In this document: one piece after another, positions 1 to 64,000 of the stretch
Layout: each line of letters starts with the position of its first letter
Position numbering within the stretch: the stretch's first letter is position 1
Sequence record: OK331996.1
Strand: one strand, 5' to 3'
From: Escherichia phage vB_EcoM-G157lw
Length of the DNA: 64,000 nucleotides
Program-made: the position numbers and the translations under genes
The notes under the pieces: model-generated
Databases searched by the model: none
Told to the model about the DNA's origin: nothing
Seen by the model: the letters and a program-made list of their open reading frames with translations, nothing else

Positions 1-162
1 AGCATTATAAGTTTTCCAGGCACCAGCTGAATATGGAACATCACCGTCACCAAGCTCGTAATAAAGCTCATCAAAGTTTTCATTTATTTTTATACCACCT
101 TTACGCAGGTAGTCACCGGTACCATCATCTACAACATTACCGATATTAATATTTTGTTTCAT
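1..162 (-). CDS. 10: baseplate wedge subunit gp10, N-terminal 54 codons (gene continues past window start)
   Basis: ATG at 162-160 overlaps gp9 stop (TAATG); reads MKQNINIGNVVDDGTGDYLRKGG...; T4 order 9-10. Confidence 0.7.
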   Translation of the reverse strand, partial: MKQNINIGNVVDDGTGDYLRKGGIKINENFDELYYELGDGDVPYSAGAWKTYNA

Positions 163-1028
163 TATTGAGCCACCCCGATTTTCTGCGTAGCGATAACTTT
201 AACTGCTGCTCTCATACCGACAGTTGAAGAACTTATAGTCGCCGTTACATAATTTTCTTTAATACTAAATGCAATATTAGCGATTTCGTCTTCTTCGGTT
301 TCATTCCCAACTCGCATGACAGCATATTCAGAAGAAATGACCTCTGAATTAACAATATCCACAAGAATATTTATTTCTGCTGTTTTAATTTTTCTTCCAT
401 CTGCTGACTGGCATGTAACTAACAATTTAGCCATGTTATATTCAGTGCGATGAAACAATGGAATGTCAACTGATCCAGATGTAGAAATATTCCACGTACC
501 TTCAACTGGTGATTCCTTTTGACCAAACATGCTTTCAATAGAATAATTCCAAACCGACGTAGAATTATCAGATGAAATACAGCGTAAAGTAACTTTACTA
601 TATGGAGTAGTTACTACCAAATTACCTGAAACACCTTTAATTGAATCAATAGCCTGAATCGTTAAAGGATTAGTAACTGATATTGATCCATTAGAATTAA
701 TGAATTCAACACAATCGCCAAGTTCTCCTCTTTCAATGATAACTTTAACACCTACAGTAGAGGTATCAATATCATGTCTAGTGCCAACTTTTACTGGAGT
801 TGCATACTCAGCAATAGAGTGTTTTTGATAATATCCAGTAGCATGGATAATTTGACCATCAGCTCCGGTGCCATTTGCTACTGCCATTTTACGCTGATCG
901 CCAAACGCATTATAAATTGCGTTAAAATCACTATTAATTTTATTACCACCGTCGAATAAGATATCACCAGTAGAAGCGTTACCAATTTCGCCGGTATCAA
1001 TCAATTTCTTTGGTTCTTGAATGAACAT
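162..1028 (-). CDS. 9: baseplate wedge / long tail fiber connector gp9
   Basis: 288 aa, MFIQEPKKLIDTGEIGN... matches T4 gp9 size and synteny. Confidence 0.9.
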   Translation of the reverse strand: MFIQEPKKLIDTGEIGNASTGDILFDGGNKINSDFNAIYNAFGDQRKMAVANGTGADGQIIHATGYYQKHSIAEYATPVKVGTRHDIDTSTVGVKVIIERGELGDCVEFINSNGSISVTNPLTIQAIDSIKGVSGNLVVTTPYSKVTLRCISSDNSTSVWNYSIESMFGQKESPVEGTWNISTSGSVDIPLFHRTEYNMAKLLVTCQSADGRKIKTAEINILVDIVNSEVISSEYAVMRVGNETEEDEIANIAFSIKENYVTATISSSTVGMRAAVKVIATQKIGVAQ

Positions 1029-1052
1029 AGCGGTTTCCTTATGAGTTTATAG

Positions 1053-1060
1053 TATTTATA
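1053..1060 (-). promoter_or_regulatory. T4-type late promoter TATAAATA (minus strand) upstream of gene 9
   Basis: plus-strand TATTTATA about 25 nt upstream of gp9 ATG. Confidence 0.6.
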
Positions 1061-1087
1061 AAGAAAAAGGGAGCCCATGGGCTCCCT
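1060..1087 (-). terminator. palindromic GC hairpin with T-run after gene 8
   Basis: GGGAGCCCATGGGCTCCC followed on minus strand by CTTTTTCTTT. Confidence 0.5.
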
Positions 1088-1091
1088 TAAT

Positions 1092-2096
1092 TTAAAATGT
1101 AAACAGAATATTGATTTCTTCTGTTTGATCCATTGCCATAATAATAGGTGGCCTATTTTCCATATAAATCATTTCACCCGAATGCCTCATTAAATCTTCT
1201 GGGTCATAATAATCCTTTTCAGCTTTAACGTTTGGGTCATTTGGATGAGCTTTAGCTTCAAGAGGATTCGTAATTATTGATATTTGTCTAAATCCTTTAT
1301 TTCCCGGCAATGCAGCTTCAGGAAAATAAACTGAATCTAAATATGCTTTAAAACGGATAGTATTTGCCTTAACACGGTAAATTAATCCAAAATCATCTTG
1401 TTGCCAAGTGAGATTATCTTCATACCCCCATCTAGTCGGGTCTTCTTTTAATTCCTCAGGCCAAGGAACCACGATATATTCATTCGTGCATCTATTTATA
1501 GATACATCAGGCGGAATCTCAAAAAGATATTCCCACACATACCCGTCTCCGGGTTCAATTGTTCCTTCAGCATCTCCTCGGCCTTCAGGCGGAGTCATTG
1601 ACCTAACAGAAGGTGTCCATTTTCCACCTAATTTGAGGCATTCATCCTTATCAGTTAAAGATGTTATTGAACACATTCCAGTATCAGGAACATCTAAACA
1701 ACGATATACTAACCAGCCTGCGCCTGATTCAGTAGCATTGTAAGGAGCTGAGTTACACACTACAATATCGTTAATTCTAAATGTGTATGGATCCGGATAT
1801 CTAGTATCTCCCCAATCTCGACGAGGAATAACAGCATCAAGCATTGATGGAAGAACCTTTACTGTTCCCATCATATGCGTCCACATGTCAGTTACGCCTA
1901 ATACAGAATCAGTTGGATAAGGTGGGGCAAAGCCCACCTCATTTTCATTTGATGACCACGGTTCTGATCTTCCAAATGTGATAAAGATAGTGTTTTTATC
2001 CGGACCACTTCCAATTGAATTATAAAAATTCAACATTTTTTCTGTTCTAAATTTTGAAGTAACTATCGCACGATAGATAACACTTGAATCATTCAT
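1092..2096 (-). CDS. 8: baseplate wedge subunit gp8
   Basis: 334 aa, size and position as T4 gp8. Confidence 0.9.
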   Translation of the reverse strand: MNDSSVIYRAIVTSKFRTEKMLNFYNSIGSGPDKNTIFITFGRSEPWSSNENEVGFAPPYPTDSVLGVTDMWTHMMGTVKVLPSMLDAVIPRRDWGDTRYPDPYTFRINDIVVCNSAPYNATESGAGWLVYRCLDVPDTGMCSITSLTDKDECLKLGGKWTPSVRSMTPPEGRGDAEGTIEPGDGYVWEYLFEIPPDVSINRCTNEYIVVPWPEELKEDPTRWGYEDNLTWQQDDFGLIYRVKANTIRFKAYLDSVYFPEAALPGNKGFRQISIITNPLEAKAHPNDPNVKAEKDYYDPEDLMRHSGEMIYMENRPPIIMAMDQTEEINILFTF

Positions 2097-5000
2097 CTAT
2101 TTTAACCTGTGTTGGATTTTCAGGGTCTCTTGGATTTCCTATATTATCTTTTAGACGTTTATTAACTAAATCTCTAAATTGCGCAAATGTTGTTCCAGAT
2201 GCATCAAATAAAGGACTCATTAATTTACGTCGTTCAGACGGCAATTGACCTTGAAATATTGAATTATTATTTTCAGCATTATAGTCATCAGGAAGAGGAT
2301 ATTCTACACCAGCCATTGGGCCAGGCTCATAAATTGCTTCGCCTGTTACTGAATCATGCTCAATTTCACCGGTTGGAGTTAATTTAGCTACTCTATCAGC
2401 ATATTCAGTAGGCAATCCAGAATCCCATTTATAGTTTTTGTATTTATTAATTATAGTCTCTGTGTGTTTAAGAGTTAAACCAACATTAATAAACATCGTT
2501 AAAAGGGTAATTGCTATAAATCCAAATCCTACTGGATGAACAAAACGAATAACGTCAGATTTCCAACGGGAAGAAGGTAAATTGGATTTAATTTTCATTA
2601 CATAGTATGATCTACTTCTATTAATATAGTCTATATTGTTTTGAAGCAAATCCTTTCCTTTAACCCCACGAATAATTTCGCCTTCAAAACCAGGGAGTCT
2701 TTCTGCTTTAACTTCTTGACCAGCAATTAATCGTCCTAAAAGATTATGAATAGTTACGGTCCATTGCAATTTACCATTAGAATAGCTTCTTTCTATATAA
2801 GTAACATTACATCTTCCTGTTGCCGTATAAATCGTTTGTCCTACTAAATCTTCAGTCAAAGAATCAGATTGAACGATTATGTCATATTCAGTACCGGCCC
2901 CAGATTCAATTTCAATTTCAACTTCTTCATTATAAAGAACTTTAAAAAGAAACTTGTATGATGCTTCAATTCCTTTAGTAGAATAAAAATCATAGCTACG
3001 TGATTCAAAGAATCTCGCAACAGCATCACGTTTATCAGCATTTAAATAAATGTTTCTTTTATATATCTCTGACCACAAATATTCCCACGCATGCTCTTCT
3101 CGTGGATATTGGTTACGAATTAAATTTCGTAAATTGTTATACTGAGTTCCATATCCGTCAGAAAGATATTGAATATATGCTTCACAAAATGCCTCAAAAT
3201 TAGAATCTTGTAACAAGTAAGAATCAGGCATCATTGTGCCAATCAATGGTCTTAAATCAGGGTCAGCTAATCCACGTTCTTCTTCTGGTGACCAAGGAGT
3301 TTCGCGCTCTTGGTTTTGTAAAAATGCTTTTAAAAATACTTCAGTTGGCTTCCAAATAATTTCTACTGTATCTCTCACACGATAGTTAAAATCATAATAA
3401 GAAATTATTTCGCCAGAAGATTTGTAGAAAAGCATTCCTGATGCGTATTTTTTAAATCCGGTGAATTTAACATTTGGCATTACTATCGTGCAATCACCAT
3501 CATCCCAGTATTCATGAACTAATCTATCTGGTGATGTTTCTGGAATATTTTCTATAACTTTAGTGTATTTTAAATCAGCATAAACTACTACAGCTCTATC
3601 AGAGTTGTTTATCCAACATCGTGTGTTAGATTTTTTAGACCAGTTAAAGAACGGTTCTGCGTAGTATTTCATTGGTTGAGGAGTAAAAGTCTCCCAATCA
3701 GATTTTTCATCCGCTATAAATGCCATCATATGATAATGCTTATCAGCTAACCATTCACGAGGAAATTCATATTTAACAGCACCGATTAACTGATATTTCA
3801 CCACAGTTTCAGGGTCATTAACAATGTTATCACTTAAAAATTTAAAATTACTCGAAGATAGAGAAACTAATTTACCGTCAGTTGACATATTCGCATATCC
3901 GGGTTGAATACGTCTTCTTTCTTCTTCGGTATTACCGAAAACTCTTTTCCACGTTTTCGTATCATGGTTTAAAACATATATTCCTTTATCAGCAGAATCA
4001 ATTATTTTTGATGTTCTAGGATTGGCATTTAATGTTTCAACTTCACCAATAATAAGAGCAAAAACTTTATCACCAACAGAATCCATTTTATAGCATACTG
4101 CTTTAGGATTTCCGGTTATAGTCATGGTATCAGGTTCAAAAAGTCTTTCCGAATATGTTGGAGATAATGGATCAGAATCTATAGGTGCATTACTCGTTTT
4201 TATGTATCTAACTTTGTCTCTGGCGACAACGTAAATGTAATCATCGGTGCAAGTAATAGCTTCTGCAATGCGGTATACATTCGCTGGTAAAGTCGCATAA
4301 GTGGCAAAAATTTCTACATCAAATCCTAAATGTAATTGGTCGCCAAGTTTAGCGAATGTTATATCCTGTGAACTGAATCTGACATCATCAGCTGACCATC
4401 TAACATCAGTAGATTTGCGGCCATAGAAAATCTTGTCGTATCCTAGAACGTATGTAGTGTTCGCAGATTGGTAATATACTGTCTTAGATAAAGGATATCC
4501 TACACGGTCATTGAAGAGCTTTACAGCTTTCCAGGTTTGTCCTTTATCATTAGATACTTTAACCACGGGTTGATAACGCTCAAAAAGATATAGAATCCCT
4601 TCTGATTCCATCAAATAAACTCGGTTAATATCCTTACATACTTGCTGAATGGAACCTTGTATTTCATGATACTCATTTTCACCAATAATAAAATTACTGA
4701 TTGATGAAACATCAACATATGATGGGCTGAATTGGAACGATTCATTCATCAATGCAGCCATTATAGTGTCATTATTAAAATTGACATAATTAGAATTGTT
4801 AAGAGTAAACTTTTCCTGAATGAATTTATTGGCTAATTGCATTTCAATCATGTTTTGAAATGTGTAAGCATTCGTAGCAAAAGTTTCAAACTCTTCAGTA
4901 TAAATCCAATCAGACTGCTCAAAATCCTGCGCAGCTGTAGCTACTCTAATAATGTACGATGTTAATGGATTAGCATTATCAAAAAAGAAGCTGTTATTTG

Positions 5001-5187
5001 CAGTATATCCTAAGTTAATCCATCTGTATTGATTGCTCGGGAGATTTTCTCCCGAGTTTGTTTTTGTCTCAGCGATTTCTACAAAATAGTAGAAATTAGC
5101 ACCAACGTCATCCCAGCGTACTTGCACCTGATTTGCGGATAACTTGGAAATTCTGAGACTAGTGACTGAAGGTGCTTTTACTGTCAT
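2089..5187 (-). CDS. 7: baseplate wedge initiator gp7
   Basis: 1032 aa, size and position as T4 gp7. Confidence 0.9.
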   Translation of the reverse strand: MTVKAPSVTSLRISKLSANQVQVRWDDVGANFYYFVEIAETKTNSGENLPSNQYRWINLGYTANNSFFFDNANPLTSYIIRVATAAQDFEQSDWIYTEEFETFATNAYTFQNMIEMQLANKFIQEKFTLNNSNYVNFNNDTIMAALMNESFQFSPSYVDVSSISNFIIGENEYHEIQGSIQQVCKDINRVYLMESEGILYLFERYQPVVKVSNDKGQTWKAVKLFNDRVGYPLSKTVYYQSANTTYVLGYDKIFYGRKSTDVRWSADDVRFSSQDITFAKLGDQLHLGFDVEIFATYATLPANVYRIAEAITCTDDYIYVVARDKVRYIKTSNAPIDSDPLSPTYSERLFEPDTMTITGNPKAVCYKMDSVGDKVFALIIGEVETLNANPRTSKIIDSADKGIYVLNHDTKTWKRVFGNTEEERRRIQPGYANMSTDGKLVSLSSSNFKFLSDNIVNDPETVVKYQLIGAVKYEFPREWLADKHYHMMAFIADEKSDWETFTPQPMKYYAEPFFNWSKKSNTRCWINNSDRAVVVYADLKYTKVIENIPETSPDRLVHEYWDDGDCTIVMPNVKFTGFKKYASGMLFYKSSGEIISYYDFNYRVRDTVEIIWKPTEVFLKAFLQNQERETPWSPEEERGLADPDLRPLIGTMMPDSYLLQDSNFEAFCEAYIQYLSDGYGTQYNNLRNLIRNQYPREEHAWEYLWSEIYKRNIYLNADKRDAVARFFESRSYDFYSTKGIEASYKFLFKVLYNEEVEIEIESGAGTEYDIIVQSDSLTEDLVGQTIYTATGRCNVTYIERSYSNGKLQWTVTIHNLLGRLIAGQEVKAERLPGFEGEIIRGVKGKDLLQNNIDYINRSRSYYVMKIKSNLPSSRWKSDVIRFVHPVGFGFIAITLLTMFINVGLTLKHTETIINKYKNYKWDSGLPTEYADRVAKLTPTGEIEHDSVTGEAIYEPGPMAGVEYPLPDDYNAENNNSIFQGQLPSERRKLMSPLFDASGTTFAQFRDLVNKRLKDNIGNPRDPENPTQVKIDE

Positions 5188-7166
5188 TGTGATATAGGCT
5201 CCAAATCGATAGTTAAGTATTGTGGACGTAAATCATTTTCAAATACAATCAGTGAACCATCGCGCGTGAAAATAACATCGTCTATTGGATCAGAATATAG
5301 CTCAATAGTCTGAACCTCAAATTTATCGGATGTTAAATTAATTTTAGCGATATTCCAATAAATCATGTCAGCTGGATAATTTATTTCACCGATAACATAG
5401 TATTTGTCACGTCCATCGGAACTTGCTAATTTATTAAAATCATTGCCTGTATATGGCTGAATGTTTTCATTTTCTGTAACATCGCCAGAAGCAAATGGAC
5501 CAATAATAACTTTGCCAATTCCTTTAGAATCTCGGTCTGTTGATACTATATGAACGTCATATAATACATCTTCTTCTAAACCAGTATCAGGATTTACAAC
5601 CTTTCGTCCAGAATTAAATGAAAACGTATTAGATTCCATAGAACGATCTTTTATTTGATTATTGTATTTAATACCCGCTTCAGGCGTTTTATAGAAGTTT
5701 TGTACTTCACGAACCATTTGAATAGTCGCTGATGAACCAATGACAGAATGATCTGCATCATCTACATATGTCAACATCTTAGATTTAGCGAAAGATGAGT
5801 TAAAAATTTCTACATCTTCTGTATAATAGCGATCAATTTTATCAATTATTTGACCTTCAAGCCATTGCTCGGATTCTTGCAGTTTATTTAAAGCATATGT
5901 GACTTTTAAATTAGTCTTAATAAAAAGATAATTAGGAGAAATAATTGATGGCGTAATAGGAGCTAAATTATAGTCTTTGAGATAATTTTTAATATCTTCA
6001 CGCTGTACGGTAGTTAAATACAGACCTGATTTAGGTTTGGCAGCAATGAATGCATACCCAGGTTTAGTAGAATCAGTGAAAGTTTGAACAGCTTGAATAA
6101 TAGAACCAAATCTTTCTGAGACAAATGTATCATAATCTGTCGCAGTTACACATCGCTGCTGAGTTTCACGCTTAATAGTACCCAATTCACGAATACGTTC
6201 AATATCTTCTGGATCACCACCACCATCAGCACCAACAAAATCTGGGTCATCGTTTGGATTTTCATTAATATTGATGACAGTTATATTTGTTAATGTATCT
6301 GCATATGAAAATCCGACTGCGCCATTCGCATCTGCACCGTTAGTACTGATGTACTCAATAACAATCGTAGAGTTCTGGGTAGGTTTAAGACCTCCGATAT
6401 AATTAGCGGTCAAAGCTCCTTCAGAAGCATTAACAGAAATTTCACCTTCGCCAAAATAGAATTCAGTGTTTCCATCAATAGTTTCACGCATGTAGTAAAT
6501 TGTTGATGTAGAACCAGCATGGACCATTGACTTTCTTGTCCAGTTAATCCATTCCGCTCCATCAACATATAATTTAACCTGGTTTCTATCAATATTTTTA
6601 TCATAAATGATAATAGGTGTTAATTTATCATAAATGATTTCAGTTCTTACTATACGTCCCTGGGCCAATTTCAATCGTGGAAAATATTGGTTATTTTTAT
6701 CACGAATAGCAATAACATCTTCGGTAGATACAAAGTTATAAGGATTAACAGAAGTATCCTTTGCATATGCTAAAAAGCGAGTTCCGCGAGGAATAGTAAT
6801 GTAATTCCTATTCAATGCGTCGGTGCATGTTAACATAATTTCGGTCTGCGCAGCGGATTTTGAAGTAGGTAAATATCCGTTATCTTGTGCAGCTTGAACA
6901 ACTGAACTTCGTAAGTTAGCAGTACGCATAAAGCTTTCATACACAGCAGCATTACCAAACTGCTGAATGTACAGCGTATTATAAGCCAAAAGGTCGCACA
7001 GAACGTTTAATCTTGAGCCTTCAAAATCATAATCCAAAAATTCATTTTGGCCATTAAGCCATTCAATGAGGTTTTGTTTTATTTCAGCAAACGTACCCCC
7101 GACGAATATCTCGGGAATAGCATTTGCTGTTCTTGTTAATTGATAATTTACAGGGGTATTTGCCAT
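5184..7166 (-). CDS. 6: baseplate wedge subunit gp6
   Basis: 660 aa, size and position as T4 gp6. Confidence 0.9.
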   Translation of the reverse strand: MANTPVNYQLTRTANAIPEIFVGGTFAEIKQNLIEWLNGQNEFLDYDFEGSRLNVLCDLLAYNTLYIQQFGNAAVYESFMRTANLRSSVVQAAQDNGYLPTSKSAAQTEIMLTCTDALNRNYITIPRGTRFLAYAKDTSVNPYNFVSTEDVIAIRDKNNQYFPRLKLAQGRIVRTEIIYDKLTPIIIYDKNIDRNQVKLYVDGAEWINWTRKSMVHAGSTSTIYYMRETIDGNTEFYFGEGEISVNASEGALTANYIGGLKPTQNSTIVIEYISTNGADANGAVGFSYADTLTNITVININENPNDDPDFVGADGGGDPEDIERIRELGTIKRETQQRCVTATDYDTFVSERFGSIIQAVQTFTDSTKPGYAFIAAKPKSGLYLTTVQREDIKNYLKDYNLAPITPSIISPNYLFIKTNLKVTYALNKLQESEQWLEGQIIDKIDRYYTEDVEIFNSSFAKSKMLTYVDDADHSVIGSSATIQMVREVQNFYKTPEAGIKYNNQIKDRSMESNTFSFNSGRKVVNPDTGLEEDVLYDVHIVSTDRDSKGIGKVIIGPFASGDVTENENIQPYTGNDFNKLASSDGRDKYYVIGEINYPADMIYWNIAKINLTSDKFEVQTIELYSDPIDDVIFTRDGSLIVFENDLRPQYLTIDLEPISQ

Positions 7167-7174
7167 TTTAAATC

Positions 7175-7468
7175 CTATTTAATGAATACTTTAGATGATG
7201 CCTGAGCCACAGTATCACCGCATGATATTGGATCAGCCATTTGAACAGCTTTCTTTCCAGTGACATATACCTTAGAAGTTCTGGGTTGTGTCACTCCGCC
7301 ATGTGTTTCATATGGCTTTTTAATTTCTGTATGTTCTGTAATTGGATCGCCTGCTACTAGAACAGCAATTCCTCCAGTGAATACTTTACTTTGTGTAGCA
7401 TTCACAACTGTTGGAGGCCACGCTTCATGACCAGCAGTAACACATTTATCATAACTTAATCCTGACAT
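7175..7468 (-). CDS. 5.4: PAAR-like spike tip protein gp5.4
   Basis: 97 aa, Gly/Val/His-rich; position between gp5 and gp6. Confidence 0.75.
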
Positions 7469-8025
7469 TATTGCCTCTCATACACGTAGCTTCTCAGTTT
7501 ATTAGCCCAACGACTCCAATTTCCAACTATAGTTTTAGTATAATTTTTAACGAGAGTTTTTCTTATTGGAGCAGGAGGATCCGTTGGTTCAGTAGTATCA
7601 GAAGATGACCTAGAATTACTGCCAGAACCCCCAGATTCACTTTGTTCTTGGTAGTCATATATTAATGTTACTTCGTAAGTGAATGTCTTCTGGAGGTTTT
7701 GAGGAGCTTTCCATAGATATAACTGAGTATTAGAATCAGTTGGGAGGTCTTCCCATGAAGCAGCAGTTTTAAATTCATCGCCTAAACGATATTTCAACGC
7801 GTCATCTCCAAATCCAAACACAGATTCATATGTTCCATATAAGCGATTTTCTTCTACTAAAACCCCAGGAGTTTCTTCGTAACTAGTTATATTTATAGAT
7901 ACTAACGTTTCACCTGTTTCTAATTGAGCGGTAAAGGTGACGTCGATAGAAGAACCTTCCATGGATTCTCCTAAATCAGCGCTCATTGGAAGTATATTAG
8001 CCAATGTCAATCCTCGATCCATCAA
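7468..8025 (-). CDS. hypothetical protein (5.1-like position)
   Basis: 185 aa ORF between gp5 and gp5.4, start overlaps gp5 end. Confidence 0.6.
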
Positions 8026-9724
8026 TTGTGTATTGACCGGATGAAATAGAACTCATAGATGCCATTTTTTCTGTCCAATCACCACCAACGTCCCAATCAA
8101 CTGTCCCAGCAACTTTCCAAGAAAGATTTCCATTTACTGTATTAGTCTGATTTCCTTCAACTAAAGTGGTAGCATCTCCTTTAACTGTAATGTCAGCATT
8201 ACCTTCAACTACAATAGTAACATTACCTTTAACTAGGATAGTTCCATTACCTTCAACCGTCTTAGTTTCATCGCCACGTACAAATATTGTATTGCTTCCA
8301 TCTATTTGGTGAAGACGATTATCCATGTTGTAATAAATTTCTGATCCACCGACGTTAGTCTTTTTATCGCCGGCTACCAAAAAATTACCATCAGCGTTGG
8401 TTATATCATACAAATTATCAACAGTTTTTCTTGTTCTTCTCCCTGACGGTGATACTTCTTCATAAGTTCCAGTTGGATGAACTAATCTATATCGTTCTTG
8501 CCCAGGGGTATCATCAAATTCCTGAATATGTCCACTTTCAGTTTCCATTGTATGCACATACGGATATTCGCCTTTATATGAAGAAACTGGTTCTTTGAAT
8601 AAAATTCTTGAGTCATTTGGAATAGGAGGGTCAGCTGGATCAGAAGACTTCGCCACAGTAGCAGCCATTGCCGACAAAGACCTAGCTGGTGTTTTAACTT
8701 CAATACCATATGATTCCAAATTTCCGGTAAGAATAATCATGGTAACACGGGATGCACGGCCTTTTGTTTGTTGATACCACAACGAATCACGACCAGCTTT
8801 ATATGCTTTTTCCCAATCTCCTGCTAACATAGCAGTTAACATTGTGTTAAATTTAGCTACACCGCCAACACCCATCTGAAATGCCATATTTTCTAATGCC
8901 ATTTGACGAGAACGGTTGACAGCTTGCCAGACTGGTCCTACTTTAGAATGTGATTTAATGTCACGTTGCATATCAGCTAAATCACGTTCAAATAAAGTTA
9001 CCGCTTCTTCCATTGTAATAGAACCTGGATTTCCAGTAATTTCACGACCAACTTGTTTTGATAAAACTTTATTAATTTGAGCCATATCACGAACTGGCTG
9101 TTTCATGATAAGATGACCAATACCAATTGTCGGATATCCTTCAGTATCCCAATAAACTTTTAGTCTTAATCCTTCATCACGGCGAAGCATTTCAGCCATT
9201 GACATATTTGGATTATCATCAGTTGGAATCTCTGATAGTGGTCTATCATCGGGATTTATTGCGGTGTCTAAGTTACTATCTTGGATAACGTTAGAAGACG
9301 AATCATATCCTACTTCTCCGCCTTGGTTTAGTACGTTAGTATCATTTCCTAAACGTCTAGGATATTGTCCAGTTGGATCAGAAAATCCTTCAAGTCTATT
9401 CGGTTTTTCGCGAACTATTCCACCATACGTGCCAAGAACAATTCCGTTGGTTTTCCATTTGTCTAAAAAATGACCATAAACTCTAGTTCCTTCTACCGGT
9501 CCAGTAACGGAGCCTCCAATTCCAGACATTGCTGCAGAAGTTATAGGTTGAATAACTGACATCCATGGTAATTTTTCAGTTGGAATACCCATTACATCAC
9601 CTTGTGCTCTTTGAGGTGGATGCAGACCAACAACACGAACACGAACACGACCTAATTTTAATGGGTCCATTCTATCTTCAACAACACCAACAAACCAATT
9701 AAGGTTATTACTTATCATTTCCAT
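7997..9724 (-). CDS. 5: baseplate central spike and tail lysozyme gp5
   Basis: 575 aa; internal lysozyme domain EMLRRDEGLRLKVYWDTEGYPTIGIGH resembles gene e; C-terminal repeat VEGN..VKGN..VEGN beta-helix. Confidence 0.9.
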   Translation of the reverse strand: MEMISNNLNWFVGVVEDRMDPLKLGRVRVRVVGLHPPQRAQGDVMGIPTEKLPWMSVIQPITSAAMSGIGGSVTGPVEGTRVYGHFLDKWKTNGIVLGTYGGIVREKPNRLEGFSDPTGQYPRRLGNDTNVLNQGGEVGYDSSSNVIQDSNLDTAINPDDRPLSEIPTDDNPNMSMAEMLRRDEGLRLKVYWDTEGYPTIGIGHLIMKQPVRDMAQINKVLSKQVGREITGNPGSITMEEAVTLFERDLADMQRDIKSHSKVGPVWQAVNRSRQMALENMAFQMGVGGVAKFNTMLTAMLAGDWEKAYKAGRDSLWYQQTKGRASRVTMIILTGNLESYGIEVKTPARSLSAMAATVAKSSDPADPPIPNDSRILFKEPVSSYKGEYPYVHTMETESGHIQEFDDTPGQERYRLVHPTGTYEEVSPSGRRTRKTVDNLYDITNADGNFLVAGDKKTNVGGSEIYYNMDNRLHQIDGSNTIFVRGDETKTVEGNGTILVKGNVTIVVEGNADITVKGDATTLVEGNQTNTVNGNLSWKVAGTVDWDVGGDWTEKMASMSSISSGQYTIDGSRIDIG

Positions 9725-10298
9725 AAGATTTCTCCATTATACGTATAAGGTCGTTCATAAATGAATTAATGTCTGATTTTGCTATTATTTTTATTTGACG
9801 AAGTTTTTCATTTTCAAGAACAGCAGCTTCATACGTATTAACAGCAGCAAGCGCTCCTTCATATTGAGGATATTTTTTAGCTTTATCGCCTTTATCATAC
9901 CAAACATATGGATTATCATCGTATGATATTAAATTGTAAAATTTTTCACCGTTCTCATTCACATGATATACTATTTGGTCTCCACCTACGTTTTTGTATT
10001 TTTGTATAGATGCTTGATAAGCAGCTTCTTGCGAAGTAATCCATCCATAATATGGATCATAATTATCATTACACATCAATAAAACCCAATACAACTGTGG
10101 ATTTCCATATATAGTATTTGCTAATTCTTCCGGGCGTGGTGAACCTTTGATATAATAAGTACGTAAGCGGTATCCCGCAAGAGCGCGTTTAAAATAGTCT
10201 TTATAGTTTCTAAAAATATCTGTCATAGGAATAGTCGGCGCGTTTTTATTCACCGTTTTGGCCGCATATTCAATCGGATCAAAAAATGTAAAGAGCAT
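9708..10298 (-). CDS. 53: baseplate wedge subunit gp53
   Basis: 196 aa, size and synteny. Confidence 0.85.
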   Translation of the reverse strand: MLFTFFDPIEYAAKTVNKNAPTIPMTDIFRNYKDYFKRALAGYRLRTYYIKGSPRPEELANTIYGNPQLYWVLLMCNDNYDPYYGWITSQEAAYQASIQKYKNVGGDQIVYHVNENGEKFYNLISYDDNPYVWYDKGDKAKKYPQYEGALAAVNTYEAAVLENEKLRQIKIIAKSDINSFMNDLIRIMEKSYGNDK

Positions 10299-10311
10299 GG
10301 GCCCTCCTGTT

Positions 10312-10319
10312 TATAAATA
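10312..10319 (+). promoter_or_regulatory. late promoter TATAAATA for gene 4
   Basis: exact TATAAATA 26 nt upstream of ATG 10346. Confidence 0.6.
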
Positions 10320-10326
10320 TATTATC

Positions 10327-10334
10327 TATTTATA
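10327..10334 (-). promoter_or_regulatory. late promoter TATAAATA (minus strand) for gene 53
   Basis: plus-strand TATTTATA about 30 nt upstream of gp53 start; divergent with the gene 4 promoter. Confidence 0.55.
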
Positions 10335-10345
10335 AGGAGAATCCA

Positions 10346-10798
10346 ATGGCATATTCTGGAAAATGGGTTCCTAAAAATATATCAAAATATAGAGGTGACC
10401 CTAAAAAAATTACGTATAGATCAAATTGGGAAAAATTCTTTTTTGAATGGTTAGATAAAAATCCAGAAATTATTGCATGGGGTAGTGAAACAGCAGTAAT
10501 TCCTTATTTTTGTAATGCAGAAGGGAAAAAACGTAGATACTTCATGGATATTTGGATGAAAGATTCTTCTGGACAAGAATTTTTTATTGAAATAAAACCT
10601 AAAAAAGAAACACAACCACCAGTTAAACCAGCACATCTAACAACTGCAGCGAAGAAAAGATTTATGAATGAAATTTATACCTGGTCTGTGAACACTGACA
10701 AATGGAAAGCAGCACAATCTTTAGCTGAAAAGCGTGGAATAAAATTTAGAATTCTAACAGAAGATGGATTACGAGCTCTTGGCTTTAAGGGGGCATAA
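10346..10798 (+). CDS. 4: head completion protein gp4
   Basis: 150 aa, RBS AAGGAG, synteny. Confidence 0.85.
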
Positions 10799-11622
10799 TG
10801 GCTATTTTTCAAATAATTAATGAAAGCACTCCCCAAGTTCCAAAGGTTAAGCAATCATTAAACGAAAAGAAATGGATTCAGATAGGTCTTGAATATAAAA
10901 AGGCCAAAGCAAAAGGAATGACAGGAAAGCAATTTGCTGAAGAAAGAGGAATCAAATACTCTACGTTTACTTCGGCAATGTCAAAATATGCTTCAGGAAT
11001 TAAAACAGCTGAAAAGATTCAAAAGCTTGAATCAAAACCAATGAATAAGCTCAATAAGCAAGAAAGACAACTGCTTATGATAAATTCATTCAGACAAACA
11101 TTGCGTGATAAAATTCGTAATGAAGGCGCAGCAATTAATAATAAAACCAGAAAATGGTTTGCTGAAACTATTAAGCAAGTAAAAGGACATAAAGTTGTTC
11201 GCCCGCAGCCGGGACGAATATATGCTTTTGCTTATGATGCTAAACACAAGGAAACTCTTCCTTACTGGGATAAATTTCCTTTGATAATTTACCTTGGTTT
11301 AGGTAAGCATAATTTAATGTACGGATTAAACTTGCACTATATTCCACCTAAAGCTCGTCAGCAATTTCTAGAAGAGCTTTTAAAGCAATATGCAAATACA
11401 CCTACTATTACTAATAAAACGAAATTAAAAATTGATTGGAGTCAAGTGAAAGGATTTAGGGGTGCAGACCAAATGATTAAGGCATATATACCCGGTAATA
11501 TTATGGGTAGCCTTGTTGAAATCGCCCCGAAAGACTGGGCGAACGTTGTGTTGATGCCACTTCAGCAGTTCGTTTCAAAAGGAAAACGTTTCTCTGCAAA
11601 CAAAGTCTGGTCAAATATCTAA
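10798..11622 (+). CDS. 2: DNA end protector protein gp2
   Basis: 274 aa, ATGA-type junction with gene 4, synteny. Confidence 0.85.
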
Positions 11623-11728
11623 TTCTATTATCTTCCATTCTTTTCTGTTGTTTGTTCTAAATGGAATTGAATGGAAGGGACTTAGACCCATTATACCACC
11701 AACAGTTATAAAGCATTATGAGGAATAT

Positions 11729-12259
11729 ATGTCGCAAGCTCTGCAACAAATTTTTAACCAAGCAAATACAACTAACTTTGTAGTATCAATACCACATAGT
11801 AATACTACATCTGCTTTTACTTTAAATGCTCAGTCAGTTCCTATTCCAGGAATTAGAATACCTGTTACTGATACCGTGACTGGGCCGTTTGGACTGGGCC
11901 GAGCACAACGTCCAGGTGTTACATTTGAGTATGATCCACTCATTGTGAGATTTATAGTTGATGAAGAACTTAAGTCATGGATAGGAATGTATGAATGGAT
12001 GCTAGGAACTAGCAACTATCTTACAGGTGAAAATACTGCCCAAAAAACAGGTCCTGAGTACATTACGCTTTACATCTTAGATAATAGCAAAACTGAAATC
12101 GTGATGTCAATAAATTTTTATAAGCCTTGGGTTTCTGACCTATCTGAAGTAGAATTTAGCTATACGGAAGATTCAGACCCGGCTTTAGTATGTACTGCAA
12201 CGATTCCTTACACCTATTTTCAAGTAGAAAAAGATGGAAAAATTATAGCAGAAGTTTAA
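11729..12259 (+). CDS. 3: tail completion and sheath stabilizer gp3
   Basis: ORF 11648 trimmed to ATG 11729 (GAGG RBS), giving 176 aa MSQALQQIFNQ... Confidence 0.8.
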   Translation: MSQALQQIFNQANTTNFVVSIPHSNTTSAFTLNAQSVPIPGIRIPVTDTVTGPFGLGRAQRPGVTFEYDPLIVRFIVDEELKSWIGMYEWMLGTSNYLTGENTAQKTGPEYITLYILDNSKTEIVMSINFYKPWVSDLSEVEFSYTEDSDPALVCTATIPYTYFQVEKDGKIIAEV

Positions 12260-12308
12260 TGCTTCAGTTTTGTGTGTTATAATCTTAATTAAATTTGAGG
12301 AGAAACAC

Positions 12309-13033
12309 ATGAAACTAATCTTTTTAAGCGGTGTAAAGCGTAGTGGAAAAGATACTACTGCTGATTTTATCATGAGCAATTATTCTGCAGTTAAATACCA
12401 ACTTGCTGGTCCTATTAAGGATGCATTGGCTTATGCATGGGGAGTATTTGCAGCAAACACTGGCTATCCTTGCTTAACTCGTAAAGAGTTTGAAGGAATT
12501 GACTATGATCGTGAGACTAATTTAAATCTGACTAAATTAGAAGTAATTACGATTATGGAACAAGCATTTTGCTATCTTAATGGTAAAAGCCCAATTAAGG
12601 GTGTGTTTGTTTTTGATGACGAAGGACAAGAATCAGTTAATTCCGTAGCATTTAACAAGATTATTGACGTTATAAATAATATTGAAGATCAATGGTCAGT
12701 CCGTCGTCTGATGCAAGCCCTAGGTACGGATTTGATTGTTAATAACTTCGACCGCATGTACTGGGTAAAATTATTTGCTTTAGATTATCTTGATAAATTT
12801 AACTCAGGTTATGATTATTATATCGTTCCTGATACTCGTCAAGATCATGAAATGGATGCGGCTAGGGCGATGGGTGCTACGGTAATTCATGTAGTTCGTC
12901 CTGGTCAAAAATCCAATGATACACATATTACAGAAGCTGGATTGCCAATTCGTGATGGCGATTTAGTAATTACAAACGATGGTTCTCTTGAAGAACTTTT
13001 TTCTAAAATTAAAAATACACTAAAGGTACTATA

Positions 13034-13034
<1 letters not shown>
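12309..13034 (+). CDS. 1: deoxynucleoside monophosphate kinase gp1
   Basis: trimmed to ATG 12309; 241 aa MKLIFLSGVKRSGKDTTADFI... with P-loop. Confidence 0.9.
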
Positions 13035-13731
<697 letters not shown>

Positions 13732-13744
13732 TTTCACAAAGTTG

Positions 13745-13776
13745 TTTACACGATGATGGAGAAGTGATATTATCTC
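13745..13776 (+). promoter_or_regulatory. T4-type early promoter (GTTTAC -35, TGATATTAT -10)
   Basis: AT-rich upstream, GTTTACA, about 17 nt spacer, -10 like. Confidence 0.5.
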
Positions 13777-13808
13777 CATCAACACATTTATTAATTTAGG
13801 AAAATAAA

Positions 13809-14093
13809 ATGAAAACTTATCAAGAATTCACTTCAACGACTAACGCTTCTACTTTGACTGAAGCGACCCTTACTTCTGAAGTTATTAAAGCAAACAAAGG
13901 ACGTGAAGGTAAACCGATGATTAGCCTGGTTGATGGCGAAGAAGTCAAAGGTACTGTTTACCTGGGTGATGGATGGTCCGCTAAGAAAGATGGTGCTACA
14001 ATCGTTATCTCCCCTGCTGAAGAAACTGCTTTGTTTAAAGCCAAGCATATTTCAGTAGCTCAGCTTAAAATTATTGCTAAAAATCTTTTGTAA
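13809..14093 (+). CDS. ipI: internal head protein IPI with capsid targeting sequence
   Basis: 94 aa, N-terminal MKTYQEFTS... CTS-like leader; position after 57B. Confidence 0.8.
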   Translation: MKTYQEFTSTTNASTLTEATLTSEVIKANKGREGKPMISLVDGEEVKGTVYLGDGWSAKKDGATIVISPAEETALFKAKHISVAQLKIIAKNLL

Positions 14094-14111
14094 TAAATTT
14101 TTCGCAAAGTT

Positions 14112-14141
14112 GTTTACACAGGGTTTTAGTAGTGATACTAT
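14112..14141 (+). promoter_or_regulatory. early promoter (GTTTAC / GATACTAT)
   Basis: same architecture as the other early promoters in the window. Confidence 0.45.
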
Positions 14142-14169
14142 TACCCTATCAACTACTGAGGAGAATAAA

Positions 14170-14355
14170 ATGAAACGTTGTGAATTAATTCGAAATGTTG
14201 CTATCGCAATTTCTGCTTCCGCTTTTAGTTTTTCAATGTTTGTTGGATTTATATGCGGATTATTAACTACAGCAGAAAATGTATTTTCACTTGTAGTAGC
14301 ATTTTTAATTGGTTTAATTGCTATCGTTATGGATAAAATTTCTAAAGGTGAGTAA
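14170..14355 (+). CDS. small membrane protein
   Basis: ATG 14170 after GGAGAATAAA RBS; 61 aa with hydrophobic core. Confidence 0.55.
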   Translation: MKRCELIRNVAIAISASAFSFSMFVGFICGLLTTAENVFSLVVAFLIGLIAIVMDKISKGE

Positions 14356-14356
14356 A

Positions 14357-14737
14357 ATGTATAAAGTATATGCAGATTATCAGGCTAATCCATCTGAAAA
14401 GCCAGATTGCCAAATTGGATGGGCTCATGATACCTTGCTTGAAGCAGTAGATGCTGCTCAAAAATTAGGATATAGTTATGTAGATATTGTTCAACCTGGT
14501 GGAACAGTTATTACTCTTGAAGAGTTCAATAACATTAAACCAAACTTTTTACTTTTTGCAGGTGATAATTATTATCCTCGCGGTGGATATGCTGATTTAA
14601 TCGCGAAAGCCGCTACCGAAGATGAACTCCGTGACATTATCAAAGAAAATGAGAACAAACCAATGTATGGTTCTAATCGCTTTGATTGGTGGCAAATTGT
14701 AAATGCCCACACTCATACTATTGTTGATGAAGGGTAA
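14357..14737 (+). CDS. hypothetical protein
   Basis: ATG 14357 after GGTGAG RBS; 126 aa. Confidence 0.55.
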   Translation: MYKVYADYQANPSEKPDCQIGWAHDTLLEAVDAAQKLGYSYVDIVQPGGTVITLEEFNNIKPNFLLFAGDNYYPRGGYADLIAKAATEDELRDIIKENENKPMYGSNRFDWWQIVNAHTHTIVDEG

Positions 14738-14740
14738 ATA

Positions 14741-15028
14741 ATGATTCTTTATGCAAAAGTATCATCCATTGAAAATGGATATAAATATGATCAAGAAGCA
14801 GCTAAAGCCTTGATTGATGATTATGGTATTTTAACATGTTTTGAAGTTGAAAAAGTTTACATTGACCGTTCATCTTCTCAAGTTAAATTAGTGAAGGAAG
14901 ACCATAAATTTAATACAGTAAATTTTGATTTCTTTATTGAAACAGAAAAAGGTCCTCTTGAATATGATATTTTCAAGAATCCTTTGGGTCTTGAGTGCAT
15001 CGTAAATATGTATTATCATAAATGGTAA
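14741..15028 (+). CDS. hypothetical protein
   Basis: 95 aa ORF, tightly packed with upstream gene. Confidence 0.55.
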   Translation: MILYAKVSSIENGYKYDQEAAKALIDDYGILTCFEVEKVYIDRSSSQVKLVKEDHKFNTVNFDFFIETEKGPLEYDIFKNPLGLECIVNMYYHKW

Positions 15029-15093
15029 ATATGCTTTAAGAATTATTTGTTATTATTAACTCATACCGCACTGATTAATACCCTCTATCATCA

Positions 15094-15119
15094 AGGGCTC
15101 TTGCTTGAGAGCCTTTGTT
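15094..15119 (+). terminator. hairpin plus T-run upstream of tRNA array
   Basis: GGGCTCT tgct TGAGAGCC then TTTGTT. Confidence 0.45.
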
Positions 15120-15125
15120 AATAAT

Positions 15126-15198
15126 TGGGAATTAGCCAAGTTGGTAAGGCACTGGATTTTGATTCCAGGATGCAAAGGTTCGAGTCCTTTATTCCCAG
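15126..15198 (+). tRNA. tRNA-Gln (anticodon UUG)
   Basis: manual cloverleaf: acceptor TGGGAAT/ATTCCCA, anticodon loop TTTTGAT, T-loop GGTTCGAGTCC. Confidence 0.8.
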
Positions 15199-15199
15199 C

Positions 15200-15286
15200 G
15201 CGAGAATGGTCAAATTGGTAAAGGCACAGCACTTAAAATGCTGCGGAATGATTTCCTTGTGGGTTCGAGTCCCACTTCTCGCACCA
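15200..15286 (+). tRNA. tRNA-Leu (anticodon UAA), class II
   Basis: acceptor GCGAGAA/TTCTCGC, loop CTTAAAA, long variable arm, encoded CCA. Confidence 0.8.
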
Positions 15287-15291
15287 AATTT

Positions 15292-15365
<74 letters not shown>

Positions 15366-15375
15366 ATTTAATTTA

Positions 15376-15449
15376 CTCCGTGTAGCTCAGTTTGGTAGAG
15401 CGCCTGATTTGGGATCAGGAGGTCCAAGGTTCAAATCCTTGTATGGAGA
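15376..15449 (+). tRNA. tRNA-Pro (anticodon UGG)
   Basis: anticodon stem CCTGA/TCAGG, loop TTTGGGA, T-loop GGTTCAAATCC. Confidence 0.75.
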
Positions 15450-15451
15450 CT

Positions 15452-15541
15452 GGAGGCGTGGCAGAGTGGTTTAATGCACCGGTCTTGAAAACCGGCAGTC
15501 GCTCCGGCGACTCATAGGTTCAAATCCTATCGCCTCCGCCA
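15452..15541 (+). tRNA. tRNA-Ser (anticodon UGA), class II
   Basis: acceptor GGAGGCG/CGCCTCC, loop CTTGAAA, long variable arm, CCA. Confidence 0.8.
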
Positions 15542-15546
15542 GTTTT

Positions 15547-15622
15547 GCTGATTTAGCTCAGTAGGTAGAGCAACTCACTTGTAATGAGAAGGTCGGCGGT
15601 TCGATTCCGTCAATCAGCACCA
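15547..15622 (+). tRNA. tRNA-Thr (anticodon UGU)
   Basis: acceptor GCTGATT/AATCAGC, loop CTTGTAA, CCA. Confidence 0.8.
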
Positions 15623-15623
15623 A

Positions 15624-15698
15624 GGCCCTGTAGCTGGAAGGTTCAAGCAAGCGACTCATAATCGCCAGATGGTGGTTCAATTCCACCCAGGGCCACCA
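15624..15698 (+). tRNA. tRNA with CAU anticodon (Ile2 lysidine-type, or Met)
   Basis: acceptor GGCCCTG/CAGGGCC, loop CTCATAA, CCA; T4 tRNA-Ile position. Confidence 0.75.
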
Positions 15699-15710
15699 AA
15701 TTATGAATTA

Positions 15711-15797
15711 GGGGAGTTATCCCGTAGAGGTAGCGGTGTGGACTGTAAATCCATTGTCATTGCGACTCGGGTGGTTCGACTCCATCACTCCCCACCA
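15711..15797 (+). tRNA. tRNA-Tyr (anticodon GUA), class II
   Basis: acceptor GGGGAGT/ACTCCCC, loop CTGTAAA, long variable arm, CCA. Confidence 0.75.
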
Positions 15798-15801
15798 ATT
15801 T

Positions 15802-15876
15802 GGATGTGTAGCTCAATGGCAGAGCGATCGCCTGTTAAGCGATTGGTTATAGGTTCGAATCCTATCACGTCCGCCA
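15802..15876 (+). tRNA. tRNA-Asn (anticodon GUU)
   Basis: anticodon stem ATCGC/GCGAT, loop CTGTTAA, T-loop GGTTCGAATCC, CCA. Confidence 0.75.
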
Positions 15877-15990
15877 AATTTGTGACAGTTGTCACATTAA
15901 TATCTACTTGACGCGATTATCGGGGTTGAACTGATCACTCTTCTCTTAATTTCGTGTGAAGACATCTTGATTGTTGGAGTAGGTATTAAT

Positions 15991-16066
15991 GTGGCCGTAG
16001 TTCAGTTGGTAGAACTCGAGATTGTGATTCTCGTAGTCATGGGTTCGACTCCCATCGGTCACCCCA
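15991..16066 (+). tRNA. tRNA-His (anticodon GUG)
   Basis: anticodon stem CGAGA/TCTCG, loop TTGTGAT, T-loop GGTTCGACTCC, CCA. Confidence 0.75.
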
Positions 16067-16070
16067 ATTA

Positions 16071-16146
16071 CGGGGCATAGCTCAGAAGGAAGAGCAAGGA
16101 CCTTCTAAGTCCTAGGTCGTAGGTTCGATCCCTACTGCCTCGACCA
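16071..16146 (+). tRNA. tRNA-Arg (anticodon UCU)
   Basis: anticodon stem AGGAC/GTCCT, loop CTTCTAA, T-loop GGTTCGATCC, CCA. Confidence 0.8.
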
Positions 16147-16162
16147 ATTAAGTGAGGAAAAT

Positions 16163-16513
16163 ATGAAAGGTAATGTTTATTTAGTAGTTCATGATTTAAC
16201 ATTTTACTTCAATGAATATGAAAAACATATCTCATTTCGTGAAATTAATTTACTTTATCAACACGCGGATTATATTTATATTCAAAACGAATTTGGTCAT
16301 TGGCAATTTCTCAAAAATCGTTCATTTGGCTTAGATGGTTACGAATACTTTGAACGTAAAGACCTTTTAGATAAAATTCCGTTATCTACACAATATCAAA
16401 ATCACAAGTCTTTATATAAATGCCGTCCAATTCGAAATGCTGAATCTGCGTATGAAGCAATTGATTTATGGCGTAAACGTCGTGAACAGATTGATGCTTT
16501 AAAAGAATATTAA
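16163..16513 (+). CDS. hypothetical protein
   Basis: 116 aa ORF, RBS GAGGAAAA, directly after tRNA-Arg. Confidence 0.55.
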   Translation: MKGNVYLVVHDLTFYFNEYEKHISFREINLLYQHADYIYIQNEFGHWQFLKNRSFGLDGYEYFERKDLLDKIPLSTQYQNHKSLYKCRPIRNAESAYEAIDLWRKRREQIDALKEY

Positions 16514-16519
16514 GAAACC

Positions 16520-16826
16520 GGGTCGCTACCGGTAAGTCGTCGGACTGATGTTCCCTGAGTAAGGAATTGTGTTAATAAATCTTTATGATTTGTTGATGCC
16601 CTCTTACATCACAGCTGAAACGGCGCACCGAATTATCGATTCGAGGAAATATCTTTGCCGTAAGCCGAGTAGCGTTTTTGACGGAACGTTCGGATATGGT
16701 CGAGATATGGCCTTTTAAAAATATTGAGTAGCGTCAACTGCTTGATAACCGGGTTCGAATCCCGGCGTTTCGTACAAACACTTGCCTTAGCAGGTGGAAC
16801 CCCGACAAGGTTGCCGCAAGGCTTAG
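16520..16826 (+). ncRNA. ORF-free structured region, candidate small stable RNA(s) comparable to T4 species 1/2 RNAs
   Basis: about 310 nt without ORF; T-arm-like CCGGGTTCGAATCCCGG; ends at strong terminator. Confidence 0.35.
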
Positions 16827-16852
16827 CCCCAGCCGAAAGGTTGGGGCTTTTT
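16827..16852 (+). terminator. intrinsic terminator, GNRA-loop hairpin
   Basis: CCCCAGCC gaaa GGTTGGGG then CTTTTT. Confidence 0.7.
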
Positions 16853-16854
16853 AG

Positions 16855-16862
16855 TATAAATA
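16855..16862 (+). promoter_or_regulatory. late promoter TATAAATA
   Basis: exact TATAAATA 37 nt upstream of ATG 16899. Confidence 0.55.
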
Positions 16863-16898
16863 AGTATATTAAATCTACAAATTAAAACAGGAAATAAG

Positions 16899-17372
16899 AT
16901 GAAATCATATACTCAATTTTTAAATGAAGCGGTGTTAAATGAAGCATCTAGCACCGAAATTCAAGCTGTCGCAAAAGCAGCCATTGCAGCGGGTAAATAT
17001 TCTTACAAAGATGCTTCTGATGAATCACGATTCCAGTTCGCACGCGACATGAAAGCGGAAGGATTTACGGGAAATGCAGTTAGTATGGCCTGGAAAAGTT
17101 TAGTTGCTACTGGCGCTGCTTTTGCAAAGGCTTCGGGTAAACCTGCTCCTAAAGCAGATCCTAAAGTCGCACAAGAGAAAAATATTGTTAAAGGAATTAT
17201 CTCCAAATATGAAGCTATCCTTAAAGAGCTTTTAGTAATCAAAACTGAAGGCCAAAAACTAGCTCGTGCTTATAGTTTCAAAGATAACCCACATGCTCAC
17301 TCTCTTGAGTATGTTGAAGACATCCAAAAAATTATTAAAGACCGCATTTGGTCTGCTAAACAAATCAAATAA
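16899..17372 (+). CDS. internal-protein-like protein with capsid targeting leader
   Basis: 157 aa, N-terminus MKSYTQFLNEA resembles CTS of T4 IP proteins; late promoter upstream. Confidence 0.65.
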   Translation: MKSYTQFLNEAVLNEASSTEIQAVAKAAIAAGKYSYKDASDESRFQFARDMKAEGFTGNAVSMAWKSLVATGAAFAKASGKPAPKADPKVAQEKNIVKGIISKYEAILKELLVIKTEGQKLARAYSFKDNPHAHSLEYVEDIQKIIKDRIWSAKQIK

Positions 17373-17381
17373 CATTCTTAG

Positions 17382-17407
17382 CCCTAGCCGAAAGGTTGGG
17401 GCTTTTT
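17382..17407 (+). terminator. intrinsic terminator (near copy of 16827 hairpin)
   Basis: CCCTAGCC gaaa GGTTGGGG then CTTTTT. Confidence 0.7.
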
Positions 17408-17540
17408 GGTATCTAGGCCTTTCCAGGCCTCTCTAGACATCATTTAGTTTCTACCCTTTATAATATATTATCCTATCCTTTGATTTCCCCTCCCTGCCCT
17501 AGAATTCCCCAAAACTTTTTAAAAATTTTTTCACAAAACT

Positions 17541-17570
17541 GTTTACATCCTTGTCCTTCCATGGTACTAT
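17541..17570 (+). promoter_or_regulatory. early promoter with conserved leader (PeSL-like cassette)
   Basis: GTTTAC, TACTAT, then conserved ACAACTATCAACTACTGATACAG leader. Confidence 0.55.
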
Positions 17571-17613
17571 ACAACTATCAACTACTGATACAGAAAACAA
17601 CTTGGAGAATGAA

Positions 17614-17877
17614 ATGGATAATTACGGTGAACTGTTCAACTTCTTTATGAAATGTGTTTCAGAAGATTTCGGTCGTACGGTGAATGATATTAAAGTTATC
17701 GGTCCTGATCATCCGATGTTTGAAACCTATGCAGTAATGGGTAATGAAGATGGTCAGTGGTATACTGTAAAGGTTGTGATTAACATGTTCACTGCTGAAG
17801 GTTATGTTAAACTGTCTTCTAAAGTTTACCATGATAACGACGAAATCGCAGAAGAATATTTCAATAATATGAAATAA
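17614..17877 (+). CDS. hypothetical acidic protein
   Basis: ATG 17614 after GGAG; track start 17551 is a TTG extension; 87 aa. Confidence 0.6.
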   Translation: MDNYGELFNFFMKCVSEDFGRTVNDIKVIGPDHPMFETYAVMGNEDGQWYTVKVVINMFTAEGYVKLSSKVYHDNDEIAEEYFNNMK

Positions 17878-17933
17878 GTTTACATAGGCTCATGATTGAG
17901 ATATTATGAGCCTATAATTTGAGGAAAACTGTT

Positions 17934-18452
17934 ATGTCTCTTTATACCGAACTGAATGAAACTTCCGAAAAATCTTTTGATGGTATCTTATCAATAATGC
18001 AAAAGCAGGTATTAGAAGAGCTTAGTGAAGCCGCAAGCAATGGGTACAAAGCTTGTCGAGTTCAAAGCCCACATCGCCGCATGTATGAACGCCCTCTTAT
18101 TAATTGGCTAGAAAGCGAAGGTCTTACGGTTAAGATTTGCCCTGCTAAATTTGATGTTCCACGTATTCTTAATATTTACTGGGATAAACCGGTTGAGAAA
18201 AGTGACACTTGGGTTGTTAATGTAAAAACATGCGATAATGGATGCTCACTTGAGGTGTCTGCTGTAATTAAAGGCACCCATGGTGAAAAATCGTGGGGTT
18301 GGCCTGGTAAAGATAAAGAAATCGTGTTAAGTGTAAAAGCTACTAGTATTAGTACTCCTATAGCTAAAAGCATTATCACTGCCGCTGTTGAAGAAGCTGA
18401 ACGAATTTGTAAAATTAAAAATAGTTTACATCTCTTAAGTAGCATGATATAA
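17934..18452 (+). CDS. hypothetical protein
   Basis: ATG 17934 after GAGGAAAA; 172 aa. Confidence 0.6.
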   Translation: MSLYTELNETSEKSFDGILSIMQKQVLEELSEAASNGYKACRVQSPHRRMYERPLINWLESEGLTVKICPAKFDVPRILNIYWDKPVEKSDTWVVNVKTCDNGCSLEVSAVIKGTHGEKSWGWPGKDKEIVLSVKATSISTPIAKSIITAAVEEAERICKIKNSLHLLSSMI

Positions 18453-18495
18453 TTCTTCTGCAGATTTTAATTTCTAATCAACCTAAGGAAATACT

Positions 18496-19089
18496 ATGAA
18501 CACACTGAAGAAAATTGTTGAGTTTATTCGCACTAAACTTGGTTCTGCTATGGCTAAAAATCTATCTGTTGAAGAGCAGTATACTGCCGCAGCAGCAAAA
18601 TTGCTTGATAAAATTAAAGATCTAAAAACTGCTTCTGTTAAATCTATTAATGAAGAAAAGCGTATTCGTGAACTTATTGTCGAAAAGAATAAGCAGGCCG
18701 AATCAAAAGAGCGTGAAATTCGCAAGCTCCTTTCTGAAGGTCAAGATGTAACAATGCATGCTAAACTCGGTTTACTATATCGTCGAACAGCTGAGCAGTT
18801 GACTACTAAAGCTGATGGTTATGCTGAAATGCGAATTGAAATCGCCAAGAAAGTAGTTGAGTTAGATGATGCTCGCCAAGAACTTGCAGTTAAATTGGAA
18901 TATATCCGTGAAACTCGCGCCGCGAATGCCCTTGGAATTAGTACTGCTGATGATGTAGTTGAAATTGCAGCACTGACTAAGGTTGATATTGAAGATACTC
19001 TTGCTCGAGTTGAAACCTTTAATGGTAATATTTCTGGGGTTGAAACTACCTCTGCCGATGTTCAGGAATATATTAATTCTCTGAAATAA
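18496..19089 (+). CDS. hypothetical coiled-coil protein
   Basis: 197 aa, heptad-rich, RBS AAGGAA. Confidence 0.6.
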
Positions 19090-19094
19090 TGATA

Positions 19095-19110
19095 AGGGGC
19101 TTCGGCCCCT
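19095..19110 (+). terminator. UUCG-loop hairpin (terminator or RNA-stability element)
   Basis: AGGGGC ttcg GCCCCT; no clear T-run. Confidence 0.35.
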
Positions 19111-19130
19111 ATTACTTGGAGTAAGTAGGA

Positions 19131-19739
19131 ATGAAAATGCAAAGTGATTTCAATTCAATGTTTGAAGAGTTCCAAAGACAGGTTGATGTTCCAGACCAAT
19201 TATTAAATGCTCTTAAACGTATGGCAGAAGGACGTAATTATTATTGGGGTTCTTCATATGAAACTGTTGAAAATCTTTCTGGAAGATTTTCTAGAGGTAA
19301 AAAGTCTTTAATACGTCCTGGAATACTTATTAACAGTATTGAATCAATTCATTTATTAACATGCGATTTTGACGTTGAATTTACTGATTTTGTTTCTCCT
19401 GAATGGACGGTCTGTTATTTAAACGACGATTATGATTATCTTGGCGTTTATAGTTTAAGTGATGCATGGTTTAAACGTAATTTACAAAAGTCAAATTTAT
19501 TCTATATTGATACTACTGTAAAATTTCAGGGCAAGAAATATTTCTTTACTCTTATAGTTGACTCTGAAACAAAATATGAAAATAAACGTATTCTTAGTAA
19601 AAAGAATATCTTAACTATTGTCGATGATCTTTTTGATAAATTCGTAGAAAATCCCAATTTTGAAAGCGATTTATTATTAGAAAAATTTGTTAAGGAATGT
19701 AGAGAATATGTCAAAACCATCACTATACCTTCCAAGTAA
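19131..19739 (+). CDS. hypothetical protein
   Basis: 202 aa ORF. Confidence 0.6.
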   Translation: MKMQSDFNSMFEEFQRQVDVPDQLLNALKRMAEGRNYYWGSSYETVENLSGRFSRGKKSLIRPGILINSIESIHLLTCDFDVEFTDFVSPEWTVCYLNDDYDYLGVYSLSDAWFKRNLQKSNLFYIDTTVKFQGKKYFFTLIVDSETKYENKRILSKKNILTIVDDLFDKFVENPNFESDLLLEKFVKECREYVKTITIPSK

Positions 19740-20100
19740 ACCGTTGAAGTATGAATTAAAGCGTCAGATAATTTCTACTGATGTGTTAATAGGTCCTGTG
19801 GTAGTTGTATCATTTGTGATTCTGGTGATTGCTGGAATGGTTATAGACGTTATGACTGATATTGAATCTGGTGCAATATTTGGAGCAACACTAATTCTTC
19901 CGTTGGTAGTTCCGCTTTTATTAGTACCTATAAATTGGATAGGATATTGGTATCAAGGAAGACACTATCGTAAACGTGTACGTGATTGGAAAGCTCAGTG
20001 TAAAAAGATTAAAAAGGAACATCAGCTTAAACTTGCTGCGCATGAATTTGATGAAATTATGAAATTTGTTAAGGAATCACGATGCAAAAGCCAAAACTAA
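19708..20100 (+). CDS. small membrane protein, paralog family member A
   Basis: ATG 19708 (track start is TTG); two predicted TM helices; C-terminus FVKESRCK. Confidence 0.55.
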   Translation: MSKPSLYLPSKPLKYELKRQIISTDVLIGPVVVVSFVILVIAGMVIDVMTDIESGAIFGATLILPLVVPLLLVPINWIGYWYQGRHYRKRVRDWKAQCKKIKKEHQLKLAAHEFDEIMKFVKESRCKSQN

Positions 20101-20456
20101 ATAAAGTCAAATATTCTCTTCCTGAGTCATTTTTAATTTTTACTGTAGCGTTGGCTGCATCTCTTGCGGGTAGTCTTTTTGGATTGTTAATTGACTGTCT
20201 TATTTTAAACATCCGTAGTAACGTCAGCGGTATAATAGATATAATAGAAGTTTGGAGTGAACTTCATTATACTATAGCGATTTCATTATTTTCATTCTTT
20301 GGTACAATGTTATATTTTCATTATGATAATTTTAAAATAAATTGGCAAAGAAAAAAAGATTACAAAATACAATTAAAGGAATATAATAGCTACATGTCTT
20401 ATATTGAAAAAGAATCAATGGAAGAGTTTGTGAGTGATTGTAGGAAAATTAAATGA
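20082..20456 (+). CDS. small membrane protein, paralog family member B
   Basis: 124 aa, TM helices, C-terminus EEFVSDCRKIK; RBS AAGGAA. Confidence 0.6.
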   Translation: MQKPKLNKVKYSLPESFLIFTVALAASLAGSLFGLLIDCLILNIRSNVSGIIDIIEVWSELHYTIAISLFSFFGTMLYFHYDNFKINWQRKKDYKIQLKEYNSYMSYIEKESMEEFVSDCRKIK

Positions 20457-20937
20457 TTTTAAAAACTCGCTGGTATGATTTAGATGATGGGGATGATGGC
20501 ATTTCAGTTGATAGAGTTGACTGGAATGGTTGTTCCGAAGATATGAAAAATTTGTTGATTAGGGAGTTTAGAATGGGATATCAAGCAGCTAAGCCATCTA
20601 TTATAACAGATGATAAATTCGTGTGTATTCATAATGGTCGCGCTAAGTTAACGAACGCTGATTGGTTCACAGATAAAATTATGATTCTGTGGTATATTAT
20701 TAGTCTTCCTGTGACATCATTCGTATTTTACTTTTTTATAAAAAATCCAATGGACAGAATAGGAGATTGGATTCTTTTAACCATACTTGTTAATATTTTT
20801 ACTGCAGCAATATTATCTGGGATATGGTGCGTGTTCATTGAAATGCCATGGCGGCTACGCAGACAGCAAAAGATTTTTGATGAAAAGAAATACACTCAAA
20901 ATTTAAATAACTTTATCACTGAATGCAGGAAATTAAA

Positions 20938-20941
<4 letters not shown>
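20453..20941 (+). CDS. small membrane protein, paralog family member C
   Basis: 162 aa, TM helices, C-terminus NFITECRKLK; ATGA overlap with previous gene. Confidence 0.6.
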
Positions 20942-21910
<969 letters not shown>

Positions 21911-21914
21911 AGTT

Positions 21915-21944
21915 GTTTACTTTCTCCTAGAATTGTGATAGTAT
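21915..21944 (+). promoter_or_regulatory. early promoter (GTTTAC / TAGTAT) with TGCTTGA MotA-box-like motif downstream
   Basis: motif match only. Confidence 0.4.
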
Positions 21945-21998
21945 ATTCACAGTTGCTTGAAGAGACAAATTACTAATTAAAATATTTAAAGGAAACCC

Positions 21999-22472
21999 AT
22001 GAAAACATATCAAGAATTTATCACTGAAGCAGCTATTAATTCTCAAATTATTGCTGAATCTTTTACTGATCTTTTGAAATTTAAAAAAGGTCAAAAAATT
22101 ACTGCTGTATTGGATGATGGTACAGAAGTTGAGATGGATGTACAGGGATATAATTATGCAGTAGATGGAAAATTGTATAATAAATCTCATGCTAAATTTG
22201 ATTCATTTGACGACTTTGTTAATGCAGTTGAAGATGAAAAAACTCGTCGATCCATTGCAACTGGTGATGCTAAGGTTCTTATGGCACATGGTCATGAACG
22301 CATTCGCGCTAAACAGAATAAAATGGGTGAAGATAATTTTGCATTAGTTGGTTATCAATCTGGTAAACAAACCTATGGTTATCAGCGTACTGCTACCATG
22401 TATAATAAAAATGGTAAAATTGCCTTTGTGAATAGTAAAGGTTCTATTCAGTACGTTAAATCGTTCAAATAA
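21999..22472 (+). CDS. internal head protein (IPIII/IPII position) with capsid targeting sequence
   Basis: 157 aa, N-terminus MKTYQEFITEA; immediately after e. Confidence 0.7.
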   Translation: MKTYQEFITEAAINSQIIAESFTDLLKFKKGQKITAVLDDGTEVEMDVQGYNYAVDGKLYNKSHAKFDSFDDFVNAVEDEKTRRSIATGDAKVLMAHGHERIRAKQNKMGEDNFALVGYQSGKQTYGYQRTATMYNKNGKIAFVNSKGSIQYVKSFK

Positions 22473-22612
22473 TATGGGAACAACCTGGACCTCATGATTC
22501 TATGAGGGATTCCCGCCAACCTGTAATAAGGTCGAGTCCAGGTGCGGTAATGGGTAAATACAGAAATGGACAATTCATGCGCCATGGAATGGCCCAAACT
22601 TAGAGAGAAGAA

Positions 22613-23152
22613 ATGAGAACATTTTTAACTGGTCCTTATCTATCCCTGATGAATGCTTTTACACACCATTCTGATGCTAGAGTAGAAGAAATTTGTAAAA
22701 ACGAATATATCCCGCCATTTGAAGAATTACTTAAACAGTACTGCACACTTCGACTAGACGGTGGACGTCAATCTGGTAAATCAATTGCTGTGACTAACTT
22801 TGCTGCTAATTGGCTGTATGATGGCGGAACAGTTATTGTTCTTTCTAATACTTCAGCTTACGCTAAAATTTCTGCAAATAACATTAAAAAGGAATTTTCG
22901 CGTTATTCTAATGATGATATACGTTTTCGTTTATTTACTGATTCTGTGCGCAGTTTTATTGGTAATAAAGGAAGCAAGTTCAGAGGTTTATCGCTTTCGC
23001 GAATTTTGTATATAATTGATGAGCCTGTCAAATCTCCTGATATGGATAAGATTTATAGTGTCCATATTGACACTGTACACTACTGCTGTAATAGTAAATG
23101 TTGCATTGGTGGTATTACTCGTCCTCAATTTTTTGTGATTGGAATGCAATGA
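22613..23152 (+). CDS. small P-loop NTPase, hypothetical
   Basis: 179 aa; Walker A GGRQSGKS, Walker B-like LYIIDE. Confidence 0.55.
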   Translation: MRTFLTGPYLSLMNAFTHHSDARVEEICKNEYIPPFEELLKQYCTLRLDGGRQSGKSIAVTNFAANWLYDGGTVIVLSNTSAYAKISANNIKKEFSRYSNDDIRFRLFTDSVRSFIGNKGSKFRGLSLSRILYIIDEPVKSPDMDKIYSVHIDTVHYCCNSKCCIGGITRPQFFVIGMQ

Positions 23153-23478
23153 TGACAGACACTCAGCTTTTCGAATATCTTTATTTTTCGCCAAAAACTA
23201 TTAAAAATAAATTGGTGAATCATTTTGAAATTTTGGCAAAAAATAACATTTTAAGCGAATTTTATCCTAAGCAATACAAATTACAAAAAGGCGTATTCAA
23301 AGGATGCAGAGTTTTATGTACTGCTCCTAATGCACGGCTAATGAATAAAATTCCATATTTTACCATGGAATTTATTGATGGGCCTTTTAAAGGACTAATC
23401 ACACAGAGTTTAATGGCATATGATTCTGAGCCATTTTTAATTAAAGAACAATCTTGGATAAATTTATTTTCTAATTGA
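23149..23478 (+). CDS. hypothetical protein
   Basis: ATG 23149 overlaps upstream stop (ATGATGA); 109 aa. Confidence 0.5.
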
Positions 23479-23485
23479 GGTTTAT

Positions 23486-23848
23486 ATGAAAGCATATCAA
23501 ATTCTTGAAGGCACACATAAAGGTACTATTTATTTTGAAGATGGTATTCAAGCACGAATTATTGTCTCCAAAACCTTTAAAGAGGACTCTTTTGTAGACC
23601 CAGAAATTTTCTACGGTTTGCATGCCCGTGAAATTGAAATTGAGCAACAGCCTACAGTTAAAATTGAAGGTGGTCAACACCTGAACGTTAACGTTCTGCG
23701 TCGCGAAACTCTGGAAGATGCAGTTAAGCATCCGGAAAAATATCCGCAGCTGACCATCCGTGTATCCGGTTATGCAGTTCGCTTTAACTCTCTGACTCCG
23801 GAACAGCAGCGCGACGTTATCGCTCGTACCTTTACCGAGAGTTTGTAA
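23486..23848 (+). CDS. autonomous glycyl radical cofactor (GrcA/YfiD-like)
   Basis: 120 aa; C-terminal [57 protein letters not shown] glycyl radical motif. Confidence 0.85.
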
Positions 23849-24069
23849 TGGCAAAGATAATTATTGAAGGTTCTAAAGATGTGCTAAATGCTTTCGCAGA
23901 ATGGTTTAGTAATTCAGGCGAACAGCAATTTAATGAAGCGTGGAACATGGGTGATATTAATGGAATTTATCCTACGACAGAAATTTCTGTTCAAGGATAT
24001 GGCATTCATGAACCTATTCGTTTAGTTGAATATGATTTATGTACTGGTGAGGAAGTCAAATATGATTGA
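23848..24069 (+). CDS. hypothetical protein
   Basis: 73 aa, ATGA junction. Confidence 0.5.
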   Translation: MAKIIIEGSKDVLNAFAEWFSNSGEQQFNEAWNMGDINGIYPTTEISVQGYGIHEPIRLVEYDLCTGEEVKYD

Positions 24070-24328
24070 AGACATTAAAGGTTATAAGCCGCATACTGAA
24101 GAGAAAATCGGTAAAGTGAATGCTATTAAAGACGCTGAAGTTCGTTTAGGACTTATCTTTGACGCTTTATACGATGAATTCTGGGAAGCACTAGATAATT
24201 GTGAAGATGATGAACTCGCGAAGAATTATGCTGAAAGCCTCGATCAGTTAACTATTGCTAAAACGAAACTCAAAGAAGCCAGTATGTGGGCTTGTCGTGC
24301 AGTGTTCAAACCAGAGGAAAAATACTAA
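24062..24328 (+). CDS. hypothetical small acidic protein
   Basis: ATG 24062 after GGTGAGGAAG; 88 aa. Confidence 0.5.
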
Positions 24329-24606
24329 TGGCGCAATTAAGTGCAGGGTTTGGTTATGAGTATTATACTGCACCTCGTCGTGTATCTGCCGCTTCTAAGA
24401 AAATTCAAAGTCTTGATGACTTCCAGGAAGTAGTCCGTAAAGCTTTTCAGGACTATGCACGTTATCTTAAAGAAGATTCACAGGACTGTCTCGAAGAAGA
24501 TGAAATTGCTTACTATGAGCAGCGTCTTGAACAGCTTAAAAACTTACATGAGGTTCGTGCAGAAGTTTCAAAGTCTATGAATAAATTGATTAGATTTAAA
24601 GAATAA
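24328..24606 (+). CDS. hypothetical small protein
   Basis: ATG 24328 (TAATG overlap); 92 aa. Confidence 0.5.
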
Positions 24607-24608
24607 CT

Positions 24609-24646
24609 GTTTACTTTTCCTCTTGACTGTGGTATAATTTTTCTAT
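24609..24646 (+). promoter_or_regulatory. early promoter GTTTAC ... TGGTATAAT
   Basis: consensus-like -35 and extended -10, 20 nt before regB RBS. Confidence 0.6.
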
Positions 24647-24665
24647 CAGTTAAGAGGAGAATAAC

Positions 24666-25127
24666 ATGACTATCAATACAGAAGTTTTTATCCGTCGAAA
24701 TAAGCTTCGTCGTCACTTTGAGTCGGAGTTTCGTCAAATTAACAATGAGATTCGTGAGGCATCAAAAGCAGCAGGGGTCTCATCGTTTCATCTAAAATAT
24801 TCTCAGCATCTTCTTGATCGTGCAATTCAACGGGAGATTGATGAGACATATGTTTTTGAATTATTCCATAAAATAAAAGATCATGTTTTAGAAGTTAATG
24901 AATTCCTGAGTATGCCTCCGCGTCCTGACATTGACGAGGATTTTATTGATGGGGTTGAATATCGTCCTGGACGTTTAGAAATCACAGATGGAAATCTTTG
25001 GCTTGGATTTACAGTTTGTAAGCCTAATGAGAAGTTCAAAAACCCGTCACTTCAATGCAGGATGGCAATTATCAACAGTCGTCGTTTACCAGGAAAGGCT
25101 TCTAAAGCAGTAATTAAAACTCAATGA
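24666..25127 (+). CDS. regB: RegB-like sequence-specific endoribonuclease
   Basis: 153 aa MTINTEVFIRRNKLRRHFESEF...; size and position of T4 regB. Confidence 0.65.
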   Translation: MTINTEVFIRRNKLRRHFESEFRQINNEIREASKAAGVSSFHLKYSQHLLDRAIQREIDETYVFELFHKIKDHVLEVNEFLSMPPRPDIDEDFIDGVEYRPGRLEITDGNLWLGFTVCKPNEKFKNPSLQCRMAIINSRRLPGKASKAVIKTQ

Positions 25128-25134
25128 GGTAAAC

Positions 25135-25680
25135 ATGAGAAAAGCACTACTCGCTGGTCTATTGGCCATTTCAATGATGGCACATAGCTCCGAGCATACT
25201 TTCAGTAATGTCCAACTCGATAACATGCGTTACGCGTATCAATTCGGGGAACAATTTTCTAAGGATGGAAAATATAAAACACACAAAAATATCCACAAGA
25301 GCGGATTAGGTCATATAATGGCTGCTATTTTATGGCAAGAAAGCTCTGGCGGAGTTAATTTAAAATCTAAACCAAAGCATCACGCCTATGGAATGTTCCA
25401 AAATTATTTGCCTACTATGCGAGCAAGAGTTAAGGAACTTGGTTATAATATGACCGATGCTGAAATAAAAAGAATGTTGAATAAACGGTCCAATTCAGCT
25501 TCCTGGGCGTACATTGAACTTTCTTATTGGTTAAATATACATAAGGGCGATATAAGAAAAGCAATATCCTCTTATAATTCGGGATGGAATGTTAAAGCAG
25601 GTTCTAAATATGCTTCTGAAGTCCTAGAAAAGGCTAATTACCTTAAAAATAATAAACTTTTGGAAATAGTAAATGACTAA
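25135..25680 (+). CDS. secreted lytic-transglycosylase-like (SLT domain) protein
   Basis: signal peptide MRKALLAGLLAISMMAHS; motif WQESSGG ... YGMFQ. Confidence 0.55.
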   Translation: MRKALLAGLLAISMMAHSSEHTFSNVQLDNMRYAYQFGEQFSKDGKYKTHKNIHKSGLGHIMAAILWQESSGGVNLKSKPKHHAYGMFQNYLPTMRARVKELGYNMTDAEIKRMLNKRSNSASWAYIELSYWLNIHKGDIRKAISSYNSGWNVKAGSKYASEVLEKANYLKNNKLLEIVND

Positions 25681-26014
25681 AATTTTGGTTTTATGTATAG
25701 GATTAATTTCATTTTCTGCGTTAGCAGATACATCATATACTGAAATTAGAGAGTATGTAAACCGTACTGCAGCGGATTATTGCGGGAAAAATAAAGCATG
25801 CCAAGCTGAATTTGCGCAGAAATTAATATATGCATATAAAGACGGAGAAAGAGATAAATCAAGCAGATACAAAAATGATACATTGTTAAAACGATATGCT
25901 AAAAAGTGGAATACCTTAGAATGTTCAGTTGCGGAGGAGAAAGATAAAGCCGCTTGTCATTCAATGGTTGACCGTTTGGTAGATTCTTATAATCGAGGAT
26001 TGAGTACTAGATGA
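25673..26014 (+). CDS. secreted hypothetical protein
   Basis: 113 aa; signal peptide MTKILVLCIGLISFSALA; several Cys. Confidence 0.55.
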   Translation: MTKILVLCIGLISFSALADTSYTEIREYVNRTAADYCGKNKACQAEFAQKLIYAYKDGERDKSSRYKNDTLLKRYAKKWNTLECSVAEEKDKAACHSMVDRLVDSYNRGLSTR

Positions 26015-26490
26015 TTGTAAAATATATCAAGGGCGATATTGTCGCCCTATTTCTTCAAGGTAATATTATTGCGCACGGGTGCAATTGTTTTCATACTATG
26101 GGTTCAGGTGTAGCGGGTCAATTAGCAAGAGCCTATCCCAAAATTTTAGAAATAGATAAAACCACTACTGAGTACGGTTCTCGTGATAAATTAGGCGATA
26201 TGTCTATTATTTTTAAACATAAACCTAATGGTTTTGGCATATGTTATAACTTGTATACGCAATACGAACCAGGTCCTAATCTTGATTATGGTGCTTTAGT
26301 AAACTGCATGATAGAATTAAATCTACAGGCAGAAACCCTTTTGTTTAAACCAGTAATTTACATTCCACGCATAGGTTGTGGTATTGCTGGCGGCGATTGG
26401 GATAAGGTTTCTAAATTAATCGACATGTTTACTCCTGATATTGATTTAATAGTGGTGGATTATGAAAGTACATTACCCACATCCGTTTGA
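26011..26490 (+). CDS. macro-domain-like protein (candidate ADP-ribose binding/hydrolase)
   Basis: 159 aa; KGDIV..IAHGCNCFHTMGSGVAGQLA resembles macro-domain N-x(6)-GGGV motif. Confidence 0.5.
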   Translation: MIVKYIKGDIVALFLQGNIIAHGCNCFHTMGSGVAGQLARAYPKILEIDKTTTEYGSRDKLGDMSIIFKHKPNGFGICYNLYTQYEPGPNLDYGALVNCMIELNLQAETLLFKPVIYIPRIGCGIAGGDWDKVSKLIDMFTPDIDLIVVDYESTLPTSV

Positions 26491-26674
26491 TCCTAAAAAC
26501 AAAGTGGAAATTATTCGTCAATGGGAACGCATTTGCCGTACTAAATGTCCAATTAATAGTCCACATGATGTAGATAAAGACTACATTGGAACATTCGTTG
26601 AATATACCTTTATTGATAAGAAAGGTCGTAAACAACATGTAGAAGAATATTGCTTAAAGGTTACATGGTTATGA
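26462..26674 (+). CDS. hypothetical protein
   Basis: 70 aa ORF, overlaps upstream gene end. Confidence 0.4.
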   Translation: MKVHYPHPFDPKNKVEIIRQWERICRTKCPINSPHDVDKDYIGTFVEYTFIDKKGRKQHVEEYCLKVTWL

Positions 26675-26877
26675 GCCAAACTAGTATTCTTAAAAATGCC
26701 CACTGTGAAAAGTGTAAGTGGCCTGTTGTTTTTGCTTTATGTAATGATGAAATGGCTTGTGATTTCGATTATTGGTGCTATTGTTCTAATAAAGGATGCA
26801 TCAATCATAAAGGTGAAGGATTTTATTCGGGATTTTATCCTTATCCTGATTTCGTTAAAGAAGGTAAACCAAAATGA
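26671..26877 (+). CDS. Cys-rich small protein (putative zinc binding)
   Basis: ATG 26671 ATGA-coupled; 68 aa with about 9 Cys incl CEKCKW. Confidence 0.5.
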   Translation: MSQTSILKNAHCEKCKWPVVFALCNDEMACDFDYWCYCSNKGCINHKGEGFYSGFYPYPDFVKEGKPK

Positions 26878-27050
26878 ATGATGATTTAAAATATCAATTA
26901 TTACGTGAACTTGATGTTTTGATTGAACTTTCTGCACAAAAAGGATTTATAATTGGATCGGGTCAAAAAGACCCCAACGGTCATTCAATCGTAGCGGTTA
27001 TGAATCAGAAACGAGTCATTTTAAAACTTTTGGGGATTGACATACTGTGA
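26874..27050 (+). CDS. hypothetical small protein
   Basis: 58 aa, ATGA-coupled; not in ORF track (under 60 aa). Confidence 0.4.
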   Translation: MNDDLKYQLLRELDVLIELSAQKGFIIGSGQKDPNGHSIVAVMNQKRVILKLLGIDIL

Positions 27051-27232
27051 GCCTAAGCAAAGAACAAAAAGATAAATTGTTTGAGCTTATCCATGAACTT
27101 CTAGATGAGCATGCAGAAGCAAACACCTTTTATGATGAATACGGCCCGCTATCTCCCGAACAGCAGGAAGAATTTGCTGATCGGTTTGATAAGAAAGAAA
27201 ATGAATTAATAGCTTATGTGAATACGCTTTAA
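27047..27232 (+). CDS. hypothetical acidic small protein (GTG start)
   Basis: 61 aa; GTGA overlap with previous stop. Confidence 0.4.
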   Translation: MSLSKEQKDKLFELIHELLDEHAEANTFYDEYGPLSPEQQEEFADRFDKKENELIAYVNTL

Positions 27233-27241
27233 GAAGGTGAT

Positions 27242-27823
27242 ATGGCGAGTTTAATTTTTACTTATGCAGCAATGAATGCTGGAAAATCTGCTTCTCTTTT
27301 GACTGCTGCACATAATTATAAAGAACGTGGAATGAGTGTATTAGTTCTTAAGCCTGCTATTGATACTCGCGATTCTGTCTGTGAAGTTGTTTCTCGCATT
27401 GGAATTAAACAGGAAGCGAATATTATTACAGATGATATGGATATTTTCGAGTTCTATAAATGGGCTGAAGCACAAAAAGATATTCATTGCGTATTTGTAG
27501 ATGAAGCTCAGTTTTTAAAAACTGAACAGGTGCACCAATTAAGCCGAATTGTTGATACATATAATGTTCCTGTTATGGCTTATGGATTAAGGACTGATTT
27601 CGCTGGAAAATTGTTTGAAGGTTCTAAAGAACTTTTAGCGATTGCAGATAAACTTATTGAACTAAAGGCAGTTTGTCATTGCGGCAAAAAAGCGATTATG
27701 ACAGCTCGATTAATGGAAGATGGAACACCAGTTAAAGAAGGTAATCAAATCTGTATTGGTGATGAAATTTATGTTTCTTTGTGCAGAAAACATTGGAATG
27801 AATTAACTAAAAAGCTTGGTTAG
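27242..27823 (+). CDS. tk: thymidine kinase
   Basis: 193 aa, P-loop AMNAGKS, MASLIFTYAAM... matches T4 tk. Confidence 0.9.
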   Translation: MASLIFTYAAMNAGKSASLLTAAHNYKERGMSVLVLKPAIDTRDSVCEVVSRIGIKQEANIITDDMDIFEFYKWAEAQKDIHCVFVDEAQFLKTEQVHQLSRIVDTYNVPVMAYGLRTDFAGKLFEGSKELLAIADKLIELKAVCHCGKKAIMTARLMEDGTPVKEGNQICIGDEIYVSLCRKHWNELTKKLG

Positions 27824-27865
27824 TGCAAAAGTTATAAATAGGTTTATCTAACTAAAGGGGTATAT

Positions 27866-28078
27866 ATGCTACAATTAACTGAAAAGCAACTTCGCAATCT
27901 TACTGTGCTTCAATTAGATGAAATTCGTAGGGAAGTTGGAAATATCATTTCAGCTTTGCGTCGAGAAGTATCACTCAACCAATCTCCGGCAGACTATACT
28001 AGATTGCGAAATTTTGAAAAATACCTTGATAAAGTTAAGGCCGTGCATCGGCATAAAGTAAATACAGGACAAAAATGA
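27866..28078 (+). CDS. hypothetical protein (rI.1 position)
   Basis: 70 aa, RBS AAGGGG. Confidence 0.55.
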
Positions 28079-28090
28079 TAGGAGGCCTTT

Positions 28091-28384
28091 ATGGCCTTAA
28101 AAGCAACGGCACTATTTGCCATGCTAGGATTGTCATTTGTTTTATCTCCATCGATTGAAGCGAATGTCGATCCTCATTTTGATAAATTTATGGAATCTGG
28201 TATTAGGCACGTTTATATGCTTTTTGAAAATAAAAGCGTAGAATCGTCTGAACAATTCTATAGTTTTATGAGAACGACCTATAAAAATGACCCGTGCTCT
28301 TCTGATTTTGAATGTATAGAACGAGGCGCGGAGATGGCACAATCATACGCTAGAATTATGAACATTAAATTGGAGACTGAATGA
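28091..28384 (+). CDS. rI: lysis inhibition regulator RI (antiholin)
   Basis: 97 aa with N-terminal signal-anchor MALKATALFAMLGLSFVLSPSIEA; adjacent to tk as in T4. Confidence 0.8.
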   Translation: MALKATALFAMLGLSFVLSPSIEANVDPHFDKFMESGIRHVYMLFENKSVESSEQFYSFMRTTYKNDPCSSDFECIERGAEMAQSYARIMNIKLETE

Positions 28385-28767
28385 AATTCAGCGACTTTTC
28401 ACAAAGTGGAAAACCTTCAAAGGCAGATGAATACTTAGGTTTATTAATGGCTGCACAAGCTTATTTTCATTCTGCACATTTTGAAACTAAAAGTTATGCT
28501 AGACACAAAGCATACGATTTTATTTTCTCCGAGTTGCCAGATTTGATTGATAAATTTGGTGAGCAATATTTGGGGTATTCTGGTAGAAAATACACACCTT
28601 CAATTCCAGATGCCAGTAAACTTCCTACCGACACAATTAAAATGATTGATCACATACTAGACCAATCTAACAGCATTTATAAAGAAATGCCTCCAGCCAT
28701 TCAAAGCACGATAGATGATATTACTGGAATGTTTTACCAGAGCAAATATCTTCTTTCCCTCGAATAA
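28381..28767 (+). CDS. hypothetical protein
   Basis: 128 aa, ATGA-coupled to rI. Confidence 0.55.
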
Positions 28768-28771
28768 CATT

Positions 28772-28795
28772 AGTCTCCTTCGGGAGACTTTTTCA
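28772..28795 (+). terminator. intrinsic terminator, UUCG loop
   Basis: AGTCTCC ttcg GGAGACT then TTTTT. Confidence 0.7.
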
Positions 28796-28803
28796 TTTTA
28801 CCA

Positions 28804-28833
28804 GTTTACTTTCAATTTGAGCTGTGATACTAT
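28804..28833 (+). promoter_or_regulatory. early promoter (GTTTAC / GATACTAT), PeSL-like
   Basis: follows terminator hairpin; shares TATACAAC leader start. Confidence 0.5.
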
Positions 28834-28861
28834 ACAACCATCGGATAAAGAGGAGAACATC

Positions 28862-29050
28862 ATGAAAATTGAAGCACTCAATCAAGAAGGAAATATCTAC
28901 GTCATCATTAATGGTGATTTTTTCGTCGACATGGATGAAGTTACTAGTGAAGAACTTGTAGAACTTCTTAAGAAACGTTATGATATGTGTGATGAAGCTG
29001 CAACTCATATGGCGTGTGCAATATTCTCTCTTTCATATGTGGTGGAATAA
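28862..29050 (+). CDS. hypothetical small acidic protein
   Basis: ATG 28862 after AAAGAGGAG; 62 aa. Confidence 0.5.
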
Positions 29051-29253
29051 TGACTAGAATTGAACAAGCAGATAAAATTAAAGAATTGGTAGCTTTAATT
29101 CGCAAAGCAGATGAGGAACTTAGTGACTTTGCTTGGTTTTCGGCAGGCATTGCAAATAAAGGTATTGAAAAATTTGAAGCTAAAGTTGATAATGCTGTAG
29201 AAGCTTTAGATATGTTTCTTGATGAAATTATCGATCATAATACGAGAGTTTAA
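29050..29253 (+). CDS. hypothetical small protein
   Basis: ATG 29050 within GGTGGAATAATGA junction; 67 aa. Confidence 0.5.
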   Translation: MTRIEQADKIKELVALIRKADEELSDFAWFSAGIANKGIEKFEAKVDNAVEALDMFLDEIIDHNTRV

Positions 29254-29255
29254 GT

Positions 29256-29450
29256 ATGCTAACACGTGAACAGTTTGAAAAAATTATTAAATTAGCACGT
29301 GATGTTGAAATAGATTCATATCAATTAGCAGTTGAGCACTGTGAAGGATACTCATACGATGGTATAGAAGCAGCTAAAAAGGATTTGGATAAATCCAAAG
29401 CTAAGTTAGTTCAATATCTTGAAATGATTAGGTGGAATAATGAAAACTGA
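29256..29450 (+). CDS. hypothetical small protein
   Basis: 64 aa ORF. Confidence 0.5.
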   Translation: MLTREQFEKIIKLARDVEIDSYQLAVEHCEGYSYDGIEAAKKDLDKSKAKLVQYLEMIRWNNEN

Positions 29451-29613
29451 AAAGCAGATGTTTTTAATGAAGCTAATTGAAGAATATGCTAATGCAGTTT
29501 CTGACTATGAGTATTCTGCTAGGGAAAGAGGTACAGCTTTCGCAAAGGAAGAAATGAAAATCATGGTTGATGCTCACACAAAGCTTCAGAATTTTATTGA
29601 AAACGTCATTTAA
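29440..29613 (+). CDS. hypothetical small protein
   Basis: 57 aa after second GGTGGAATAATGA junction; not in ORF track. Confidence 0.4.
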   Translation: MKTEKQMFLMKLIEEYANAVSDYEYSARERGTAFAKEEMKIMVDAHTKLQNFIENVI

Positions 29614-29615
29614 TG

Positions 29616-29645
29616 GTTTACAAGTTGGCAAGGTTATGATATAGT
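29616..29645 (+). promoter_or_regulatory. early promoter (GTTTAC / TATGATAT)
   Basis: motif match. Confidence 0.4.
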
Positions 29646-29780
29646 AATCTTGTCAACTGCCAAGGAGAAGAGAATGAAAGTTTTGTTTGTTGTGTATGTG
29701 ATGATTCAATATAATTATCCAATGTTTACTTATAATCTGGTGAACAACATTATTGATATTATTCAAAGGAGTATGTAATT

Positions 29781-30338
29781 GTGGGTGAGTCGAAGAGAAT
29801 CAATATGAAACGATTAGTATTAGAAGTTAGTCCGCTTTTTGGTGAATTAGCTATAGAAAAAGTAAATAATATGTATCGTTTGACACAAGAAGACGATATG
29901 CTATATTTTACGCCTAGTGAAATCATTCATTTAACCCAAATTGAATATCCTTATACTGATAAAATAGTAAGCATCAATGATGAGCACAAAATTCATTTTT
30001 ATTCTTCATGCCCAGGATTTAATATTAAAAGTGAGTCAATGTGTTTATCAGTTATCCATTGGGATAGTTTTATAGATAAGATTAAATATTTTTATTATTC
30101 TAATGAAAGAAAACATAGTTTAAAATGGCTCAAAAATTGCAATGCTATTATTACTAACGCTTGCAATCAGAATGATGAAACTGTTTTAAACGTATCAAAA
30201 TGCTATGAAGATGGTGATGTCTTAACTATTCGTCAAATTGATGATTTTCGATCGTATATTGTCACATTTACCAAAGACGAAGCTATTGCGCTAAAGACTT
30301 ATCTCGATTCTGTCATTCCAACTATGATTTCAAAGTGA
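29781..30338 (+). CDS. hypothetical protein, paralog pair member 1
   Basis: 185 aa; GTG start after AAGGAG (alt ATG 29805); C-terminus DEAIALKTYLDSVIPTM. Confidence 0.55.
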   Translation: MGESKRINMKRLVLEVSPLFGELAIEKVNNMYRLTQEDDMLYFTPSEIIHLTQIEYPYTDKIVSINDEHKIHFYSSCPGFNIKSESMCLSVIHWDSFIDKIKYFYYSNERKHSLKWLKNCNAIITNACNQNDETVLNVSKCYEDGDVLTIRQIDDFRSYIVTFTKDEAIALKTYLDSVIPTMISK

Positions 30339-30344
30339 GGAAAT

Positions 30345-30866
30345 ATGTTTATTTCAAGTGGAAGTGGTTTAATTCGTGTTGAATTTAAAAATGACATCTT
30401 CCTTATTCAAGGAGATGATATTATTAAAATGAGTTATGATGAAATTAAGAAAATTTGTAATGCTCTTGAAAGTCATGGAAAAGTGAACGCTGTTATTGAT
30501 ATTGGTGATTTATGGGTGACACTTTATGAAGTATCCGAAGGATTTAATATTGAAGATGAAAACAACATCTTAGCTATTGATAAAAGAAGCGATTTGTTTG
30601 ATGTGTTAAAAGTTTATGAACAGTCAAACGGTGGAAGAAAAGCTGTATTGATTTATCAAAAACCACATTCATGTGGAACTGCTTCAATCATTTCAGATAT
30701 TGAAGATGAAACTGATACTTATATGTGTGTTTTAAAAGCTGGTGGTGACCGTCATCCGGATTTTATTTCTATTCGTCAAAACAATGGAGAAATTTCATTA
30801 TCAAAATCAGAAGCTGAAGCTATGATTAAGTATTTAACAACTGTTACACCTTCAATGAAAGGATAA
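30345..30866 (+). CDS. hypothetical protein, paralog pair member 2
   Basis: 173 aa; C-terminus SEAEAMIKYLTTVTPSM similar to upstream gene. Confidence 0.6.
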   Translation: MFISSGSGLIRVEFKNDIFLIQGDDIIKMSYDEIKKICNALESHGKVNAVIDIGDLWVTLYEVSEGFNIEDENNILAIDKRSDLFDVLKVYEQSNGGRKAVLIYQKPHSCGTASIISDIEDETDTYMCVLKAGGDRHPDFISIRQNNGEISLSKSEAEAMIKYLTTVTPSMKG

Positions 30867-30868
30867 TT

Positions 30869-31330
30869 ATGATTATTAATGAAAACTCTTGGCACTATAA
30901 ATTATTCAAACTGTTTAACGACGAATGGAAACGACCTAAGACACTGTGTGCATACTTTTGGTCTATTGTTATCCCTACATTTTTCGTTTCTTTTTTCGGA
31001 TGTACTATACTCGCAGGTCTAACTATTATCTGTGCAGAAATCATACAGAAATGGCTTATTTTTGGTAGTTTATGGACTCTTATTCCATCAGCATTTATAC
31101 TTGCCATTTTGCTTATTTTACTTATTATTGGTTCATTTGTTATTCCTGCACAACTGCATGAAAAATATAAAGATTATAAATGGAAAAAGGATTATGCTTT
31201 ACATGTAGAAAATATTGATAGGGCGTATAAAGGTTTACCTCCTATTCAACCCAAGAAATCTATTATCGTTGAATTTTTAAAAGCTCGTAAAGCTAAAGTA
31301 TGTCCTGTTATTGAATATAAGGCTGAATGA
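30869..31330 (+). CDS. membrane protein
   Basis: 153 aa, three hydrophobic segments. Confidence 0.6.
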   Translation: MIINENSWHYKLFKLFNDEWKRPKTLCAYFWSIVIPTFFVSFFGCTILAGLTIICAEIIQKWLIFGSLWTLIPSAFILAILLILLIIGSFVIPAQLHEKYKDYKWKKDYALHVENIDRAYKGLPPIQPKKSIIVEFLKARKAKVCPVIEYKAE

Positions 31331-32340
31331 TGAAAACAGTAATGAAAAGCTATTTTGGTAGTCATCTTTATGGAACTTCTACCCCAGAATCTGATGTAGA
31401 TTTTAAAGAAATCTTTGTTCCTCCTGCTCGCGATATTCTTATCGGAAATGTCAAAGAGCACATGAGTAAAAACACTAACAACACATCATCTAAAAACACT
31501 AAAGATGATATTGACCATGAACTATACAGTCTTAAATATTTCTTTAAATTAGCAGCAGATGGTGAAACTGTAGCGTTGGATATGCTTCACACTCCACCTG
31601 AACTAGTGGTTAAATCTGATTTGCCTGATGTGTGGAAGTTTATTCAAGACAACCGTTCTCGTTTTTATACGACTAACATGAAATCATATTTAGGATATGT
31701 CCGCAAGCAAGCTTCTAAATACGGTGTCAAGGGTTCTCGTTTGGCTGCATTACGTGATGTATTGAAAGTAGTTAATCAAATCCCTGAGCAATGGGTTGAT
31801 TACCAAGAAGATGGTTCTATTAAGCAGCGTCGTACTAAAGTTGAAGATATTAAGCATCGTCTTCCAGAAAACGAATTCTGTGAATGGGTGTTCCATAATC
31901 ATGAGAAAACAGGCCCACAAACGTTCTACACTGTGTTGGGTCGTAAATATCAGACAACTCTTTCTCTTATTGAGCTTAAGCAGTCACTGAACAAATTAGA
32001 TGCTGAATACGGTGAACGTGCTCGTAAGGCCGAAGCCAACGAAGGCATTGACTGGAAAGCTCTGAGCCATGCTTGTCGTGGTGGACTTCAACTATTGGAA
32101 ATTTACAAAACTGGTGACTTGGTTTATCCACTCCAAGATGCTCCATTTATTCTCGACGTGAAGTTGGGTAAGCATCCATTTAAAACAGTTCAAGAGTTTT
32201 TGGAAGATGTGGTCGATCAAGTAGAAGCAGCATCTATTGAAGCTTCTAAGAACGGTATGCAGCAAAAAGTAGACATGGGTTTCTGGGATGACTTCCTTGA
32301 GAAGGTCTATCTTGAAAACCATCGAAGTTATTATAAATGA
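31327..32340 (+). CDS. Pol-beta-superfamily nucleotidyltransferase-fold protein
   Basis: 337 aa; GSHLYGTSTPESDVDF fits G[SG]-x(9-13)-DhD NTase signature. Confidence 0.6.
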   Translation: MMKTVMKSYFGSHLYGTSTPESDVDFKEIFVPPARDILIGNVKEHMSKNTNNTSSKNTKDDIDHELYSLKYFFKLAADGETVALDMLHTPPELVVKSDLPDVWKFIQDNRSRFYTTNMKSYLGYVRKQASKYGVKGSRLAALRDVLKVVNQIPEQWVDYQEDGSIKQRRTKVEDIKHRLPENEFCEWVFHNHEKTGPQTFYTVLGRKYQTTLSLIELKQSLNKLDAEYGERARKAEANEGIDWKALSHACRGGLQLLEIYKTGDLVYPLQDAPFILDVKLGKHPFKTVQEFLEDVVDQVEAASIEASKNGMQQKVDMGFWDDFLEKVYLENHRSYYK

Positions 32341-32342
32341 TA

Positions 32343-32366
32343 GGGAGCCTTCGGGCTCCCTTTTTT
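32343..32366 (+). terminator. intrinsic terminator, UUCG loop
   Basis: GGGAGCC ttcg GGCTCCC then TTTTTT. Confidence 0.75.
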
Positions 32367-32390
32367 ATTTCAAAAATTTTTCACAAAACG

Positions 32391-32420
32391 GTTTACAAGC
32401 ATAAAGCTTTATGGTACTAT
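32391..32420 (+). promoter_or_regulatory. early promoter with conserved leader (PeSL-like cassette)
   Basis: GTTTAC, TACTAT, conserved ACAACTATCAACTGATAC leader. Confidence 0.55.
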
Positions 32421-32454
32421 ACAACTATCAACTGATACGGATTTGGAGAATAAA

Positions 32455-33423
32455 ATGAAAACTGTAACTATCAATAAGGGTATCTACTTCGGTAAAGAAA
32501 TCTCTGGAACTTTTGAGCTCTTAGGCGAATGGTTCCCGGATAATGCTCCGGTAGATGCACAAGGAGATGGTAAAGTTTTTGTTGAAATTGACGGTAAACG
32601 TCGCGGTGTTTGGGTTTACAAATCAGACATTTCATATGATGGTGTAAAAGTTGAAGAAGTTAAAGAATCGTATGAAGATATGAAAACCCGCATTAATAAA
32701 AGATTTAATGTTATGGGAATGATGACGAATGGTATTATTAACGGAAACATTCGTTCATTAATTATTTCTGGTGCGGCGGGTATTGGTAAAACGTATTCTT
32801 TAGATAAAGCTTTAAATAAAGCAAATGATATTGGATACATTGAATATAAAAGCATTAATGGTAAAATCTCTGGTATTGGTCTTTATGAACAGCTTTGGAA
32901 TAATCGTGAAGAGAATTCTGTCCTTTTGATTGATGATGTGGATGTTTTCTCTGATATGGACATTCTTAATCTTCTGAAAGCTGCTCTGGACACTGGAGAG
33001 ACCCGTAAAGTCTGCTGGAGCACTGCATCTTCTTACTTAGAAGAAAAAGGAATTGAGCGTGAGTTTGAATTTAAAGGAACGATTGTTTTTATCACAAACG
33101 TTGACATTGACCGCGAATTAGACCGTGGTACTAAACTTGCTCCACATTTACAAGCATTAGTGTCCCGCTCAGTTTATTTGGATTTGGGTGTTCACACTAA
33201 TGAAGAAATTATGGTCAGGGTTGAAGATGTTATTCTTTCAACTGACATGATGCAAAAGCGCGGTCTTTCTGATGAAGAAACTTATAAAGCATTATCATGG
33301 ATGAAAGTCAATGTTAATCGTTTACGCAATGTTTCACTGCGTACTGCTCTTTATCTTGCTGACTTTATTATGACCGACAAAAACGGTTGGGAAGAAATCG
33401 CTGAAACGGTATTATTAAAATGA
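32455..33423 (+). CDS. AAA+ family ATPase
   Basis: ATG 32455 (track start is TTG); Walker A GAAGIGKT, Walker B LLIDDVD, sensor-1-like FITN. Confidence 0.65.
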   Translation: MKTVTINKGIYFGKEISGTFELLGEWFPDNAPVDAQGDGKVFVEIDGKRRGVWVYKSDISYDGVKVEEVKESYEDMKTRINKRFNVMGMMTNGIINGNIRSLIISGAAGIGKTYSLDKALNKANDIGYIEYKSINGKISGIGLYEQLWNNREENSVLLIDDVDVFSDMDILNLLKAALDTGETRKVCWSTASSYLEEKGIEREFEFKGTIVFITNVDIDRELDRGTKLAPHLQALVSRSVYLDLGVHTNEEIMVRVEDVILSTDMMQKRGLSDEETYKALSWMKVNVNRLRNVSLRTALYLADFIMTDKNGWEEIAETVLLK

Positions 33424-34138
33424 AAAAATATTTTACTATCTATAAAACTGAAATATTAAATTTAAAGACAGGTATTAAGAAATACTATTATGGTCGACAT
33501 ATAACTAATAACATCAATGATTCGTATGTTGGTAGTGGAAATTATATAGAACGTGTAAAAGTGTCAAATGACCACATATTATCAAAAACGGTTTTAGAAG
33601 TTTTTGATAATTATGATAAAATGGTACAAGCTGAAATATTATATATCATGGCAGGTAAATTGAAATATGGAAAAACTGTGTTAACCTGTCATACGGGGGT
33701 GAAGGAGGAAAGGTTGCAGATGAAACTAGGATAAAATGCAAAAAGCATTCTATAAATTTATGGAAAAATCCTAATCATATACAGCATATGAAGAAAAAGA
33801 TGAAAGAGGTCACATCCACGCCGGAAGCTAAATTAAACACTTCAATAAAAACTTCGCAACGATATAAGGACCCAGTTTTTGTTAGAAAAGTTAGTAATAT
33901 TATTAAAAAGAAACTAAACAATCCTGCAGTAAAAGAAAAGCATATTAATGGAATTAAAGCTGCAAAGCGTTCTCATTTAACTATATGGCAGTATGAAGAT
34001 GAATTATTCGAGCTTTGGAAAGAAACTAAATATGGATGGAGAAAATTTACAAAGGAAGCTATAAAACACGGATATCCAAATGAACCGTATCGTAGTATGG
34101 TATCAACTTTTCAGAAAAGACATTTAGAAGAATCCTAA
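33420..34138 (+). pseudogene. GIY-YIG (seg-like) homing endonuclease interrupted by a frameshift
   Basis: ORF 33420-33734 has GIY-YIG-like N-terminus; downstream frame stays open back to about 33683 and overlaps it; shift near G-run 33694-33698. Confidence 0.45.
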
Positions 34139-34220
34139 GACAAAAAGGCAGTTCAGAAATAGATTATATGGACTGCCATCAAAAAGATGACTAGAATTAA
34201 ACTGGTAAATGGAGGTAATG

Positions 34221-34523
34221 ATGTTATACTCAAAGGCTCGTGAAATTTACGAAACTAAAATTAAAGAAGCAGTATTTCAGTTCGCAACAACAATGCGATG
34301 GACAAATGATTGGGAGTATTCAAAAAATCATAAGAAGCCTTTGGTGACAAGAAAGGCTCATATGTTAGTGTTAATAGACCGTGAGCAGATTAAAGCCCGA
34401 GAAGCCCTCCAGAATCATAAAAAGGCTGCCTTTGAATGGTTTATGGATAACACTGCTCCTGAGACTAAGAAAGCAGTGAGCGCTTGGTTCAGTGGAAAAA
34501 ATTGTGAAAGAAGTTTCTTTTAG
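34221..34523 (+). CDS. hypothetical protein
   Basis: ATGs at 34209/34218/34221; GGAGG RBS favours 34221. Confidence 0.5.
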   Translation: MLYSKAREIYETKIKEAVFQFATTMRWTNDWEYSKNHKKPLVTRKAHMLVLIDREQIKAREALQNHKKAAFEWFMDNTAPETKKAVSAWFSGKNCERSFF

Positions 34524-34525
34524 TT

Positions 34526-34555
34526 GTTTACAAGACCGTTCCTCTGTGGTACTAT
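34526..34555 (+). promoter_or_regulatory. early promoter with conserved leader
   Basis: GTTTAC, TACTAT, ACAACTATCAACTAC. Confidence 0.5.
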
Positions 34556-34583
34556 ACAACTATCAACTACGGAGGAACAGAAA

Positions 34584-35111
34584 ATGAACGCTAAAGATAT
34601 TTTCAACCTGGTAAATTATAACGATGGTAAATTTAAATCTGAAGCTCAAAGCAAGTTCTTTAATGATGTCTCAATCGGTGGTGAAATCACTGTTGATGGA
34701 GGACAAATTTACAAATCCCGTTGGAATTGGATCGTTATTATCGATGAGATTGGTATTGTAGAAATTTACAAGAATACGAATAAAAATCGTACATTACACT
34801 GGTCTCGTGATACTAACGAACAGTACAAAAAGGATAAAGCATCTAAATTATCTCGTGTAACTCAAGAAGATATTGAGTTCATCAAGAAAGATATTTTGAT
34901 GTATGATAACTTAATTGCTGAAGAGCAAGCTGTTATTGATAAATTTGACGAGATTAAAGCTTCTCGTGAAATTCCTGATTTTATGAAAGAATCAGTAAAT
35001 GAACGATACACTCTCATTTCAGAGCGTATTGAAACTTACAAAAAGCAAAGAGCTGAACGCCAGAATACTCTTCGGAAGTTTGAAGAACGGTTAAAGACGG
35101 TACTCGCATAA
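34584..35111 (+). CDS. hypothetical protein
   Basis: ATG 34584 after GGAGGAACAG; 175 aa. Confidence 0.6.
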   Translation: MNAKDIFNLVNYNDGKFKSEAQSKFFNDVSIGGEITVDGGQIYKSRWNWIVIIDEIGIVEIYKNTNKNRTLHWSRDTNEQYKKDKASKLSRVTQEDIEFIKKDILMYDNLIAEEQAVIDKFDEIKASREIPDFMKESVNERYTLISERIETYKKQRAERQNTLRKFEERLKTVLA

Positions 35112-35166
35112 CCGCTTTATACCAAGGATGGTATAATGGTTCTAAGCCCTTTTAATTGAGATTATT

Positions 35167-35571
35167 ATGAAACAGTTGATAATTAAAAGATTGAATTTAT
35201 TGATATGTTGTTTATGTATAGTAATTGCATATGGTTATTATGCTATTAATGATTATATGCATTATAAAGATTATGATGTTACTGTAGTTAATACCATTAC
35301 AGGAACTCAAGGAAAGGGGTCTAATTTATCGTTTATTGCCGTATATGAACTCAAAGACGGTTATAGATTTAGTGAATATATTTCCCCAGAGATGTATTCT
35401 TCAATAGAAAAAGGTGATAATATTACTGTAAGTTTACGTCCTTTCGACGTAAAACAGACATTGTTTGATAATATCGTTTGGTTCTTTGGAATGGTATTAG
35501 TTCAATCTGTATGCGGTGCTTATATAGTCTTTTCCATCATATTCTGCGTATTTAGTAAAATTGAAAATTGA
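35167..35571 (+). CDS. membrane protein
   Basis: 134 aa, N- and C-terminal hydrophobic helices. Confidence 0.55.
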   Translation: MKQLIIKRLNLLICCLCIVIAYGYYAINDYMHYKDYDVTVVNTITGTQGKGSNLSFIAVYELKDGYRFSEYISPEMYSSIEKGDNITVSLRPFDVKQTLFDNIVWFFGMVLVQSVCGAYIVFSIIFCVFSKIEN

Positions 35572-35582
35572 GTGAGGAAAAT

Positions 35583-36470
35583 ATGTCAGTAGTAATTAAT
35601 AATGTCAATGCAGTAATTAAATCTTTAGTTAATAAAAAATTGAATGAATGGACTGTACTTCGTCGTGGAGAGCCAGATAAATTTTTTCATAGATTTAACC
35701 CAACTTTGGATTTGAATGTTATTGACAGAGATGTTCATGCTGAAATTTTAGATAAATTTAAAGTTGATATTGGATTTGGATTAGAAAAACATTTACAGCG
35801 AACAAACGGGTCTGGAATGGGTTTATCTAATCGCATTATGAAAGCCCTTAATAAAATTGGAGCATTGTCTCGTATTAATGCAAGTGAAATTCTTCGCAAT
35901 TATAATAAAGGATATGACCTTTATGGTCGACTAATGCCAAAATTATCATTCGATCAAATGATTGAGGATTTGTGGGAAAATCAACGACGATTATTAGCAT
36001 TAGGCGCTCGATTAGCTAAAGGTCTAGATAAACAAATGATTTTTAAGACCAATAATACAGAAGACCTTAAATGCTTTAAATTTAGCACTCGTGGAGATGA
36101 TTATTACGTCAGAGCTCGCTCTACTGATTATGTCAATATGGGTCATCATCTCTGTTTAGCTTTTGAAGTTTTAAAAGAATCTGGAACATTAGAATATTCA
36201 TCTGGTGCAAAATGTCCAATTGGTTCAAGTTGTATTTTAATTTATCGCCCGGATGAATCCAGTTCAACTAAATTGCCTACAAAACCTGTACCAGTTCGTA
36301 GTAACGAAAAACATTCTGAGCAAATTGATTATTTTAATAAGCAAATTGAAGAGCTGAATATTTCTATTCAACAATATGACGATGAAATCTTTAGACTATC
36401 TGGATTGAGTAGTAAAGCTAAATCTGAGCGTGAAAAGTTAATTAAAATTGTTGATTTACTTAAATCTTAA
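35583..36470 (+). CDS. hypothetical protein with C-terminal coiled coil (array member 1)
   Basis: ATG 35583 after GAGTGAGGAAA; 295 aa. Confidence 0.6.
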   Translation: MSVVINNVNAVIKSLVNKKLNEWTVLRRGEPDKFFHRFNPTLDLNVIDRDVHAEILDKFKVDIGFGLEKHLQRTNGSGMGLSNRIMKALNKIGALSRINASEILRNYNKGYDLYGRLMPKLSFDQMIEDLWENQRRLLALGARLAKGLDKQMIFKTNNTEDLKCFKFSTRGDDYYVRARSTDYVNMGHHLCLAFEVLKESGTLEYSSGAKCPIGSSCILIYRPDESSSTKLPTKPVPVRSNEKHSEQIDYFNKQIEELNISIQQYDDEIFRLSGLSSKAKSEREKLIKIVDLLKS

Positions 36471-36478
36471 GGAACACT

Positions 36479-37498
36479 ATGAAAACTCGTTCTCAAATTG
36501 AAGATATGGTTCGTAATGCCAGCTATACTCGTGATGTTATGACATTTTTGTGCCAAAATAATTTAGACCCTGATAGAGTTAATAGTTCCATTCACTTTAA
36601 GTATATGAATAGCAGTGAATGGTTACGTCATTTTAGTAAAGCGGGATATATTACACAAATGACTGCTCGTGAGCAGCTCACCGATTTCTGTAAAACTATT
36701 GATTATAAAAATCCTCTATTTGTTCAAGGTGTTGGTCAGAGTAAGGTTGATTTATCATCTGGATTTTTCAATCCCAATCATTATCGTATTGAATGGAGAT
36801 TTATTGCTCTATTCCGTAAACAGTTAAAGCAAATTTTGTCGACAGCTAGTCGATTAAAAGGTTCTGACATTAACTTAAAGAACCTGAAATTTGATGGTTA
36901 TACTCTTCAGATGGAAGTAAGACCATTAAAAGAAAATAATAGAACTGCACGAATTAGCTTTAAACCTAATACAAAAAATTCTCTTTCAATTTGTGAATGC
37001 CTTAAATCACAGTTGACAGAAGCATTTAAGTATATGGATGTTGTTGCCGCTGTTCAGTCTAAGATTTTACCTCGTTTTGAACGATTTAAGTTAGATACAA
37101 CATCATATGAACTTGATATGATCGTTTCATTTAAATACGATTTTTTGAGAAAGGACGAAGTCCCGCAAGAGAAAAAGCAGGAAGTACAAGATAACTTAAA
37201 TTTATCCAATTACTTATCAAACGATCCTAAATTTTGGATGTATAGTTCAGGTAATAATGATGCATGGAAATTCAATAAAGTGAATTTTCTTCCTGTTGAA
37301 AATCCGAGTCTTAAACCTGTTGAAAAATGGCACGCGGATGCGATTGAGAAGTCTATCAAGGCAGTAGATGATGAACTCGTTAAAGCGACCAATGAAGTGC
37401 TAGAAGCTGAAAAGGCGTTAGAACAAGCTCAGTCAAGGGTTCAAAATCTGACAAAGCAACGTTCTAAACTGAACAATGCATTAAATGCACTGAACTAG
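36479..37498 (+). CDS. hypothetical protein with C-terminal coiled coil (array member 2)
   Basis: 339 aa, N-terminus MKTRSQIEDM. Confidence 0.65.
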   Translation: MKTRSQIEDMVRNASYTRDVMTFLCQNNLDPDRVNSSIHFKYMNSSEWLRHFSKAGYITQMTAREQLTDFCKTIDYKNPLFVQGVGQSKVDLSSGFFNPNHYRIEWRFIALFRKQLKQILSTASRLKGSDINLKNLKFDGYTLQMEVRPLKENNRTARISFKPNTKNSLSICECLKSQLTEAFKYMDVVAAVQSKILPRFERFKLDTTSYELDMIVSFKYDFLRKDEVPQEKKQEVQDNLNLSNYLSNDPKFWMYSSGNNDAWKFNKVNFLPVENPSLKPVEKWHADAIEKSIKAVDDELVKATNEVLEAEKALEQAQSRVQNLTKQRSKLNNALNALN

Positions 37499-37527
37499 TT
37501 TACTTTGCCACAAGGATGTGGTATAAT
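37498..37527 (+). promoter_or_regulatory. early promoter GTTTAC ... TGGTATAAT
   Basis: extended -10 consensus. Confidence 0.5.
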
Positions 37528-37555
37528 GTTCTTACTTTCTACTGAGGAGATTAAT

Positions 37556-38560
37556 ATGACTCGTAACGAATATATCAAATCATTCAATAGGGTTATTGAT
37601 GATAAAGTTAAACCCATGTCTAGTCAGAATGCTGTTCTTTCTATTATCAATCAATGGCTCAGCAGTATTGATGCAAGTATTGTTTCTTCCAGTAAATTTA
37701 TTCATGAAGTTCGTGAAATTTCTAGCCGTGTAGATAAAGATGATATTAAGATAATCTTTAAAGGGTCTCGTCTTCTTTCATATTTAGTTAATCGGGATAT
37801 TCTTGGTAATTTTGGGAAAGAAATTAAACGAACTAAAGGTGTAATAGGATACAATTGGTTCGGTGATGTTAATTCTTCTTATCATCTTAATATCAAAGAA
37901 GACCCTAAGAATATTTTTACTCGTCGTTGGATTAGTAATTTCAGACTTTTTAAAGGACAAATTCTAAAATCAGCTTCTAAATTATGTTATGGCGATTATC
38001 GTCAAATTCATCCTTTGGCTTCTGATATGATTATCGTAAAAGAATATGAGCTTGATAAAAATAAAGTAGCTATTTTTGTGAATTATGAATTTTTTACACC
38101 AGAAGCTAACCAAAAGAATATTAATAAATTTTTCTCAATTGCTAGCACTATAACTCATCAATTAGAGACGGCTTTGGATTGTATGGAAACTGTAAAAAGT
38201 ATTCATACATATCCTTTCAAAAATATTGGTGGTTGGGAAGGATATAAAATTGTAATTAGTCTTCGTGAAGTGAAATGTGCTTATTCACTAACTGATAAAG
38301 AAATTTACCAACAAAAATGCGAAGAAATTGTGAATACTCCTAAAGAAGAAACTACCCTTGAGGAACTAATGGATAATCTTGACGATTCACTTGAACCGGT
38401 AGAAATTCGTCCAGAAGTTGTTGCACTAGAAAAAGCTTATAAAGAAGTTCTAGAAATTTCTAATAAAGCGCAGAAAGAATATGAGAAGGCTAAAAAGATT
38501 TGGGAAGAATCTGTTAATCGCTTGGATCGTCTTGAACAAGCTTTACAGTTAATTAAGTAA
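37556..38560 (+). CDS. hypothetical protein with C-terminal coiled coil (array member 3)
   Basis: ATG 37556 after GAGGAG; 334 aa. Confidence 0.6.
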   Translation: MTRNEYIKSFNRVIDDKVKPMSSQNAVLSIINQWLSSIDASIVSSSKFIHEVREISSRVDKDDIKIIFKGSRLLSYLVNRDILGNFGKEIKRTKGVIGYNWFGDVNSSYHLNIKEDPKNIFTRRWISNFRLFKGQILKSASKLCYGDYRQIHPLASDMIIVKEYELDKNKVAIFVNYEFFTPEANQKNINKFFSIASTITHQLETALDCMETVKSIHTYPFKNIGGWEGYKIVISLREVKCAYSLTDKEIYQQKCEEIVNTPKEETTLEELMDNLDDSLEPVEIRPEVVALEKAYKEVLEISNKAQKEYEKAKKIWEESVNRLDRLEQALQLIK

Positions 38561-38611
38561 TTTAAAGCCAAGGATGGCTCGGAGTATAAATCATTAACAA
38601 GTGAGAAGAAC

Positions 38612-39541
38612 ATGAAAACTCGTAAACATTATATTGATTATTTTGACAGTCTTATTACTAAACATCGTAATTATCAGATCGGACACAGAGCAGTAATCAA
38701 TAATATTCTTCGTGATTTCCTTCAATATGTTGGCCAGGAAAATCATATCTGTAAAGATACTCAAAACGCTTATTCTCATTCGTTAGGCAATTTGCTTGAA
38801 TGGTTTAAACGTTCTCGTATGTTATCTTCTACTATAGCTCGTGATAACATTAAAAACTTTATGAAGCCGAGCTTCATTAAATCTGAGACATCTATAACCG
38901 ATTTGGTTCAATTTACTATTGTTAACGATGTTAAAAAGACCCATTTGGCTGATTGGTTATCTACCATTCCTGAAACTAAATTTGCTGATAAATTTGCTTG
39001 TCAATTCAATACCCAAGTGAATATGCTTTTTAAGCATGCTCGCAAACTGTTTACCGCGGGCGATGATCGTACAAATACAGTTCATGTTAAGGACTGGGTT
39101 ATTGCTGATGAAGTAACACACAAGCCAGGTGGTTCATCAGTATTAATTAATATCCAGGTTCCTTATTATTACTCACGTAATCTCGGCACCATGACAGCTA
39201 AAGAAATTAATAAGCACAACAAAACTATTCGTTCGTTGTCTTATAAACTCCGCATGATGTTAAAAATTATGGACGTAGTGGAAATGTATGACGAAACCGA
39301 AGATAATGGTTCAATGTTATACAGTTCACGCATTCTAATTAAACTGAAGAACCCTAATACATATAAGACAGTTGTAAAAGAGCCTAAAGTAGAAAAGGTT
39401 GATAATCTGGGTGAAGAACGTGAATATCTCAATGCCCGTTTGACTGAAGTTGAAAAACAAATTGAAGAGCATACTAAAGTTCTTAAGGCTTTAACCGCCA
39501 AAGCAAATGGTTTACGTAATGCTATTGAGGTATTGAAATGA
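38612..39541 (+). CDS. hypothetical protein with C-terminal coiled coil (array member 4)
   Basis: 309 aa, N-terminus MKTRKHYIDY. Confidence 0.65.
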   Translation: MKTRKHYIDYFDSLITKHRNYQIGHRAVINNILRDFLQYVGQENHICKDTQNAYSHSLGNLLEWFKRSRMLSSTIARDNIKNFMKPSFIKSETSITDLVQFTIVNDVKKTHLADWLSTIPETKFADKFACQFNTQVNMLFKHARKLFTAGDDRTNTVHVKDWVIADEVTHKPGGSSVLINIQVPYYYSRNLGTMTAKEINKHNKTIRSLSYKLRMMLKIMDVVEMYDETEDNGSMLYSSRILIKLKNPNTYKTVVKEPKVEKVDNLGEEREYLNARLTEVEKQIEEHTKVLKALTAKANGLRNAIEVLK

Positions 39542-39927
39542 AAAAGCGTTTATTAGAAGACATTGCAGCTTCAAGTAATTCTAGTCTAATTAAAATTATT
39601 ATGGCTGGTGAGGAAGATGATATGGAAATGCGTGGAAAGATTCACGGCTGCGATGATTTAGATTTTAAACCTCCAGCATGGGATGCTATTATGGCTATGG
39701 TTGAACGTCGCGAAAGGGCTTCTAAAAACGTTCCTAATTGCCCTGAATGCGGTACTGAACAAGTTCAATTGATTAACTGGCGTAAACCAGAGCTTGAATA
39801 TAAATGCCGTCAATGTAAACATAAATTCAGTAAGCATGCTCCGGAAATGGTTAAATTGCCTGACTCTACTGAGTTCTTTAAAGAACTTGTGAGTGTTCAA
39901 CCAATGCCTAATAATATTTTGGATTAA
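39538..39927 (+). CDS. zinc-ribbon protein
   Basis: 129 aa; CPECG ... CRQCKHKF. Confidence 0.55.
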
Positions 39928-39929
39928 AA

Positions 39930-40172
39930 ATGACCAAGCGTAAAGAATATATGGAGGCTGCTGAAAAGGCAGTCCGTGAATTAGCAATAGCTTATTATAA
40001 TGAACATGGTAAATTTCCTGATAGATACAGCGTGCTTAAATCTGCTGTAACTCGTTCATACAAAAATATGCTATCAGAAGTAAGTGATATTATATACAAA
40101 CATAAAGAACAAACGGGCCAAAGTCTTGATTACGACGAGACTTTTAAACAAGTACTAGGAATTAAGGAATAA
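39930..40172 (+). CDS. hypothetical protein
   Basis: 80 aa ORF. Confidence 0.5.
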
Positions 40173-40173
40173 T

Positions 40174-40437
40174 ATGTTTAAAGTATATGGTTATGATAGC
40201 AACATTCATAAATGTGTGTATTGCGATAATGCAAAACGTCTTTTGACCGTGAAGAAACAGCCGTTTGAATTTATTAACATTATGCCGGAAAAAGGTGTTT
40301 TTGATGATGAGAAAATCGCTGAGCTTCTGACTAAACTAGGTCGTGATACTCAAATTGGATTGACAATGCCGCAGGTATTCGCTCCAGATGGAAGTCATAT
40401 TGGTGGATTTGACCAATTGCGGGAATACTTTAAATGA
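40174..40437 (+). CDS. nrdC: phage thioredoxin/glutaredoxin NrdC
   Basis: 87 aa MFKVYGYDSNIHKCVYCDNAKRLL..., CVYC active site. Confidence 0.9.
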   Translation: MFKVYGYDSNIHKCVYCDNAKRLLTVKKQPFEFINIMPEKGVFDDEKIAELLTKLGRDTQIGLTMPQVFAPDGSHIGGFDQLREYFK

Positions 40438-40649
40438 TGCTCGAAGGAACCGATTATATCCATGACTACCGCGGAAGCGCGGTATATGTAGGTGATGAGG
40501 TTGCAGTTTATTATGGGTATGGAACTTTGATGACAGCCAAGGTTATTCAAATTAAAAATAATCGTGCTAAACTCGAAGTTTATTATTCTAATGGTGAAAA
40601 GTCTATTTCTAAGTGGAAATACGGCGATTGCATGGTCAAACTGGGGTAA
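40434..40649 (+). CDS. hypothetical protein
   Basis: 71 aa, ATGA-coupled. Confidence 0.5.
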   Translation: MMLEGTDYIHDYRGSAVYVGDEVAVYYGYGTLMTAKVIQIKNNRAKLEVYYSNGEKSISKWKYGDCMVKLG

Positions 40650-40651
40650 AT

Positions 40652-40822
40652 ATGATTTACGATATTAATGTATCACGAGCTCCGTCAATGGTTACTATTC
40701 CAGCCGAAGAACTAGATCGTCTTCAGAAAATTGAAGAACTTCTTTGGGAAATTGAATGTGACCTGCCATCAGGACTAGAATCCTGGATTGATGATGAAGA
40801 ACTTAATAAATTGCGAAATTAA
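40652..40822 (+). CDS. hypothetical small acidic protein
   Basis: ATG 40652; 56 aa. Confidence 0.4.
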   Translation: MIYDINVSRAPSMVTIPAEELDRLQKIEELLWEIECDLPSGLESWIDDEELNKLRN

Positions 40823-40832
40823 TTGGTGAAAA

Positions 40833-41153
40833 ATGACTATTGAAAATAAATTAGATGTTGATGCAGTTCTGAGCGAAATCATTGAAGACCATGATGCATT
40901 TTCGGAAAACTATGATTTCGATTTTTCCGATTATCTTAAACCTGTCGAAATAGAAGACTGGGTGCAAGATGGTAAATGTCAATATCGTCAGTGTGTTTAC
41001 TTTAGTCCAAAACATAATGTACATGTAGCGGTAAATGAATCTCGGTCAGGTTCTTATCATTCTGACTGGTATTATGCAGTTCCGACTGTTGAACTAGTCG
41101 AGCCCCGTGAACGTGTAGTAACTCAGATAGTACGAGAATGGATTACGCTATAA
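40833..41153 (+). CDS. hypothetical acidic protein
   Basis: 106 aa ORF. Confidence 0.5.
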   Translation: MTIENKLDVDAVLSEIIEDHDAFSENYDFDFSDYLKPVEIEDWVQDGKCQYRQCVYFSPKHNVHVAVNESRSGSYHSDWYYAVPTVELVEPRERVVTQIVREWITL

Positions 41154-41276
41154 AACCTTGGTGGGCGGCTAGATGGGAAACTGTAGAGCCAGAGCCGGAA
41201 GAACCGGTTTACACTGATGAAGAAACAGTATATAATGAACCAACGATAAATGACTTAATTGATATGGAGATGGGAC

Positions 41277-41762
41277 ATGATTACAGTAGATAAGTGGTTT
41301 AGAATTAATCGTGCTGATGCAGGGCTGTGTAATTACTGGCCGGAACTTAGTGCAGGTACTGTCTTTAAAGTTCGTGAACTTGCAAAAGAATGTGAAGATG
41401 ATATAGAGCCTGATACTGGAATTATTGAAATTGAACTTTCTGATGGAAAGATTATTAACATCTACGATAAGCCAATTACGTATTGGTGCTTGTGGAATAC
41501 TGAATCAGTCGAAAATGGCGAAATTGAAGAAGTTGTAGAGCGAACTAATCAAGTTGTTCAGAAGCCTAAAGCTGATTTTCAAGGTGAACGTATTTCATAC
41601 GCATTAGCTAAATTAGCTGCACAAGAAAATAACGATGGCTATGAAGGAAATTTGATGCAAGCTGCCGCAGAATATATTGAATGGCTTGAAACCCAAATTT
41701 CTTTTTCTGACCAAAAGATTCGGCAATATAAGCGATTGAATCAAATGTTTTACAATACTTGA
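41277..41762 (+). CDS. hypothetical protein (size and position of T4 pin, unverified)
   Basis: ATG 41277 after GGAGATGGG; 161 aa; upstream of gene 49. Confidence 0.5.
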   Translation: MITVDKWFRINRADAGLCNYWPELSAGTVFKVRELAKECEDDIEPDTGIIEIELSDGKIINIYDKPITYWCLWNTESVENGEIEEVVERTNQVVQKPKADFQGERISYALAKLAAQENNDGYEGNLMQAAAEYIEWLETQISFSDQKIRQYKRLNQMFYNT

Positions 41763-41804
41763 AAATAATAAATACCCTTATCTATTTAAGGTAAGGGTTT
41801 TATT

Positions 41805-42278
41805 ATGTTATTGACTGGCAAATTATATAAAGAAGAAAAACAGAAATTTTATGATGCACAAAATGGTAAATGTTTAATTTGCCAACGAGAACTAAATCCT
41901 GATGTTCAAGCTAATCATCTTGATCATGACCATGAATTAAATGGACCGAAAGCAGGAAAGGTGCGTGGATTGCTTTGTAATCTCTGCAATGCCGCAGAAG
42001 GTCAAATGAAACATAAATTTAATCGTTCTGGCTTAAAGGGGCAAGGTGTTGATTATCTTGAATGGTTAGAAAATTTACTTACTTATTTAAAATCCGATTA
42101 CACCCAAAATAATATTCACCCTAACTTTGTTGGAGATAAATCAAAGGAATTTTCTCGTTTAGGAAAAGAGGAAATGATGGCTGAGATGCTTCAAAGAGGA
42201 TTTGAATATAATGAATCTGACACTAAAACACAATTAATAGCTTCATTTAAGAAGCAGCTTAGAAAGAGTTTAAAATGA
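41805..42278 (+). CDS. 49: endonuclease VII (Holliday junction resolvase) gp49
   Basis: 157 aa, Cys cluster CLICQ ... CNLCN, position before nrdD. Confidence 0.85.
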   Translation: MLLTGKLYKEEKQKFYDAQNGKCLICQRELNPDVQANHLDHDHELNGPKAGKVRGLLCNLCNAAEGQMKHKFNRSGLKGQGVDYLEWLENLLTYLKSDYTQNNIHPNFVGDKSKEFSRLGKEEMMAEMLQRGFEYNESDTKTQLIASFKKQLRKSLK

Positions 42279-44092
42279 CAATTGAAAAAGAAATTGAAGG
42301 ATTGATTCATAAAACTAATAAAGACCTTTTAAACGAGAATGCTAATAAAGATTCTCGTGTTTTTCCAACTCAACGGGACCTTATGGCTGGTATTGTGTCT
42401 AAACACATTGCCAAAAATATGGTCCCGTCTTTTATTATGAAAGCGCATGAAAGCGGAATTATCCATTTCCACGATATTGATTATTCCCCTGCTCTTCCAT
42501 TTACTAATTGTTGTTTAGTAGATTTAAAAGGAATGCTTGAGAACGGATTTAAGCTTGGTAATGCACAGATTGAAACTCCTAAATCAATTGGAGTTGCTAC
42601 TGCAATTATGGCACAAATTACTGCACAGGTTGCTTCCCATCAATACGGCGGAACGACTTTTGCTAATGTAGATAAAGTACTTTCTCCTTATGTTAAACGC
42701 ACCTATGCAAAACATATTGAGGATGCAGAAAAATGGCAAATCGCTGATGCGTTGAATTATGCTCAATCTAAAACAGAAAAAGATGTATACGATGCATTCC
42801 AAGCTTATGAATATGAAGTAAATACTCTCTTTAGTTCAAACGGACAAACGCCTTTTGTAACAATTACATTTGGTACAGGAACTGACTGGACTGAACGAAT
42901 GATTCAGAAAGCAATTCTGAAAAATCGTATTAAAGGTCTTGGTCGTGATGGGATAACTCCTATTTTCCCTAAACTTGTTATGTTCGTTGAAGAAGGTGTT
43001 AATCTTTATAAAGACGATCCGAACTATGATATTAAACAGCTTGCTCTAGAGTGCGCAAGCAAAAGGATGTATCCTGATATTATTTCAGCTAAGAACAATA
43101 AAGCTATCACTGGTTCATCTATTCCTGTTTCTCCAATGGGTTGCCGCAGTTTCTTGAGTGTATGGAAAGATTCGACTGGCAATGAAATTCTTGATGGACG
43201 TAATAATCTCGGTGTTGTAACACTGAATCTTCCTCGTATCGCATTAGATTCTTATATTGGAACACAGTTCAATGAACAGAAATTTGTTGAATTATTCAAT
43301 GAACGAATGGATTTATGTTTTGAAGCATTGATGTGTAGAATTAGTTCCTTAAAAGGAGTTAAAGCGACTGTTGCTCCTATTCTTTACCAAGAAGGTGCAT
43401 TCGGGGTTCGTCTTAAACCTGATGACGATATAATTGAGTTATTTAAAAACGGCAGAAGTTCAGTGTCTTTAGGATACATTGGTATTCATGAATTGAATAT
43501 TCTTGTCGGTCGTGATATTGGACAAGAAATTTTAACTAAAATGAATGCTCGTCTTAAGCAGTGGACTGAAAGAACCGGATTTGCTTTTAGTTTATATTCG
43601 ACTCCTGCTGAAAACCTTTGTTATCGCTTCTGTAAACTCGATACCGAAAAATATGGAAGTGTAAAGGATGTTACCGATAAAGGCTGGTACACTAACAGTT
43701 TCCATGTTTCAGTAGAAGAAAATATTACTCCGTTTGAAAAGATTTCTCGCGAAGCGCCGTATCATTTCATTGCGACAGGCGGTCACATTTCTTATGTTGA
43801 ACTTCCAGATATGAAAAACAATTTAAAGGGTCTTGAGGCTGTCTGGGATTATGCTGCACAACATTTAGATTATTTTGGTGTTAATATGCCGGTAGATAAA
43901 TGTTTTACATGCGGAAGTACCCATGAAATGACTCCTACTGAAAACGGATTTGTTTGTTCTATCTGTGGAGAAACTGATCCTAAAAAGATGAACACAATAA
44001 GAAGAACATGTGGTTATTTGGGAAATCCGAACGAACGTGGATTTAATCTCGGTAAAAATAAAGAAATCATGCATAGGGTTAAACACCAATGA
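42275..44092 (+). CDS. nrdD: anaerobic ribonucleotide reductase NrdD (uninterrupted)
   Basis: 605 aa; C-terminal glycyl radical motif RRTCGYLG and Cys cluster CFTCGS..CSICG. Confidence 0.9.
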   Translation: MTIEKEIEGLIHKTNKDLLNENANKDSRVFPTQRDLMAGIVSKHIAKNMVPSFIMKAHESGIIHFHDIDYSPALPFTNCCLVDLKGMLENGFKLGNAQIETPKSIGVATAIMAQITAQVASHQYGGTTFANVDKVLSPYVKRTYAKHIEDAEKWQIADALNYAQSKTEKDVYDAFQAYEYEVNTLFSSNGQTPFVTITFGTGTDWTERMIQKAILKNRIKGLGRDGITPIFPKLVMFVEEGVNLYKDDPNYDIKQLALECASKRMYPDIISAKNNKAITGSSIPVSPMGCRSFLSVWKDSTGNEILDGRNNLGVVTLNLPRIALDSYIGTQFNEQKFVELFNERMDLCFEALMCRISSLKGVKATVAPILYQEGAFGVRLKPDDDIIELFKNGRSSVSLGYIGIHELNILVGRDIGQEILTKMNARLKQWTERTGFAFSLYSTPAENLCYRFCKLDTEKYGSVKDVTDKGWYTNSFHVSVEENITPFEKISREAPYHFIATGGHISYVELPDMKNNLKGLEAVWDYAAQHLDYFGVNMPVDKCFTCGSTHEMTPTENGFVCSICGETDPKKMNTIRRTCGYLGNPNERGFNLGKNKEIMHRVKHQ

Positions 44093-44559
44093 ATTATGAT
44101 AGATTTTATCCTTGCGATTTTGTGAATGGCCCTGGTTGCAGGGTCGTTCTTTTCGTTACAGGTTGTTTGCATAAATGTGAAGGGTGTTATAATAAATCAA
44201 CATGGAATGCTAGAAATGGTATTCCATTCACTGGTGAAACACTAGAACAATTAATTGAATGTTTGAATAATGATTATATAGAAGGATTAACTATAACTGG
44301 GGGTGACCCTCTTTATCCTGATAACAGAGACGTGATTCACTCTGTGGTTCAAACTATTAAAAATCTTTATCCCAATAAAAGCATTTGGTTGTGGACAGGA
44401 TATAAGTTTGAAGATATTAAACAACTAGAAATGCTTAAATATGTTGATGTTATTATTGATGGGAAGTATGAGAAAAATCTTCCGACTAAAAAGCTGTGGC
44501 GAGGATCAGATAATCAGCGACTTTGGTCAAATACCGATGGGGTGTGGACACATGATTAA
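44089..44559 (+). CDS. nrdG: anaerobic RNR activating protein NrdG (radical SAM)
   Basis: 156 aa, CLHKCEGCYN. Confidence 0.85.
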   Translation: MNYDRFYPCDFVNGPGCRVVLFVTGCLHKCEGCYNKSTWNARNGIPFTGETLEQLIECLNNDYIEGLTITGGDPLYPDNRDVIHSVVQTIKNLYPNKSIWLWTGYKFEDIKQLEMLKYVDVIIDGKYEKNLPTKKLWRGSDNQRLWSNTDGVWTHD

Positions 44560-44674
44560 ATTGAATTACATTATGGATACTATAAATGATATGATTTTTC
44601 ATTTTGGTCCAGAATTTTATTCGCAATATAGTTTAGTGCTTATCAATGCTTGGTTAATCAATTAAGGGTAAAAT

Positions 44675-44890
44675 ATGTATAAATTTCGTAAAGGTTTAGC
44701 TGATTTTCTTACAACTGTAACGTTCTTTCTGTTTATGGCAGTTGGAGCTATTTTCCTTATTCCTTTTATTGTTGTATTTTTCGTGATTAGTTTAATTTCT
44801 CCAGAAAAGGGCTTATCTTCTAGTGAGTTCAATGAGCGTCTGGATAAAATTACTAACAAGCTGAATGCTGTTCTTGATAAAAAGGCTTAA
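44675..44890 (+). CDS. small membrane protein
   Basis: 71 aa, single long hydrophobic segment. Confidence 0.55.
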   Translation: MYKFRKGLADFLTTVTFFLFMAVGAIFLIPFIVVFFVISLISPEKGLSSSEFNERLDKITNKLNAVLDKKA

Positions 44891-44892
44891 TT

Positions 44893-45204
44893 ATGATTAG
44901 TTTTGAGCGGTATGTAGTAGAGAGTTGGAAGGGGTTTGATATGTTTGGTAATGACTATTATTTTTACGAATGTAGTCTAAATCCTAGTTTTTGGGCTGGA
45001 CGTGAACGAGATCTCGAAGAAATTAATGCTCGTGCCGAATTGTTAGGTGAACTGCCTACGGTTTATTTTACCTTTGATGCATCTGGATTTGTTATCCAGG
45101 TTTATTTTCCTGAAGAAAACTCTGGTGAGGATTCTGTTAATCCTCCTTATTGGGCTTACCAAGGAATTATTTCTCGTGGAACAAAACTCGAACTTAAAGA
45201 ATAA
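44893..45204 (+). CDS. hypothetical protein
   Basis: 103 aa. Confidence 0.55.
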   Translation: MISFERYVVESWKGFDMFGNDYYFYECSLNPSFWAGRERDLEEINARAELLGELPTVYFTFDASGFVIQVYFPEENSGEDSVNPPYWAYQGIISRGTKLELKE

Positions 45205-45499
45205 GATTGAAGTCTATGGAATTCCAGATGAAGTAGGTCGTTGTCCTGGATGTCAATCAGTTACAAAACTTCTAAAGGAGCTCAATGCTCCTTTTACTTT
45301 CTATAAAGTTCTTACTAATAATGGTAAGATTGAGTACGATCGCCCATTGATTGTATCTCTTGCTAAACGCGCTGGATTCACATCTCTTAATATTCGGTAT
45401 CCTGTCATTTTCATTAATGATTCTAGACAAAAGAACATTAAACACTTCAAAGAAACTCTCATTTCACTTGGATATGATAGAGATATCATAGAAGACTAA
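45172..45499 (+). CDS. glutaredoxin/NrdH-like redoxin (non-ATG start inferred)
   Basis: KIEVYGIPDEVGRCPGCQ thioredoxin-fold start with CPGC; no in-frame ATG; GTG 45172 after AAGGAA. Confidence 0.45.
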
Positions 45500-45502
45500 G
45501 AC

Positions 45503-45526
45503 GGGCCCTCTGGGCCTTTCTTTCTT
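45503..45526 (+). terminator. hairpin plus T-rich tract
   Basis: GGCCC tct GGGCC then TTTCTTTCTT. Confidence 0.5.
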
Positions 45527-45596
45527 ACATTCTGTATATTACCATTCTAAGCTATCGTTCCCTTCTTATCATTCCCTAAAATAATTTTCACAAAGT

Positions 45597-45627
45597 TGTT
45601 TACAACAAGTTCAAACCGTGGTATTAT
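45597..45627 (+). promoter_or_regulatory. early promoter (GTTTAC / TGGTATTAT)
   Basis: AT-rich UP region, GTTTACA, extended -10. Confidence 0.55.
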
Positions 45628-45657
45628 TAACATATGAATTACCTTTGAGGAATTGAT

Positions 45658-45834
45658 ATGATTGATAAAGAGATTAAAATTGACCAGTACTATCGTGTTA
45701 ACGGACATATCGTTATTGTTACAGCAGTCGATGATTTAGATGTTCATTATACTTTGCTTAAATGGAACAAACGTTTGATTTGTGATCGTGCTGTATTTAG
45801 TTCAGTTGCTAAGGAAATTAAACTCCATGGGTAA
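45658..45834 (+). CDS. hypothetical small protein
   Basis: 58 aa after GAGGAA; not in ORF track. Confidence 0.4.
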   Translation: MIDKEIKIDQYYRVNGHIVIVTAVDDLDVHYTLLKWNKRLICDRAVFSSVAKEIKLHG

Positions 45835-46120
45835 AACGTATCGTCGTAAAGACTTAAAAGTGCGTGATTATGACTATTTCGGAAAGCGTAAAGCTCCTGA
45901 TGGTGTAAGTCATAAAGATATGGTTGAAAACATTTTTCGCTCAGATAAATGGCGTAGAATGAAAGGTATTGATTCAGAAGTTAAAGATGAGCTAAATCGC
46001 CAATTACGTGGTGAAGTAAGAAAGTTGAAAAAATCAGTTTACATTGACGATGATTTTGATTATAATACTTCTCAACGAGTTGCTAAACGTAAATCAAACG
46101 AGTGTTATCGTTATAGCTGA
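45827..46120 (+). CDS. highly basic small protein (possible nucleic-acid binding)
   Basis: ATG 45827; 97 aa, K/R-rich. Confidence 0.5.
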   Translation: MGKTYRRKDLKVRDYDYFGKRKAPDGVSHKDMVENIFRSDKWRRMKGIDSEVKDELNRQLRGEVRKLKKSVYIDDDFDYNTSQRVAKRKSNECYRYS

Positions 46121-46126
46121 GGAAAA

Positions 46127-46259
46127 TATGAATATCAAACGAATGCTTTTTAAGCAGGGGTTATACACTTTAAATGTTACTCCAAAAGGCGATACAACTA
46201 GGTGGTCAGTAAATGACTGGATTAAATTTATTGATGAAAATGGTAATTGGGAAATTTAA
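46127..46259 (+). CDS. hypothetical small protein
   Basis: 43 aa after GAGGAAAAT. Confidence 0.35.
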
Positions 46260-46460
46260 ATGAATCCTGAATCTAAATTATCGCAGCGAATTGCCGAAGC
46301 TCGTCGTCAGTTCTTTGAAAATATGATAGCACAAGGTATTGATGACGAAGTTTTTCTAAACTGGTTTTGGAATCACAAATATTCAAGTTGCTCAGGAGCA
46401 ATATTAATATCAGCCGCAATGATGTACGAAGGCTGGAAGGGTGCCAAAAAGTTTAGCTAA
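46260..46460 (+). CDS. hypothetical protein
   Basis: 66 aa, ends at terminator. Confidence 0.5.
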   Translation: MNPESKLSQRIAEARRQFFENMIAQGIDDEVFLNWFWNHKYSSCSGAILISAAMMYEGWKGAKKFS

Positions 46461-46477
46461 GGGCTTCGGCCCTTTTT
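46460..46477 (+). terminator. intrinsic terminator, UUCG loop
   Basis: AGGGC ttcg GCCCT then TTTT. Confidence 0.7.
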
Positions 46478-46512
46478 GGATAATAAAATTTTAATGCAAT
46501 TGAGGATAATGT

Positions 46513-46839
46513 ATGACTATTCAAATTAAAAACGCCATCAATTCTTACGCATATGATAAAGTAGTTTCTTTGCTAGAAAAAGGCGATATTGTAACTCCTC
46601 AAATTTTGGATAAATGGGAAAAAGAGCTTCATCAAACGATGAAACAGAATGATCAGAAGATTGGACGCAATACTGTCCGTGAATTATTGGTTCAATATAT
46701 CTTGTCAGAATTTGATGTTAAAGCTTTTGGTGTAGAATCTAAAGCTTATCAAAAGCATGAAATTTCCGATAAAACTATTCGTCGCATGAAAAATCAACGC
46801 AAGAAAAAATTTGCAGACCTGAAAATTACTAAGGTATAA
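46513..46839 (+). CDS. hypothetical protein
   Basis: 108 aa, RBS GAGGATAAT. Confidence 0.55.
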   Translation: MTIQIKNAINSYAYDKVVSLLEKGDIVTPQILDKWEKELHQTMKQNDQKIGRNTVRELLVQYILSEFDVKAFGVESKAYQKHEISDKTIRRMKNQRKKKFADLKITKV

Positions 46840-46841
46840 TT

Positions 46842-47057
46842 ATGAACGAAGCTCTTATTAACGATTTACGTCTTGCTGGATATGAAGTAAATACAAATGG
46901 CATTGGTTTAACTCAAATTGAAGGAAACGGATTCATCCTTGAGTATGAATTTAGCCAATGGTGGTTATATGCCAATTATGGCGAATTGATTGAATATGTT
47001 GACCAATTTGATTCACTAGATGCAGCTCTTGGAGCGGCTAAGCTGATGAATGTATGA
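46842..47057 (+). CDS. hypothetical protein
   Basis: 71 aa. Confidence 0.5.
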   Translation: MNEALINDLRLAGYEVNTNGIGLTQIEGNGFILEYEFSQWWLYANYGELIEYVDQFDSLDAALGAAKLMNV

Positions 47058-47323
47058 AATTTATTAATATTTCTATTACTATTGAAAATTATGGCATTTT
47101 CTATGTTGATCAATACATGAAAATTTCATTTTTCCCAAATAAGACTGGTGTTGGATATTGGGAAAGCCATGTTTCTGAATTAAATGAAAGCGAATATGCT
47201 AGTACACATGAAAAGTTTTTAGACTTTTTATATCATGCTGATCTAACTAGTCATTATATAGATATTCATGAATTTAAAAAGATGATGGAGAAAGTGTTCC
47301 AAGCATACTGTTTACTTAGATAA
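47054..47323 (+). CDS. hypothetical protein
   Basis: 89 aa, ATGA-coupled. Confidence 0.5.
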   Translation: MKFINISITIENYGIFYVDQYMKISFFPNKTGVGYWESHVSELNESEYASTHEKFLDFLYHADLTSHYIDIHEFKKMMEKVFQAYCLLR

Positions 47324-47401
47324 CTGATATCCTCTATGCTTTAAGATAGATCTTCAAATATTATGATATAATAGATCTATGAATTGAGCTAAGAGGTGAA
47401 A

Positions 47402-47959
47402 ATGTCAGAAACTAAGCCTAAATATAATTACGTAAACAATAAAGAGCTTTTACAAGCTATTATTGATTGGAAAACAGAATTAGCAAATAATAAAGACCCA
47501 AATAAAGTAGTTCGTCAGAATGATACTATCGGATTAGCCATTATGCTTATTGCAGAAGGCTTATCTAAACGTTTCAACTTTTCAGGATACACCCAGTCTT
47601 GGAAACAAGAAATGATTGCAGATGGTATAGAAGCTTCTATTAAGGGGCTTCACAATTTTGATGAAACGAAATATAAAAACCCACATGCATATATAACTCA
47701 AGCTTGTTTTAATGCATTCGTCCAGCGTATTAAAAAAGAACGTAAGGAAGTTGCAAAGAAATATAGTTACTTCGTTCACAATGTCTATGACAGCCGTGAC
47801 GACGATATGGTTGCGTTAGTAGATGAAACTTTTATTCAAGACATCTACGATAAAATGACGCATTACGAAGAATCAACCTATAGAACACCGGGGGCTGAAA
47901 AGAAAAGTGTTGTAGACGATTCTCCTAGTTTGGATTTTTTATATGAGGCTAACGATTAA
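47402..47959 (+). CDS. 55: late-transcription sigma factor gp55
   Basis: ATG 47402 after AGAGGTG; 185 aa [23 protein letters not shown]... Confidence 0.85.
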
Positions 47960-48161
47960 CCTCTCCGGATTCTTGGAAGAAATACCTGAAGTTGAAGCTA
48001 TTCCCTATTTACTTAAAATGTATCTCAGGGAAGTTTTAGCTCTTGACATTGATATTGATCCAGAAAATCCGTATGATACCGCTTTTAAATCTAATGGTGT
48101 AGAATTAAACTATCGGTATCATTTAACAGATGATGATTTTTATTTTATATTAGAGAAATAA
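47943..48161 (+). CDS. hypothetical protein
   Basis: 72 aa. Confidence 0.5.
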
Positions 48162-48162
48162 T

Positions 48163-48480
48163 ATGACTGATAAACCCGAAATTAATGATGAAGTGGAAAA
48201 GCTTATTTCTTCTATTGAAGAAAAGAACCGTCTTGAAGCAGAAAGAAAAGCAAATAAGTTATTGTCTAAAAACAAACGCGAACTGAATCGTCTTTATAAG
48301 CATGCTCAGATCGCAGCTGAAAACAATAATTTTGCTCAATACGAATATGCTATCAAGAAAAGTCGGGATATTCTAAAACAGCCATATAACGATGAACTCA
48401 TCAGTATTCTTTGGAAGACTACTAGATCGCAGATTGAGGATATGATTGATGCTTACACACGTAAAATTCAAGCGTCTTAA
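48163..48480 (+). CDS. hypothetical coiled-coil protein
   Basis: 105 aa. Confidence 0.55.
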   Translation: MTDKPEINDEVEKLISSIEEKNRLEAERKANKLLSKNKRELNRLYKHAQIAAENNNFAQYEYAIKKSRDILKQPYNDELISILWKTTRSQIEDMIDAYTRKIQAS

Positions 48481-48652
48481 AATTAATGCAGGATTTACTG
48501 AATCTTTGAATGGTCATCTTTGCGTGAAAATTTCTGAAAAAGAATACCACGATAGTTCAATTAAAGAAGTTAATCCTCCTATTGTAAGAGCAGACCCTAA
48601 TATGAAAGTGTGGGTTGATTCCTATCAAGTCAAAAAATGGTGGCAGCTGTGA
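48446..48652 (+). CDS. hypothetical protein
   Basis: 68 aa, overlaps upstream gene end. Confidence 0.4.
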   Translation: MMLTHVKFKRLKINAGFTESLNGHLCVKISEKEYHDSSIKEVNPPIVRADPNMKVWVDSYQVKKWWQL

Positions 48653-48655
48653 AAG

Positions 48656-48829
48656 ATGAACGCCCAGACTTGTGAAATAGATTATAATAAAATTCGTTCC
48701 TCTAAAGTAGAAATGATGAGACGCTTTAAAGAATCTCATGATAAAGCTAAAGCAGAAGGAACTATAACATATAAGCGTATAAAATTTAGAAGCTCTAATG
48801 AGCCTCTGTATGGTGTATTATGCGGATAG
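48656..48829 (+). CDS. hypothetical small protein
   Basis: 57 aa; not in ORF track. Confidence 0.35.
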   Translation: MNAQTCEIDYNKIRSSKVEMMRRFKESHDKAKAEGTITYKRIKFRSSNEPLYGVLCG

Positions 48830-48895
48830 GAGCTTCGGCTCCTATATTGCTTTATAAATTTTTGGTAAAATAAACCAAAACAATGAGGATATTAA

Positions 48896-50098
48896 ATGAA
48901 AGTATGCATTTTTATGGCTCGAGGTCTTGAAGGTTGTGGCGTAACTAAATTTTCTCTTGAGCAACGTGATTGGTTTATTAAAAATGGTCATGAAGTAACT
49001 TTGGTTTATGCTAAAGATAAATCATTTACTCGTAATTGCGCGCATGATTATAAGTCATTTTCAATTCCGGTTTTATTGGCAAAAGAATACGATAAAACAC
49101 TTAAGCTGGTAAATGATTGTGATATTCTAATTATCAATTCAGTTCCTGCTACTTCAGTCGAAGAAGACACTATTAATAACTATAAAAAAATTATTGATAA
49201 CATTAAACCTTCTGTTCGTGTTGTAGTTTATCAACATGACCATTCTTCTCTTTCTTTGCGCCGAAATTTGGGATTAGAAGAAACTGTTCGTCGAGCTGAT
49301 GTTATTTTTAGCCATTCTGATAATGGTGATTTTAATAAAGTTTTGATGAAAGAATGGTATCCAGAAACCGTTTCTCTGTTTGATGATATTGAAGAAGCAC
49401 CGACCGTATACAACTTTCAGCCTCCTATGGATATTGCGAAGGTTCGATCAACCTACTGGAAAGATGTTTCTGAAATTAACATGAATATCAACCGTTGGAT
49501 TGGTCGCACGACTACATGGAAAGGTTTTTATCAGATGTTTGATTTTCATGAAAAACATCTTAAACCTGCAGGACTAAGTACTATTATGGAAGGTCTGGAA
49601 CGTTCTCCAGCGTTCATTCCTATTAAAGAAAAAGGAATTCCATACGAGTATTATCGTCTTCATCAAGTAGACCAAATTAAAATTGCTCCTAATTTGCCAA
49701 CGCAAATTCTTGACCGTTATGTAAATAGCGAAATGCTTGAACGTATGAGTAAATCCGGTTTTGGTTATCAGTTGAGTAAGTTGGATAAAAAATATCTACA
49801 ACGTTCTTTAGAATATACTCATCTCGAGCTTGGTGCATGTGGAACAATTCCGGTATTTTGGAAATCTACTGGCGAAAATTTAAAATTCCGTGTTGATAAT
49901 ACTCCGTTAATTTCTCATGATAGCGGTATCGTTTGGTTTGATGAAAATGACATGGAATCAACATTTGAACGTATTAAAGAACTGTCATCTGACCGAGCTC
50001 TTTATGACCGCGAACGCGAAAAAGCTTATGAATTTTTGTATCAGCATCAAGATTCAAACTTCTGCTTTAAAGAACAGTTTGACATTATTACAAAATAA
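48896..50098 (+). CDS. a-gt: DNA alpha-glucosyltransferase (hmC glucosylation)
   Basis: 400 aa MKVCIFMARGLEGCGVTKFSLEQRDWFIKNGHEV...; size and position of T4 alpha-gt. Confidence 0.85.
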   Translation: MKVCIFMARGLEGCGVTKFSLEQRDWFIKNGHEVTLVYAKDKSFTRNCAHDYKSFSIPVLLAKEYDKTLKLVNDCDILIINSVPATSVEEDTINNYKKIIDNIKPSVRVVVYQHDHSSLSLRRNLGLEETVRRADVIFSHSDNGDFNKVLMKEWYPETVSLFDDIEEAPTVYNFQPPMDIAKVRSTYWKDVSEINMNINRWIGRTTTWKGFYQMFDFHEKHLKPAGLSTIMEGLERSPAFIPIKEKGIPYEYYRLHQVDQIKIAPNLPTQILDRYVNSEMLERMSKSGFGYQLSKLDKKYLQRSLEYTHLELGACGTIPVFWKSTGENLKFRVDNTPLISHDSGIVWFDENDMESTFERIKELSSDRALYDREREKAYEFLYQHQDSNFCFKEQFDIITK

Positions 50099-50114
50099 AG
50101 GGCTTCGGCCCTTT
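50099..50114 (+). terminator. UUCG-loop hairpin terminator
   Basis: GGGC ttcg GCCC then TTT. Confidence 0.55.
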
Positions 50115-50137
50115 AGCTTTATACGGAGTTTGATATA

Positions 50138-50278
50138 ATGATATTTCTTGGATATGTGATACTTTTTCTTGCATTTTATCTATTCACTAGAGCATGTTGT
50201 GTTGGGTTCTTTAGCACACCAGATGGGTTTATTTCAATAATTTTATTTTGCATTTCAATGACGGTTCTTGATATATGA
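50138..50278 (+). CDS. small hydrophobic membrane peptide
   Basis: 46 aa after GGAG; ATGA-coupled to downstream gene. Confidence 0.4.
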   Translation: MIFLGYVILFLAFYLFTRACCVGFFSTPDGFISIILFCISMTVLDI

Positions 50279-50898
50279 AAAAATATATAACTTATTTAAC
50301 AATATATAGTGGAGATAAACTTCCTCCTTTTTATATTGGATCTACGTCTTTAGATAGGCATTTAGCTGGATATCATGGTTCAGTTTTATCTAAAAAGTAT
50401 AAGAAAATTTATAATAAAGAGCTTTCAGATAATCCTCACTTATTTGATTCATGCATTTTAGCTGAATTTGATACGCGTGAAGAAGCTATTAAATGCGAGT
50501 TATATTATCAACGATTGCATGATGCAGTTAAAAATCCATTATTCTTTAATATGTCATATGCTGCTCCAAAAGGTTCATTTGGAAGAGATAATAAAGGACA
50601 AAATCATCCATTATATGGTTCTCATAATTGTAAAGGAAATATACATTCACATGATCCATTAACAGGAAAATCTGCCTTTTTGCCTTATATTCCAGAAGGT
50701 TATGTAAAAGGAAGGTCAAATAAATTTAAAGCTTCATCACATAATAAAGGTAAAAAATGGTATAATAACGGAGTTAAGCAAATGTTATGTCATGAACCTC
50801 CTGGTCCTGAATGGACAAAAGGAAAAATTAAAGAACTGGTTTCAAAAGCAGCTAAATTAGGATGGAAAAGACACCATGAAAATACTAAACTTGGGTGA
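50275..50898 (+). CDS. GIY-YIG-like putative homing endonuclease
   Basis: 207 aa; TIYSGDKLPPFYIGST motif; His/Lys-rich C-terminus; overlaps gene 47 start by 23 nt. Confidence 0.5.
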   Translation: MKKYITYLTIYSGDKLPPFYIGSTSLDRHLAGYHGSVLSKKYKKIYNKELSDNPHLFDSCILAEFDTREEAIKCELYYQRLHDAVKNPLFFNMSYAAPKGSFGRDNKGQNHPLYGSHNCKGNIHSHDPLTGKSAFLPYIPEGYVKGRSNKFKASSHNKGKKWYNNGVKQMLCHEPPGPEWTKGKIKELVSKAAKLGWKRHHENTKLG

Positions 50899-51895
50899 TT
50901 GGCATTTAGGCGTTAAAGCTGATGATGAGTGGATTCGCGGTATTCAAATTGATGGAATTAAGCAAGCGATAGAATATTCTAAGAAAAATGGAATTACTGT
51001 ATGGATTCAATACGGTGATATTTTTGATGTGCGAAAAGCGATCACGCATAAAACTATGGAGTTTGCCCGTGAAATAGTTCAAATGCTTGATGGTGCTGGA
51101 ATCACATTACATACTATTGTAGGAAATCACGATCTTCACTACAAAAATGTAATGCATCCAAATGCCTCTACTGAGCTTTTGGCTAAATATCCTAATGTTA
51201 AAGTATATGATAAGCCTACTACAGTAGATTTTGACGGATGTTTGATTGATTTAATTCCTTGGATGTGTGAAGAAAATACTGGTGAAATTCTTGAACACAT
51301 CAAAACTTCATCTGCTTCTTTTTGTGTTGGTCACTGGGAGCTGAATGGATTTTATTTTTATAAAGGAATGAAATCTCATGGTCTTGAACCTGATTTCCTT
51401 AAGACTTATAAAGAGGTGTGGTCTGGTCACTTCCATACTATCTCTGAGGCTGCTAACGTCAGATATATTGGGACACCATGGACACTAACTGCAGGTGACG
51501 AGAATGACCCTCGTGGGTTCTGGATGTTTGATACAGAAACAGAACGAATGGAATTTATTCCAAACAACACTACCTGGCATCGTAGAATTCATTATCCATT
51601 TAAAGGAAAAATTGACTATAAAGATTTTACAAATCTATCAGTACGTGTTATAGTAACTGAGGTAGACAAAAATCTGACGAAGTTCGAATCTGAACTAGAA
51701 AAAGTTGTGCATTCATTACGAGTTGTGTCAAAAATTGATAACTCTGTCGAGTCAGATGACAGTGAAGAAGTTGAAGTTCAATCTCTTCAGACGTTAATGG
51801 AAGAATACATTAATGCAATTCCAGACATCACTGATTCTGACCGTGAAGCACTTATTCAATATGCGAATCAGCTATATGTAGAGGCAACACAATGA
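50876..51895 (+). CDS. 47: recombination endonuclease subunit gp47 (Mre11-like)
   Basis: 339 aa, phosphoesterase motifs LGDWHLG, GNHD. Confidence 0.9.
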   Translation: MKILNLGDWHLGVKADDEWIRGIQIDGIKQAIEYSKKNGITVWIQYGDIFDVRKAITHKTMEFAREIVQMLDGAGITLHTIVGNHDLHYKNVMHPNASTELLAKYPNVKVYDKPTTVDFDGCLIDLIPWMCEENTGEILEHIKTSSASFCVGHWELNGFYFYKGMKSHGLEPDFLKTYKEVWSGHFHTISEAANVRYIGTPWTLTAGDENDPRGFWMFDTETERMEFIPNNTTWHRRIHYPFKGKIDYKDFTNLSVRVIVTEVDKNLTKFESELEKVVHSLRVVSKIDNSVESDDSEEVEVQSLQTLMEEYINAIPDITDSDREALIQYANQLYVEATQ

Positions 51896-52155
51896 CTTTT
51901 GATGAATTTAAAAATGTTATGATGAGTCAGCATTTTGAATGCGAAGTAAAAGATGATATTGGGCATAAAGAAATTATTGAATATTGGTTTGAACCGTTAG
52001 AGGTTGAAGATAATTGTATTAAAAAGGTTACGGTATGCACTGATTGGGCCGTATCTTTTAACTTCAACATTTTAGATAATGATACACCTAAATCATTACA
52101 AGATATGGCTGTATCTTGTATTAAGGATGCATACTGTGAAGTTTTCGACATTTGA
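51892..52155 (+). CDS. hypothetical protein
   Basis: 87 aa, ATGA-coupled to gene 47. Confidence 0.55.
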   Translation: MTFDEFKNVMMSQHFECEVKDDIGHKEIIEYWFEPLEVEDNCIKKVTVCTDWAVSFNFNILDNDTPKSLQDMAVSCIKDAYCEVFDI

Positions 52156-52342
52156 CATTAATGATGAATTCATAGCAAATATTGATTATACCGAAGAAGA
52201 TTCTAGATATGTTGGAATAATTTATATCACATCAAAAGTAGCACAAGGTGTTGTTTGCATGGCTGAATTTGATGAATACTTTTTAGATTATGATGATATG
52301 ATAGAATGGTCTAAAAGATACATTAAAAGGAATCTTTTGTGA
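52127..52342 (+). CDS. hypothetical protein
   Basis: start uncertain (ATG 52127 or GTG 52136). Confidence 0.4.
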   Translation: MHTVKFSTFDINDEFIANIDYTEEDSRYVGIIYITSKVAQGVVCMAEFDEYFLDYDDMIEWSKRYIKRNLL

Positions 52343-54021
52343 AGAATTTTAAACTAAACCGAGTTAGGTATCAAAATATAATGTCAGTAGGTGGAAATCC
52401 TATTGACATTCAATTAGATAGGGTTCAAAAAACTCTTATTACTGGCCGAAATGGCGGTGGTAAGTCTACTATGTTAGAAGCCATCACATTTGGGCTTTTT
52501 GGCAAGCCATTTCGTGATGTAAAGAAAGGTCAATTAATAAACAGCACAAATAAGAAAGAACTTTTAGTTGAACTGTGGATGGAATATGATGAGAAAAAGT
52601 ATTATATCAAAAGAGGACAAAAACCAAACGTTTTCGAAATCACCGTTAACGGTACACGTCTTAATGAATCTGCCAGCAGTAAAGATTTCCAAGCAGAATT
52701 TGAACAGCTTATCGGAATGTCATATGCCAGTTTCAAGCAGATTGTTGTCCTTGGTACAGCAGGGTATACCCCTTTCATGGGTTTGTCGACCCCTGCGCGA
52801 AGAAAGCTTGTGGAAGACCTGCTTGAGGTAGGAACATTAGCTGAAATGGATAAGCTTAATAAAGCACTAATACGTGAATTAAATTCACAAAACCAAGTGC
52901 TTGATGTTAAAAAAGATAGTATTATCCAACAAATTAAAATATATAATGATAACGTTGAACGCCAGAAAAAATTAACGGGTGACAACCTTACTCGTCTTCA
53001 AAATATGTATGATGATTTGGCAAAAGAAGCTAGAACGCTAAAATCGGAAATAGAAGAAGCTAATGAAAGATTAGTTAATATTGTTTTAGATGAAGACCCG
53101 ACTGATGCATTTAATAAAATCGGTCAAGAAGCAGTTTTAATTAAATCAAAAATTGACTCGTATAATAAAGTCATTAATATGTATCACGAAGGTGGATTAT
53201 GCCCAACCTGCTTGTCACAATTAAGTTCAGGTGATAAAGTTGTTTCTAAAATTAAAGATAAAGTTTCTGAATGTACGCATTCGTTTGAACAGCTTTCAAC
53301 ACATCGTGATAATTTAAAAGTTCTTGTTGATGAATACCGAGATAATATTAAAACCCAGCAGTCGTTGGCAAATGATATTCGCAATAAAAAGCAATCTCTG
53401 ATCGCAGCAGTAGATAAAGCTAAAAAGGTTAAAGCGGCTATAGAAAAAGCATCTTCTGAGTTTATTGACCATGCTGATGAAATAGCACTGCTTCAAGAAG
53501 AACTTGATAAAATTGTTAAGACAAAAACTAATTTAGTAATGGAAAAATACCACCGAGGAATTTTGACTGATATGCTCAAAGATTCTGGTATTAAAGGTGC
53601 TATTATTAAAAAGTACATTCCATTATTTAATAAGCAGATTAACCATTATCTTAAAATAATGGAAGCGGATTATGTGTTTACATTAGATGAAGAATTTAAT
53701 GAGACAATTAAATCACGTGGTCGTGAAGATTTTAGTTATGCTTCATTCAGTCAAGGTGAAAAAGCGCGAATTGATATTGCTCTTTTATTTACTTGGCGTG
53801 ATATTGCTGAAAAAGTTTCAGGCGTTAAAATAAACACACTAATTCTTGATGAAGTTTTTGATTCAGCGACCGACGTTGAAGGTGTAAAAGCTATTTCAAC
53901 TATTTTAGATAGTTTAAAAAATACTAATGTTTTTGTTATTTCGCATAGAGACCATGACCCGCAAGCATACGGTCAGCATCTTCAAATGAAGAAAGTTGGT
54001 CGATTTACTGTAATGGTTTAA
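52339..54021 (+). CDS. 46: recombination endonuclease ATPase subunit gp46 (Rad50/SbcC-like)
   Basis: 560 aa, Walker A GRNGGGKST, central coiled coil, Walker B LILDEVFD. Confidence 0.9.
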   Translation: MKNFKLNRVRYQNIMSVGGNPIDIQLDRVQKTLITGRNGGGKSTMLEAITFGLFGKPFRDVKKGQLINSTNKKELLVELWMEYDEKKYYIKRGQKPNVFEITVNGTRLNESASSKDFQAEFEQLIGMSYASFKQIVVLGTAGYTPFMGLSTPARRKLVEDLLEVGTLAEMDKLNKALIRELNSQNQVLDVKKDSIIQQIKIYNDNVERQKKLTGDNLTRLQNMYDDLAKEARTLKSEIEEANERLVNIVLDEDPTDAFNKIGQEAVLIKSKIDSYNKVINMYHEGGLCPTCLSQLSSGDKVVSKIKDKVSECTHSFEQLSTHRDNLKVLVDEYRDNIKTQQSLANDIRNKKQSLIAAVDKAKKVKAAIEKASSEFIDHADEIALLQEELDKIVKTKTNLVMEKYHRGILTDMLKDSGIKGAIIKKYIPLFNKQINHYLKIMEADYVFTLDEEFNETIKSRGREDFSYASFSQGEKARIDIALLFTWRDIAEKVSGVKINTLILDEVFDSATDVEGVKAISTILDSLKNTNVFVISHRDHDPQAYGQHLQMKKVGRFTVMV

Positions 54022-54076
54022 TTTATAAGAGATTATGCTTTAATTTATTAGAGTATAATCTCTATGGAGGAAAAAC

Positions 54077-54265
54077 ATGGAATATTCAACTGGACAGCAT
54101 CTATTAACTATTCCTGAAATAAAACGATATATTCTGAGAAATAATTTTTCTAATGAAGAGCATATAGTTACTGAATCTATGCTTAGGAATGCATTTAAAG
54201 CAGAATATACAAAAATAATGTCCAATAGAAATGAAGCTTGGACTGTTACTGATTATTATGACTAA
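54077..54265 (+). CDS. hypothetical protein (45.2 position)
   Basis: 62 aa. Confidence 0.5.
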   Translation: MEYSTGQHLLTIPEIKRYILRNNFSNEEHIVTESMLRNAFKAEYTKIMSNRNEAWTVTDYYD

Positions 54266-54274
54266 AGGTGTATT

Positions 54275-54664
54275 ATGACTAAAATTACTGTGAATTATAC
54301 TGTTGATGTAAAAGATATTCAGCCAAAACACGTGCGTTCTGACTCAAATCCGCAAAACCAAAATAAAATTCGTCGCGCATGGGTTTTGTCTCTTTCTGAT
54401 AACGCAATGGAAGTTATTCAGAACAAAATTAAATCTGCACCTGCTCGTCATGCATATTATGAAGCTATCGATCGTGAAGTAAGTAATAAATGGATTGAAC
54501 TAATGCGCAAACATACGACAGAATCTCTAAATGCTGGTGCTAAATTTATTATGACTTCATGCGGTGAACGCCTTGAAGATGATTATTGCGGTAATGCAGA
54601 TGAACGTCTAATTGTTGCTGCTCAAATTGTTGCGGAAACAATTGCTGCTGATTTTAATCGTTAA
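54275..54664 (+). CDS. rpbA: RNA polymerase binding protein RpbA
   Basis: 129 aa, position between 45 and 46. Confidence 0.65.
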
Positions 54665-54719
54665 TTGCTTTATTAAATTAGTTATAAAATTAAATCTCAT
54701 TTGAATTGAAGGAAATTAC

Positions 54720-55406
54720 ATGAAACTGTCTAAAGATACTACTGCTCTGCTTAAAAATTTCGCTACTATTAACTCTGGTATTATGCTTAAATCCGGTCAA
54801 TTTATTATGACTCGTGCAGTTAATGGTACAACTTATGCGGAAGCAAATATTTCTGACACTATTGATTTTGATGTAGCAATTTACGATTTGAATGGTTTTC
54901 TCGGTATTCTGTCTTTAGTTAATGATGATGCAGAAATTTCCCAGTCAGAAGATGGAAATATTAAAATTGCTGATGCCCGTTCAACAATTTTTTGGCCAGC
55001 AGCCGATCCGAGTACAGTAGTTGCTCCTAATAAACCAATTCCATTCCCAGTAGCATCTGTTGTTACTGAAATTAAAGCTGAAGACCTTCAACAGCTGTTG
55101 CGTGTATCTCGTGGTCTGCAGATTGATACAATTGCTATCACGGTAAAAGAAGGTAAAATCGTAATTAACGGTTTTAATAAAGTAGAAGATTCTGCTCTGA
55201 CCCGTGTTAAATATTCTTTGACTCTTGGTGATTATGATGGTGAAAATACATTTAATTTCATTATCAATATGGCAAATATGAAAATGCAACCAGGAAATTA
55301 TAAACTTCTGCTCTGGGCAAAAGGTAAACAAGGTGCTGCTAAATTTGAAGGTGAACACGCGAATTATGTAGTAGCTCTTGAAGCTGATTCTACCCACGAT
55401 TTTTAA
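54720..55406 (+). CDS. 45: sliding clamp gp45
   Basis: 228 aa MKLSKDTTALLKNFATINSGIMLKSGQFIMTRAV... Confidence 0.9.
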   Translation: MKLSKDTTALLKNFATINSGIMLKSGQFIMTRAVNGTTYAEANISDTIDFDVAIYDLNGFLGILSLVNDDAEISQSEDGNIKIADARSTIFWPAADPSTVVAPNKPIPFPVASVVTEIKAEDLQQLLRVSRGLQIDTIAITVKEGKIVINGFNKVEDSALTRVKYSLTLGDYDGENTFNFIINMANMKMQPGNYKLLLWAKGKQGAAKFEGEHANYVVALEADSTHDF

Positions 55407-55409
55407 TAG

Positions 55410-55425
55410 AGGGCTTCGGCCCTTT
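55410..55425 (+). terminator. UUCG-loop hairpin terminator
   Basis: GGGC ttcg GCCC then TTT. Confidence 0.55.
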
Positions 55426-55457
55426 ATAATTTACACTAAAACTTGAATGAGGAAATT

Positions 55458-56417
55458 ATGATTACCGTAAATGAAAAAGAACACATTCTTGAACAGAAAT
55501 ATCGTCCATCTACTATCGATGAATGTATTCTTCCCGCCTTTGATAAAGAAACCTTTAAATCTATTACAAGTAAAGGTAAGATTCCACATATTATTCTTCA
55601 TTCTCCTTCTCCAGGAACAGGTAAAACAACTGTAGCAAAAGCATTGTGTCATGATGTAAATGCTGATATGATGTTTGTGAATGGATCAGATTGTAAAATT
55701 GATTTCGTTCGCGGTCCTTTGACTAATTTTGCCAGCGCCGCTTCATTTGACGGTCGTCAAAAAGTAATCGTTATTGATGAATTTGACCGTTCAGGATTAG
55801 CAGAGTCTCAGCGACATCTTCGTTCCTTTATGGAAGCTTATAGTTCGAACTGTAGTATTATTATTACTGCTAACAATATTGATGGTATTATTAAACCGCT
55901 TCAGTCACGCTGCCGAGTTATCACATTCGGTCAACCGACCGATGAAGATAAAATTGAAATGATGAAGCAGATGATTCGTCGATTGACTGAAATCTGTAAG
56001 CATGAAGGAATTGCTATAGCTGATATGAAAGTTGTAGCAGCTTTGGTTAAAAAGAATTTTCCTGATTTTCGTAAAACTATTGGCGAGCTCGATAGTTATT
56101 CATCTAAAGGTGTTTTGGATGCTGGTATTTTATCACTGGTTACTAACGATCGTGGTGCTATTGATGATGTTCTTGAGTCTCTCAAAAATAAAGATGTTAA
56201 ACAACTCAGAGCTTTAGCACCAAAATATGCAGCCGATTATTCGTGGTTCGTGGGTAAACTTGCCGAAGAAATCTATTCACGTGTAACTCCACAGAGTATT
56301 ATTCGTATGTACGAAATTGTCGGCGAAAATAATCAGTATCATGGTATTGCAGCTAATACTGAATTGCATCTAGTTTATCTTTTCATTCAGTTAGCATGTG
56401 AAATGCAGTGGAAGTGA
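55458..56417 (+). CDS. 44: clamp loader large subunit gp44
   Basis: ATG 55458 after TGAGGAAA (track start is TTG); 319 aa, Walker A SPGTGKTT. Confidence 0.9.
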
Positions 56418-56418
56418 T

Positions 56419-56982
56419 ATGAGCTTATTTGAAGATGATATTCAATTAAACGAGCATCAAGTTGCTTGGTATTCAAAAGATTGGACAGCTGTCCAATCCG
56501 CTGCTGATTCTTTTAAAGAAAAAGCTGAAAATGAATTTTTTGAAATAATTGGAGCTATTAATAATAAAACTAAATGCTCTATTGCTCAAAAAGATTATTC
56601 AAAATTCATGGTTGAAAATGCATTATCACAATTTCCAGAGTGCATGCCAGCTGTATATGCTATGAATTTAATTGGATCAGGCTTAAGCGATGAAGCTCAT
56701 TTTAATTATCTAATGGCTGCAGTTCCTCGTGGTAAAAGATATGGTAAATGGGCAAAACTAGTTGAAGATTCCACCGAAGTATTGATTATTAAGTTACTTG
56801 CTAAGCGGTATCAAGTTAACACAAATGATGCAATTAACTATAAATCAATTCTTACTAAAAATGGAAAACTTCCTTTAGTATTAAAAGAACTAAAAGGTTT
56901 AGTCACGGATGATTTTTTGAAAGAAGTGACTAAGAACGTAAAAGAACAGAAACAACTCAAAAAACTAGCATTGGAATGGTAA
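56419..56982 (+). CDS. 62: clamp loader small subunit gp62
   Basis: ATG 56419 just after gp44 stop; 187 aa [14 protein letters not shown]... Confidence 0.85.
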
Positions 56983-56983
56983 A

Positions 56984-57352
56984 ATGATTGAAATTACTCT
57001 TAAAAAACCTGAAGATTTTCTGAAAGTAAAAGAAACTTTGACTCGTATGGGAATTGCTAATAATAAAGATAAAGTTCTGTATCAGTCCTGTCATATTCTT
57101 CAGAAAAAAGGACTATACTATATCGTTCATTTTAAAGAAATGCTTCGTATGGATGGTCGCCAAGTTGAAATGACAGAAGAAGATGAAGTTCGTCGTGATT
57201 CGATTGCATGGCTGTTAGAAGATTGGGGACTAATTGAAATCGTTCCTGGACAAAGAACTTTTATGAAAGATTTAACTAATAACTTCCGAGTTATTTCTTT
57301 TAAACAAAAGCACGAATGGAAACTCGTTCCTAAATATACGATTGGTAATTAA
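56984..57352 (+). CDS. regA: translational repressor RegA
   Basis: 122 aa MIEITLKKPEDFLKVKETLTRMGIANNKDKV... Confidence 0.9.
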   Translation: MIEITLKKPEDFLKVKETLTRMGIANNKDKVLYQSCHILQKKGLYYIVHFKEMLRMDGRQVEMTEEDEVRRDSIAWLLEDWGLIEIVPGQRTFMKDLTNNFRVISFKQKHEWKLVPKYTIGN

Positions 57353-57355
57353 GCA

Positions 57356-57376
57356 AGGGGCTTCGGCCCCTTATTT
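57356..57376 (+). terminator. UUCG-loop hairpin terminator
   Basis: GGGGC ttcg GCCCC then TTATTT. Confidence 0.55.
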
Positions 57377-57394
57377 GGAGTATAATATATCAAG

Positions 57395-57412
57395 AGCCTA
57401 ATAACTCGGGCT
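57395..57412 (+). promoter_or_regulatory. gene 43 translational operator hairpin (gp43 autoregulation)
   Basis: AGCCU-AAUAACUC-GGGCU (5-bp stem, 8-nt loop) just upstream of the AAGGAA RBS. Confidence 0.55.
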
Positions 57413-57430
57413 ATAAACTAAGGAATATCT

Positions 57431-60127
57431 ATGAAAGAATTTTATATCTCTATCGAAACAGTCGGAAATAACATTGTTGAACGTTATATTGATGAAAACG
57501 GAAAGGAACGTACTCGTGAAGTAGAATATCTTCCAACTATGTTTAGGCATTGTAAGGAAGAGTCAAAGTACAAAGACATCTATGGTAAAAACTGCGCTCC
57601 TCAAAAATTTCCATCAATGAAAGATGCTCGAGATTGGATGAAACGAATGGAAGACATCGGTCTCGAAGCTCTCGGTATGAACGATTTTAAACTCGCTTAT
57701 ATCAGTGATACATACGGTTCAGAAATTGTTTATGACCGAAAATTTGTTCGTGTAGCTAACTGTGACATTGAGGTTACTGGTGATAAATTTCCTGACCCAA
57801 TGAAAGCAGAATATGAAATTGATGCTATCACTCATTACGATTCAATTGATGATCGTTTTTATGTTTTCGACCTTTTGAATTCAATGTATGGTTCAGTATC
57901 AAAATGGGATGCAAAGTTAGCTGCTAAGCTTGACTGTGAAGGTGGTGATGAAGTTCCTCAAGAAATTCTTGACCGAGTAATTTATATGCCATTCGATAAT
58001 GAGCGTGATATGCTCATGGAATATATCAATCTCTGGGAACAGAAACGACCTGCCATTTTTACTGGTTGGAATATTGAGGGATTTGACGTTCCGTATATCA
58101 TGAATCGCGTTAAAATGGTTCTCGGTGAACGTAGTATGAAACGCTTCTCTCCAATCGGTCGAGTAAAATCTAAACTTATCCAAAATATGTACGGTAGCAA
58201 AGAAATTTATTCTATTGATGGCGTATCTATTCTTGATTATTTAGATTTGTATAAGAAATTCGCATTTACTAATTTGCCGTCATTCTCTTTGGAATCAGTT
58301 GCTCAGCATGAAACCAAAAAAGGTAAATTACCATACGACGGTCCTATTAATAAACTTCGTGAGACTAATCATCAACGATACATTAGTTATAACATCATTG
58401 ACGTAGAATCAGTTCAAGCAATTGATAAAATTCGCGGGTTTATCGATCTAGTTTTAAGTATGTCTTATTACGCTAAAATGCCTTTTTCTGGTGTAATGAG
58501 TCCTATTAAAACTTGGGATGCTATTATTTTTAACTCATTGAAAGGTGAACATAAGGTTATTCCTCAACAAGGTTCGCACGTTAAACAAAGTTTTCCGGGT
58601 GCATTTGTATTTGAACCTAAACCAATTGCTCGTCGATATATTATGAGTTTTGACTTGACGTCTCTATATCCTAGCATTATTCGTCAGGTTAACATTAGTC
58701 CTGAGACTATTCGTGGACAATTTAAAGTTCATCCAATTCATGAATATATCGCAGGAACAGCTCCTAAACCGAGTGATGAATATTCTTGTTCTCCGAATGG
58801 ATGGATGTATGATAAGCATCAAGAAGGTATCATTCCAAAGGAAATCGCTAAAGTATTTTTCCAGCGTAAAGACTGGAAAAAGAAAATGTTCGCTGAAGAA
58901 ATGAATGCCGAAGCTATTAAAAAGATTATTATGAAAGGCGCAGGGTCTTGTTCAACTAAACCGGAAGTTGAACGATATGTTAAGTTCAGTGATGATTTCT
59001 TAAATGAACTATCGAATTATACTGAATCTGTTCTCAATAGTTTGATTGAAGAATGTGAAAAAGCGGCTACACTTGCTAATACAAATCAGCTGAACCGTAA
59101 AATTCTTATTAACAGCCTTTACGGTGCTCTTGGTAATATTCATTTCCGTTACTATGATTTGCGAAATGCTACTGCTATCACAATTTTTGGTCAAGTTGGT
59201 ATTCAGTGGATTGCTCGTAAAATTAATGAGTATCTGAATAAAGTGTGCGGAACTAATGGTGAAGATTTCATCGCAGCAGGTGATACTGATTCGGTATATG
59301 TTTGTGTAGATAAAGTTATTGAAAAAGTTGGTCTTGACCGATTCAAAGAGCAGAACGATTTAGTTGAATTCATGAATCAGTTCGGTAAGAAAAAGATGGA
59401 ACCTATGATTGATGTTGCATATCGTGAGTTATGTGATTATATGAATAACCGCGAGCATCTGATGCATATGGACCGTGAAGCTATTTCTTGCCCTCCACTT
59501 GGTTCAAAGGGCGTTGGTGGATTTTGGAAAGCGAAAAAGCGTTATGCTCTGAACGTTTATGATATGGAAGATAAGCGATTTGCTGAACCGCATCTAAAAA
59601 TCATGGGTATGGAAACTCAGCAAAGTTCAACGCCTAAAGCGGTTCAAGAAGCTCTTGAAGAAAGTATTCGTCGTATTCTTCAAGAAGGCGAAGAGTCTGT
59701 TCAAGAATATTATAAGAACTTTGAGAAAGAATATCGTCAACTTGACTATAAAGTTATTGCTGAAGTAAAAACTGCGAACGATATAGCGAAATATGATGAT
59801 AAAGGTTGGCCAGGATTTAAATGTCCATTCCATATTCGTGGTGTGTTAACTTATCGTCGAGCTGTTAGTGGTCTGGGTGTAGCTCCAATTTTGGATGGAA
59901 ATAAAGTAATGGTTCTTCCATTGCGTGAAGGAAACCCATTTGGTGACAAATGCATTGCTTGGCCGTCGGGCACAGAACTTCCAAAAGAAATTCGTTCTGA
60001 CGTACTGTCTTGGATTGACTACTCAACTTTGTTCCAAAAATCGTTTGTTAAACCGCTTGCGGGTATGTGTGAATCGGCTGGTATGGACTATGAGGAAAAA
60101 GCTTCGTTAGACTTCCTGTTTGGCTGA
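57431..60127 (+). CDS. 43: DNA polymerase gp43 (family B)
   Basis: 898 aa; exo and pol motifs incl DTDS. Confidence 0.95.
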   Translation: MKEFYISIETVGNNIVERYIDENGKERTREVEYLPTMFRHCKEESKYKDIYGKNCAPQKFPSMKDARDWMKRMEDIGLEALGMNDFKLAYISDTYGSEIVYDRKFVRVANCDIEVTGDKFPDPMKAEYEIDAITHYDSIDDRFYVFDLLNSMYGSVSKWDAKLAAKLDCEGGDEVPQEILDRVIYMPFDNERDMLMEYINLWEQKRPAIFTGWNIEGFDVPYIMNRVKMVLGERSMKRFSPIGRVKSKLIQNMYGSKEIYSIDGVSILDYLDLYKKFAFTNLPSFSLESVAQHETKKGKLPYDGPINKLRETNHQRYISYNIIDVESVQAIDKIRGFIDLVLSMSYYAKMPFSGVMSPIKTWDAIIFNSLKGEHKVIPQQGSHVKQSFPGAFVFEPKPIARRYIMSFDLTSLYPSIIRQVNISPETIRGQFKVHPIHEYIAGTAPKPSDEYSCSPNGWMYDKHQEGIIPKEIAKVFFQRKDWKKKMFAEEMNAEAIKKIIMKGAGSCSTKPEVERYVKFSDDFLNELSNYTESVLNSLIEECEKAATLANTNQLNRKILINSLYGALGNIHFRYYDLRNATAITIFGQVGIQWIARKINEYLNKVCGTNGEDFIAAGDTDSVYVCVDKVIEKVGLDRFKEQNDLVEFMNQFGKKKMEPMIDVAYRELCDYMNNREHLMHMDREAISCPPLGSKGVGGFWKAKKRYALNVYDMEDKRFAEPHLKIMGMETQQSSTPKAVQEALEESIRRILQEGEESVQEYYKNFEKEYRQLDYKVIAEVKTANDIAKYDDKGWPGFKCPFHIRGVLTYRRAVSGLGVAPILDGNKVMVLPLREGNPFGDKCIAWPSGTELPKEIRSDVLSWIDYSTLFQKSFVKPLAGMCESAGMDYEEKASLDFLFG

Positions 60128-60140
60128 TAGAATAAATCTA

Positions 60141-60161
60141 GGGACCTCCGGGTCCCTTTTT
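60141..60161 (+). terminator. intrinsic terminator
   Basis: GGGACC tccg GGTCCC then TTTTT. Confidence 0.75.
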
Positions 60162-60243
60162 CATACAAGTAATATAAATCTATACTTATGAAAAACAGAT
60201 GATTCTGGACATTTAGAATTCCCTAAAAAATTTTCACAAAACT

Positions 60244-60273
60244 GTTTACAAGACTGTTCCTCTGCGGTACTAT
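60244..60273 (+). promoter_or_regulatory. early promoter with conserved leader (PeSL-like cassette)
   Basis: GTTTAC, TACTAT, ACAACTATCAACTACTGATACAG. Confidence 0.55.
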
Positions 60274-60310
60274 ACAACTATCAACTACTGATACAGATTT
60301 GGAGAATAAA

Positions 60311-60547
60311 ATGAAAATTGTTATGGGATGCTTAGCAGTTTGTTTAGTTGCATTAGCAGCAGTTCCATTTGTTAGTGTTGAAAATGATACTCAACCTATG
60401 ATTGAATCTAGCACCGTTATTCACACTAATGGTAAAATATCAGTTAAAATTGATGATAATCTTCATGTGAATACAAATGGATCTTTAGGTGTACAAATAG
60501 GTAATACCTGCATAAGCACTACTGGAGTAATTACTACTTGCATTTGA
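60311..60547 (+). CDS. small secreted protein
   Basis: ATG 60311 after GGAG (track start is TTG); signal peptide MKIVMGCLAVCLVALAA. Confidence 0.55.
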   Translation: MKIVMGCLAVCLVALAAVPFVSVENDTQPMIESSTVIHTNGKISVKIDDNLHVNTNGSLGVQIGNTCISTTGVITTCI

Positions 60548-60557
60548 GGAAATTATT

Positions 60558-60938
60558 ATGAAAATCGCTATTTTGGTTATTGCATTAGGTCTTACTGGTT
60601 GTGTAGCTCAAGGACCGGTAGTAAATCAGTCTGATGTAGGAAAAATTGTAAATTGTTCAAGTAAATTTTATAATCCTAATGTCAAGTGTTATAAAGAAGC
60701 TCCAAAGCAAACAGTAGAACAAATGCAGGCGAATTTTGACGAAGCTATTCGTCCAGATGAATCTGCTCAAGCATATCGTAATTCGGATGTAATTACACGC
60801 GAAGAAAAAATTGAAAACTACTGCGCCGAGCTTTGGGCTAATTGGGCTAATAATTACCAATGGCGTACCGGTAAAAATGCTCCGATGGAGTATGTAGTGA
60901 ATTCTTATAATTCATGCGTAAAAAATTTAACTAAGTGA
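60558..60938 (+). CDS. lipoprotein
   Basis: 126 aa; signal peptide with lipobox LTGC; Cys-rich mature part. Confidence 0.65.
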   Translation: MKIAILVIALGLTGCVAQGPVVNQSDVGKIVNCSSKFYNPNVKCYKEAPKQTVEQMQANFDEAIRPDESAQAYRNSDVITREEKIENYCAELWANWANNYQWRTGKNAPMEYVVNSYNSCVKNLTK

Positions 60939-60945
60939 GGAAAAC

Positions 60946-61197
60946 ATGGAAACTTTAGTAGCAGGTTCAATTTTTATGGTTTTAGTTTCAGGTGTGTTGG
61001 CTATTATTATATACATGCTTCCATGGTTCATCGCCTTGATGCGTGGGTCAAAATCGACAGTAGGAATCTTTTTCACGTCTTTACTGTTTAACTGGTCAAT
61101 TATTGGTTGGTTTATTACATTTATTTGGTCAATTGCGGGTGAAACTAAAAAGTCTGCACAGCCAAATCAGGTAATTATCATCAGAGAGAAGGAATGA
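60946..61197 (+). CDS. imm: superinfection immunity membrane protein Imm
   Basis: 83 aa, two TM helices, position between 43 and 42. Confidence 0.7.
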   Translation: METLVAGSIFMVLVSGVLAIIIYMLPWFIALMRGSKSTVGIFFTSLLFNWSIIGWFITFIWSIAGETKKSAQPNQVIIIREKE

Positions 61198-61343
61198 AAA
61201 GCAAAATTATAGCAGTGTTGCTTTTAATCTTGATGATTATAATAAGTATATACTATAGTGTAACGGTTCCTCTTATGATTCCAACTATTATTTTAGGTTG
61301 GAGCTTATTACTGTTACAAGTTAAATATGAATGTATCAATTGA
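61194..61343 (+). CDS. small membrane peptide
   Basis: 49 aa, ATGA-coupled to imm; not in ORF track. Confidence 0.45.
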   Translation: MKSKIIAVLLLILMIIISIYYSVTVPLMIPTIILGWSLLLLQVKYECIN

Positions 61344-61350
61344 GGTTTAA

Positions 61351-62091
61351 ATGATTAGTGACTCTATGACAGTTGAAGAAATCCGTCTTCATTTGGGGCT
61401 TGCATTAAAAGAAAAAGATTTCGTAGTTGATAAAACTGGTGTTAAAACTATTGAAATTATTGGCGCATCATTTGTAGCAGATGAACCGTTTATTTTTGGC
61501 GCTCTTAATGATGAATACATTCAGCGTGAACTTGAATGGTATAAATCTAAGAGCTTGTTCGTTAAAGATATTCCAGGTGAAACACCGAAGATTTGGCAAC
61601 AAGTAGCATCTTCTAAAGGCGAAATTAACTCGAATTATGGTTGGGCTATTTGGTCAGAAGATAACTATGCCCAGTATGATATGTGTTTAGCTGAACTTGG
61701 TCAAAATCCTGATTCTCGACGTGGTATCATGATTTATACTCGTCCATCCATGCAATTTGACTATAATAAAGATGGTATGTCAGATTTCATGTGTACTAAT
61801 ACAGTACAGTACCTGATTCGTGATAAGAAAGTAAATGCAGTAGTAAGCATGCGCTCAAATGACGTGGTCTTCGGATTCCGTAATGATTATGCATGGCAAA
61901 AATACGTATTAGATAAATTAGTATCTGATTTGAATGCCGGCGATTCAACTCGTCAGTATAAAGCAGGTTCTATTATATGGAATGTCGGAAGTCTTCATGT
62001 ATATTCTCGTCATTTTTACTTGGTTGATCATTGGTGGAATACTGGCGAAACTCATATTGTGAAAAAAGACTATAAAGGTGTGTGGAAATGA
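61351..62091 (+). CDS. 42: dCMP hydroxymethylase gp42
   Basis: 246 aa, thymidylate-synthase-like fold, synteny. Confidence 0.85.
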   Translation: MISDSMTVEEIRLHLGLALKEKDFVVDKTGVKTIEIIGASFVADEPFIFGALNDEYIQRELEWYKSKSLFVKDIPGETPKIWQQVASSKGEINSNYGWAIWSEDNYAQYDMCLAELGQNPDSRRGIMIYTRPSMQFDYNKDGMSDFMCTNTVQYLIRDKKVNAVVSMRSNDVVFGFRNDYAWQKYVLDKLVSDLNAGDSTRQYKAGSIIWNVGSLHVYSRHFYLVDHWWNTGETHIVKKDYKGVWK

Positions 62092-62930
62092 TTCAATTCG
62101 TAATTCCAAGTTATCAGCGTGTCGGGGCAGTTTCTGCCCTTGATATGTTTCCGACTGATTATGAACCGCATATTGTAGTGCGTGAACATGAAGAAAAAGC
62201 TTATTATGATGCCTATGGGTCTAGAGCTAAAATTATAACTATTCCTGATGATGTAAACGGAATTGCCGGTACTCGTAAAGCAATTACTGATATGTATGCA
62301 GGTCAACGAATCTGGATGATTGACGATGATACTACTATTCGTATGAGTTCAATGCGAAAAAGAGATGACCGTCGTTGTGTAGATAAAGTCAATCAATTAA
62401 CCCGTGAACAGTTCTATGAATTGATTCAATACGTCGAAGATGCCATGGATTGCGGGTATTATCACGGTCATGCTCGTCTACCTATTTTTAAAATTACTTC
62501 ATCTTGGGGTAATTATCGTGAAAATTCATATGGATTCACGAATACATGGTATGACCTTGGAAAACTTACGACAGAACAAATTGGGTATGGAAAAATTGAT
62601 TTGTGCGAAGATATGTATGCATTTCTCAATTTAATTAATCAAGGTTATCCGCATTTGGCCTTGTTCAAATATCTGGTTGTATCTGGAAAAGCACAAGCTC
62701 CTGGCGGGTGTAGTTCAATTCGTAGTAATTCTAAACATAATAGAGCGCTTGAGCAAATCAATAGAGAGTTTCCAGAGCAAGCTCGTTGGAAAACTTCTAA
62801 TATTGAAAAACGAAAATCGTTGGGTGAAGAAGACGAGCCATTAAAGGTTCTTCGCATGTGTGTTTCGCGTAAAGAAAAATCAGAAGCATTTCATAAGTTT
62901 AATGCTATTCATCCAATAGCAGTTGATTAA
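62088..62930 (+). CDS. glycosyltransferase with DXD motif at the T4 beta-gt locus (candidate beta-glucosyl-HMC-alpha-glucosyltransferase)
   Basis: ATG 62088 ATGA-coupled to gene 42; 280 aa; IWMIDDDTTI; unlike T4 beta-gt in size and N-terminus. Confidence 0.55.
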   Translation: MIQFVIPSYQRVGAVSALDMFPTDYEPHIVVREHEEKAYYDAYGSRAKIITIPDDVNGIAGTRKAITDMYAGQRIWMIDDDTTIRMSSMRKRDDRRCVDKVNQLTREQFYELIQYVEDAMDCGYYHGHARLPIFKITSSWGNYRENSYGFTNTWYDLGKLTTEQIGYGKIDLCEDMYAFLNLINQGYPHLALFKYLVVSGKAQAPGGCSSIRSNSKHNRALEQINREFPEQARWKTSNIEKRKSLGEEDEPLKVLRMCVSRKEKSEAFHKFNAIHPIAVD

Positions 62931-63007
62931 TGCCTAAATTTATTGTGTTATAATTACTCTATCTTTAACCAGTGAGGAAAATATAATGATGCCTATGGAA
63001 AAAATGA

Positions 63008-64000
63008 ATGTCTATTGCAGATTTAAAATCCCGTTTGATTAAAGCTTCCACTTCTAAAATGACTGCTGAACTGACTACATCTAAATTCTTTAATGAAAAG
63101 GATGTAATTCGTACAAAAATCCCAATGCTTAATATTGCTATTTCTGGTGCGATTGATGGCGGTATGCAGTCTGGTTTAACTATTTTTGCAGGTCCTTCTA
63201 AACACTTTAAATCAAATATGTCTTTGACTATGGTTGCGGCATATTTGAACAAATATCCTGACGCGGTTTGTCTATTCTATGATAGTGAATTTGGTATTAC
63301 TCCAGCTTATTTGCGATCCATGGGAGTTGACCCGGAACGAGTAATTCATACGCCGATTCAGTCAGTTGAACAGCTGAAAATTGATATGGTGAACCAGCTT
63401 GAAGCTATTGAGCGCGGTGAAAAGGTTATTGTATTCATCGACTCAATCGGTAATATGGCTTCTAAGAAAGAAACGGAAGATGCCTTAAATGAAAAATCTG
63501 TGGCAGATATGACTCGTGCTAAATCACTGAAGTCATTATTCCGTATCGTTACTCCTTACTTTAGCATTAAAAATATTCCATGTGTTGCGGTTAACCATAC
63601 AATTGAAACAATTGAAATGTTTAGTAAAACCGTGATGACAGGTGGTACAGGCGTAATGTATTCGGCTGATACAGTATTCATTATCGGTAAGCGTCAGATT
63701 AAAGATGGTTCTGATCTTCAGGGGTATCAATTTGTTCTAAATGTAGAAAAATCTCGTACCGTTAAAGAAAAAAGTAAATTCTTTATTGATGTTAAATTTG
63801 ACGGTGGTATTGATCCTTATTCTGGATTGCTAGATATGGCTCTTGAATTAGGATTTGTAGTAAAACCTAAGAATGGTTGGTATGCTCGTGAATTTCTTGA
63901 TGAAGAAACCGGTGAGATGATTCGCGAAGAAAAATCTTGGCGTGCAAAAGATACCAACTGCACTACATTCTGGGGTCCTTTATTTAAGCATCAACCATTC
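63008..64000 (+). CDS. uvsX: recombinase UvsX (RecA-like), N-terminal 331 codons, truncated by window end
   Basis: MSIADLKSRLIKASTSKMTAEL...; Walker A GPSKHFKS; runs to window end. Confidence 0.85.
   Translation, partial: MSIADLKSRLIKASTSKMTAELTTSKFFNEKDVIRTKIPMLNIAISGAIDGGMQSGLTIFAGPSKHFKSNMSLTMVAAYLNKYPDAVCLFYDSEFGITPAYLRSMGVDPERVIHTPIQSVEQLKIDMVNQLEAIERGEKVIVFIDSIGNMASKKETEDALNEKSVADMTRAKSLKSLFRIVTPYFSIKNIPCVAVNHTIETIEMFSKTVMTGGTGVMYSADTVFIIGKRQIKDGSDLQGYQFVLNVEKSRTVKEKSKFFIDVKFDGGIDPYSGLLDMALELGFVVKPKNGWYAREFLDEETGEMIREEKSWRAKDTNCTTFWGPLFKHQPF

Follow-up and report, generated by a model that had tools for sequence, protein, structure and literature searches.

The internal proteins of the T-even phages have been recognised by their N-terminal leader since 1994, and an anti-defence function is the standard hypothesis for them. 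For IPII and IPIII, a role in organising the packaged DNA or in its ejection has long been proposed. The T4 leaders read MKTYQEFIAE/A in IPII and IPIII (the slash marks the cleavage position here and below) and MKTFKEFTST in IPI. Amber-suppressor mutagenesis of the IPIII leader assigned targeting mainly to residues 4 and 7 and processing to residues 8 and 10 (reviewed in PMC9026906). Each of Ip1, Ip2 and Ip3 inhibits a different GmrSD-type enzyme (PMC12373910), and Bas37_0260, a leader-bearing protein from the ipI locus, inhibits McrBC (bioRxiv 10.1101/2025.11.20.689424), so that leader-bearing proteins beyond Ip1-3 can be inhibitors of type IV restriction. Once injected, internal proteins act ahead of all phage gene expression, and the T-even members tested (Ip1, Ip2, Ip3 and Bas37_0260) are all specific type IV inhibitors. 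In the Ip literature, which speaks of 'the two Ip loci', the other Ips are expected to act on additional variants of type IV enzymes. Separately, stem-loops are known to mediate the shuffling of gene cassettes in T4-type phages, as described for the promoter-early stem-loop elements, or PeSLs (Arbiol et al. 2010, PMC2839356).

Here we describe a leader-bearing gene that lies outside both T4 ip loci (ipI and ipII/ipIII), between rnaC and e.8. It was found in a 64,000-nt stretch of DNA (the window), which is a segment of a Tequatrovirus (T4-like) genome of the RB32/RB51/RB68/wV7 type, with 98-99% identity. The open reading frame at 16899-17372, called gene A here, encodes what we take, with a probability of about three in four, to be a late-expressed, capsid-targeted internal head protein (Ip). 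The + strand of this part of the window carries, in order, gene 1, 57A, 57B, ipI (13809), trna.4-.2, eleven tRNAs (15126-16143), rnaD, rnaC, gene A, e.8 to e.2, nudE, e (21416) and an Ip4-like gene (21999). The annotated rnaC of RB68, mapped onto the window by a coordinate offset of 10,695 nt, ends about 130 nt upstream of the gene A start codon. An overlap of gene A with an RNA gene was ruled out, as Rfam returned only the 11 tRNAs at 15126-16143. The corresponding interval of T4 measures 284 bp from rnaC to e.8 and holds a single copy of a hairpin without a gene, which bears out the earlier note in placing gene A away from the T4 ip positions. The note's coordinates and sequences for the reading frame and for the exact TATAAATA motif upstream of it were also correct. 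The features in and around the gene are as follows.

16822..16857, + strand: left copy of a 36-nt direct repeat (repeat search, blastn self-match)
16825-16848, + strand: terminator hairpin within the left repeat, AGCCCCAGCCGAAAGGTTGGGGCT followed by a T-run (terminator scan; 10-bp stem with 7 GC pairs)
16855..16862, + strand: T4-type late promoter TATAAATA, gp55/gp33-dependent (exact match, directly after the terminator T-run)
16889..16894, + strand: Shine-Dalgarno sequence AGGAAA, 4 nt ahead of the ATG (read from the sequence)
16899..17372, + strand: gene A coding sequence, ATG start, 157 aa, 17.3 kDa, pI 9.5 (ORF list)
17377..17412, + strand: right copy of the 36-nt direct repeat (repeat search, blastn self-match, terminator scan)
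17380-17403, + strand: terminator hairpin within the right repeat, near-identical to the left hairpin and 3' of the gene A stop codon
17542..17570, + strand: sigma-70-type early promoter of the e.8 block (TTTACA-17-TACTAT, TG-extended), outside the cassette (promoter scan, conserved with T4)

These elements make up a 555-bp cassette in the order terminator hairpin, late promoter, Shine-Dalgarno sequence, reading frame and second hairpin copy, set between the tRNA/stable-RNA cluster and e.8. The two 36-nt repeats are 94% identical, their starts are 555 nt apart, and the hairpins form their cores. The left hairpin is the end of the tRNA/rnaD/rnaC transcription unit, and the sequence beyond the right repeat is collinear with that of T4, the e.8 early promoter included. 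Gene A may thus move as a 555-bp unit with a repeated stem-loop at each end, and we propose that recombination between the repeats is the reason why T4, T6 and RB3 have an empty site.

The late promoter stands 36 nt ahead of the gene A ATG, and the promoter scan found no sigma-70-like promoter upstream of gene A on the + strand. The number of TATAAATA copies proves nothing by itself, because 12 were observed in the window against 10.3 expected from shuffled sequences, an enrichment that is not significant. The weight of the copy at 16855-16862 lies instead in where it stands and in the fact that other genera conserve it. In six lineages (Jiaodavirus, Karamvirus, Muldoonvirus, Serratia phage 4S, Tegunavirus and fPS-65), a hairpin and then TATAAATA precede the first leader-bearing gene of the slot; the phages compared were Jiaodavirus phiKp_22, Karamvirus CW742, Serratia phages Muldoon and 4S, Tegunavirus fHe-Yen9-01 and Tequatrovirus fPS-65. 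The hairpins differ in sequence among these lineages and the flanks are otherwise diverged, yet TATAAATA lies within a few bases of the hairpin and is usually the sole copy on either strand of the compared loci of about 3 kb. In the fPS-65 record the motif is annotated as a 'predicted late promoter', and Mosigvirus PhAPEC2 carries the one-base variant AATAAATA at the slot promoter. At the level of sequence, the late promoter named in the earlier note is thus supported. From this arrangement we infer that gene A is probably transcribed late only, from its own TATAAATA, with the terminator hairpins expected to insulate it on both sides.

The gene A product, whose first residues are MKSYTQFLNEAVLNEA (MKSYTQFLNEA...), belongs to phrog_2280 (E=2.9e-60 against PHROGs), a family labelled 'unknown function'. 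It has no Pfam match even at E-values up to 1, IPI_T4 (PF11634) and DUF7412 (PF24183) included, whereas in the same search ipI scored 1e-51 and the gene at 21999 scored 9e-96. An exhaustive profile search of 1.84 billion representatives found no link from the gene A family to a characterised family; it returned 13 clusters only, all of them close relatives. Relatives of the product occur in 511 phage records, every one labelled 'hypothetical'. The dN/dS of 0.083 between gene A and its Mosigvirus ortholog indicates strong purifying selection. One could still suppose, given that TATAAATA is not enriched in the window, that gene A is a chance open reading frame downstream of a chance promoter motif. 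This has next to no probability and is refuted by the conservation and proteomic data: besides the dN/dS value, homologs among the 511 records sit in a syntenic position, a Shine-Dalgarno sequence is present, the promoter is conserved across genera and peptides of an ortholog have been detected (see below). Gene A is almost certainly a real, late-expressed protein.

The phrog_2280 family was found in Tequatrovirus, Mosigvirus, Jiaodavirus, Karamvirus, Tegunavirus, Winklervirus-like phages, Muldoonvirus and other Serratia phages, which amounts to six named Tevenvirinae genera plus Muldoonvirus. Gene A is thus not an oddity of one phage, a point that the earlier note had missed: the slot it occupies is widespread. 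Within Tequatrovirus, a query with the junctions revealed four states of the slot between rnaC and e.8.

Slot empty: T4, T6, RB3, Sf24
Slot with gene A only: the window, RB32/51/68, wV7, Bas43
Slot with gene B only: Shfl2
Slot with genes A and B: fPS-65, Bas36, Bas37 (KarlGJung); also found in Mosigvirus

Gene B, which was not found in the window, is of the RB69ORF149c / RB14 orf136 / bas37_0243 type; its product of 187-188 aa starts with MKTYAEFLTE/AAKLPS. The two genes share their PHROG (phrog_2280), the slot, the type of leader and a layout of leader, domain, PAK linker and helical domain, and gene B too has its own terminator, but BLASTP aligns only the 11-residue leader. In phages of Serratia and Yersinia, another leader-bearing reading frame comes first in the slot and the family member second. 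We conclude that the interval from rnaC to e.8 is a widespread polymorphic ip slot, a third ip locus, that T4 has empty. A more far-reaching version is that the slot is the ancestral third ip locus of the Tevenvirinae and that the phrog_2280 paralogs (genes A and B and the Serratia mini-ORFs) have a conserved role. Such a role would be suggested by the breadth of the family and by paralog B, which appears essential in Bas37. The apparent essentiality comes from Bas37 transposon data in which bas37_0243 (gene B) was scored 'Essential'; Hoc and Inh were likewise scored essential there, so this call may be technical. We consider the ancestral-locus version unlikely. If true, the conserved role would be to counter a widespread enterobacterial defence or to assist genome delivery, not to add one more inhibitor of a GmrSD variant.

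What identifies gene A as a putative ip gene is the N-terminus of its product. The parts of the protein are listed here together with the peptides that would report on its processing.

16899..16943, + strand: capsid-targeting leader MKSYTQFLNE (aa 1-10) and predicted gp21 sites after Glu10 and Glu15 (match to the IPIII CTS residues)
16950..17123, + strand: N-terminal three-helix domain, aa 18-75 (AF2 pLDDT 78-90, alignments)
17124..17159, + strand: Pro/Ala/Lys-rich linker ASGKPAPKADPK (pLDDT low at 84-86; length varies across the family)
17160..17360, + strand: C-terminal helical hairpin, aa 88-154 (AF2 helices 88-124 and 132-154)
Predicted tryptic peptide, uncleaved leader: SYTQFLNEAVLNEASSTEIQAVAK
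Predicted semi-tryptic peptide after a cut at E10: AVLNEASSTEIQAVAK
Predicted peptide after a cut at E15: ASSTEIQAVAK

Residues Y4, F7, L8 and E10 of the gene A leader are those that proved decisive in IPIII for targeting (4 and 7) and processing (8 and 10). A scan of all ATG-started reading frames of at least 40 aa in six frames with the loose leader pattern M-x1-3-[YF]-x-x-F ... [LI]-x-E matched exactly three in the window, at 13809, 16899 and 21999. These are the same three that the earlier note had picked out, and the other two belong to Ip families: the 13809 product matches Pfam IPI_T4 (E=1.3e-51), while the 21999 product falls into DUF7412 as well as phrog_3155, labelled 'internal virion protein', and has a counterpart in RB68 that is noted as 'Ip4'. 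When 12 members of the phrog_2280 family (24-79% identity) are aligned, M1, F7, K66 and K85 are invariant, and L8, E10, F47 and G55 are conserved in at least 90%. Four of these eight best-conserved columns (M1, F7, L8 and E10) fall within the first ten residues, and position 4 is Y or F in all 12 sequences. Leaders of distant members include MLKFNEFLAE, MINFSDFLNE, MKSFSSFLNE and MKFKEFLAE; some relatives (P0004, P0008; MKTYNEFLMTE) have M, not L or I, at P3 of the presumed cleavage site. By our own count, the DNA of the gene A leader is only about 73% identical to that of the Ip4-like leader, and the likeness therefore appears to be held at the level of the peptide. We considered whether the leader had been acquired lately by recombination with another ip gene and rejected this, since no long identical run accompanies this 73%. 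In the AF2 model, residues 4-15 have a pLDDT below 50. As far as sequence can show, the gene A leader is a functional capsid-targeting sequence.

The search for a prohead-protease motif, which the earlier note had proposed, gave L8-N9-E10/A11 and again L13-N14-E15/A16, so that the resemblance to the T4 leaders extends to a cleavable signal. A further L/I-x-E site lies at position 108. With three such sites (8, 13 and 108), a helical fold and late expression, the product could instead be a component of the scaffolding core that is fully degraded by gp21 and expelled, as are gp22, gp67 and gp68, and is not delivered to the next host. This is very improbable: only the two N-terminal sites are conserved, gene A is non-essential and polymorphic, unlike the core proteins, and at least two peptides of an ortholog were recovered from mature virions.

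That ortholog is g140 of phage fD1 (phiD1), 98.7% identical to the gene A product. It was detected by LC-MS/MS in ultracentrifuge-purified virions and classed as 'PPAP' at the strict threshold, without a T4 counterpart (PMC8309999, Table S3); to pass the threshold, a protein needed two or more peptides, a mean spectral count no lower than 2 and detection in every replicate (PMC8309999). The same dataset is unspecific, as 113-137 of the 277 phage proteins (DenV, NudE and dNMP kinase included) and 672 host proteins were also 'particle-associated' (PMC8309999). The result that by the earlier note would have refuted the idea, absence from virions, was thus not seen for this ortholog, but because the fD1 proteome is so unspecific, the detection of g140 is moderate evidence and shows expression and co-purification, not encapsidation. 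No virion proteomics was found in the Kc304, LC53 and fPS papers, and no paper was found that mentions the name RB32ORF132c; Petrov 2010 does not discuss Ips, and the gene A leader is absent from the supplements of Silas 2025.

The many non-structural proteins in the fD1 preparation leave room for another reading, in which the gene A product is an accessory protein made late that stays in the cytoplasm and never enters the head, its leader being a relic of common descent or of recombination with ip genes and the mass-spectrometric signal being carry-over. The behaviour of the leader argues against this. Although the family has otherwise diverged to about 25% identity, no segment is conserved as well as the leader, and this would be hard to explain without a function; L-x-E at positions 8-10 is kept in nearly all members, and the leader DNA identity of about 73% with other ip leaders makes recent recombination improbable. 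We therefore regard a cytoplasmic protein as distinctly unlikely. Judged from its sequence, the gene A protein is instead quite probably packaged and processed by gp21.

Behind the leader, the protein is predicted to be helical throughout. The three-helix domain holds the conserved motifs GKYSYKD...RFQF...GF...AWKS and is all that frameshifted alleles of gene A retain. The linker that follows includes PAPKADPK. The mature form is basic, with 24 K+R against 16-17 D+E and a pI of 9.5. Fold searches with the model gave only generic helical-hairpin matches. Neither these nor the sequence showed a likeness to any known inhibitor or provided a clue to the activity of the product.

The main functional rival to an anti-restriction role is that the protein is packaged but generic, a basic, lysine-rich protein that neutralises or organises the packaged DNA or aids its ejection. 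Its charge fits such a role, and internal-protein lysines are known to contact DNA phosphates in T4 heads (PMC3012670). The spread over six genera plus Muldoonvirus under strong purifying selection would also be better suited to housekeeping than to an arms race. Indeed, the gene A family is far more widely conserved than Ip1-3 and fits a fast arms race less well. Transposon data add that disruption of the gene has no host-specific phenotype on four hosts. The Bas37 ortholog, bas37_0244 (98% identical), is non-essential, with 29 of its 34 TA sites disrupted (HIDEN-SEQ, bioRxiv 10.1101/2025.11.20.689424), as are T4 ipI, ipII and ipIII on K-12 in the HIDEN-SEQ data. No fitness cost of disrupting bas37_0244 was seen on K-12 BW25113 (McrA+, McrBC+, Mrr+), and relative to BW25113 there was no depletion on CFT073, CFE299 or CFE303 (log2FC -0.11, -0.30 and -0.14, respectively; adjusted p = 1). 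These four strains are the scope of the comparison drawn here for bas37_0244. Against a generic role, T4, T6 and RB3 lack gene A, which is dispensable, and the basic proteins Ip2 and Ip3, to which a DNA role was once given, proved to be specific GmrSD inhibitors (PMC12373910). On balance, we find a generic role doubtful.

For the internal-protein reading that we favour, we propose the following course of events. After late transcription from its own TATAAATA, the leader MKSYTQFLNE would anchor the protein to the scaffolding core as the prohead assembles, and the prohead protease gp21 would then cut after Glu10 and/or Glu15 (L-N-E/A). The product, a basic, all-helical protein of about 15.5-16 kDa, would remain in the head among the DNA and, by analogy with T4 IPI-III, would be injected together with it. 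On arrival, again by analogy, its most likely task would be to stop a host nuclease directed against glucosyl-hmC DNA (GmrSD-, McrBC- or a similar type IV enzyme) before phage gene expression. Inhibition of a type IV enzyme is our best guess because of the analogy with Ip1, Ip2, Ip3 and Bas37_0260; we give the assignment as an anti-restriction or anti-defence effector somewhat less than an even chance. The gene A family, whose 511 records include many therapeutic-candidate Tequatrovirus and Mosigvirus isolates, is a candidate for the next pair of inhibitor and target and a possible determinant of host range. The leader MKSYTQFLNE also offers a natural variant for T4 protein-packaging technology. 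What is new here is the assignment of a 'hypothetical' family to the Ips, a third polymorphic ip locus with paralogs, and a late cassette bounded by stem-loops.

Set beside the known systems, gene A resembles the genes for T4 IPI-III in several respects. The leader has an aromatic residue at position 4, Phe at 7, L or I at 8 and Glu at 10 followed by a small residue; the protein is small and, like IPII and IPIII, basic; and the gene is non-essential on K-12 and occupies a polymorphic slot near the tRNA/e region. It differs from them in its place at a third locus, in its insulated, late-only cassette and in its occurrence in six named genera plus Muldoonvirus, where Ip1-3 are narrowly distributed; moreover, gene A is a putative ip gene, recognised by its sequence. 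Its product and Bas37_0260 are both T-even accessory proteins without earlier characterisation that only the N-terminal packaging signal identifies. The two are nevertheless different proteins from different loci, and Bas37_0260 has a clear phenotype on K-12 (McrBC) whereas bas37_0244 has none. The cassette itself is closest to the PeSLs of RB49/phi1 and to the 'morons' of lambdoid phages, in which a single accessory ORF with its own promoter likewise lies between repeated stem-loop terminators; where relatives have an empty site, it resembles the product of recombination between the repeats, T4 having one repeat copy. In PeSLs, however, the promoter is an early one of the sigma-70 type, while that of gene A is the late TATAAATA and only the 36-nt hairpin is repeated. 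The gene A cassette can thus be seen as a late-promoter version of the stem-loop-bounded gene cassettes.

The slot between rnaC and e.8 that holds gene A (the proposed internal head protein gene, 16899-17372) is occupied differently in many phages, in which gene B is found beside gene A or in its place. Gene B is a leader-bearing paralog of 187-188 aa (MKTYAEFLTEAAKLPS) that also belongs to phrog_2280; the window lacks it. Examples are as follows (coordinates local to each comparison locus).

L005 598-1164: gene B of Shfl2
L014 1052-1615: gene B of Bas37 (bas37_0243)
L003 3089-3652: gene B of PhAPEC2
L006 3353-3916: gene B of fPS-65

In the HIDEN-SEQ transposon-mutagenesis study, bas37_0243 was classified as "Essential" in Bas37, with 1 of its 48 TA sites hit. 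This call may be technical in origin, because the same tables give an essential score to Hoc and Inh in T4 as well as in Bas37, and to the putative homing endonuclease bas37_0017 in Bas37.

Gene A itself is frameshifted in several phages (proteins P0006, P0008 and P0014, and the fPS-65 allele below), which shortens the product to the leader and N-terminal domain. The fPS-65 frameshift falls inside a poly-A run that reads A9, where Bas37 has A7 and the window has GAGAAAAAT. Such alleles could reflect sequencing error, slippage or decay.

L006 2752-3090: frameshifted gene A allele of fPS-65

In relatives infecting Serratia and Yersinia, another leader-bearing ORF comes first in a late operon and the gene A family member follows as its second gene. 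The head ORFs encode either mini-proteins of 70-72 aa (MKSFTEFLTES..., MNFKDFVNES...) or a 189-aa phrog_2280 member, and none of the three listed here is annotated as an internal protein.

L007 986-1204: operon-head ORF of Muldoon
L010 992-1204: operon-head ORF of Serratia phage 4S
L008 622-1191: operon-head ORF of fHe-Yen9-01 (gp154)

Among the three leader-bearing genes of the window, only gene A has an exact TATAAATA close upstream. None was found within 100 nt upstream of ipI or the Ip4-like gene (upstream intervals 13750-13808 and 21911-21998), and the Ip4-like gene is preceded by a sigma-70-like GTTTAC...TAGTAT. The Ip4-like gene directly follows e (21910-21999 between them). In T4, RB68 and fD1, e is separated from the ip gene(s) by denV (endonuclease V); tblastn returned no denV match across the whole 64-kb window. 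Upstream of gene A, the window carries 11 tRNA genes (15126-16143) versus 8 in T4; the one at 15713-15792 barely exceeds the Rfam threshold (30.2 versus 29 bits). The stretch from the last tRNA to rnaD holds a conserved 116-aa ORF (16163-16513; RB68_139, bas37_0245) that has no equivalent at this place in T4; bas37_0245 is non-essential in Bas37.

Gene A is flanked by a 36-nt direct repeat composed of a terminator hairpin and xGTAT. T4, T6 and RB3 have a single repeat copy at an empty, otherwise collinear site.

Window 16822-16857: first repeat copy
Window 17377-17412: second repeat copy
L002 about 7625-7910: empty T4 site with one copy

It looks like gene A was gained or lost by stem-loop-to-stem-loop recombination. 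The arrangement would be analogous to the promoter-early stem-loop (PeSL) cassettes of T4-type phages, but with a late promoter.

What the first reader, a model, noticed from the sequence alone, without database searches (positions are those of the whole stretch)
26011..26490. Macro-domain-like protein in the tk-proximal accessory cluster
The 159-aa protein begins KYIKGDIV ... IAHGCNCFHTMGSGVAGQLA, resembling the macro-domain ADP-ribose binding/hydrolase core (N-x(6)-GGGV). T4-type phages use ADP-ribosylation themselves, and hosts use ADP-ribosylating toxins such as DarT against phage DNA. A phage macro domain is a plausible eraser on either side.
Basis: partly seen in the sequence, partly recalled or inferred. 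Interest (0 to 1): 0.55.

Follow-up and report, generated by a model that had tools for sequence, protein, structure and literature searches.

The report
Phage macrodomain gene tk.4/adfM, anti-DarT2

Summary

T4 tk.4 was the single transposon-screen hit on a DarTG2 host. Its knockout sensitises T4 to DarTG2, and it was named adfM (bioRxiv 10.1101/2025.11.20.689424).

What this work adds:
- The window carries a different allele, 57% identical to T4's, set in flanks about 97-100% identical in DNA. This allele is the one that matches the family consensus.
- The family has Gln at the catalytic Lys position of DarG and TARG1, as in SCO6735, which cleaves thymidine-linked ADP-ribose. PhiKZ "AdfM" is a true Lys-type DarG relative.
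- NARP1-linked phage homologs have the gene layout of Adpp, an ADPR-1''-phosphate phosphatase, and keep the same residues. A phosphatase activity therefore cannot be excluded, although the window has no NARP1 partner genes.

The biochemistry of this allele is inferred, not shown.

The parts
26011..26490 (+). tk.4/adfM coding sequence: a 159-aa single-domain macrodomain protein
26074..26118 (+). Codons H22-G36 (HGCNCFHTMGSGVAG): active-site His and Asn plus the first phosphate-binding Gly loop
   Evidence: H22, G23, N25, C26, G33 and A35 are invariant in 51 homologs. H22 and N25 align with SCO6735 H24 and N27, and N25 aligns with DarG N22 and PhiKZ AdfM N23.
26248..26262 (+). Codons N80-Q84 (NLYTQ): Gln at the position of the catalytic Lys of DarG (K80) and TARG1 (K84)
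   Evidence: N80, Y82 and Q84 are invariant. Q84 aligns with SCO6735 Q85, TARG1 K84, DarG K80 and PhiKZ K78. SCO6735 Q85A and Q85E are inactive.
26365..26400 (+). Codons P119-W130 (PRIGCGIAGGDW): second Gly-rich, diphosphate/distal-ribose-binding loop
   Evidence: P119, G122, G124 and W130 are invariant, and A126, G127 and G128 are at least 90% conserved. The loop matches PRIGCGLAGG[K/T]W of BT1257 and SCO6735. T4 has the outlier GAGIGKGNW.
26055..26500 (+). Allelic cassette: a segment strongly diverged from T4 (35-80% DNA identity) between near-identical flanks
   Evidence: 40-nt identity profile against T4: about 95-100% in vs and in the first 45 nt of tk.4, 35-57% across 26154-26460, and about 100% again in tk.3 at 26541-26660.
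26011..26014 (+). ATGA overlap between the vs stop codon and the tk.4 start codon, an arrangement typical of translational coupling
   Evidence: Read directly from the sequence: vs runs 25673-26014 and tk.4 starts at 26011.
26462..26490 (+). 29-nt overlap of the tk.4 3' end with the tk.3 start. It encodes a low-confidence tail (YESTLPTSV) created by a 13-nt deletion relative to T4.
   Evidence: Alignment with T4. The last pLDDT block averages 68. tk.3 ORF at 26462-26674 matches Pfam DUF7202.

Best explanation
The gene is this phage's allele of T4 tk.4/adfM. It encodes a stand-alone, Gln-type ALC1-like macrodomain expressed with the regB-vs-tk pre-replicative gene cluster. During infection of a host carrying DarTG2, the DarT2 toxin ADP-ribosylates thymidines in single-stranded phage DNA and blocks replication. 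The macrodomain binds the ADP-ribose through its two Gly-rich loops and N25. With Q84 and H22 positioning the distal ribose and a water molecule, it hydrolyses the thymine-N3 to ribose-C1'' bond. This releases free ADP-ribose and restores unmodified DNA, so replication proceeds. Shown here: macro family membership, fold, conservation of the active-site residues, and orthology by synteny. Shown in the literature: T4 needs tk.4 on a DarTG2 host, and a Gln-type relative (SCO6735) cleaves dT-ADP-ribose and rescues cells from DarT. Inferred: that this 57%-identical allele has the same substrate and phenotype, and the catalytic mechanism.
Against: There is no biochemical or genetic datum for this allele. 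Even for T4 AdfM, removal of ADP-ribose from DNA is the authors' inference. The protein is acidic (pI 5.25). It lacks SCO6735's K34 and K89, which contribute to DNA-substrate activity, and it lacks that subclass's longer mobile loop. A NARP1-context homolog, 35-38% identical, has the same signature residues and the gene layout of Adpp, a proven ADPR-1''-phosphate phosphatase. Sequence motifs therefore cannot tell a DNA glycohydrolase from a small-molecule phosphatase. The DarG profiles score far below their family thresholds (27.3 bits against a cut-off of 250).
Confidence: 0.75

Rival explanations
1. The protein's main role is as an ADP-ribose-1''-phosphate phosphatase (Adpp/Poa1p-like). It would convert the ADPR-1''-P made by RES-domain NAD+ phosphorylase defences (aRES) into ADP-ribose. 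This is the activity implied by the old 'A1pp phosphatase' annotation.
Against: Adpp was shown to act as part of the three-gene Adps-Adpp-Namat operon, and inactivating or deleting any of the three genes abolished the anti-aRES effect. tblastn finds no Adps or Namat in the 64-kb window, in 43 kb of the near-identical phage ECO4, or in the T4 stretch examined. The syntenic T4 ortholog has a direct DarTG2 phenotype. The window protein is much closer to T4 Tk.4 (57%) than to the NARP1-context protein (35%). This could still be a secondary activity.
Confidence: 0.1
2. It neutralises DarT2 mainly by binding and inhibiting the toxin stoichiometrically, as an antitoxin mimic, and not by repairing the DNA.
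For: Catalytically dead SCO6735 Q85A, DarG K80A and TARG1 K84A all inhibit DarT in vitro, with SCO6735 the strongest. The sharp allelic divergence, concentrated outside the active-site motifs, is what one might expect from co-evolution of a protein-protein interface.
Against: The catalytic-site residues are invariant across 51 homologs down to about 40% identity, which argues that selection acts on enzymatic activity. The protein has no counterpart of the C-terminal DarT-binding domain of DarG2.
Confidence: 0.07
3. It reverses ADP-ribosylation of proteins or RNA. The targets would be marks written by the phage's own Alt, ModA and ModB transferases or by other host ADP-ribosylating toxins, or it would deacetylate O-acetyl-ADP-ribose.
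For: TARG1, a structural neighbour, removes protein-linked ADP-ribose. SCO6735 also acts on auto-modified PARP1. JGI names some homologs 'O-acetyl-ADP-ribose deacetylase (regulator of RNase III)'. T4-type phages encode ADP-ribosyltransferases (general knowledge, not tested here).
Against: Nothing here links Tk.4 to Alt or Mod. Those enzymes modify arginine, a linkage macrodomains are not known to cleave (general knowledge). TARG1's Lys/Asp catalytic dyad is absent, replaced by Q84 and A126. The JGI names are automatic COG-level labels. [quoted passage not shown]
Confidence: 0.05

Closest known systems
T4 Tk.4 = AdfM (anti-DarT factor Macrodomain), bioRxiv 10.1101/2025.11.20.689424
   Same: The genomic slot is the same, between vs and tk.3 and upstream of tk. 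Size is similar (159 vs 155 aa). Identity is 57% with no gaps. All family-invariant residues are shared, including H22, N25 and Q84. Both pass the Pfam Macro threshold.
   Different: It is a distinct allele. DNA identity falls to 35-57% inside the gene while the flanks are about 97-100% identical. The second Gly loop reads GCGIAGGDW here and GAGIGKGNW in T4. The C-terminal tail differs because of a 13-nt deletion. In the phage collection, 312 records carry an allele at least 90% identical to the window's and 224 carry one at least 90% identical to T4's. This allele has not been tested against DarTG2.
SCO6735 (Streptomyces coelicolor) and BT1257: the Gln-type subclass of ALC1-like macrodomains (PMC9411070)
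   Different: Identity is only 26-27%. The phage protein lacks the 5-6-residue longer 'mobile loop' and the lysines K34 and K89. It is acidic (pI 5.25 vs 9.7). It is encoded by a virus as a counter-defence gene, not as a cellular repair gene.
DarG2 antitoxin macrodomain and PhiKZ gp104 'AdfM' (PMC13309987)
   Different: These are Lys-type enzymes (FPTK, PPLG-GNGGL motifs), only 20-22% identical to the window protein. PhiKZ gp104 scores 132.9 bits on PADLOC DarG against 27.3 for the window protein, and it hits only DarG in the PDB. DarG2 also has a C-terminal DarT-binding domain and an adjacent darT gene, both absent here. The shared name AdfM therefore covers two different macrodomain lineages.
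Adpp, the NARP1-associated ADPR-1''-phosphate phosphatase of Vibrio phages (bioRxiv 10.64898/2026.01.28.702374), and yeast Poa1p
   Different: Adpp sits between Adps and Namat and works through NAD+ reconstitution. No such genes are in the window. The NARP1-context protein has the long mobile loop that the T4-type protein lacks. The substrate is a small molecule, not DNA.

Membership tests
Macro domain (Pfam PF01661) | Profile score above the curated gathering threshold | tested here: met
   33.4 bits against a cut-off of 22, E=4.9e-08, covering profile positions 2-117 of 118.
Macro domain (Pfam PF01661) | Three-layer alpha/beta/alpha macro fold | tested here: met
Macro domain (Pfam PF01661) | Two Gly-rich loops that clamp the diphosphate and distal ribose | tested here: met
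   G31-S-G33 and G122-C-G124-I-A-G127-G128 align with the corresponding loops of BT1257, SCO6735, TARG1 and DarG.
Macro domain (Pfam PF01661) | Binds ADP-ribose | not testable with these tools
   Needs ITC, a thermal-shift assay or a co-crystal structure.
Gln-type ALC1-like macrodomains (SCO6735/BT1257 subclass) | Gln replaces the catalytic Lys of DarG and TARG1, with the His24 and Asn27 equivalents present | tested here: met
   Q84, H22 and N25 are invariant in 51 homologs and align with SCO6735 Q85, H24 and N27.
Gln-type ALC1-like macrodomains (SCO6735/BT1257 subclass) | Mobile loop about five residues longer than in DarG and TARG1 | tested here: not met
   The window and T4 proteins have a short loop (QYEPGPN) where BT1257 and SCO6735 have QHGIYKDSKGLPP and QHGMKTGSKGAP.
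Gln-type ALC1-like macrodomains (SCO6735/BT1257 subclass) | Hydrolyses thymidine-linked ADP-ribose on ssDNA | not testable with these tools
   Needs a gel-shift assay on a DarT2-modified oligonucleotide.
AdfM of T4 (tk.4), anti-DarTG2 factor | Orthology: same genomic slot and full-length similarity to T4 Tk.4 | tested here: met
   Gene order regB, vs.1, vs, tk.4, tk.3, tk in both genomes. 57% identity over 155 aa, E=1e-69. Flanks are about 97-100% identical in DNA.
AdfM of T4 (tk.4), anti-DarTG2 factor | Required for plating on a DarTG2-expressing host | not testable with these tools
   Shown only for the T4 allele.
DarG2 antitoxin (NCBIfam NF048014, PADLOC DarG) | Score above the family cut-off | tested here: not met
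   27.3 bits against a curated cut-off of 250. PADLOC DarG gives 27.3 bits, against 132.9 for PhiKZ gp104.
DarG2 antitoxin (NCBIfam NF048014, PADLOC DarG) | Catalytic lysine (K80) in an FPTK motif | tested here: not met
   The position is Q84 in an NLYTQ motif.
DarG2 antitoxin (NCBIfam NF048014, PADLOC DarG) | C-terminal DarT-binding domain and an adjacent darT gene | tested here: not met
   The protein is 159 aa and matches only positions 2-142 of the 338-position DarG model. Its neighbours are vs and tk.3.
Adpp (NARP1-AP ADPR-1''-P phosphatase) | Encoded within or next to an Adps-Namat (NARP1) operon | tested here: not met
   tblastn with Kronos Adps and Namat finds nothing in the window at E<=0.1. 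The rest of this phage's genome was not available to test.
Adpp (NARP1-AP ADPR-1''-P phosphatase) | Dephosphorylates ADPR-1''-phosphate | not testable with these tools
   Needs an LC-MS assay. The signature residues are shared with a NARP1-context homolog, so the activity cannot be excluded.

The most novel reading that the evidence does not exclude
The T4-type Gln macrodomain is a general hydrolase for the ADP-ribose C1'' position and has two counter-defence activities: removing thymidine-linked ADP-ribose from DNA (anti-DarTG2) and dephosphorylating ADPR-1''-phosphate (anti-RES/aRES chemistry). On this reading, the discrete, sharply diverged alleles that replace one another between near-identical flanks in Tequatroviruses reflect tuning to different DarT2 variants, or to direct toxin binding, and not neutral drift. 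The two proteins both called AdfM (T4 Tk.4 and PhiKZ gp104) would then be independent recruitments of different macrodomain lineages to the same job.
Probability: 0.2. Interest if true: 0.5.

Novelty: already known. Interest (0 to 1): 0.25.

Why it matters
The finding confirms that sequence reading alone picked out a real anti-defence gene. The gene is ordinary for T4-like phages. About 2,750 of 50,697 phage records carry a homolog, many annotated as "macro domain protein" or "phosphatase", and its role against DarTG2 is already published for T4.

The useful residue concerns annotation and experimental design:
- T4-type AdfM is not a DarG-type (Lys) enzyme. It is a SCO6735-type (Gln) enzyme.
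- The name AdfM currently covers two proteins only about 20% identical with different catalytic residues.
- The same PHROG (335) also appears to include the NARP1-linked ADPR-1''-phosphate phosphatase lineage (Adpp), so transferring function by homology within this family is unsafe.
- T4's own allele is the outlier. The window's allele is the consensus form, so it is the better representative for biochemistry.

Tried and rejected
- **Own promoter for the gene.** The sigma-70-type scan of 24000-28200 found 15 sites against 16.2 +/- 3.1 in shuffles, so there is no signal. The gene starts in an ATGA overlap with vs and is probably co-transcribed with the cluster.
- **GC-rich hairpin at 26030-26048.** It sits inside the perfectly conserved 5' end of the gene and was flagged as terminator-like. 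The fold z-score is only -1.43, so I dropped it as a regulatory element.
- **Origin as an orphan DarG antitoxin.** The DarG profiles score far below their cut-offs, the catalytic Lys is absent, and a bacterial homolog (Pelagimonas, P0090) is a stand-alone gene with no DarT neighbour. I rejected this in favour of the SCO6735-like lineage.
- **NARP1 partnership.** No Adps or Namat was found in the window or in the ECO4 and T4 stretches held. The whole genome of this phage could not be checked.
- **Catalytic motifs as a discriminator between Adpp-type and AdfM-type members.** This failed because the NARP1-context protein shares all signature residues.
- **Technical dead ends.**
  - One search was too loose and returned macrophage papers.
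  - The term 'AdfM' also matches a journal DOI string.
  - Locus L003 was not available in the sandbox.
- **Not examined.** The minus-strand ORF at 26429-26638 (69 aa), which overlaps the gene's end, was not investigated.

Full report
**Observation.** An ATG at 26011 opens a 159-codon frame that ends with a TGA at 26488-26490 on the + strand, and the protein begins MIVKYIKGDIVALFLQGNIIAHGCNCFHTMGSGVAGQLA. Its start overlaps the stop of the upstream gene in an ATGA. Its last 29 nt overlap the start of the next gene. Thymidine kinase lies about 750 nt downstream on the same strand, at 27242-27823. The motif is N25-x5-G-S-G-V-A-G, not literally N-x6-GGGV, but it is the equivalent loop.

**What the protein is.** It passes Pfam's curated threshold for the Macro domain, with 33.4 bits against 22 over almost the whole model. 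It matches PHROG 335 'phosphatase' at 2.7e-71. By sequence it hits solved macrodomains: BT1257, yeast Poa1p, SCO6735, the M. tuberculosis DarG macrodomain and human TARG1. A profile built from 51 homologs raises these to E=3e-21 for BT1257, 3e-17 for SCO6735, 5e-17 for TARG1, 2e-14 for Poa1p and 1e-11 for DarG.

**Where it sits.** The window is a Tequatrovirus. The 3-kb stretch around the gene is 99.4% identical to phage Aplg8 and matches 749 phage records. In the T4 reference the same slot, in the order regB, vs.1, vs, tk.4, tk.3, tk.2, tk.1, tk, holds tk.4. That gene is annotated 'phosphatase; contains A1pp phosphatase motif'. Close relatives annotate this exact allele as 'phosphatase' or 'macro domain containing protein'. 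Homologs occur in about 2,760 of 50,697 phage records from many genera, and 793 protein clusters match in the large metagenomic collection.

**What is already known.**
- **T4 screen.** A 2025 preprint that mapped T4 gene essentiality by transposon sequencing found tk.4 as the single significant hit on a DarTG2-expressing host. It showed that a clean knockout sensitises T4 to DarTG2, and it named the gene adfM. The authors infer, but do not demonstrate, enzymatic removal of ADP-ribose from DNA.
- **Earlier hint.** Previous work had shown that T4 lacking adfA and adfN remains DarTG2-resistant and had predicted a further factor.
- **PhiKZ gp104.** Independently, this protein was also named AdfM. 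It was shown biochemically to remove DarT2's modification, and its active-site residues are given as N23 and K78.

**Orthology and the allele.**
- **Identity to T4.** The window protein is 57% identical to T4 Tk.4 over 155 residues without a gap. The DNA around it, however, is nearly identical to T4: about 95-100% through vs and the first 45 nt of tk.4, and about 100% again in tk.3.
- **Extent of the diverged block.** Identity inside the gene drops to 35-57%. This looks like an allelic cassette replaced by recombination. A second replaced block follows at about 26660-27240.
- **Allele counts.** In the phage collection, 312 records carry an allele at least 90% identical to the window's. 224 carry one at least 90% identical to T4's, and a further 159 are 80-90% identical to T4's.
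- **Which allele is canonical.** The two alleles differ mostly at positions that are poorly conserved in the family, with mean conservation 0.35 against 0.65 at shared positions. At the five well-conserved positions where they differ (A39, A126, G127, D129, I137), the window allele carries the family consensus and T4 is the outlier.

**Active site.** Fifteen positions are invariant in 51 homologs: G8, H22, G23, N25, C26, G33, A35, D49, N80, Y82, Q84, P119, G122, G124 and W130. The profile-to-PDB alignments and a MAFFT alignment agree that Q84 occupies the position of TARG1 K84, DarG K80 and PhiKZ K78. They also agree that it coincides with Gln85 of SCO6735 and the corresponding Gln of BT1257. 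H22 and N25 coincide with SCO6735 H24 and N27.

The SCO6735 study showed that this Gln-type enzyme cleaves thymidine-linked ADP-ribose from DNA faster than DarG or TARG1. It rescues cells from DarT, it is inactivated by Q85A/E, and it also inhibits DarT by direct interaction.

PhiKZ gp104 is a different case. It hits only DarG proteins in the PDB, at 90.7, 72.7 and 68 bits. It scores 132.9 bits on PADLOC's DarG model, against 36 for T4 Tk.4 and 27.3 for the window protein. It is only about 18-22% identical to the T4-type proteins. The two 'AdfM' proteins therefore come from different macrodomain lineages with different catalytic residues.

The T4-type protein is not a typical SCO6735 either. 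It lacks that subclass's longer mobile loop and its lysines K34 and K89, and it is acidic (pI 5.25 against 9.7). PhiKZ AdfM, which does act on DNA, is equally acidic.

**A real rival.** While surveying homologs I saw that in Vibrio phage Kronos the homolog lies between a 'ribose-phosphate pyrophosphokinase' and a 'nicotinate phosphoribosyltransferase'. A 2026 preprint shows that such Adps-macro-Namat operons (NARP1-AP) use the macrodomain, Adpp, as an ADPR-1''-phosphate phosphatase to defeat RES-domain NAD+ phosphorylase defences. [quoted passage not shown]

Kronos gp179 is 35-38% identical to the window protein and shares its signature residues. The motifs therefore cannot separate the two functions, and both reactions break a bond at the ribose C1'' position.

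Three points argue against the phosphatase role being primary here. Adpp was shown to work as part of a three-gene operon in which inactivating or deleting any gene abolished the anti-aRES effect, and neither Adps nor Namat is found in the window or in the ECO4 and T4 stretches examined. The syntenic T4 ortholog has a direct DarTG2 phenotype. The window protein is far closer to T4 Tk.4 than to the NARP1-context protein. A secondary phosphatase activity remains possible.

**Other checks.**
- The DarG antitoxin models are not met: 27.3 bits against a cut-off of 250, no C-terminal domain and no adjacent darT.
- A bacterial homolog is a stand-alone gene without DarT.
- A promoter scan gave no signal above shuffles, and a hairpin in the conserved 5' end is not significant.
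- Expression of the T2 ortholog's protein has been reported.

**Verdict.** The gene is this phage's allele of tk.4/adfM. It most likely works as a Gln-type macrodomain that hydrolyses DarT2-made thymidine-linked ADP-ribose on phage DNA (confidence about 0.75). The enzymology and the phenotype of this allele are inferred, not shown. The finding is already known in kind and in function, so interest is low (0.25). It adds modest points on lineage, allele structure and the risk of transferring function across PHROG 335.

Noticed in passing
L003 (Vibrio phage Kronos OQ095918) 3132-6138: The family homolog gp179 sits between an Adps-like 'ribose-phosphate pyrophosphokinase' and a Namat-like 'nicotinate phosphoribosyltransferase'. 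This is the NARP1-AP layout, in which the macrodomain (Adpp) was shown to be an ADPR-1''-phosphate phosphatase. gp179 shares all signature residues with the window protein, so PHROG 335 appears to mix two experimentally distinct counter-defence roles.
   Followed up: yes
window 26011-26490 compared with PhiKZ gp104 (sequence from PMC13309987): Two phage proteins both named AdfM (T4 Tk.4 and PhiKZ gp104) are only about 18-22% identical. They differ at the catalytic residue (Gln vs Lys) and belong to different macrodomain subclasses (SCO6735-like vs DarG-like).
   Followed up: yes
window 26660-27240: T4's tk.2/tk.1 block is replaced here by three unrelated small ORFs. ORF 26671-26877 matches Pfam Phage_zn_bind (PF23895, 101.7 bits). 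ORF 26874-27050 matches no family. ORF 27047-27232 matches DUF7438. DNA identity to T4 falls to 0-50% while tk.3 and tk on either side are about 95-100% identical.
   Followed up: partly
window 26434-26500: A 13-nt deletion relative to T4 just before the tk.3 start codon shifts the end of tk.4. The gene therefore reads 29 nt into tk.3 and gains a different, low-confidence tail (YESTLPTSV). The 159-aa form is common: cluster P0001, 95% identical, has 304 member sequences.
   Followed up: partly
window 26030-26048: A GC-rich 8-bp hairpin (AGGGCGAT-ATT-GTCGCCCT) followed by a T-rich run lies inside codons 7-13 of tk.4, in the stretch that is 100% identical to T4. The scan flagged it as terminator-like, but the fold z-score is only -1.43. 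The region 24000-28200 has 7 terminator-like sites against 2.6 +/- 1.8 in shuffles.
   Followed up: partly
window 20923-21378: A 151-aa ORF with a visible Nudix box ([23 protein letters not shown]) lies at the T4 NudE/e.1 position, about 5 kb upstream on the same strand. ECO4 annotates a 'nudix hydrolase' just upstream of its lysozyme-family gene, though the locus-to-window coordinate offset was not reconciled. From general knowledge, T4 NudE acts on ADP-ribose, which is the product a macrodomain would release. No link was tested.
   Followed up: no
window 25703-25710 (signal-peptide region of vs): The vs gene has a 6-nt (two-codon) deletion relative to T4 within its N-terminal hydrophobic segment. 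Otherwise it is about 97% identical to T4.
   Followed up: no
literature on the T2 tk.4 ortholog (bioRxiv 10.64898/2026.06.19.733364): RIL-seq found the host sRNA ArcZ paired with T2 tk.4 mRNA, and Tk.4 protein was detected in the T2 proteome. That paper labels tk.4 a 'putative thymidine kinase', which is a mis-annotation.
   Followed up: no
window 26429-26638, minus strand: A 69-aa ORF on the opposite strand overlaps the tk.4/tk.3 junction. There is no evidence that it is a gene.
   Followed up: no

Follow-up and report, generated by a model that had tools for sequence, protein, structure and literature searches.

A Seg-family homing endonuclease gene with a probable one-base deletion beside the conserved ATPase gene nrdC.10 of a T4-like Escherichia phage

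In Escherichia phage vB_EcoM-G157lw (record OK331996.1), the early gene nrdC.10, which encodes a predicted AAA+ ATPase and appears to have been inherited vertically, is followed at its stop codon by what we read as a Seg-family GIY-YIG homing endonuclease gene, frameshifted by the real loss of one nucleotide. We assign this reading as a whole a probability of about 0.75. Public records already contain annotations of both genes, and what is seen here is a textbook homing-endonuclease life cycle. The analysis covered a stretch of 64,000 nucleotides of the genome (hereafter the window), to which all positions refer. The features of the locus are listed in Table 1.

Table 1. Features at the nrdC.11 to nrdC.9 locus of the window.
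Feature	Position	Strand	Remarks
Terminator-like hairpin AGGGAGCC-TTCG-GGCTCCCT with T-run, GC-rich	32342..32361	+	3' of nrdC.11
T4-type early promoter, GTTTACA-N15-GGTACTATACAACT	32391..32426	+	directly upstream of nrdC.10
nrdC.10, predicted AAA+ ATPase, 322 aa	32455..33423	+	Walker A, Walker B, sensor-1, lid
Recoded 3' end of nrdC.10 in carriers of the endonuclease gene	33405..33423	+	by comparison with L010, T4, L012 and JS98
Endonuclease gene insert, ~730 nt	33405..34134	+	replaces ~34 nt of the empty nrdC.10/nrdC.9 junction
5' fragment of putative Seg-family GIY-YIG gene, 104 aa (G157_00208)	33420..33734	+	
3' part of the gene, in the shifted frame	33659..34138	+	Asn/GG motif, linker, presumed DNA-binding C-terminal part
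A5 run, site of the 1-nt deletion	33671..33675	+	A6 in intact alleles
ORF within the 3' part, 116 aa (G157_00209)	33788..34138	+	
Spacer	34139..34208	+	common to genomes without the endonuclease gene (T4, L010)
nrdC.9 (DUF7203)	34209..34523	+	

The locus and its endonuclease gene

A 3.9-kb query around the locus matched 774 phage records, nearly all of them Tequatrovirus, with AR1 (99.1%) and RB32 (98.5%) as the best matches; over 25 kb, no record was found with an identity to the window above about 97%. Judged by these comparisons, the window is a Tequatrovirus (T4-like) genome. The annotated gene order in AR1 and RB32 is nrdC.11, nrdC.10, seg-like endonuclease, nrdC.9 and nrdC.8. T4 has the order nrdC.11 - nrdC.10 - nrdC.9 - nrdC.8 without the endonuclease gene, as do JS98 and a Tequatrovirus-like metagenomic contig (L010), and in Acj9 nrdC.11 likewise lies immediately upstream of nrdC.10. 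By its gene order, the region is the normal early-gene block nrdC.11 - nrdC.10 - nrdC.9 - nrdC.8 of a T4-like phage.

The ORF starting at 33420 is, from its family profiles and motifs, a Seg-family GIY-YIG free-standing homing endonuclease gene and a homolog of RB32ORF093c. The Seg-family profile matched both halves of the window gene (E values of 3e-30 and 6e-32), and a profile of 30 homologs scored 162, 146 and 127 bits on T4 SegA, SegB and SegC, respectively. BLASTP against SegB gave 3e-11, and a PHROGs search matched phrog_314 ('homing endonuclease') with an E value of 1.7e-30. Membership of the Seg family follows from these profile scores and the SegB match, together with the family motifs. 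An exhaustive HMMER search returned 1438 relatives. In the 30-homolog alignment, residues Y8, G25, D34, Y36, G38, G40, E72, N89 and G93 were invariant and Y23 nearly so, a set that constitutes the GIY-YIG pattern. When the same 30 homologs were compared with Pfam, PF19835 (SegE_GIY-YIG) was matched by 11, NUMOD3 by 10 and PF01541 by 7. Neither the intact protein nor the window fragments gave a direct Pfam match, a PDB sequence search with the intact endonuclease and PDB and Pfam searches with the family profile returned nothing, and an AF2 model of the intact endonuclease, built on two aligned sequences, had a pLDDT of only 47; family profiles and motifs are thus the basis of the GIY-YIG assignment.

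In GenBank, the RB32 gene is labelled 'putative site-specific intron-like DNA endonuclease, similar to seg'. In AR1 and RB68 the nrdC.10/nrdC.9 endonuclease is labelled 'segE', a misleading name: the locus of segE is inh/uvsW (PMC2988022), and this gene lies elsewhere.

Elsewhere in the window (50275-50898, + strand), an apparently intact, free-standing GIY-YIG-like ORF of 207 aa lies between 47.1 and 47, at a site that is empty in T4; it matched phrog_10820 at 8.9e-95 and PF01541 at an E value of 3e-4, just below the cut-off. When the whole window was searched by tblastn with proteins from T4 18-86 kb, no match was obtained for segA, mobB, mobC, I-TevII, mobD, segB, segC and beta-gt, nor for denV, ipII, ipIII, 49.3, tk.1, e.7 and 5.3, absences that are compatible with diverged counterparts.

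A one-base difference in the endonuclease gene

Alignment of 33400-34220 with RB32, in which the gene is intact (239 aa), and with AR1 located the lesion. The run of six A in those phages is reduced to five in the window, and this is the single difference from RB32 in the 720 nt of the gene. The earlier note had recognized a GIY-YIG-like ORF that continues in another frame, and the profile matches to both halves bear this out. The frameshift that it proposed is real, although it lies in the A-run and not in the G5 run at 33694-33698, which is unchanged, and the second frame is open further back than 33683, the limit given there. The two frames overlap at 33659-33734, and the shifted frame ends with a stop codon at 34136-34138.

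The reading frame is lost after K85, so that the product (MKKY...KLKYGK followed by 19 out-of-frame residues, ending at 104 aa) lacks N89, G93/G94 and the C-terminal part, and retains Y8, Y23, G25 and E72. The full set of GIY-YIG, Glu and Asn motifs is present in the intact homologs and incomplete in the window product. With its catalytic domain cut before the invariant Asn, the 104-aa product is presumably inactive, in accord with the decayed homing endonuclease that the earlier note had suspected. The window copy would be a very recent pseudogene, unable to home. For annotation, the two 'hypothetical proteins' of this phage belong together as a single frameshifted seg-like pseudogene.

Of the 66 phage records that carry the gene, none matched the 65-nt stretch 33641-33705 with A5 exactly, and 53 matched the RB32 (A6) version exactly. 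Exact-pattern scans of IMG/VR, GTDB genomes and JGI metagenomes for the A5 allele returned nothing; because the A6 allele was absent from IMG/VR as well, the IMG/VR negative says nothing either way. Exact look-up of the 104-aa product in a contig index was also negative. A protein with the same shifted tail and an I19V difference was found on 5 contigs.

The base loss is probably a real mutation and not a read error, because the roughly 100 T4-homologous genes of the window are all unbroken and the shifted product is known from another sequence background as well. In a tblastn search of the window with 115 T4 proteins, about 100 were matched, and all of these matches lay in a single frame except that of vs.5. 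We considered vs.5 as a second frameshift in the window and rejected it, since the window ORF is intact (73 aa, uninterrupted, 23848-24069, + strand) and it is the T4 gene that is shifted. The T4 reference is one base short near window position 23899, and the annotated 58-aa Vs.5 looks like a frameshifted form.

The main alternative, which we regard as unlikely, is a sequencing or assembly artefact, in which case the phage would really have A6 and an intact, active 239-aa ORF. A one-base difference in a homopolymer is at a classic site of read or assembly error, intact copies match the remainder of the gene at 100% identity, and, as described above, A5 is absent from the phage records that carry the gene. 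However, the 64-kb window contains 66 homopolymer runs of 6 or more, and no other homopolymer frameshift was seen among the roughly 100 conserved genes, indicating that the assembly is not prone to such errors. The shifted product with I19V on five further contigs also argues against an artefact, as does the frequency of lesions in the endonuclease gene of other phages. The AR1 copy has a T5 run shortened to T4 at ORF nt 458, the RB3 copy has seven extra G in the G5 run (G5 to G12), and the FL12 copy has A6 reduced to A5 at nt 4 together with an extra A at nt 416; shorter endonuclease products are also on record. The lesions in RB3, FL12 and AR1 are independent, and all lie at or beside homopolymer runs. 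Across the sequences compared, decay is common for the nrdC.10/nrdC.9 endonuclease gene.

The ATPase gene nrdC.10 and its upstream element

The 322-aa ORF carries, as the earlier note had read from the sequence, a Walker A motif GAAGIGKT (aa 106-113, nt 32770-32793), a Walker B motif LLIDDVD (D160/D161) and a sensor-1 motif FITN (N215, nt 33088-33099). It further contains an SRS motif with R238, a candidate arginine, and, at 249-320, a helical lid. Across 30 aligned homologs there was no variation in Walker A, Walker B, N215, SRS with R238 and the lid motif LR..SLRT. A confident AlphaFold model (pLDDT 88.9) showed a five-strand beta domain (1-61), a poorly conserved linker and then the AAA+ module with its lid. 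With Walker A and B, sensor 1, the arginine candidate and the helical lid in place, NrdC.10 is predicted to be a protein of the AAA+ fold. The N-terminal domain had been estimated at about 100 aa in the earlier note; according to the model it measures about 61-65 aa and is followed by the linker and the first AAA+ helix. A profile of this domain (22 sequences) gave chance-level matches in PDB and Pfam, the best being ribosomal protein bL28 (E 0.05).

Homologs of NrdC.10 numbered 991 at E <= 1e-3. The best 120 were all at least 53% identical and came from T4-like phages of Escherichia, Serratia, Yersinia, Erwinia, Klebsiella, Acinetobacter and Aeromonas. In BFVD, relatives were also found outside the T4 group, e.g. 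in Roseobacter phage RDJL Phi 1. On this distribution, nrdC.10 is an AAA+ ATPase gene vertically conserved across Straboviridae. Its conservation and its AAA match had been noted before (Nolan et al. 2006, PMC1524935), and a literature search found no functional study of nrdC.10, RB32ORF093c or G157lw. The gene is a widely conserved member of the T4 early genes without assigned function.

T4 NrdC.10 (NP_049708) is 99% identical to the window protein over aa 1-316, and its gene has the same locus and the same upstream element. The two proteins differ in their C-terminal residues, which are AETVLLK in the window, near the family consensus AEVTLLK, and TGYSSEINS in T4. Aligned to window 33400-33423, the T4 ending is a +1-shifted derivative of AEVTLLK, located exactly at the endonuclease junction. 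The possibility that this odd 3' end is the remnant of a deleted endonuclease gene was rejected; it aligns with the empty site of L010, apart from the 1-nt shift. In Shigella phage SHFML-11, a carrier of the endonuclease gene, nrdC.10 is represented in BFVD by two proteins of 165 and 152 aa (A0A193H091 and A0A193GZT6), suggesting that the gene may be split there.

The hairpin and the promoter upstream of nrdC.10 together form a composite of stem-loop and early promoter that resembles a PeSL, and nrdC.10 would be transcribed from this early promoter of its own. The promoter core occurs in the window in 4 exact copies and in 1 copy with 3 mismatches, against 0 expected by chance. The identical cores (GTTTACA-N15-GGTACTATACAACT) lie at 17541, 32391, 34526 and 60244 on the + strand, and those at 34526 and 60244 are alike in the spacer too. 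The promoter upstream of nrdC.10 fits the PST/T4 PeSL consensus TTTACW-N17-TAYWAT (PMC4122927). PeSL cassettes (Arbiol 2010, PMC2839356; Comeau 2014, PMC4122927) likewise consist of a hairpin and then an early promoter. Unlike those mobile cassettes, however, the element here marks no difference in gene content: the same genes lie on both sides in T4, AR1, RB32 and the window. No shuffling event is therefore visible at this site.

These findings bear on the reading that the ATPase is cargo of recent arrival, delivered by a PeSL cassette, as the earlier note proposed, or by the endonuclease next to it, a reading that we consider very improbable. A PeSL-like hairpin and an early promoter do precede the gene, but the intergenic element between nrdC.11 and nrdC.10 differs from that of T4 at only 1 of 114 bases, so that the composite itself stands and the delivery of the ATPase by it does not. 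The neighbours of nrdC.10 in Aeromonas phage 31 and a relative include asiA, holin t and gp37 but not nrdC.11; this different neighbourhood indicates that the gene has moved at deep evolutionary distances, and the endonuclease probably homogenises its 3' part by co-conversion. Nevertheless, the 991 homologs and a position shared with T4, JS98 and L010, and similar in Acj9, are those of a conserved gene, the very finding that the earlier note had named as contradicting its proposal. Furthermore, nrdC.10 is at the same place in 435 genomes that lack the endonuclease gene. The recent mobility suggested in that note is indicated for the endonuclease gene and not for the ATPase.

Insertion, spread and decay in relation to known endonucleases

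The cross-genome comparison of the locus that had been proposed as a check showed that the endonuclease gene is patchily distributed: 66 phage records carry it, including T6, RB14, RB32, RB33, RB51, RB5-9 and AR1, and 435 have an uninterrupted empty site. As with seg-type genes, the insertion is intergenic, lies between conserved genes and is polymorphic for presence and absence among close relatives. The junctions of the insert were mapped by comparison with L010, which lacks the gene, T4, L012 and JS98. The G+C content of the insert is 0.30, in comparison with 0.36-0.39 in the flanking genes. The endonuclease ATG overlaps the nrdC.10 stop codon (ATGA), and no separate promoter was seen for the endonuclease gene. 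In these respects the gene resembles the 'promoter-less cassette' seg and mob genes that have been described (PMC2988022).

The insert showed 0 substitutions in 735 nt relative to AR1 and RB32, whereas the flanks diverged more the farther they lay from it, reaching 2-6 per 100 nt from nrdC.11 outwards (4-6 at ~2 kb). An invariant insert with rising flank divergence is the pattern expected from homing with co-conversion of the flanks. Together with the patchy presence, the lack of substitutions gives the endonuclease gene the signs of recent spread. In a mixed infection, the intact enzyme would cut the allele without the gene in or near nrdC.10/nrdC.9, and repair of the break by recombination would transfer the gene, along with its flanks, to the genome that had been cut.

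Carriers show recoding of the final six codons of nrdC.10. They specify AETVLLK* with GAA ACG GTA TTA TTA AAA TGA, as compared with GAG GTT ACT CTT CTG AAA TAA at the same codons of the empty site. A recognition site at this place would be expected to lead to such recoding. Cleavage by Seg enzymes can, however, occur hundreds of bases away from the gene (PMC2988022), and we therefore treat the recoding as a lead and not as a result. The nrdC.10 stop codon has also received another insertion. In a lineage represented by two contigs (L012, positions 3469-3630, and L013; Logan SRR21291448 and SRR21291447) that is 88% identical, a 53-aa hydrophobic ORF occupies the same junction and also starts in an ATGA overlap, which makes the junction a recurrent insertion point. 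A speculative reading, to which we give little credence, takes all these observations jointly as signs of an arms race at this junction: the Seg enzyme may recognise the 3' end of nrdC.10, the +1 shift of T4 in the recoded codons could be a mutation to cleavage resistance, and the A6/A5 tract could serve as a recurrent on/off switch for the enzyme; the 53-aa ORF at the junction is included in the same picture.

The least credible idea is that the A-run is a functional slippage site restoring a low level of full-length enzyme, or that the two fragments cooperate: the lesion does lie inside the A-run and the A5 state is seen in two sequence backgrounds, but A6 is plainly in frame in 53 of the 66 carriers, the downstream ORF (33788-34138) has, as read from the sequence, no evident ribosome-binding site, and the lesions of other phages are at different runs, which fits random decay. 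Runs of five or six A are short for efficient slippage, and this also counts against the idea. In its favour, the expression of homing endonucleases is often kept low (PMC2988022).

Decay by a real base loss is the preferred reading. The closest known gene is RB32ORF093c, which corresponds to the T6 'DNA endonuclease'; in gene and position it coincides with the window copy, and the two have 719 of 720 nt in common. The difference is that RB32ORF093c is one ORF of 239 aa, whereas the window, with one A fewer, has ORFs of 104 and 116 aa. With T4 SegA, SegB and SegC, free-standing GIY-YIG enzymes associated with 'intronless homing', the profile homology extends over the full length, including the C-terminal part of SegA. 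The gene shares with the T4 seg genes its placement between conserved genes and in the same direction, the absence of a promoter, the overlap with the upstream stop codon and the patchy distribution in T-even phages. It differs from them in that the proteins are only 22-33% identical, that the nrdC.10/nrdC.9 locus is empty in T4 and that the window copy is frameshifted.

The defunct I-TevIII of T4 offers a parallel, being a selfish endonuclease gene that some genomes carry in an inactivated form and close relatives in an intact one (PMC2790892). Unlike I-TevIII, the gene described here is free-standing and not intron-encoded, and its decay would consist of a single, very recent base loss. Within the life cycle of homing endonucleases (invasion, fixation, decay and loss), the window copy would represent the stage of decay, and the locus as a whole provides a clean natural series of the homing cycle in T-even phages, from the empty site through the intact gene to at least four copies that were broken independently of one another.

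Follow-up and report, generated by a model that had tools for sequence, protein, structure and literature searches.

The window analysed here, 64,000 nt of the Tequatrovirus Escherichia phage vB_EcoM-G157lw (OK331996.1), carries four adjacent and co-directional genes between nrdC.10/nrdC.8 and nrdC, the true glutaredoxin gene (40174-40437). All four have plausible Shine-Dalgarno sequences, and their neighbours include further host-interference factors, namely pin and a gene with an antitoxin annotation. An earlier sequence-only reading had placed four consecutive genes here, starting at 35583, 36479, 37556 and 38612, and had described them as paralogs. The genes are all present and the paralogy is real, but that reading did not identify them as the catalogued genes nrdC.6, nrdC.5, nrdC.4 and nrdC.3 of the T-even phages (A to D in Table 1), one of them, nrdC.5, already published as an anti-Dsr1 factor.

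Table 1. Genes, C-terminal tails and promoter-like site of the array, numbered from the first nucleotide of the window; a/d values give hydrophobic residues at heptad positions a and d versus elsewhere.
Feature	Position	Strand	Remarks
Gene A, nrdC.6 ortholog, 295 aa	35583..36470	+	phrog_2257; PF26899 Phage_T4_Y05B via precomputed annotation of close homologs
Gene B, nrdC.5 ortholog, 339 aa	36479..37498	+	PF23882 DUF7235; phrog_2351
Gene C, nrdC.4 ortholog, 334 aa	37556..38560	+	PF26897 Phage_T4_Y04OP; phrog_1435
Gene D, nrdC.3 ortholog, 309 aa	38612..39541	+	phrog_1435
Tail of A, last 45 codons	36333..36467	+	a/d 85% vs 19%; 1/2000 shuffles as good
Tail of B, last 45 codons	37361..37495	+	a/d 92% vs 19%; 0/2000 shuffles
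Tail of C, last 45 codons	38423..38557	+	a/d 85% vs 25%; 5/2000 shuffles
Tail of D, last 45 codons	39404..39538	+	a/d 85% vs 22%; 3/2000 shuffles
Putative promoter, sigma-70/T4-early type, GTTTACT-N17-(TG)TATAAT	37498..37527	+	10/12 matches, extended -10

B is a member of DUF7235 (PF23882), matching profile positions 1-307/307 (E 3.5e-122; 408 bits, with the Pfam gathering threshold at 30), and is the ortholog of T4 NrdC.5 (Y05A_BPT4), with 95.9% identity at the same locus. The PF23882 model gave no match to A, C or D in the Pfam search. C and D both belong to phrog_1435 in PHROGs (E 2e-162 and 9.9e-115, respectively), and proteins 98-100% identical to C, including one at 100% (P0058), carry the PF26897 annotation. 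A is a member of phrog_2257 (E 1.5e-152), and homologs 97-98% identical to it are annotated as PF26899. The MKTR starts picked out by the sequence-only reading are those of B and D, and MTRNEY is that of C; T/R at positions 2-4 is invariant across the B family and the C/D family. The absence of a recognisable catalytic motif, also part of that reading, agrees with our searches of Pfam, NCBIfam and PADLOC, where A-D matched no enzymatic family and no curated family of known activity above cut-off. Such matches as PADLOC and NCBIfam returned were coiled-coil noise (LmuB, BrxC, PgrA). The N-terminal helical region of D was considered as a tyrosine recombinase SAM-like core-binding (integrase) domain and rejected, both matches lying far below cut-off (NCBIfam E 0.001, Pfam E 0.059).

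Each protein consists of a head of ~235-275 aa, a linker and a C-terminal helix of ~45-59 aa in unbroken heptad register. With the last 45 residues read in one register, 85-92% of the a/d positions are hydrophobic against 19-25% elsewhere, a contrast equalled by 0-5 of 2000 shuffles per tail. The window has 63 ORFs of 120 aa or longer, and in a ranking by heptad tail these four proteins come first to fourth, with scores of 0.60-0.74 against 0.50 for fifth place and a median of 0.26. The ORF in fifth place, nrdC.8, was examined as a further paralog, and profile comparison shows no relation. AlphaFold models one long C-terminal helix in both B (280-338) and C (286-333), and on the heptad statistics together with these helices all four tails are of the coiled-coil class, as the sequence-only reading had described them. 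The tails are better conserved than the heads. Within the A family tail identity is 65% against 41% for the head, the tail being the more conserved in 93/93 members; the values for the C family are 79% against 66% (58/60 members), and D and the T4 copy are 84% identical in the tail and 59% in the head. The heptad register is identical in all four tails relative to a common C-terminal motif, L..A[LI]..L[KN], and outside the last ~10 residues the tail sequences are family-specific. The heads have conserved blocks of their own, [FL].K....[LI][ST]....[AN]R[ED].[LI]..[FY] in the helical N-domain and [FW]..Q....L...A[RS][RK]L..G.D and QL..A[FL]..M[DE].V in the alpha/beta domain.

A promoter-like site in the 57 nt that separate B from C splits the array, at the place where the earlier reading had put an early promoter. 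Overall the region is no richer in promoter-like sites than its shuffles; this site ranks in the top three of the matches across 10.5 kb. It is conserved in the 4 aligned records (the window, RB14 and two of T4), the sole change being one spacer substitution in RB14, and a short inverted repeat (37506-37523) lies inside the spacer. We regard it as a conserved, near-consensus putative promoter.

Pairwise BLASTP among the four proteins gave nothing significant (best E 0.07). Because coiled-coil composition could inflate the scores of full-length family profiles, the tails were removed and all hhalign comparisons rerun, with reversed and column-shuffled controls. Without tails, C and D aligned with a probability of 98.5% (E 3e-15) and B and C with 90.5% (E 1.3e-6). 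A aligned significantly with a merged B+C+D profile (79%, E 1.6e-5) over no more than 107 columns, all in the N-terminal half; the score was 42.0, and the best of 60 column-shuffled controls reached 19.0 (0/60 as good). The reversed-template controls (n=12) all gave E 0.16 or worse. MAFFT aligned the same motif blocks independently, phrog_26858 was touched by both B and C in PHROGs, and one protein, P0235, forms a bridge in which a C-type N-terminus is joined to a B-type tail. An exhaustive HMMER search of 1.84 billion representatives with the C/D profile returned 10 matches only, P0235 among them, so that the A and B families were not reached.

These profile comparisons indicate that A-D form one superfamily, whose heads are homologous independently of the coiled-coil tail; A is its most divergent member and D is a close paralog of C. 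The duplicated paralog family proposed by the sequence-only reading is thus supported by the tail-less profiles, for A against the merged profile only, and by a match between structure models of C and nrdC.6 described below, and not by pairwise alignment. A, C and D share the architecture, motif blocks and tail motif of T4 NrdC.5, but are only remote homologs of it at about 12-25% identity. The genes themselves were already known and their unification is modestly new: DUF7235, PF26897/phrog_1435 (nrdC.4 and nrdC.3) and PF26899 (nrdC.6) stand as three separate families of unknown function in the annotation tables used here and are joined by the present results.

The AlphaFold model of C (pLDDT 81) contains a helical N-domain and an alpha/beta domain (residues 1-~260), a disordered linker (263-285) and the C-terminal helix. 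In a Foldseek search of BFVD this model matched a protein of nrdC.3 length (E 5.6e-8) and nrdC.6 of JS10 (E 1e-4), both with a probability of 1.00, as well as ~12 further proteins, 300-370 aa in length, of other T4-like phages; the probabilities were 0.97-1.00 throughout the BFVD matches. B was modelled from nrdC.5's own shallow family, for independence from C. That model has a pLDDT of 44, only the helix being confident, and for this reason the place of B in the shared fold comes from the sequence profiles only. Direct evidence of a shared fold, as predicted by the models, is thus confined to C paired with proteins of the nrdC.6 and nrdC.3 types, and it is for these pairings that the structural check proposed for the array was borne out. 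Against the PDB the C model gave no Foldseek match at E <=0.001, sequence-profile searches returned designed helical repeats and noise only, and there is no related solved structure. The predicted alpha/beta half of the head weakly resembles tail terminator and tail completion proteins (lambda gpU, T5 p142, SPP1 gp17-like, pyocin collar), with no PDB match at that E-value.

Across related phages the order A-B-C is found in four Tevenvirinae genera; it is older than the divergence of at least four genera, and the duplications are ancient. nrdC.6 keeps its position beside B in four genera and in one metagenomic contig, and the copies of nrdC.3 that were found are confined to Tequatrovirus and Mosigvirus. 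Copy number varies, as the earlier reading had proposed to check: Mosigvirus has A-B-D, Dhakavirus and Gaprivervirus have A-B-C, and in nature deletions and a fusion have reduced the array to 1-3 copies. ACG-C40 carries nrdC.6 alone and Pinarejo is without it. Tail-only tblastn matches in these two phages had suggested head swapping on a constant tail, and proved to be deletions. The array genes are dispensable in nature. D is 62% identical to T4 nrdC.3 and 74.5% identical to the Mosigvirus ST0 copy, with a dS of 0.83, and nrdC.3/nrdC.2 is a mosaic hot spot with flanks 97-100% identical; nrdC.3 is a recombinational mosaic allele. Whole-gene dN/dS was 0.06-0.35, always <1 (0.06-0.07 for nrdC.6, which is 95-99% conserved within Tequatrovirus), and therefore gives no support for positive selection. 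The description of the array as a diversifying family made by duplication holds, with qualifications. Variation arises by allele replacement in nrdC.3 and by deletions, but not by positive selection over whole genes; the duplication is real but not recent, only the C/D pair being of restricted distribution. An Acinetobacter phage probably has a related pair at this locus, Acj61 p120 and p121; these are tied to the array by Foldseek matches, matching lengths and adjacent accessions only, and sequence comparison linked them to none of the four families. The results also point to structurally related proteins at this locus in phages of Acinetobacter, Klebsiella, Erwinia, Serratia and Pectobacterium.

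In T4, the best-studied lytic phage, nrdC.5 alone among the four genes has an assigned phenotype. When supplied in trans, T4 nrdC.5 allows phage to plate again on dsr1-carrying cells, and so counters the Dsr1 sirtuin (NADase) defence (Srikant et al. 2022, eLife, PMC9391042). The ligand of Dsr1 is reported in a 2026 preprint to be the major capsid protein (PMC12803255). In the literature searched we found no published mechanism for NrdC.5 and no functional data for nrdC.6, nrdC.4 or nrdC.3. Since nrdC.5 disarms a bacterial immune protein, its three paralogs are good candidate anti-immunity factors, and by analogy nrdC.6, nrdC.4 and nrdC.3 may also act in counter-defence. A-D are anciently diverged paralogs, an accessory-protein superfamily fixed at this locus in the Straboviridae, each combining a fast-evolving non-enzymatic head, a flexible linker and a better-conserved coiled coil. 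The array would be transcribed early, with an extra conserved putative promoter ahead of nrdC.4. We propose that the four proteins act in counter-defence: the head would bind a host immune protein and block it stoichiometrically, each paralog having its own target, and the tail would oligomerise the inhibitor and so provide avidity against oligomeric sensors. Oligomerisation is suggested by the heptad statistics only. Inhibition by direct binding is suggested by analogy with DSAD1, a phage inhibitor of the DSR2 sirtuin defence that binds the DSR2 sensor domain (PMC10981675, PMC11087589). As a small phage protein that is not an enzyme and inhibits a SIR2-type NADase by binding it directly, DSAD1 is a functional parallel; no similarity to the array proteins in sequence or fold was found.

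We give this explanation as a whole, paralogous counter-defence binders with variable heads on a shared oligomerising tail, about an even chance of being correct. It is consistent with the accessory-gene behaviour of the array (deletions, genus-specific composition, the mosaic nrdC.3/nrdC.2) and with the other host-interference neighbours. With a common chassis, the anti-Dsr1 result no longer stands by itself but leads to a family hypothesis open to test, with three counter-defence candidates; the chassis also suggests a domain dissection in which the head is assayed for specificity and the tail for oligomerisation. A bolder extension, which we consider a long shot, is that the array is an immune-evasion cassette of constant tail and variable head across the Straboviridae. 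The alpha/beta half, with its weak likeness to tail terminator and tail completion proteins, would then be an early-expressed decoy for the fold-recognising TPR-type sensors (Dsr1, Avs families) of conserved virion proteins. Each paralog would engage a sensor of its own before late structural proteins are made, with the coiled coil providing multivalency.

Some observations sit less easily with counter-defence. Functional data exist for one of the four genes, and paralogs need not share a function. A dN/dS of <1 is no arms-race signature over whole genes, and three of the proteins, A, B and D, have a basic pI of 9.2-9.4, which would fit nucleic-acid binding too. It is possible, if rather unlikely in our estimate, that the proteins are paralogs of which nrdC.5 alone acts in counter-defence, the others having drifted to unrelated early host-takeover roles such as binding host nucleic acids or proteins. 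Their very deep divergence, with no BLASTP signal, and the basic charge of A, B and D would suit such drift, as would the sub-threshold likeness of the helical N-region of D to a recombinase domain and the strong purifying selection on nrdC.6, unlike that of a typical arms-race gene.

We think it improbable that the four proteins join through their tails in one hetero-oligomeric complex with a single function, anti-Dsr1 or other. The common register relative to the shared C-terminal motif, the adjacent co-directional genes and the greater conservation of the tails would all suit a complex. However, nrdC.5 alone in trans suffices against Dsr1 (the main text of PMC9391042 is silent on neighbour deletion in the rescued clone), viable natural phages carry subsets of the genes (ACG-C40, Pinarejo, Mosigvirus, Dhakavirus, Gaprivervirus), and the tails are family-specific beyond the last ~10 residues.

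Slightly less probable still is that nrdC.6 is unrelated to the other three, its architecture being convergent or due to an acquired common tail module. The direct A-B, A-C and A-D profile pairs are marginal (probability 0.2-15%, E 0.002-0.015, with one column-shuffled control reaching E 0.002), the alignment of A with the merged profile is confined to the N-terminal half, and the Foldseek TM-scores are low (0.38 and 0.44). Against this stand the margin of that alignment over its shuffled controls, the Foldseek probability of 1.00 between independently derived models, TM-scores that the included flexible linker and free helix would lower in any case, and a collinear match between proteins of equal length with a conserved place beside B.

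The label 'thioredoxin' that many deposited GenBank records give to nrdC.3-nrdC.10 would make A-D thioredoxin-like or nucleotide-metabolism proteins, which we dismiss, as there is no Pfam or NCBIfam match to thioredoxin or glutaredoxin, no CxxC is visible in the translations, and the C model, a helical domain, an alpha/beta domain and a long helix, is unlike the thioredoxin fold. The label goes with the positional naming scheme nrdC.N and seems to have been carried over from the annotation of the glutaredoxin gene nrdC, and we flag it as a widespread mis-annotation of these genes in public records.

The four genes of the array encode paralogs, each built as a globular head and a coiled-coil tail, and they behave as accessory genes. 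The RB14 and T4 annotations name them nrdC.6, nrdC.5, nrdC.4 and nrdC.3; nrdC.7 and nrdC.8 lie upstream of them, and nrdC.2, nrdC.1 and nrdC (glutaredoxin) follow downstream. The array is a real feature within known, catalogued genes, and nrdC.5 has been described as early (PMC9391042). A search with the surrounding 5.5 kb matched 743 phage records, nearly all from Tequatrovirus and its relatives, Escherichia phage ECML-363 being the best match to this region (99.2%). The sequence-only reading had recognised no catalytic motif, and family-profile searches likewise returned no enzymatic or defence-related family above the cut-off for any of the four proteins. Many GenBank records call nrdC.3 to nrdC.10 'thioredoxin'. 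The four array proteins have neither a thioredoxin-family match nor a CxxC motif, and the label looks like a carry-over from the positional gene names.

Coordinates of the array genes, the promoter-like site between them and the Acj61 pair (L006 is a genome segment of Acinetobacter phage Acj61)
Feature	Coordinates	Strand	Remarks
nrdC.6	35583-36470	+	ORF and RB14/T4 annotation
nrdC.5	36479-37498	+	ORF and RB14/T4 annotation
sigma-70-type promoter-like site GTTTACT-N17-TG-TATAAT	37498-37527	+	nrdC.5-nrdC.4 gap
nrdC.4	37556-38560	+	ORF and RB14/T4 annotation
nrdC.3	38612-39541	+	ORF and RB14/T4 annotation
Acj61 p120, p121	L006 35452-37472		330 and 304 aa, adjacent; between nrdC.10 and nrdC

The proposal that the array is a paralog family made by duplication was borne out by profiles. 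Pairwise BLASTP among the four proteins gave nothing significant (best E-value 0.07), but a relationship emerged from family alignments of database homologs and orthologs from Mosigvirus, Dhakavirus and Gaprivervirus genomes, from which the tails were cut before hhalign to keep coiled-coil composition out of the scores. The nrdC.4-nrdC.3 pair reached a probability of 98.5% (E 3e-15, 211 columns) and nrdC.5-nrdC.4 90.5% (E 1.3e-6, 176 columns), column-shuffled and reversed controls for these pairs giving E 0.017 or worse. For nrdC.6 the values were 14.6% against nrdC.5 (E 0.002) and 3% against nrdC.4, and one nrdC.6-nrdC.3 control was as good as E 0.002. Against the merged profile of the other three families, nrdC.6 matched with 79% probability (E 1.6e-5) and a score of 42.0, with 60 column-shuffled controls peaking at 19.0. 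The profile alignments are collinear on recognisable blocks, which MAFFT recovered independently; examples are FRKQLKQILSTASRLKGSD in nrdC.5, FRLFKGQILKSASKLCYGD in nrdC.4, FNTQVNMLFKHARKLFTAGDD in nrdC.3 and WENQRRLLALGARLAKGLD in nrdC.6, and a further block reads FKYMDVV in nrdC.5 and LKIMDVV in nrdC.3. The exhaustive search, in which the nrdC.4/nrdC.3 family had 10 sequence-level representatives among 1.84 billion, also yielded P0235, a homolog with an nrdC.4-type N-terminus and an nrdC.5-type tail. The nrdC.4-nrdC.3 relationship is already in Pfam (Y04OP) and in PHROGs, where both belong to phrog_1435 and where nrdC.5 and nrdC.4 both match phrog_26858 weakly; joining nrdC.5 and nrdC.6 to this pair is a modest novelty, as are the contrast in conservation between tail and head and the functional inference.

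Each gene does end in a heptad-rich helical tail, as had been noticed. The last ~45 residues of each protein hold a single unbroken heptad register, with hydrophobic a/d positions at 85-92% against 19-25% elsewhere, and only 0-5 of 2000 shuffles per tail equalled the real score. Counted from the C-terminus the register is identical in all four, which share the motif L..A[LI]..L[KN]. Among the 63 window ORFs of at least 120 aa the four rank 1-4 for heptad-tail score (0.60-0.74; next 0.50, median 0.26), and AlphaFold2 predicts one long helix in nrdC.5 (280-338) and in nrdC.4 (286-333), the latter preceded by a disordered linker (263-285). The fifth-ranked ORF, nrdC.8 (34584-35111, score 0.50), lies upstream of nrdC.7 and has a heptad-like helical C-terminal tail; profile comparison finds no relationship to the four families.

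Structure prediction and fold search showed a shared fold of nrdC.4 with nrdC.6-type and nrdC.3-type proteins. The nrdC.4 model (mean pLDDT 81, above 90 across most of residues 1-245) matched in BFVD a Tequatrovirus protein of 308 aa, similar in length to nrdC.3 (E 5.6e-8), nrdC.6 of JS10 (E 1e-4, probability 1.00) and about 12 uncharacterised 300-370 aa proteins of T4-like phages of Acinetobacter, Klebsiella, Pectobacterium, Enterobacter, Erwinia, Serratia, Yersinia and Aeromonas. The nrdC.5 model, for which the alignment was by design confined to the shallow nrdC.5 family, was unusable at pLDDT 44, and the membership of nrdC.5 therefore rests on profiles. Two BFVD matches, E5E4A1 and E5E4A2, appear to be Acj61 p120 and p121, which they fit by length and adjacent accessions. 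This pair occupies the same locus as the array, in a phage of a different subfamily, and at the sequence level nothing connects it to any of the four T4 families; p120 ends in a heptad tail, equalled by 86 of 2000 shuffles, and that of p121 is weak. Among solved structures no relative of the array proteins was found by sequence or by Foldseek.

Identity to T4 is 97% for nrdC.6, 96% for nrdC.5, 88% for nrdC.4, 62% for nrdC.3 and 78% for nrdC.2, with flanking genes at 97-100%. Allele replacement by recombination is indicated for nrdC.3, which is closer to the Mosigvirus ST0 copy (74.5%) than to that of T4 and has a dS of 0.83 relative to T4, where the flanking genes show about 0.1-0.2. The segment 38612-39927 (nrdC.3 and nrdC.2) is a mosaic between flanks 97-100% identical to T4, and tblastn across phage records separates it into three identity classes (90% or more, 73-77% and 60-62%). 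All four genes have dN/dS values under 1, which climb along the array from 0.06-0.07 in nrdC.6 through 0.11-0.18 in nrdC.5 and 0.13-0.31 in nrdC.4 to 0.23-0.35 in nrdC.3. In each of the families conservation is higher in the tail than in the head: 0.65 versus 0.41 for nrdC.6 (93 of 93 members), 0.79 versus 0.73 for nrdC.5 (17/20), 0.79 versus 0.66 for nrdC.4 (58/60), and 0.84 versus 0.59 for nrdC.3 compared with the T4 copy.

Copy number varies in related phages. The array is nrdC.6-nrdC.5-nrdC.4-nrdC.3 in Tequatrovirus and lacks nrdC.4 in Mosigvirus ST0; Dhakavirus, Gaprivervirus and a metagenomic contig keep the order of the first three and carry an additional ORF of 71 aa behind nrdC.6, and in phage SP18 nrdC.5 is split. 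Within Tequatrovirus the variation arises by deletion. In ACG-C40 (4305-4716 of segment L010) a ~2.8 kb deletion from about codon 70 of nrdC.5 into the nrdC.3 tail leaves nrdC.6 as the only intact copy, and Pinarejo retains only the last 47 codons of nrdC.6 (4501-4641 of segment L011). The database homolog P0056 is an nrdC.5::nrdC.3 fusion without nrdC.4, joined at non-equivalent positions (FNKVN / MLFKHARK).

The array proteins are most likely non-enzymatic binders. The anti-Dsr1 phenotype of nrdC.5 comes from the literature: a T4 clone with compensatory deletions failed to plate both on E. coli ECOR17 and on MG1655 with the dsr1 gene of ECOR17, and supplying T4 nrdC.5 in trans rescued plating on dsr1-carrying cells (Srikant et al., eLife 2022, PMC9391042), the main text not stating whether neighbouring paralogs were also deleted. 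The TPR sensor of Dsr1 is reported to recognise the phage major capsid protein (January 2026 preprint, PMC12803255). For nrdC.3, nrdC.4 and nrdC.6 we found no paper beyond genome announcements. We infer a counter-defence role for these three as well, in which the fast-diverging head would bind a host immune protein directly and the constrained coiled-coil tail would oligomerise the inhibitor; nrdC.5 would target Dsr1, and its paralogs different sensors or variants. The unified family and this functional reading provide directly testable candidates.

An early promoter had been suggested to split the array. The promoter-like site is present, ranks in the top three of the sigma-70-type matches within 10.5 kb, and is kept in four aligned records (window, RB14 and two T4) except for one spacer substitution in RB14. 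Isolation of two operons is improbable: as no terminator-like site was found ahead of it on the plus strand, the putative promoter probably supplements read-through transcription. Its spacer contains a short inverted repeat, TGCCACA AGGA TGTGGTA (37506-37523), conserved in T4. Further upstream, a strong terminator-like hairpin (32342-32361; 8 bp stem, 6 G-C pairs, then a T-run) is followed, just before nrdC.10, by a promoter-like TTTACA-N17-TACTAT (32392-32420), and together they probably mark the start of a transcription unit running into the array. Between nrdC.10 and nrdC.9 (33420-34138) lies a frameshifted seg-like GIY-YIG homing-endonuclease gene in two ORFs (104 and 116 aa). Either a pseudogene or a sequencing frameshift is probable here, since the tblastn match of the intact 239-aa RB14 protein is divided between two frames (residues 1-93 and 85-239). 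Eleven tRNA genes lie on the plus strand at 15126-16146 (Gln, Leu, Gly, Pro, Ser, Thr, Met(CAT), Tyr, Asn, His and Arg); reference T4 has 8, and therefore Tyr, Asn and His would be extras in this phage.
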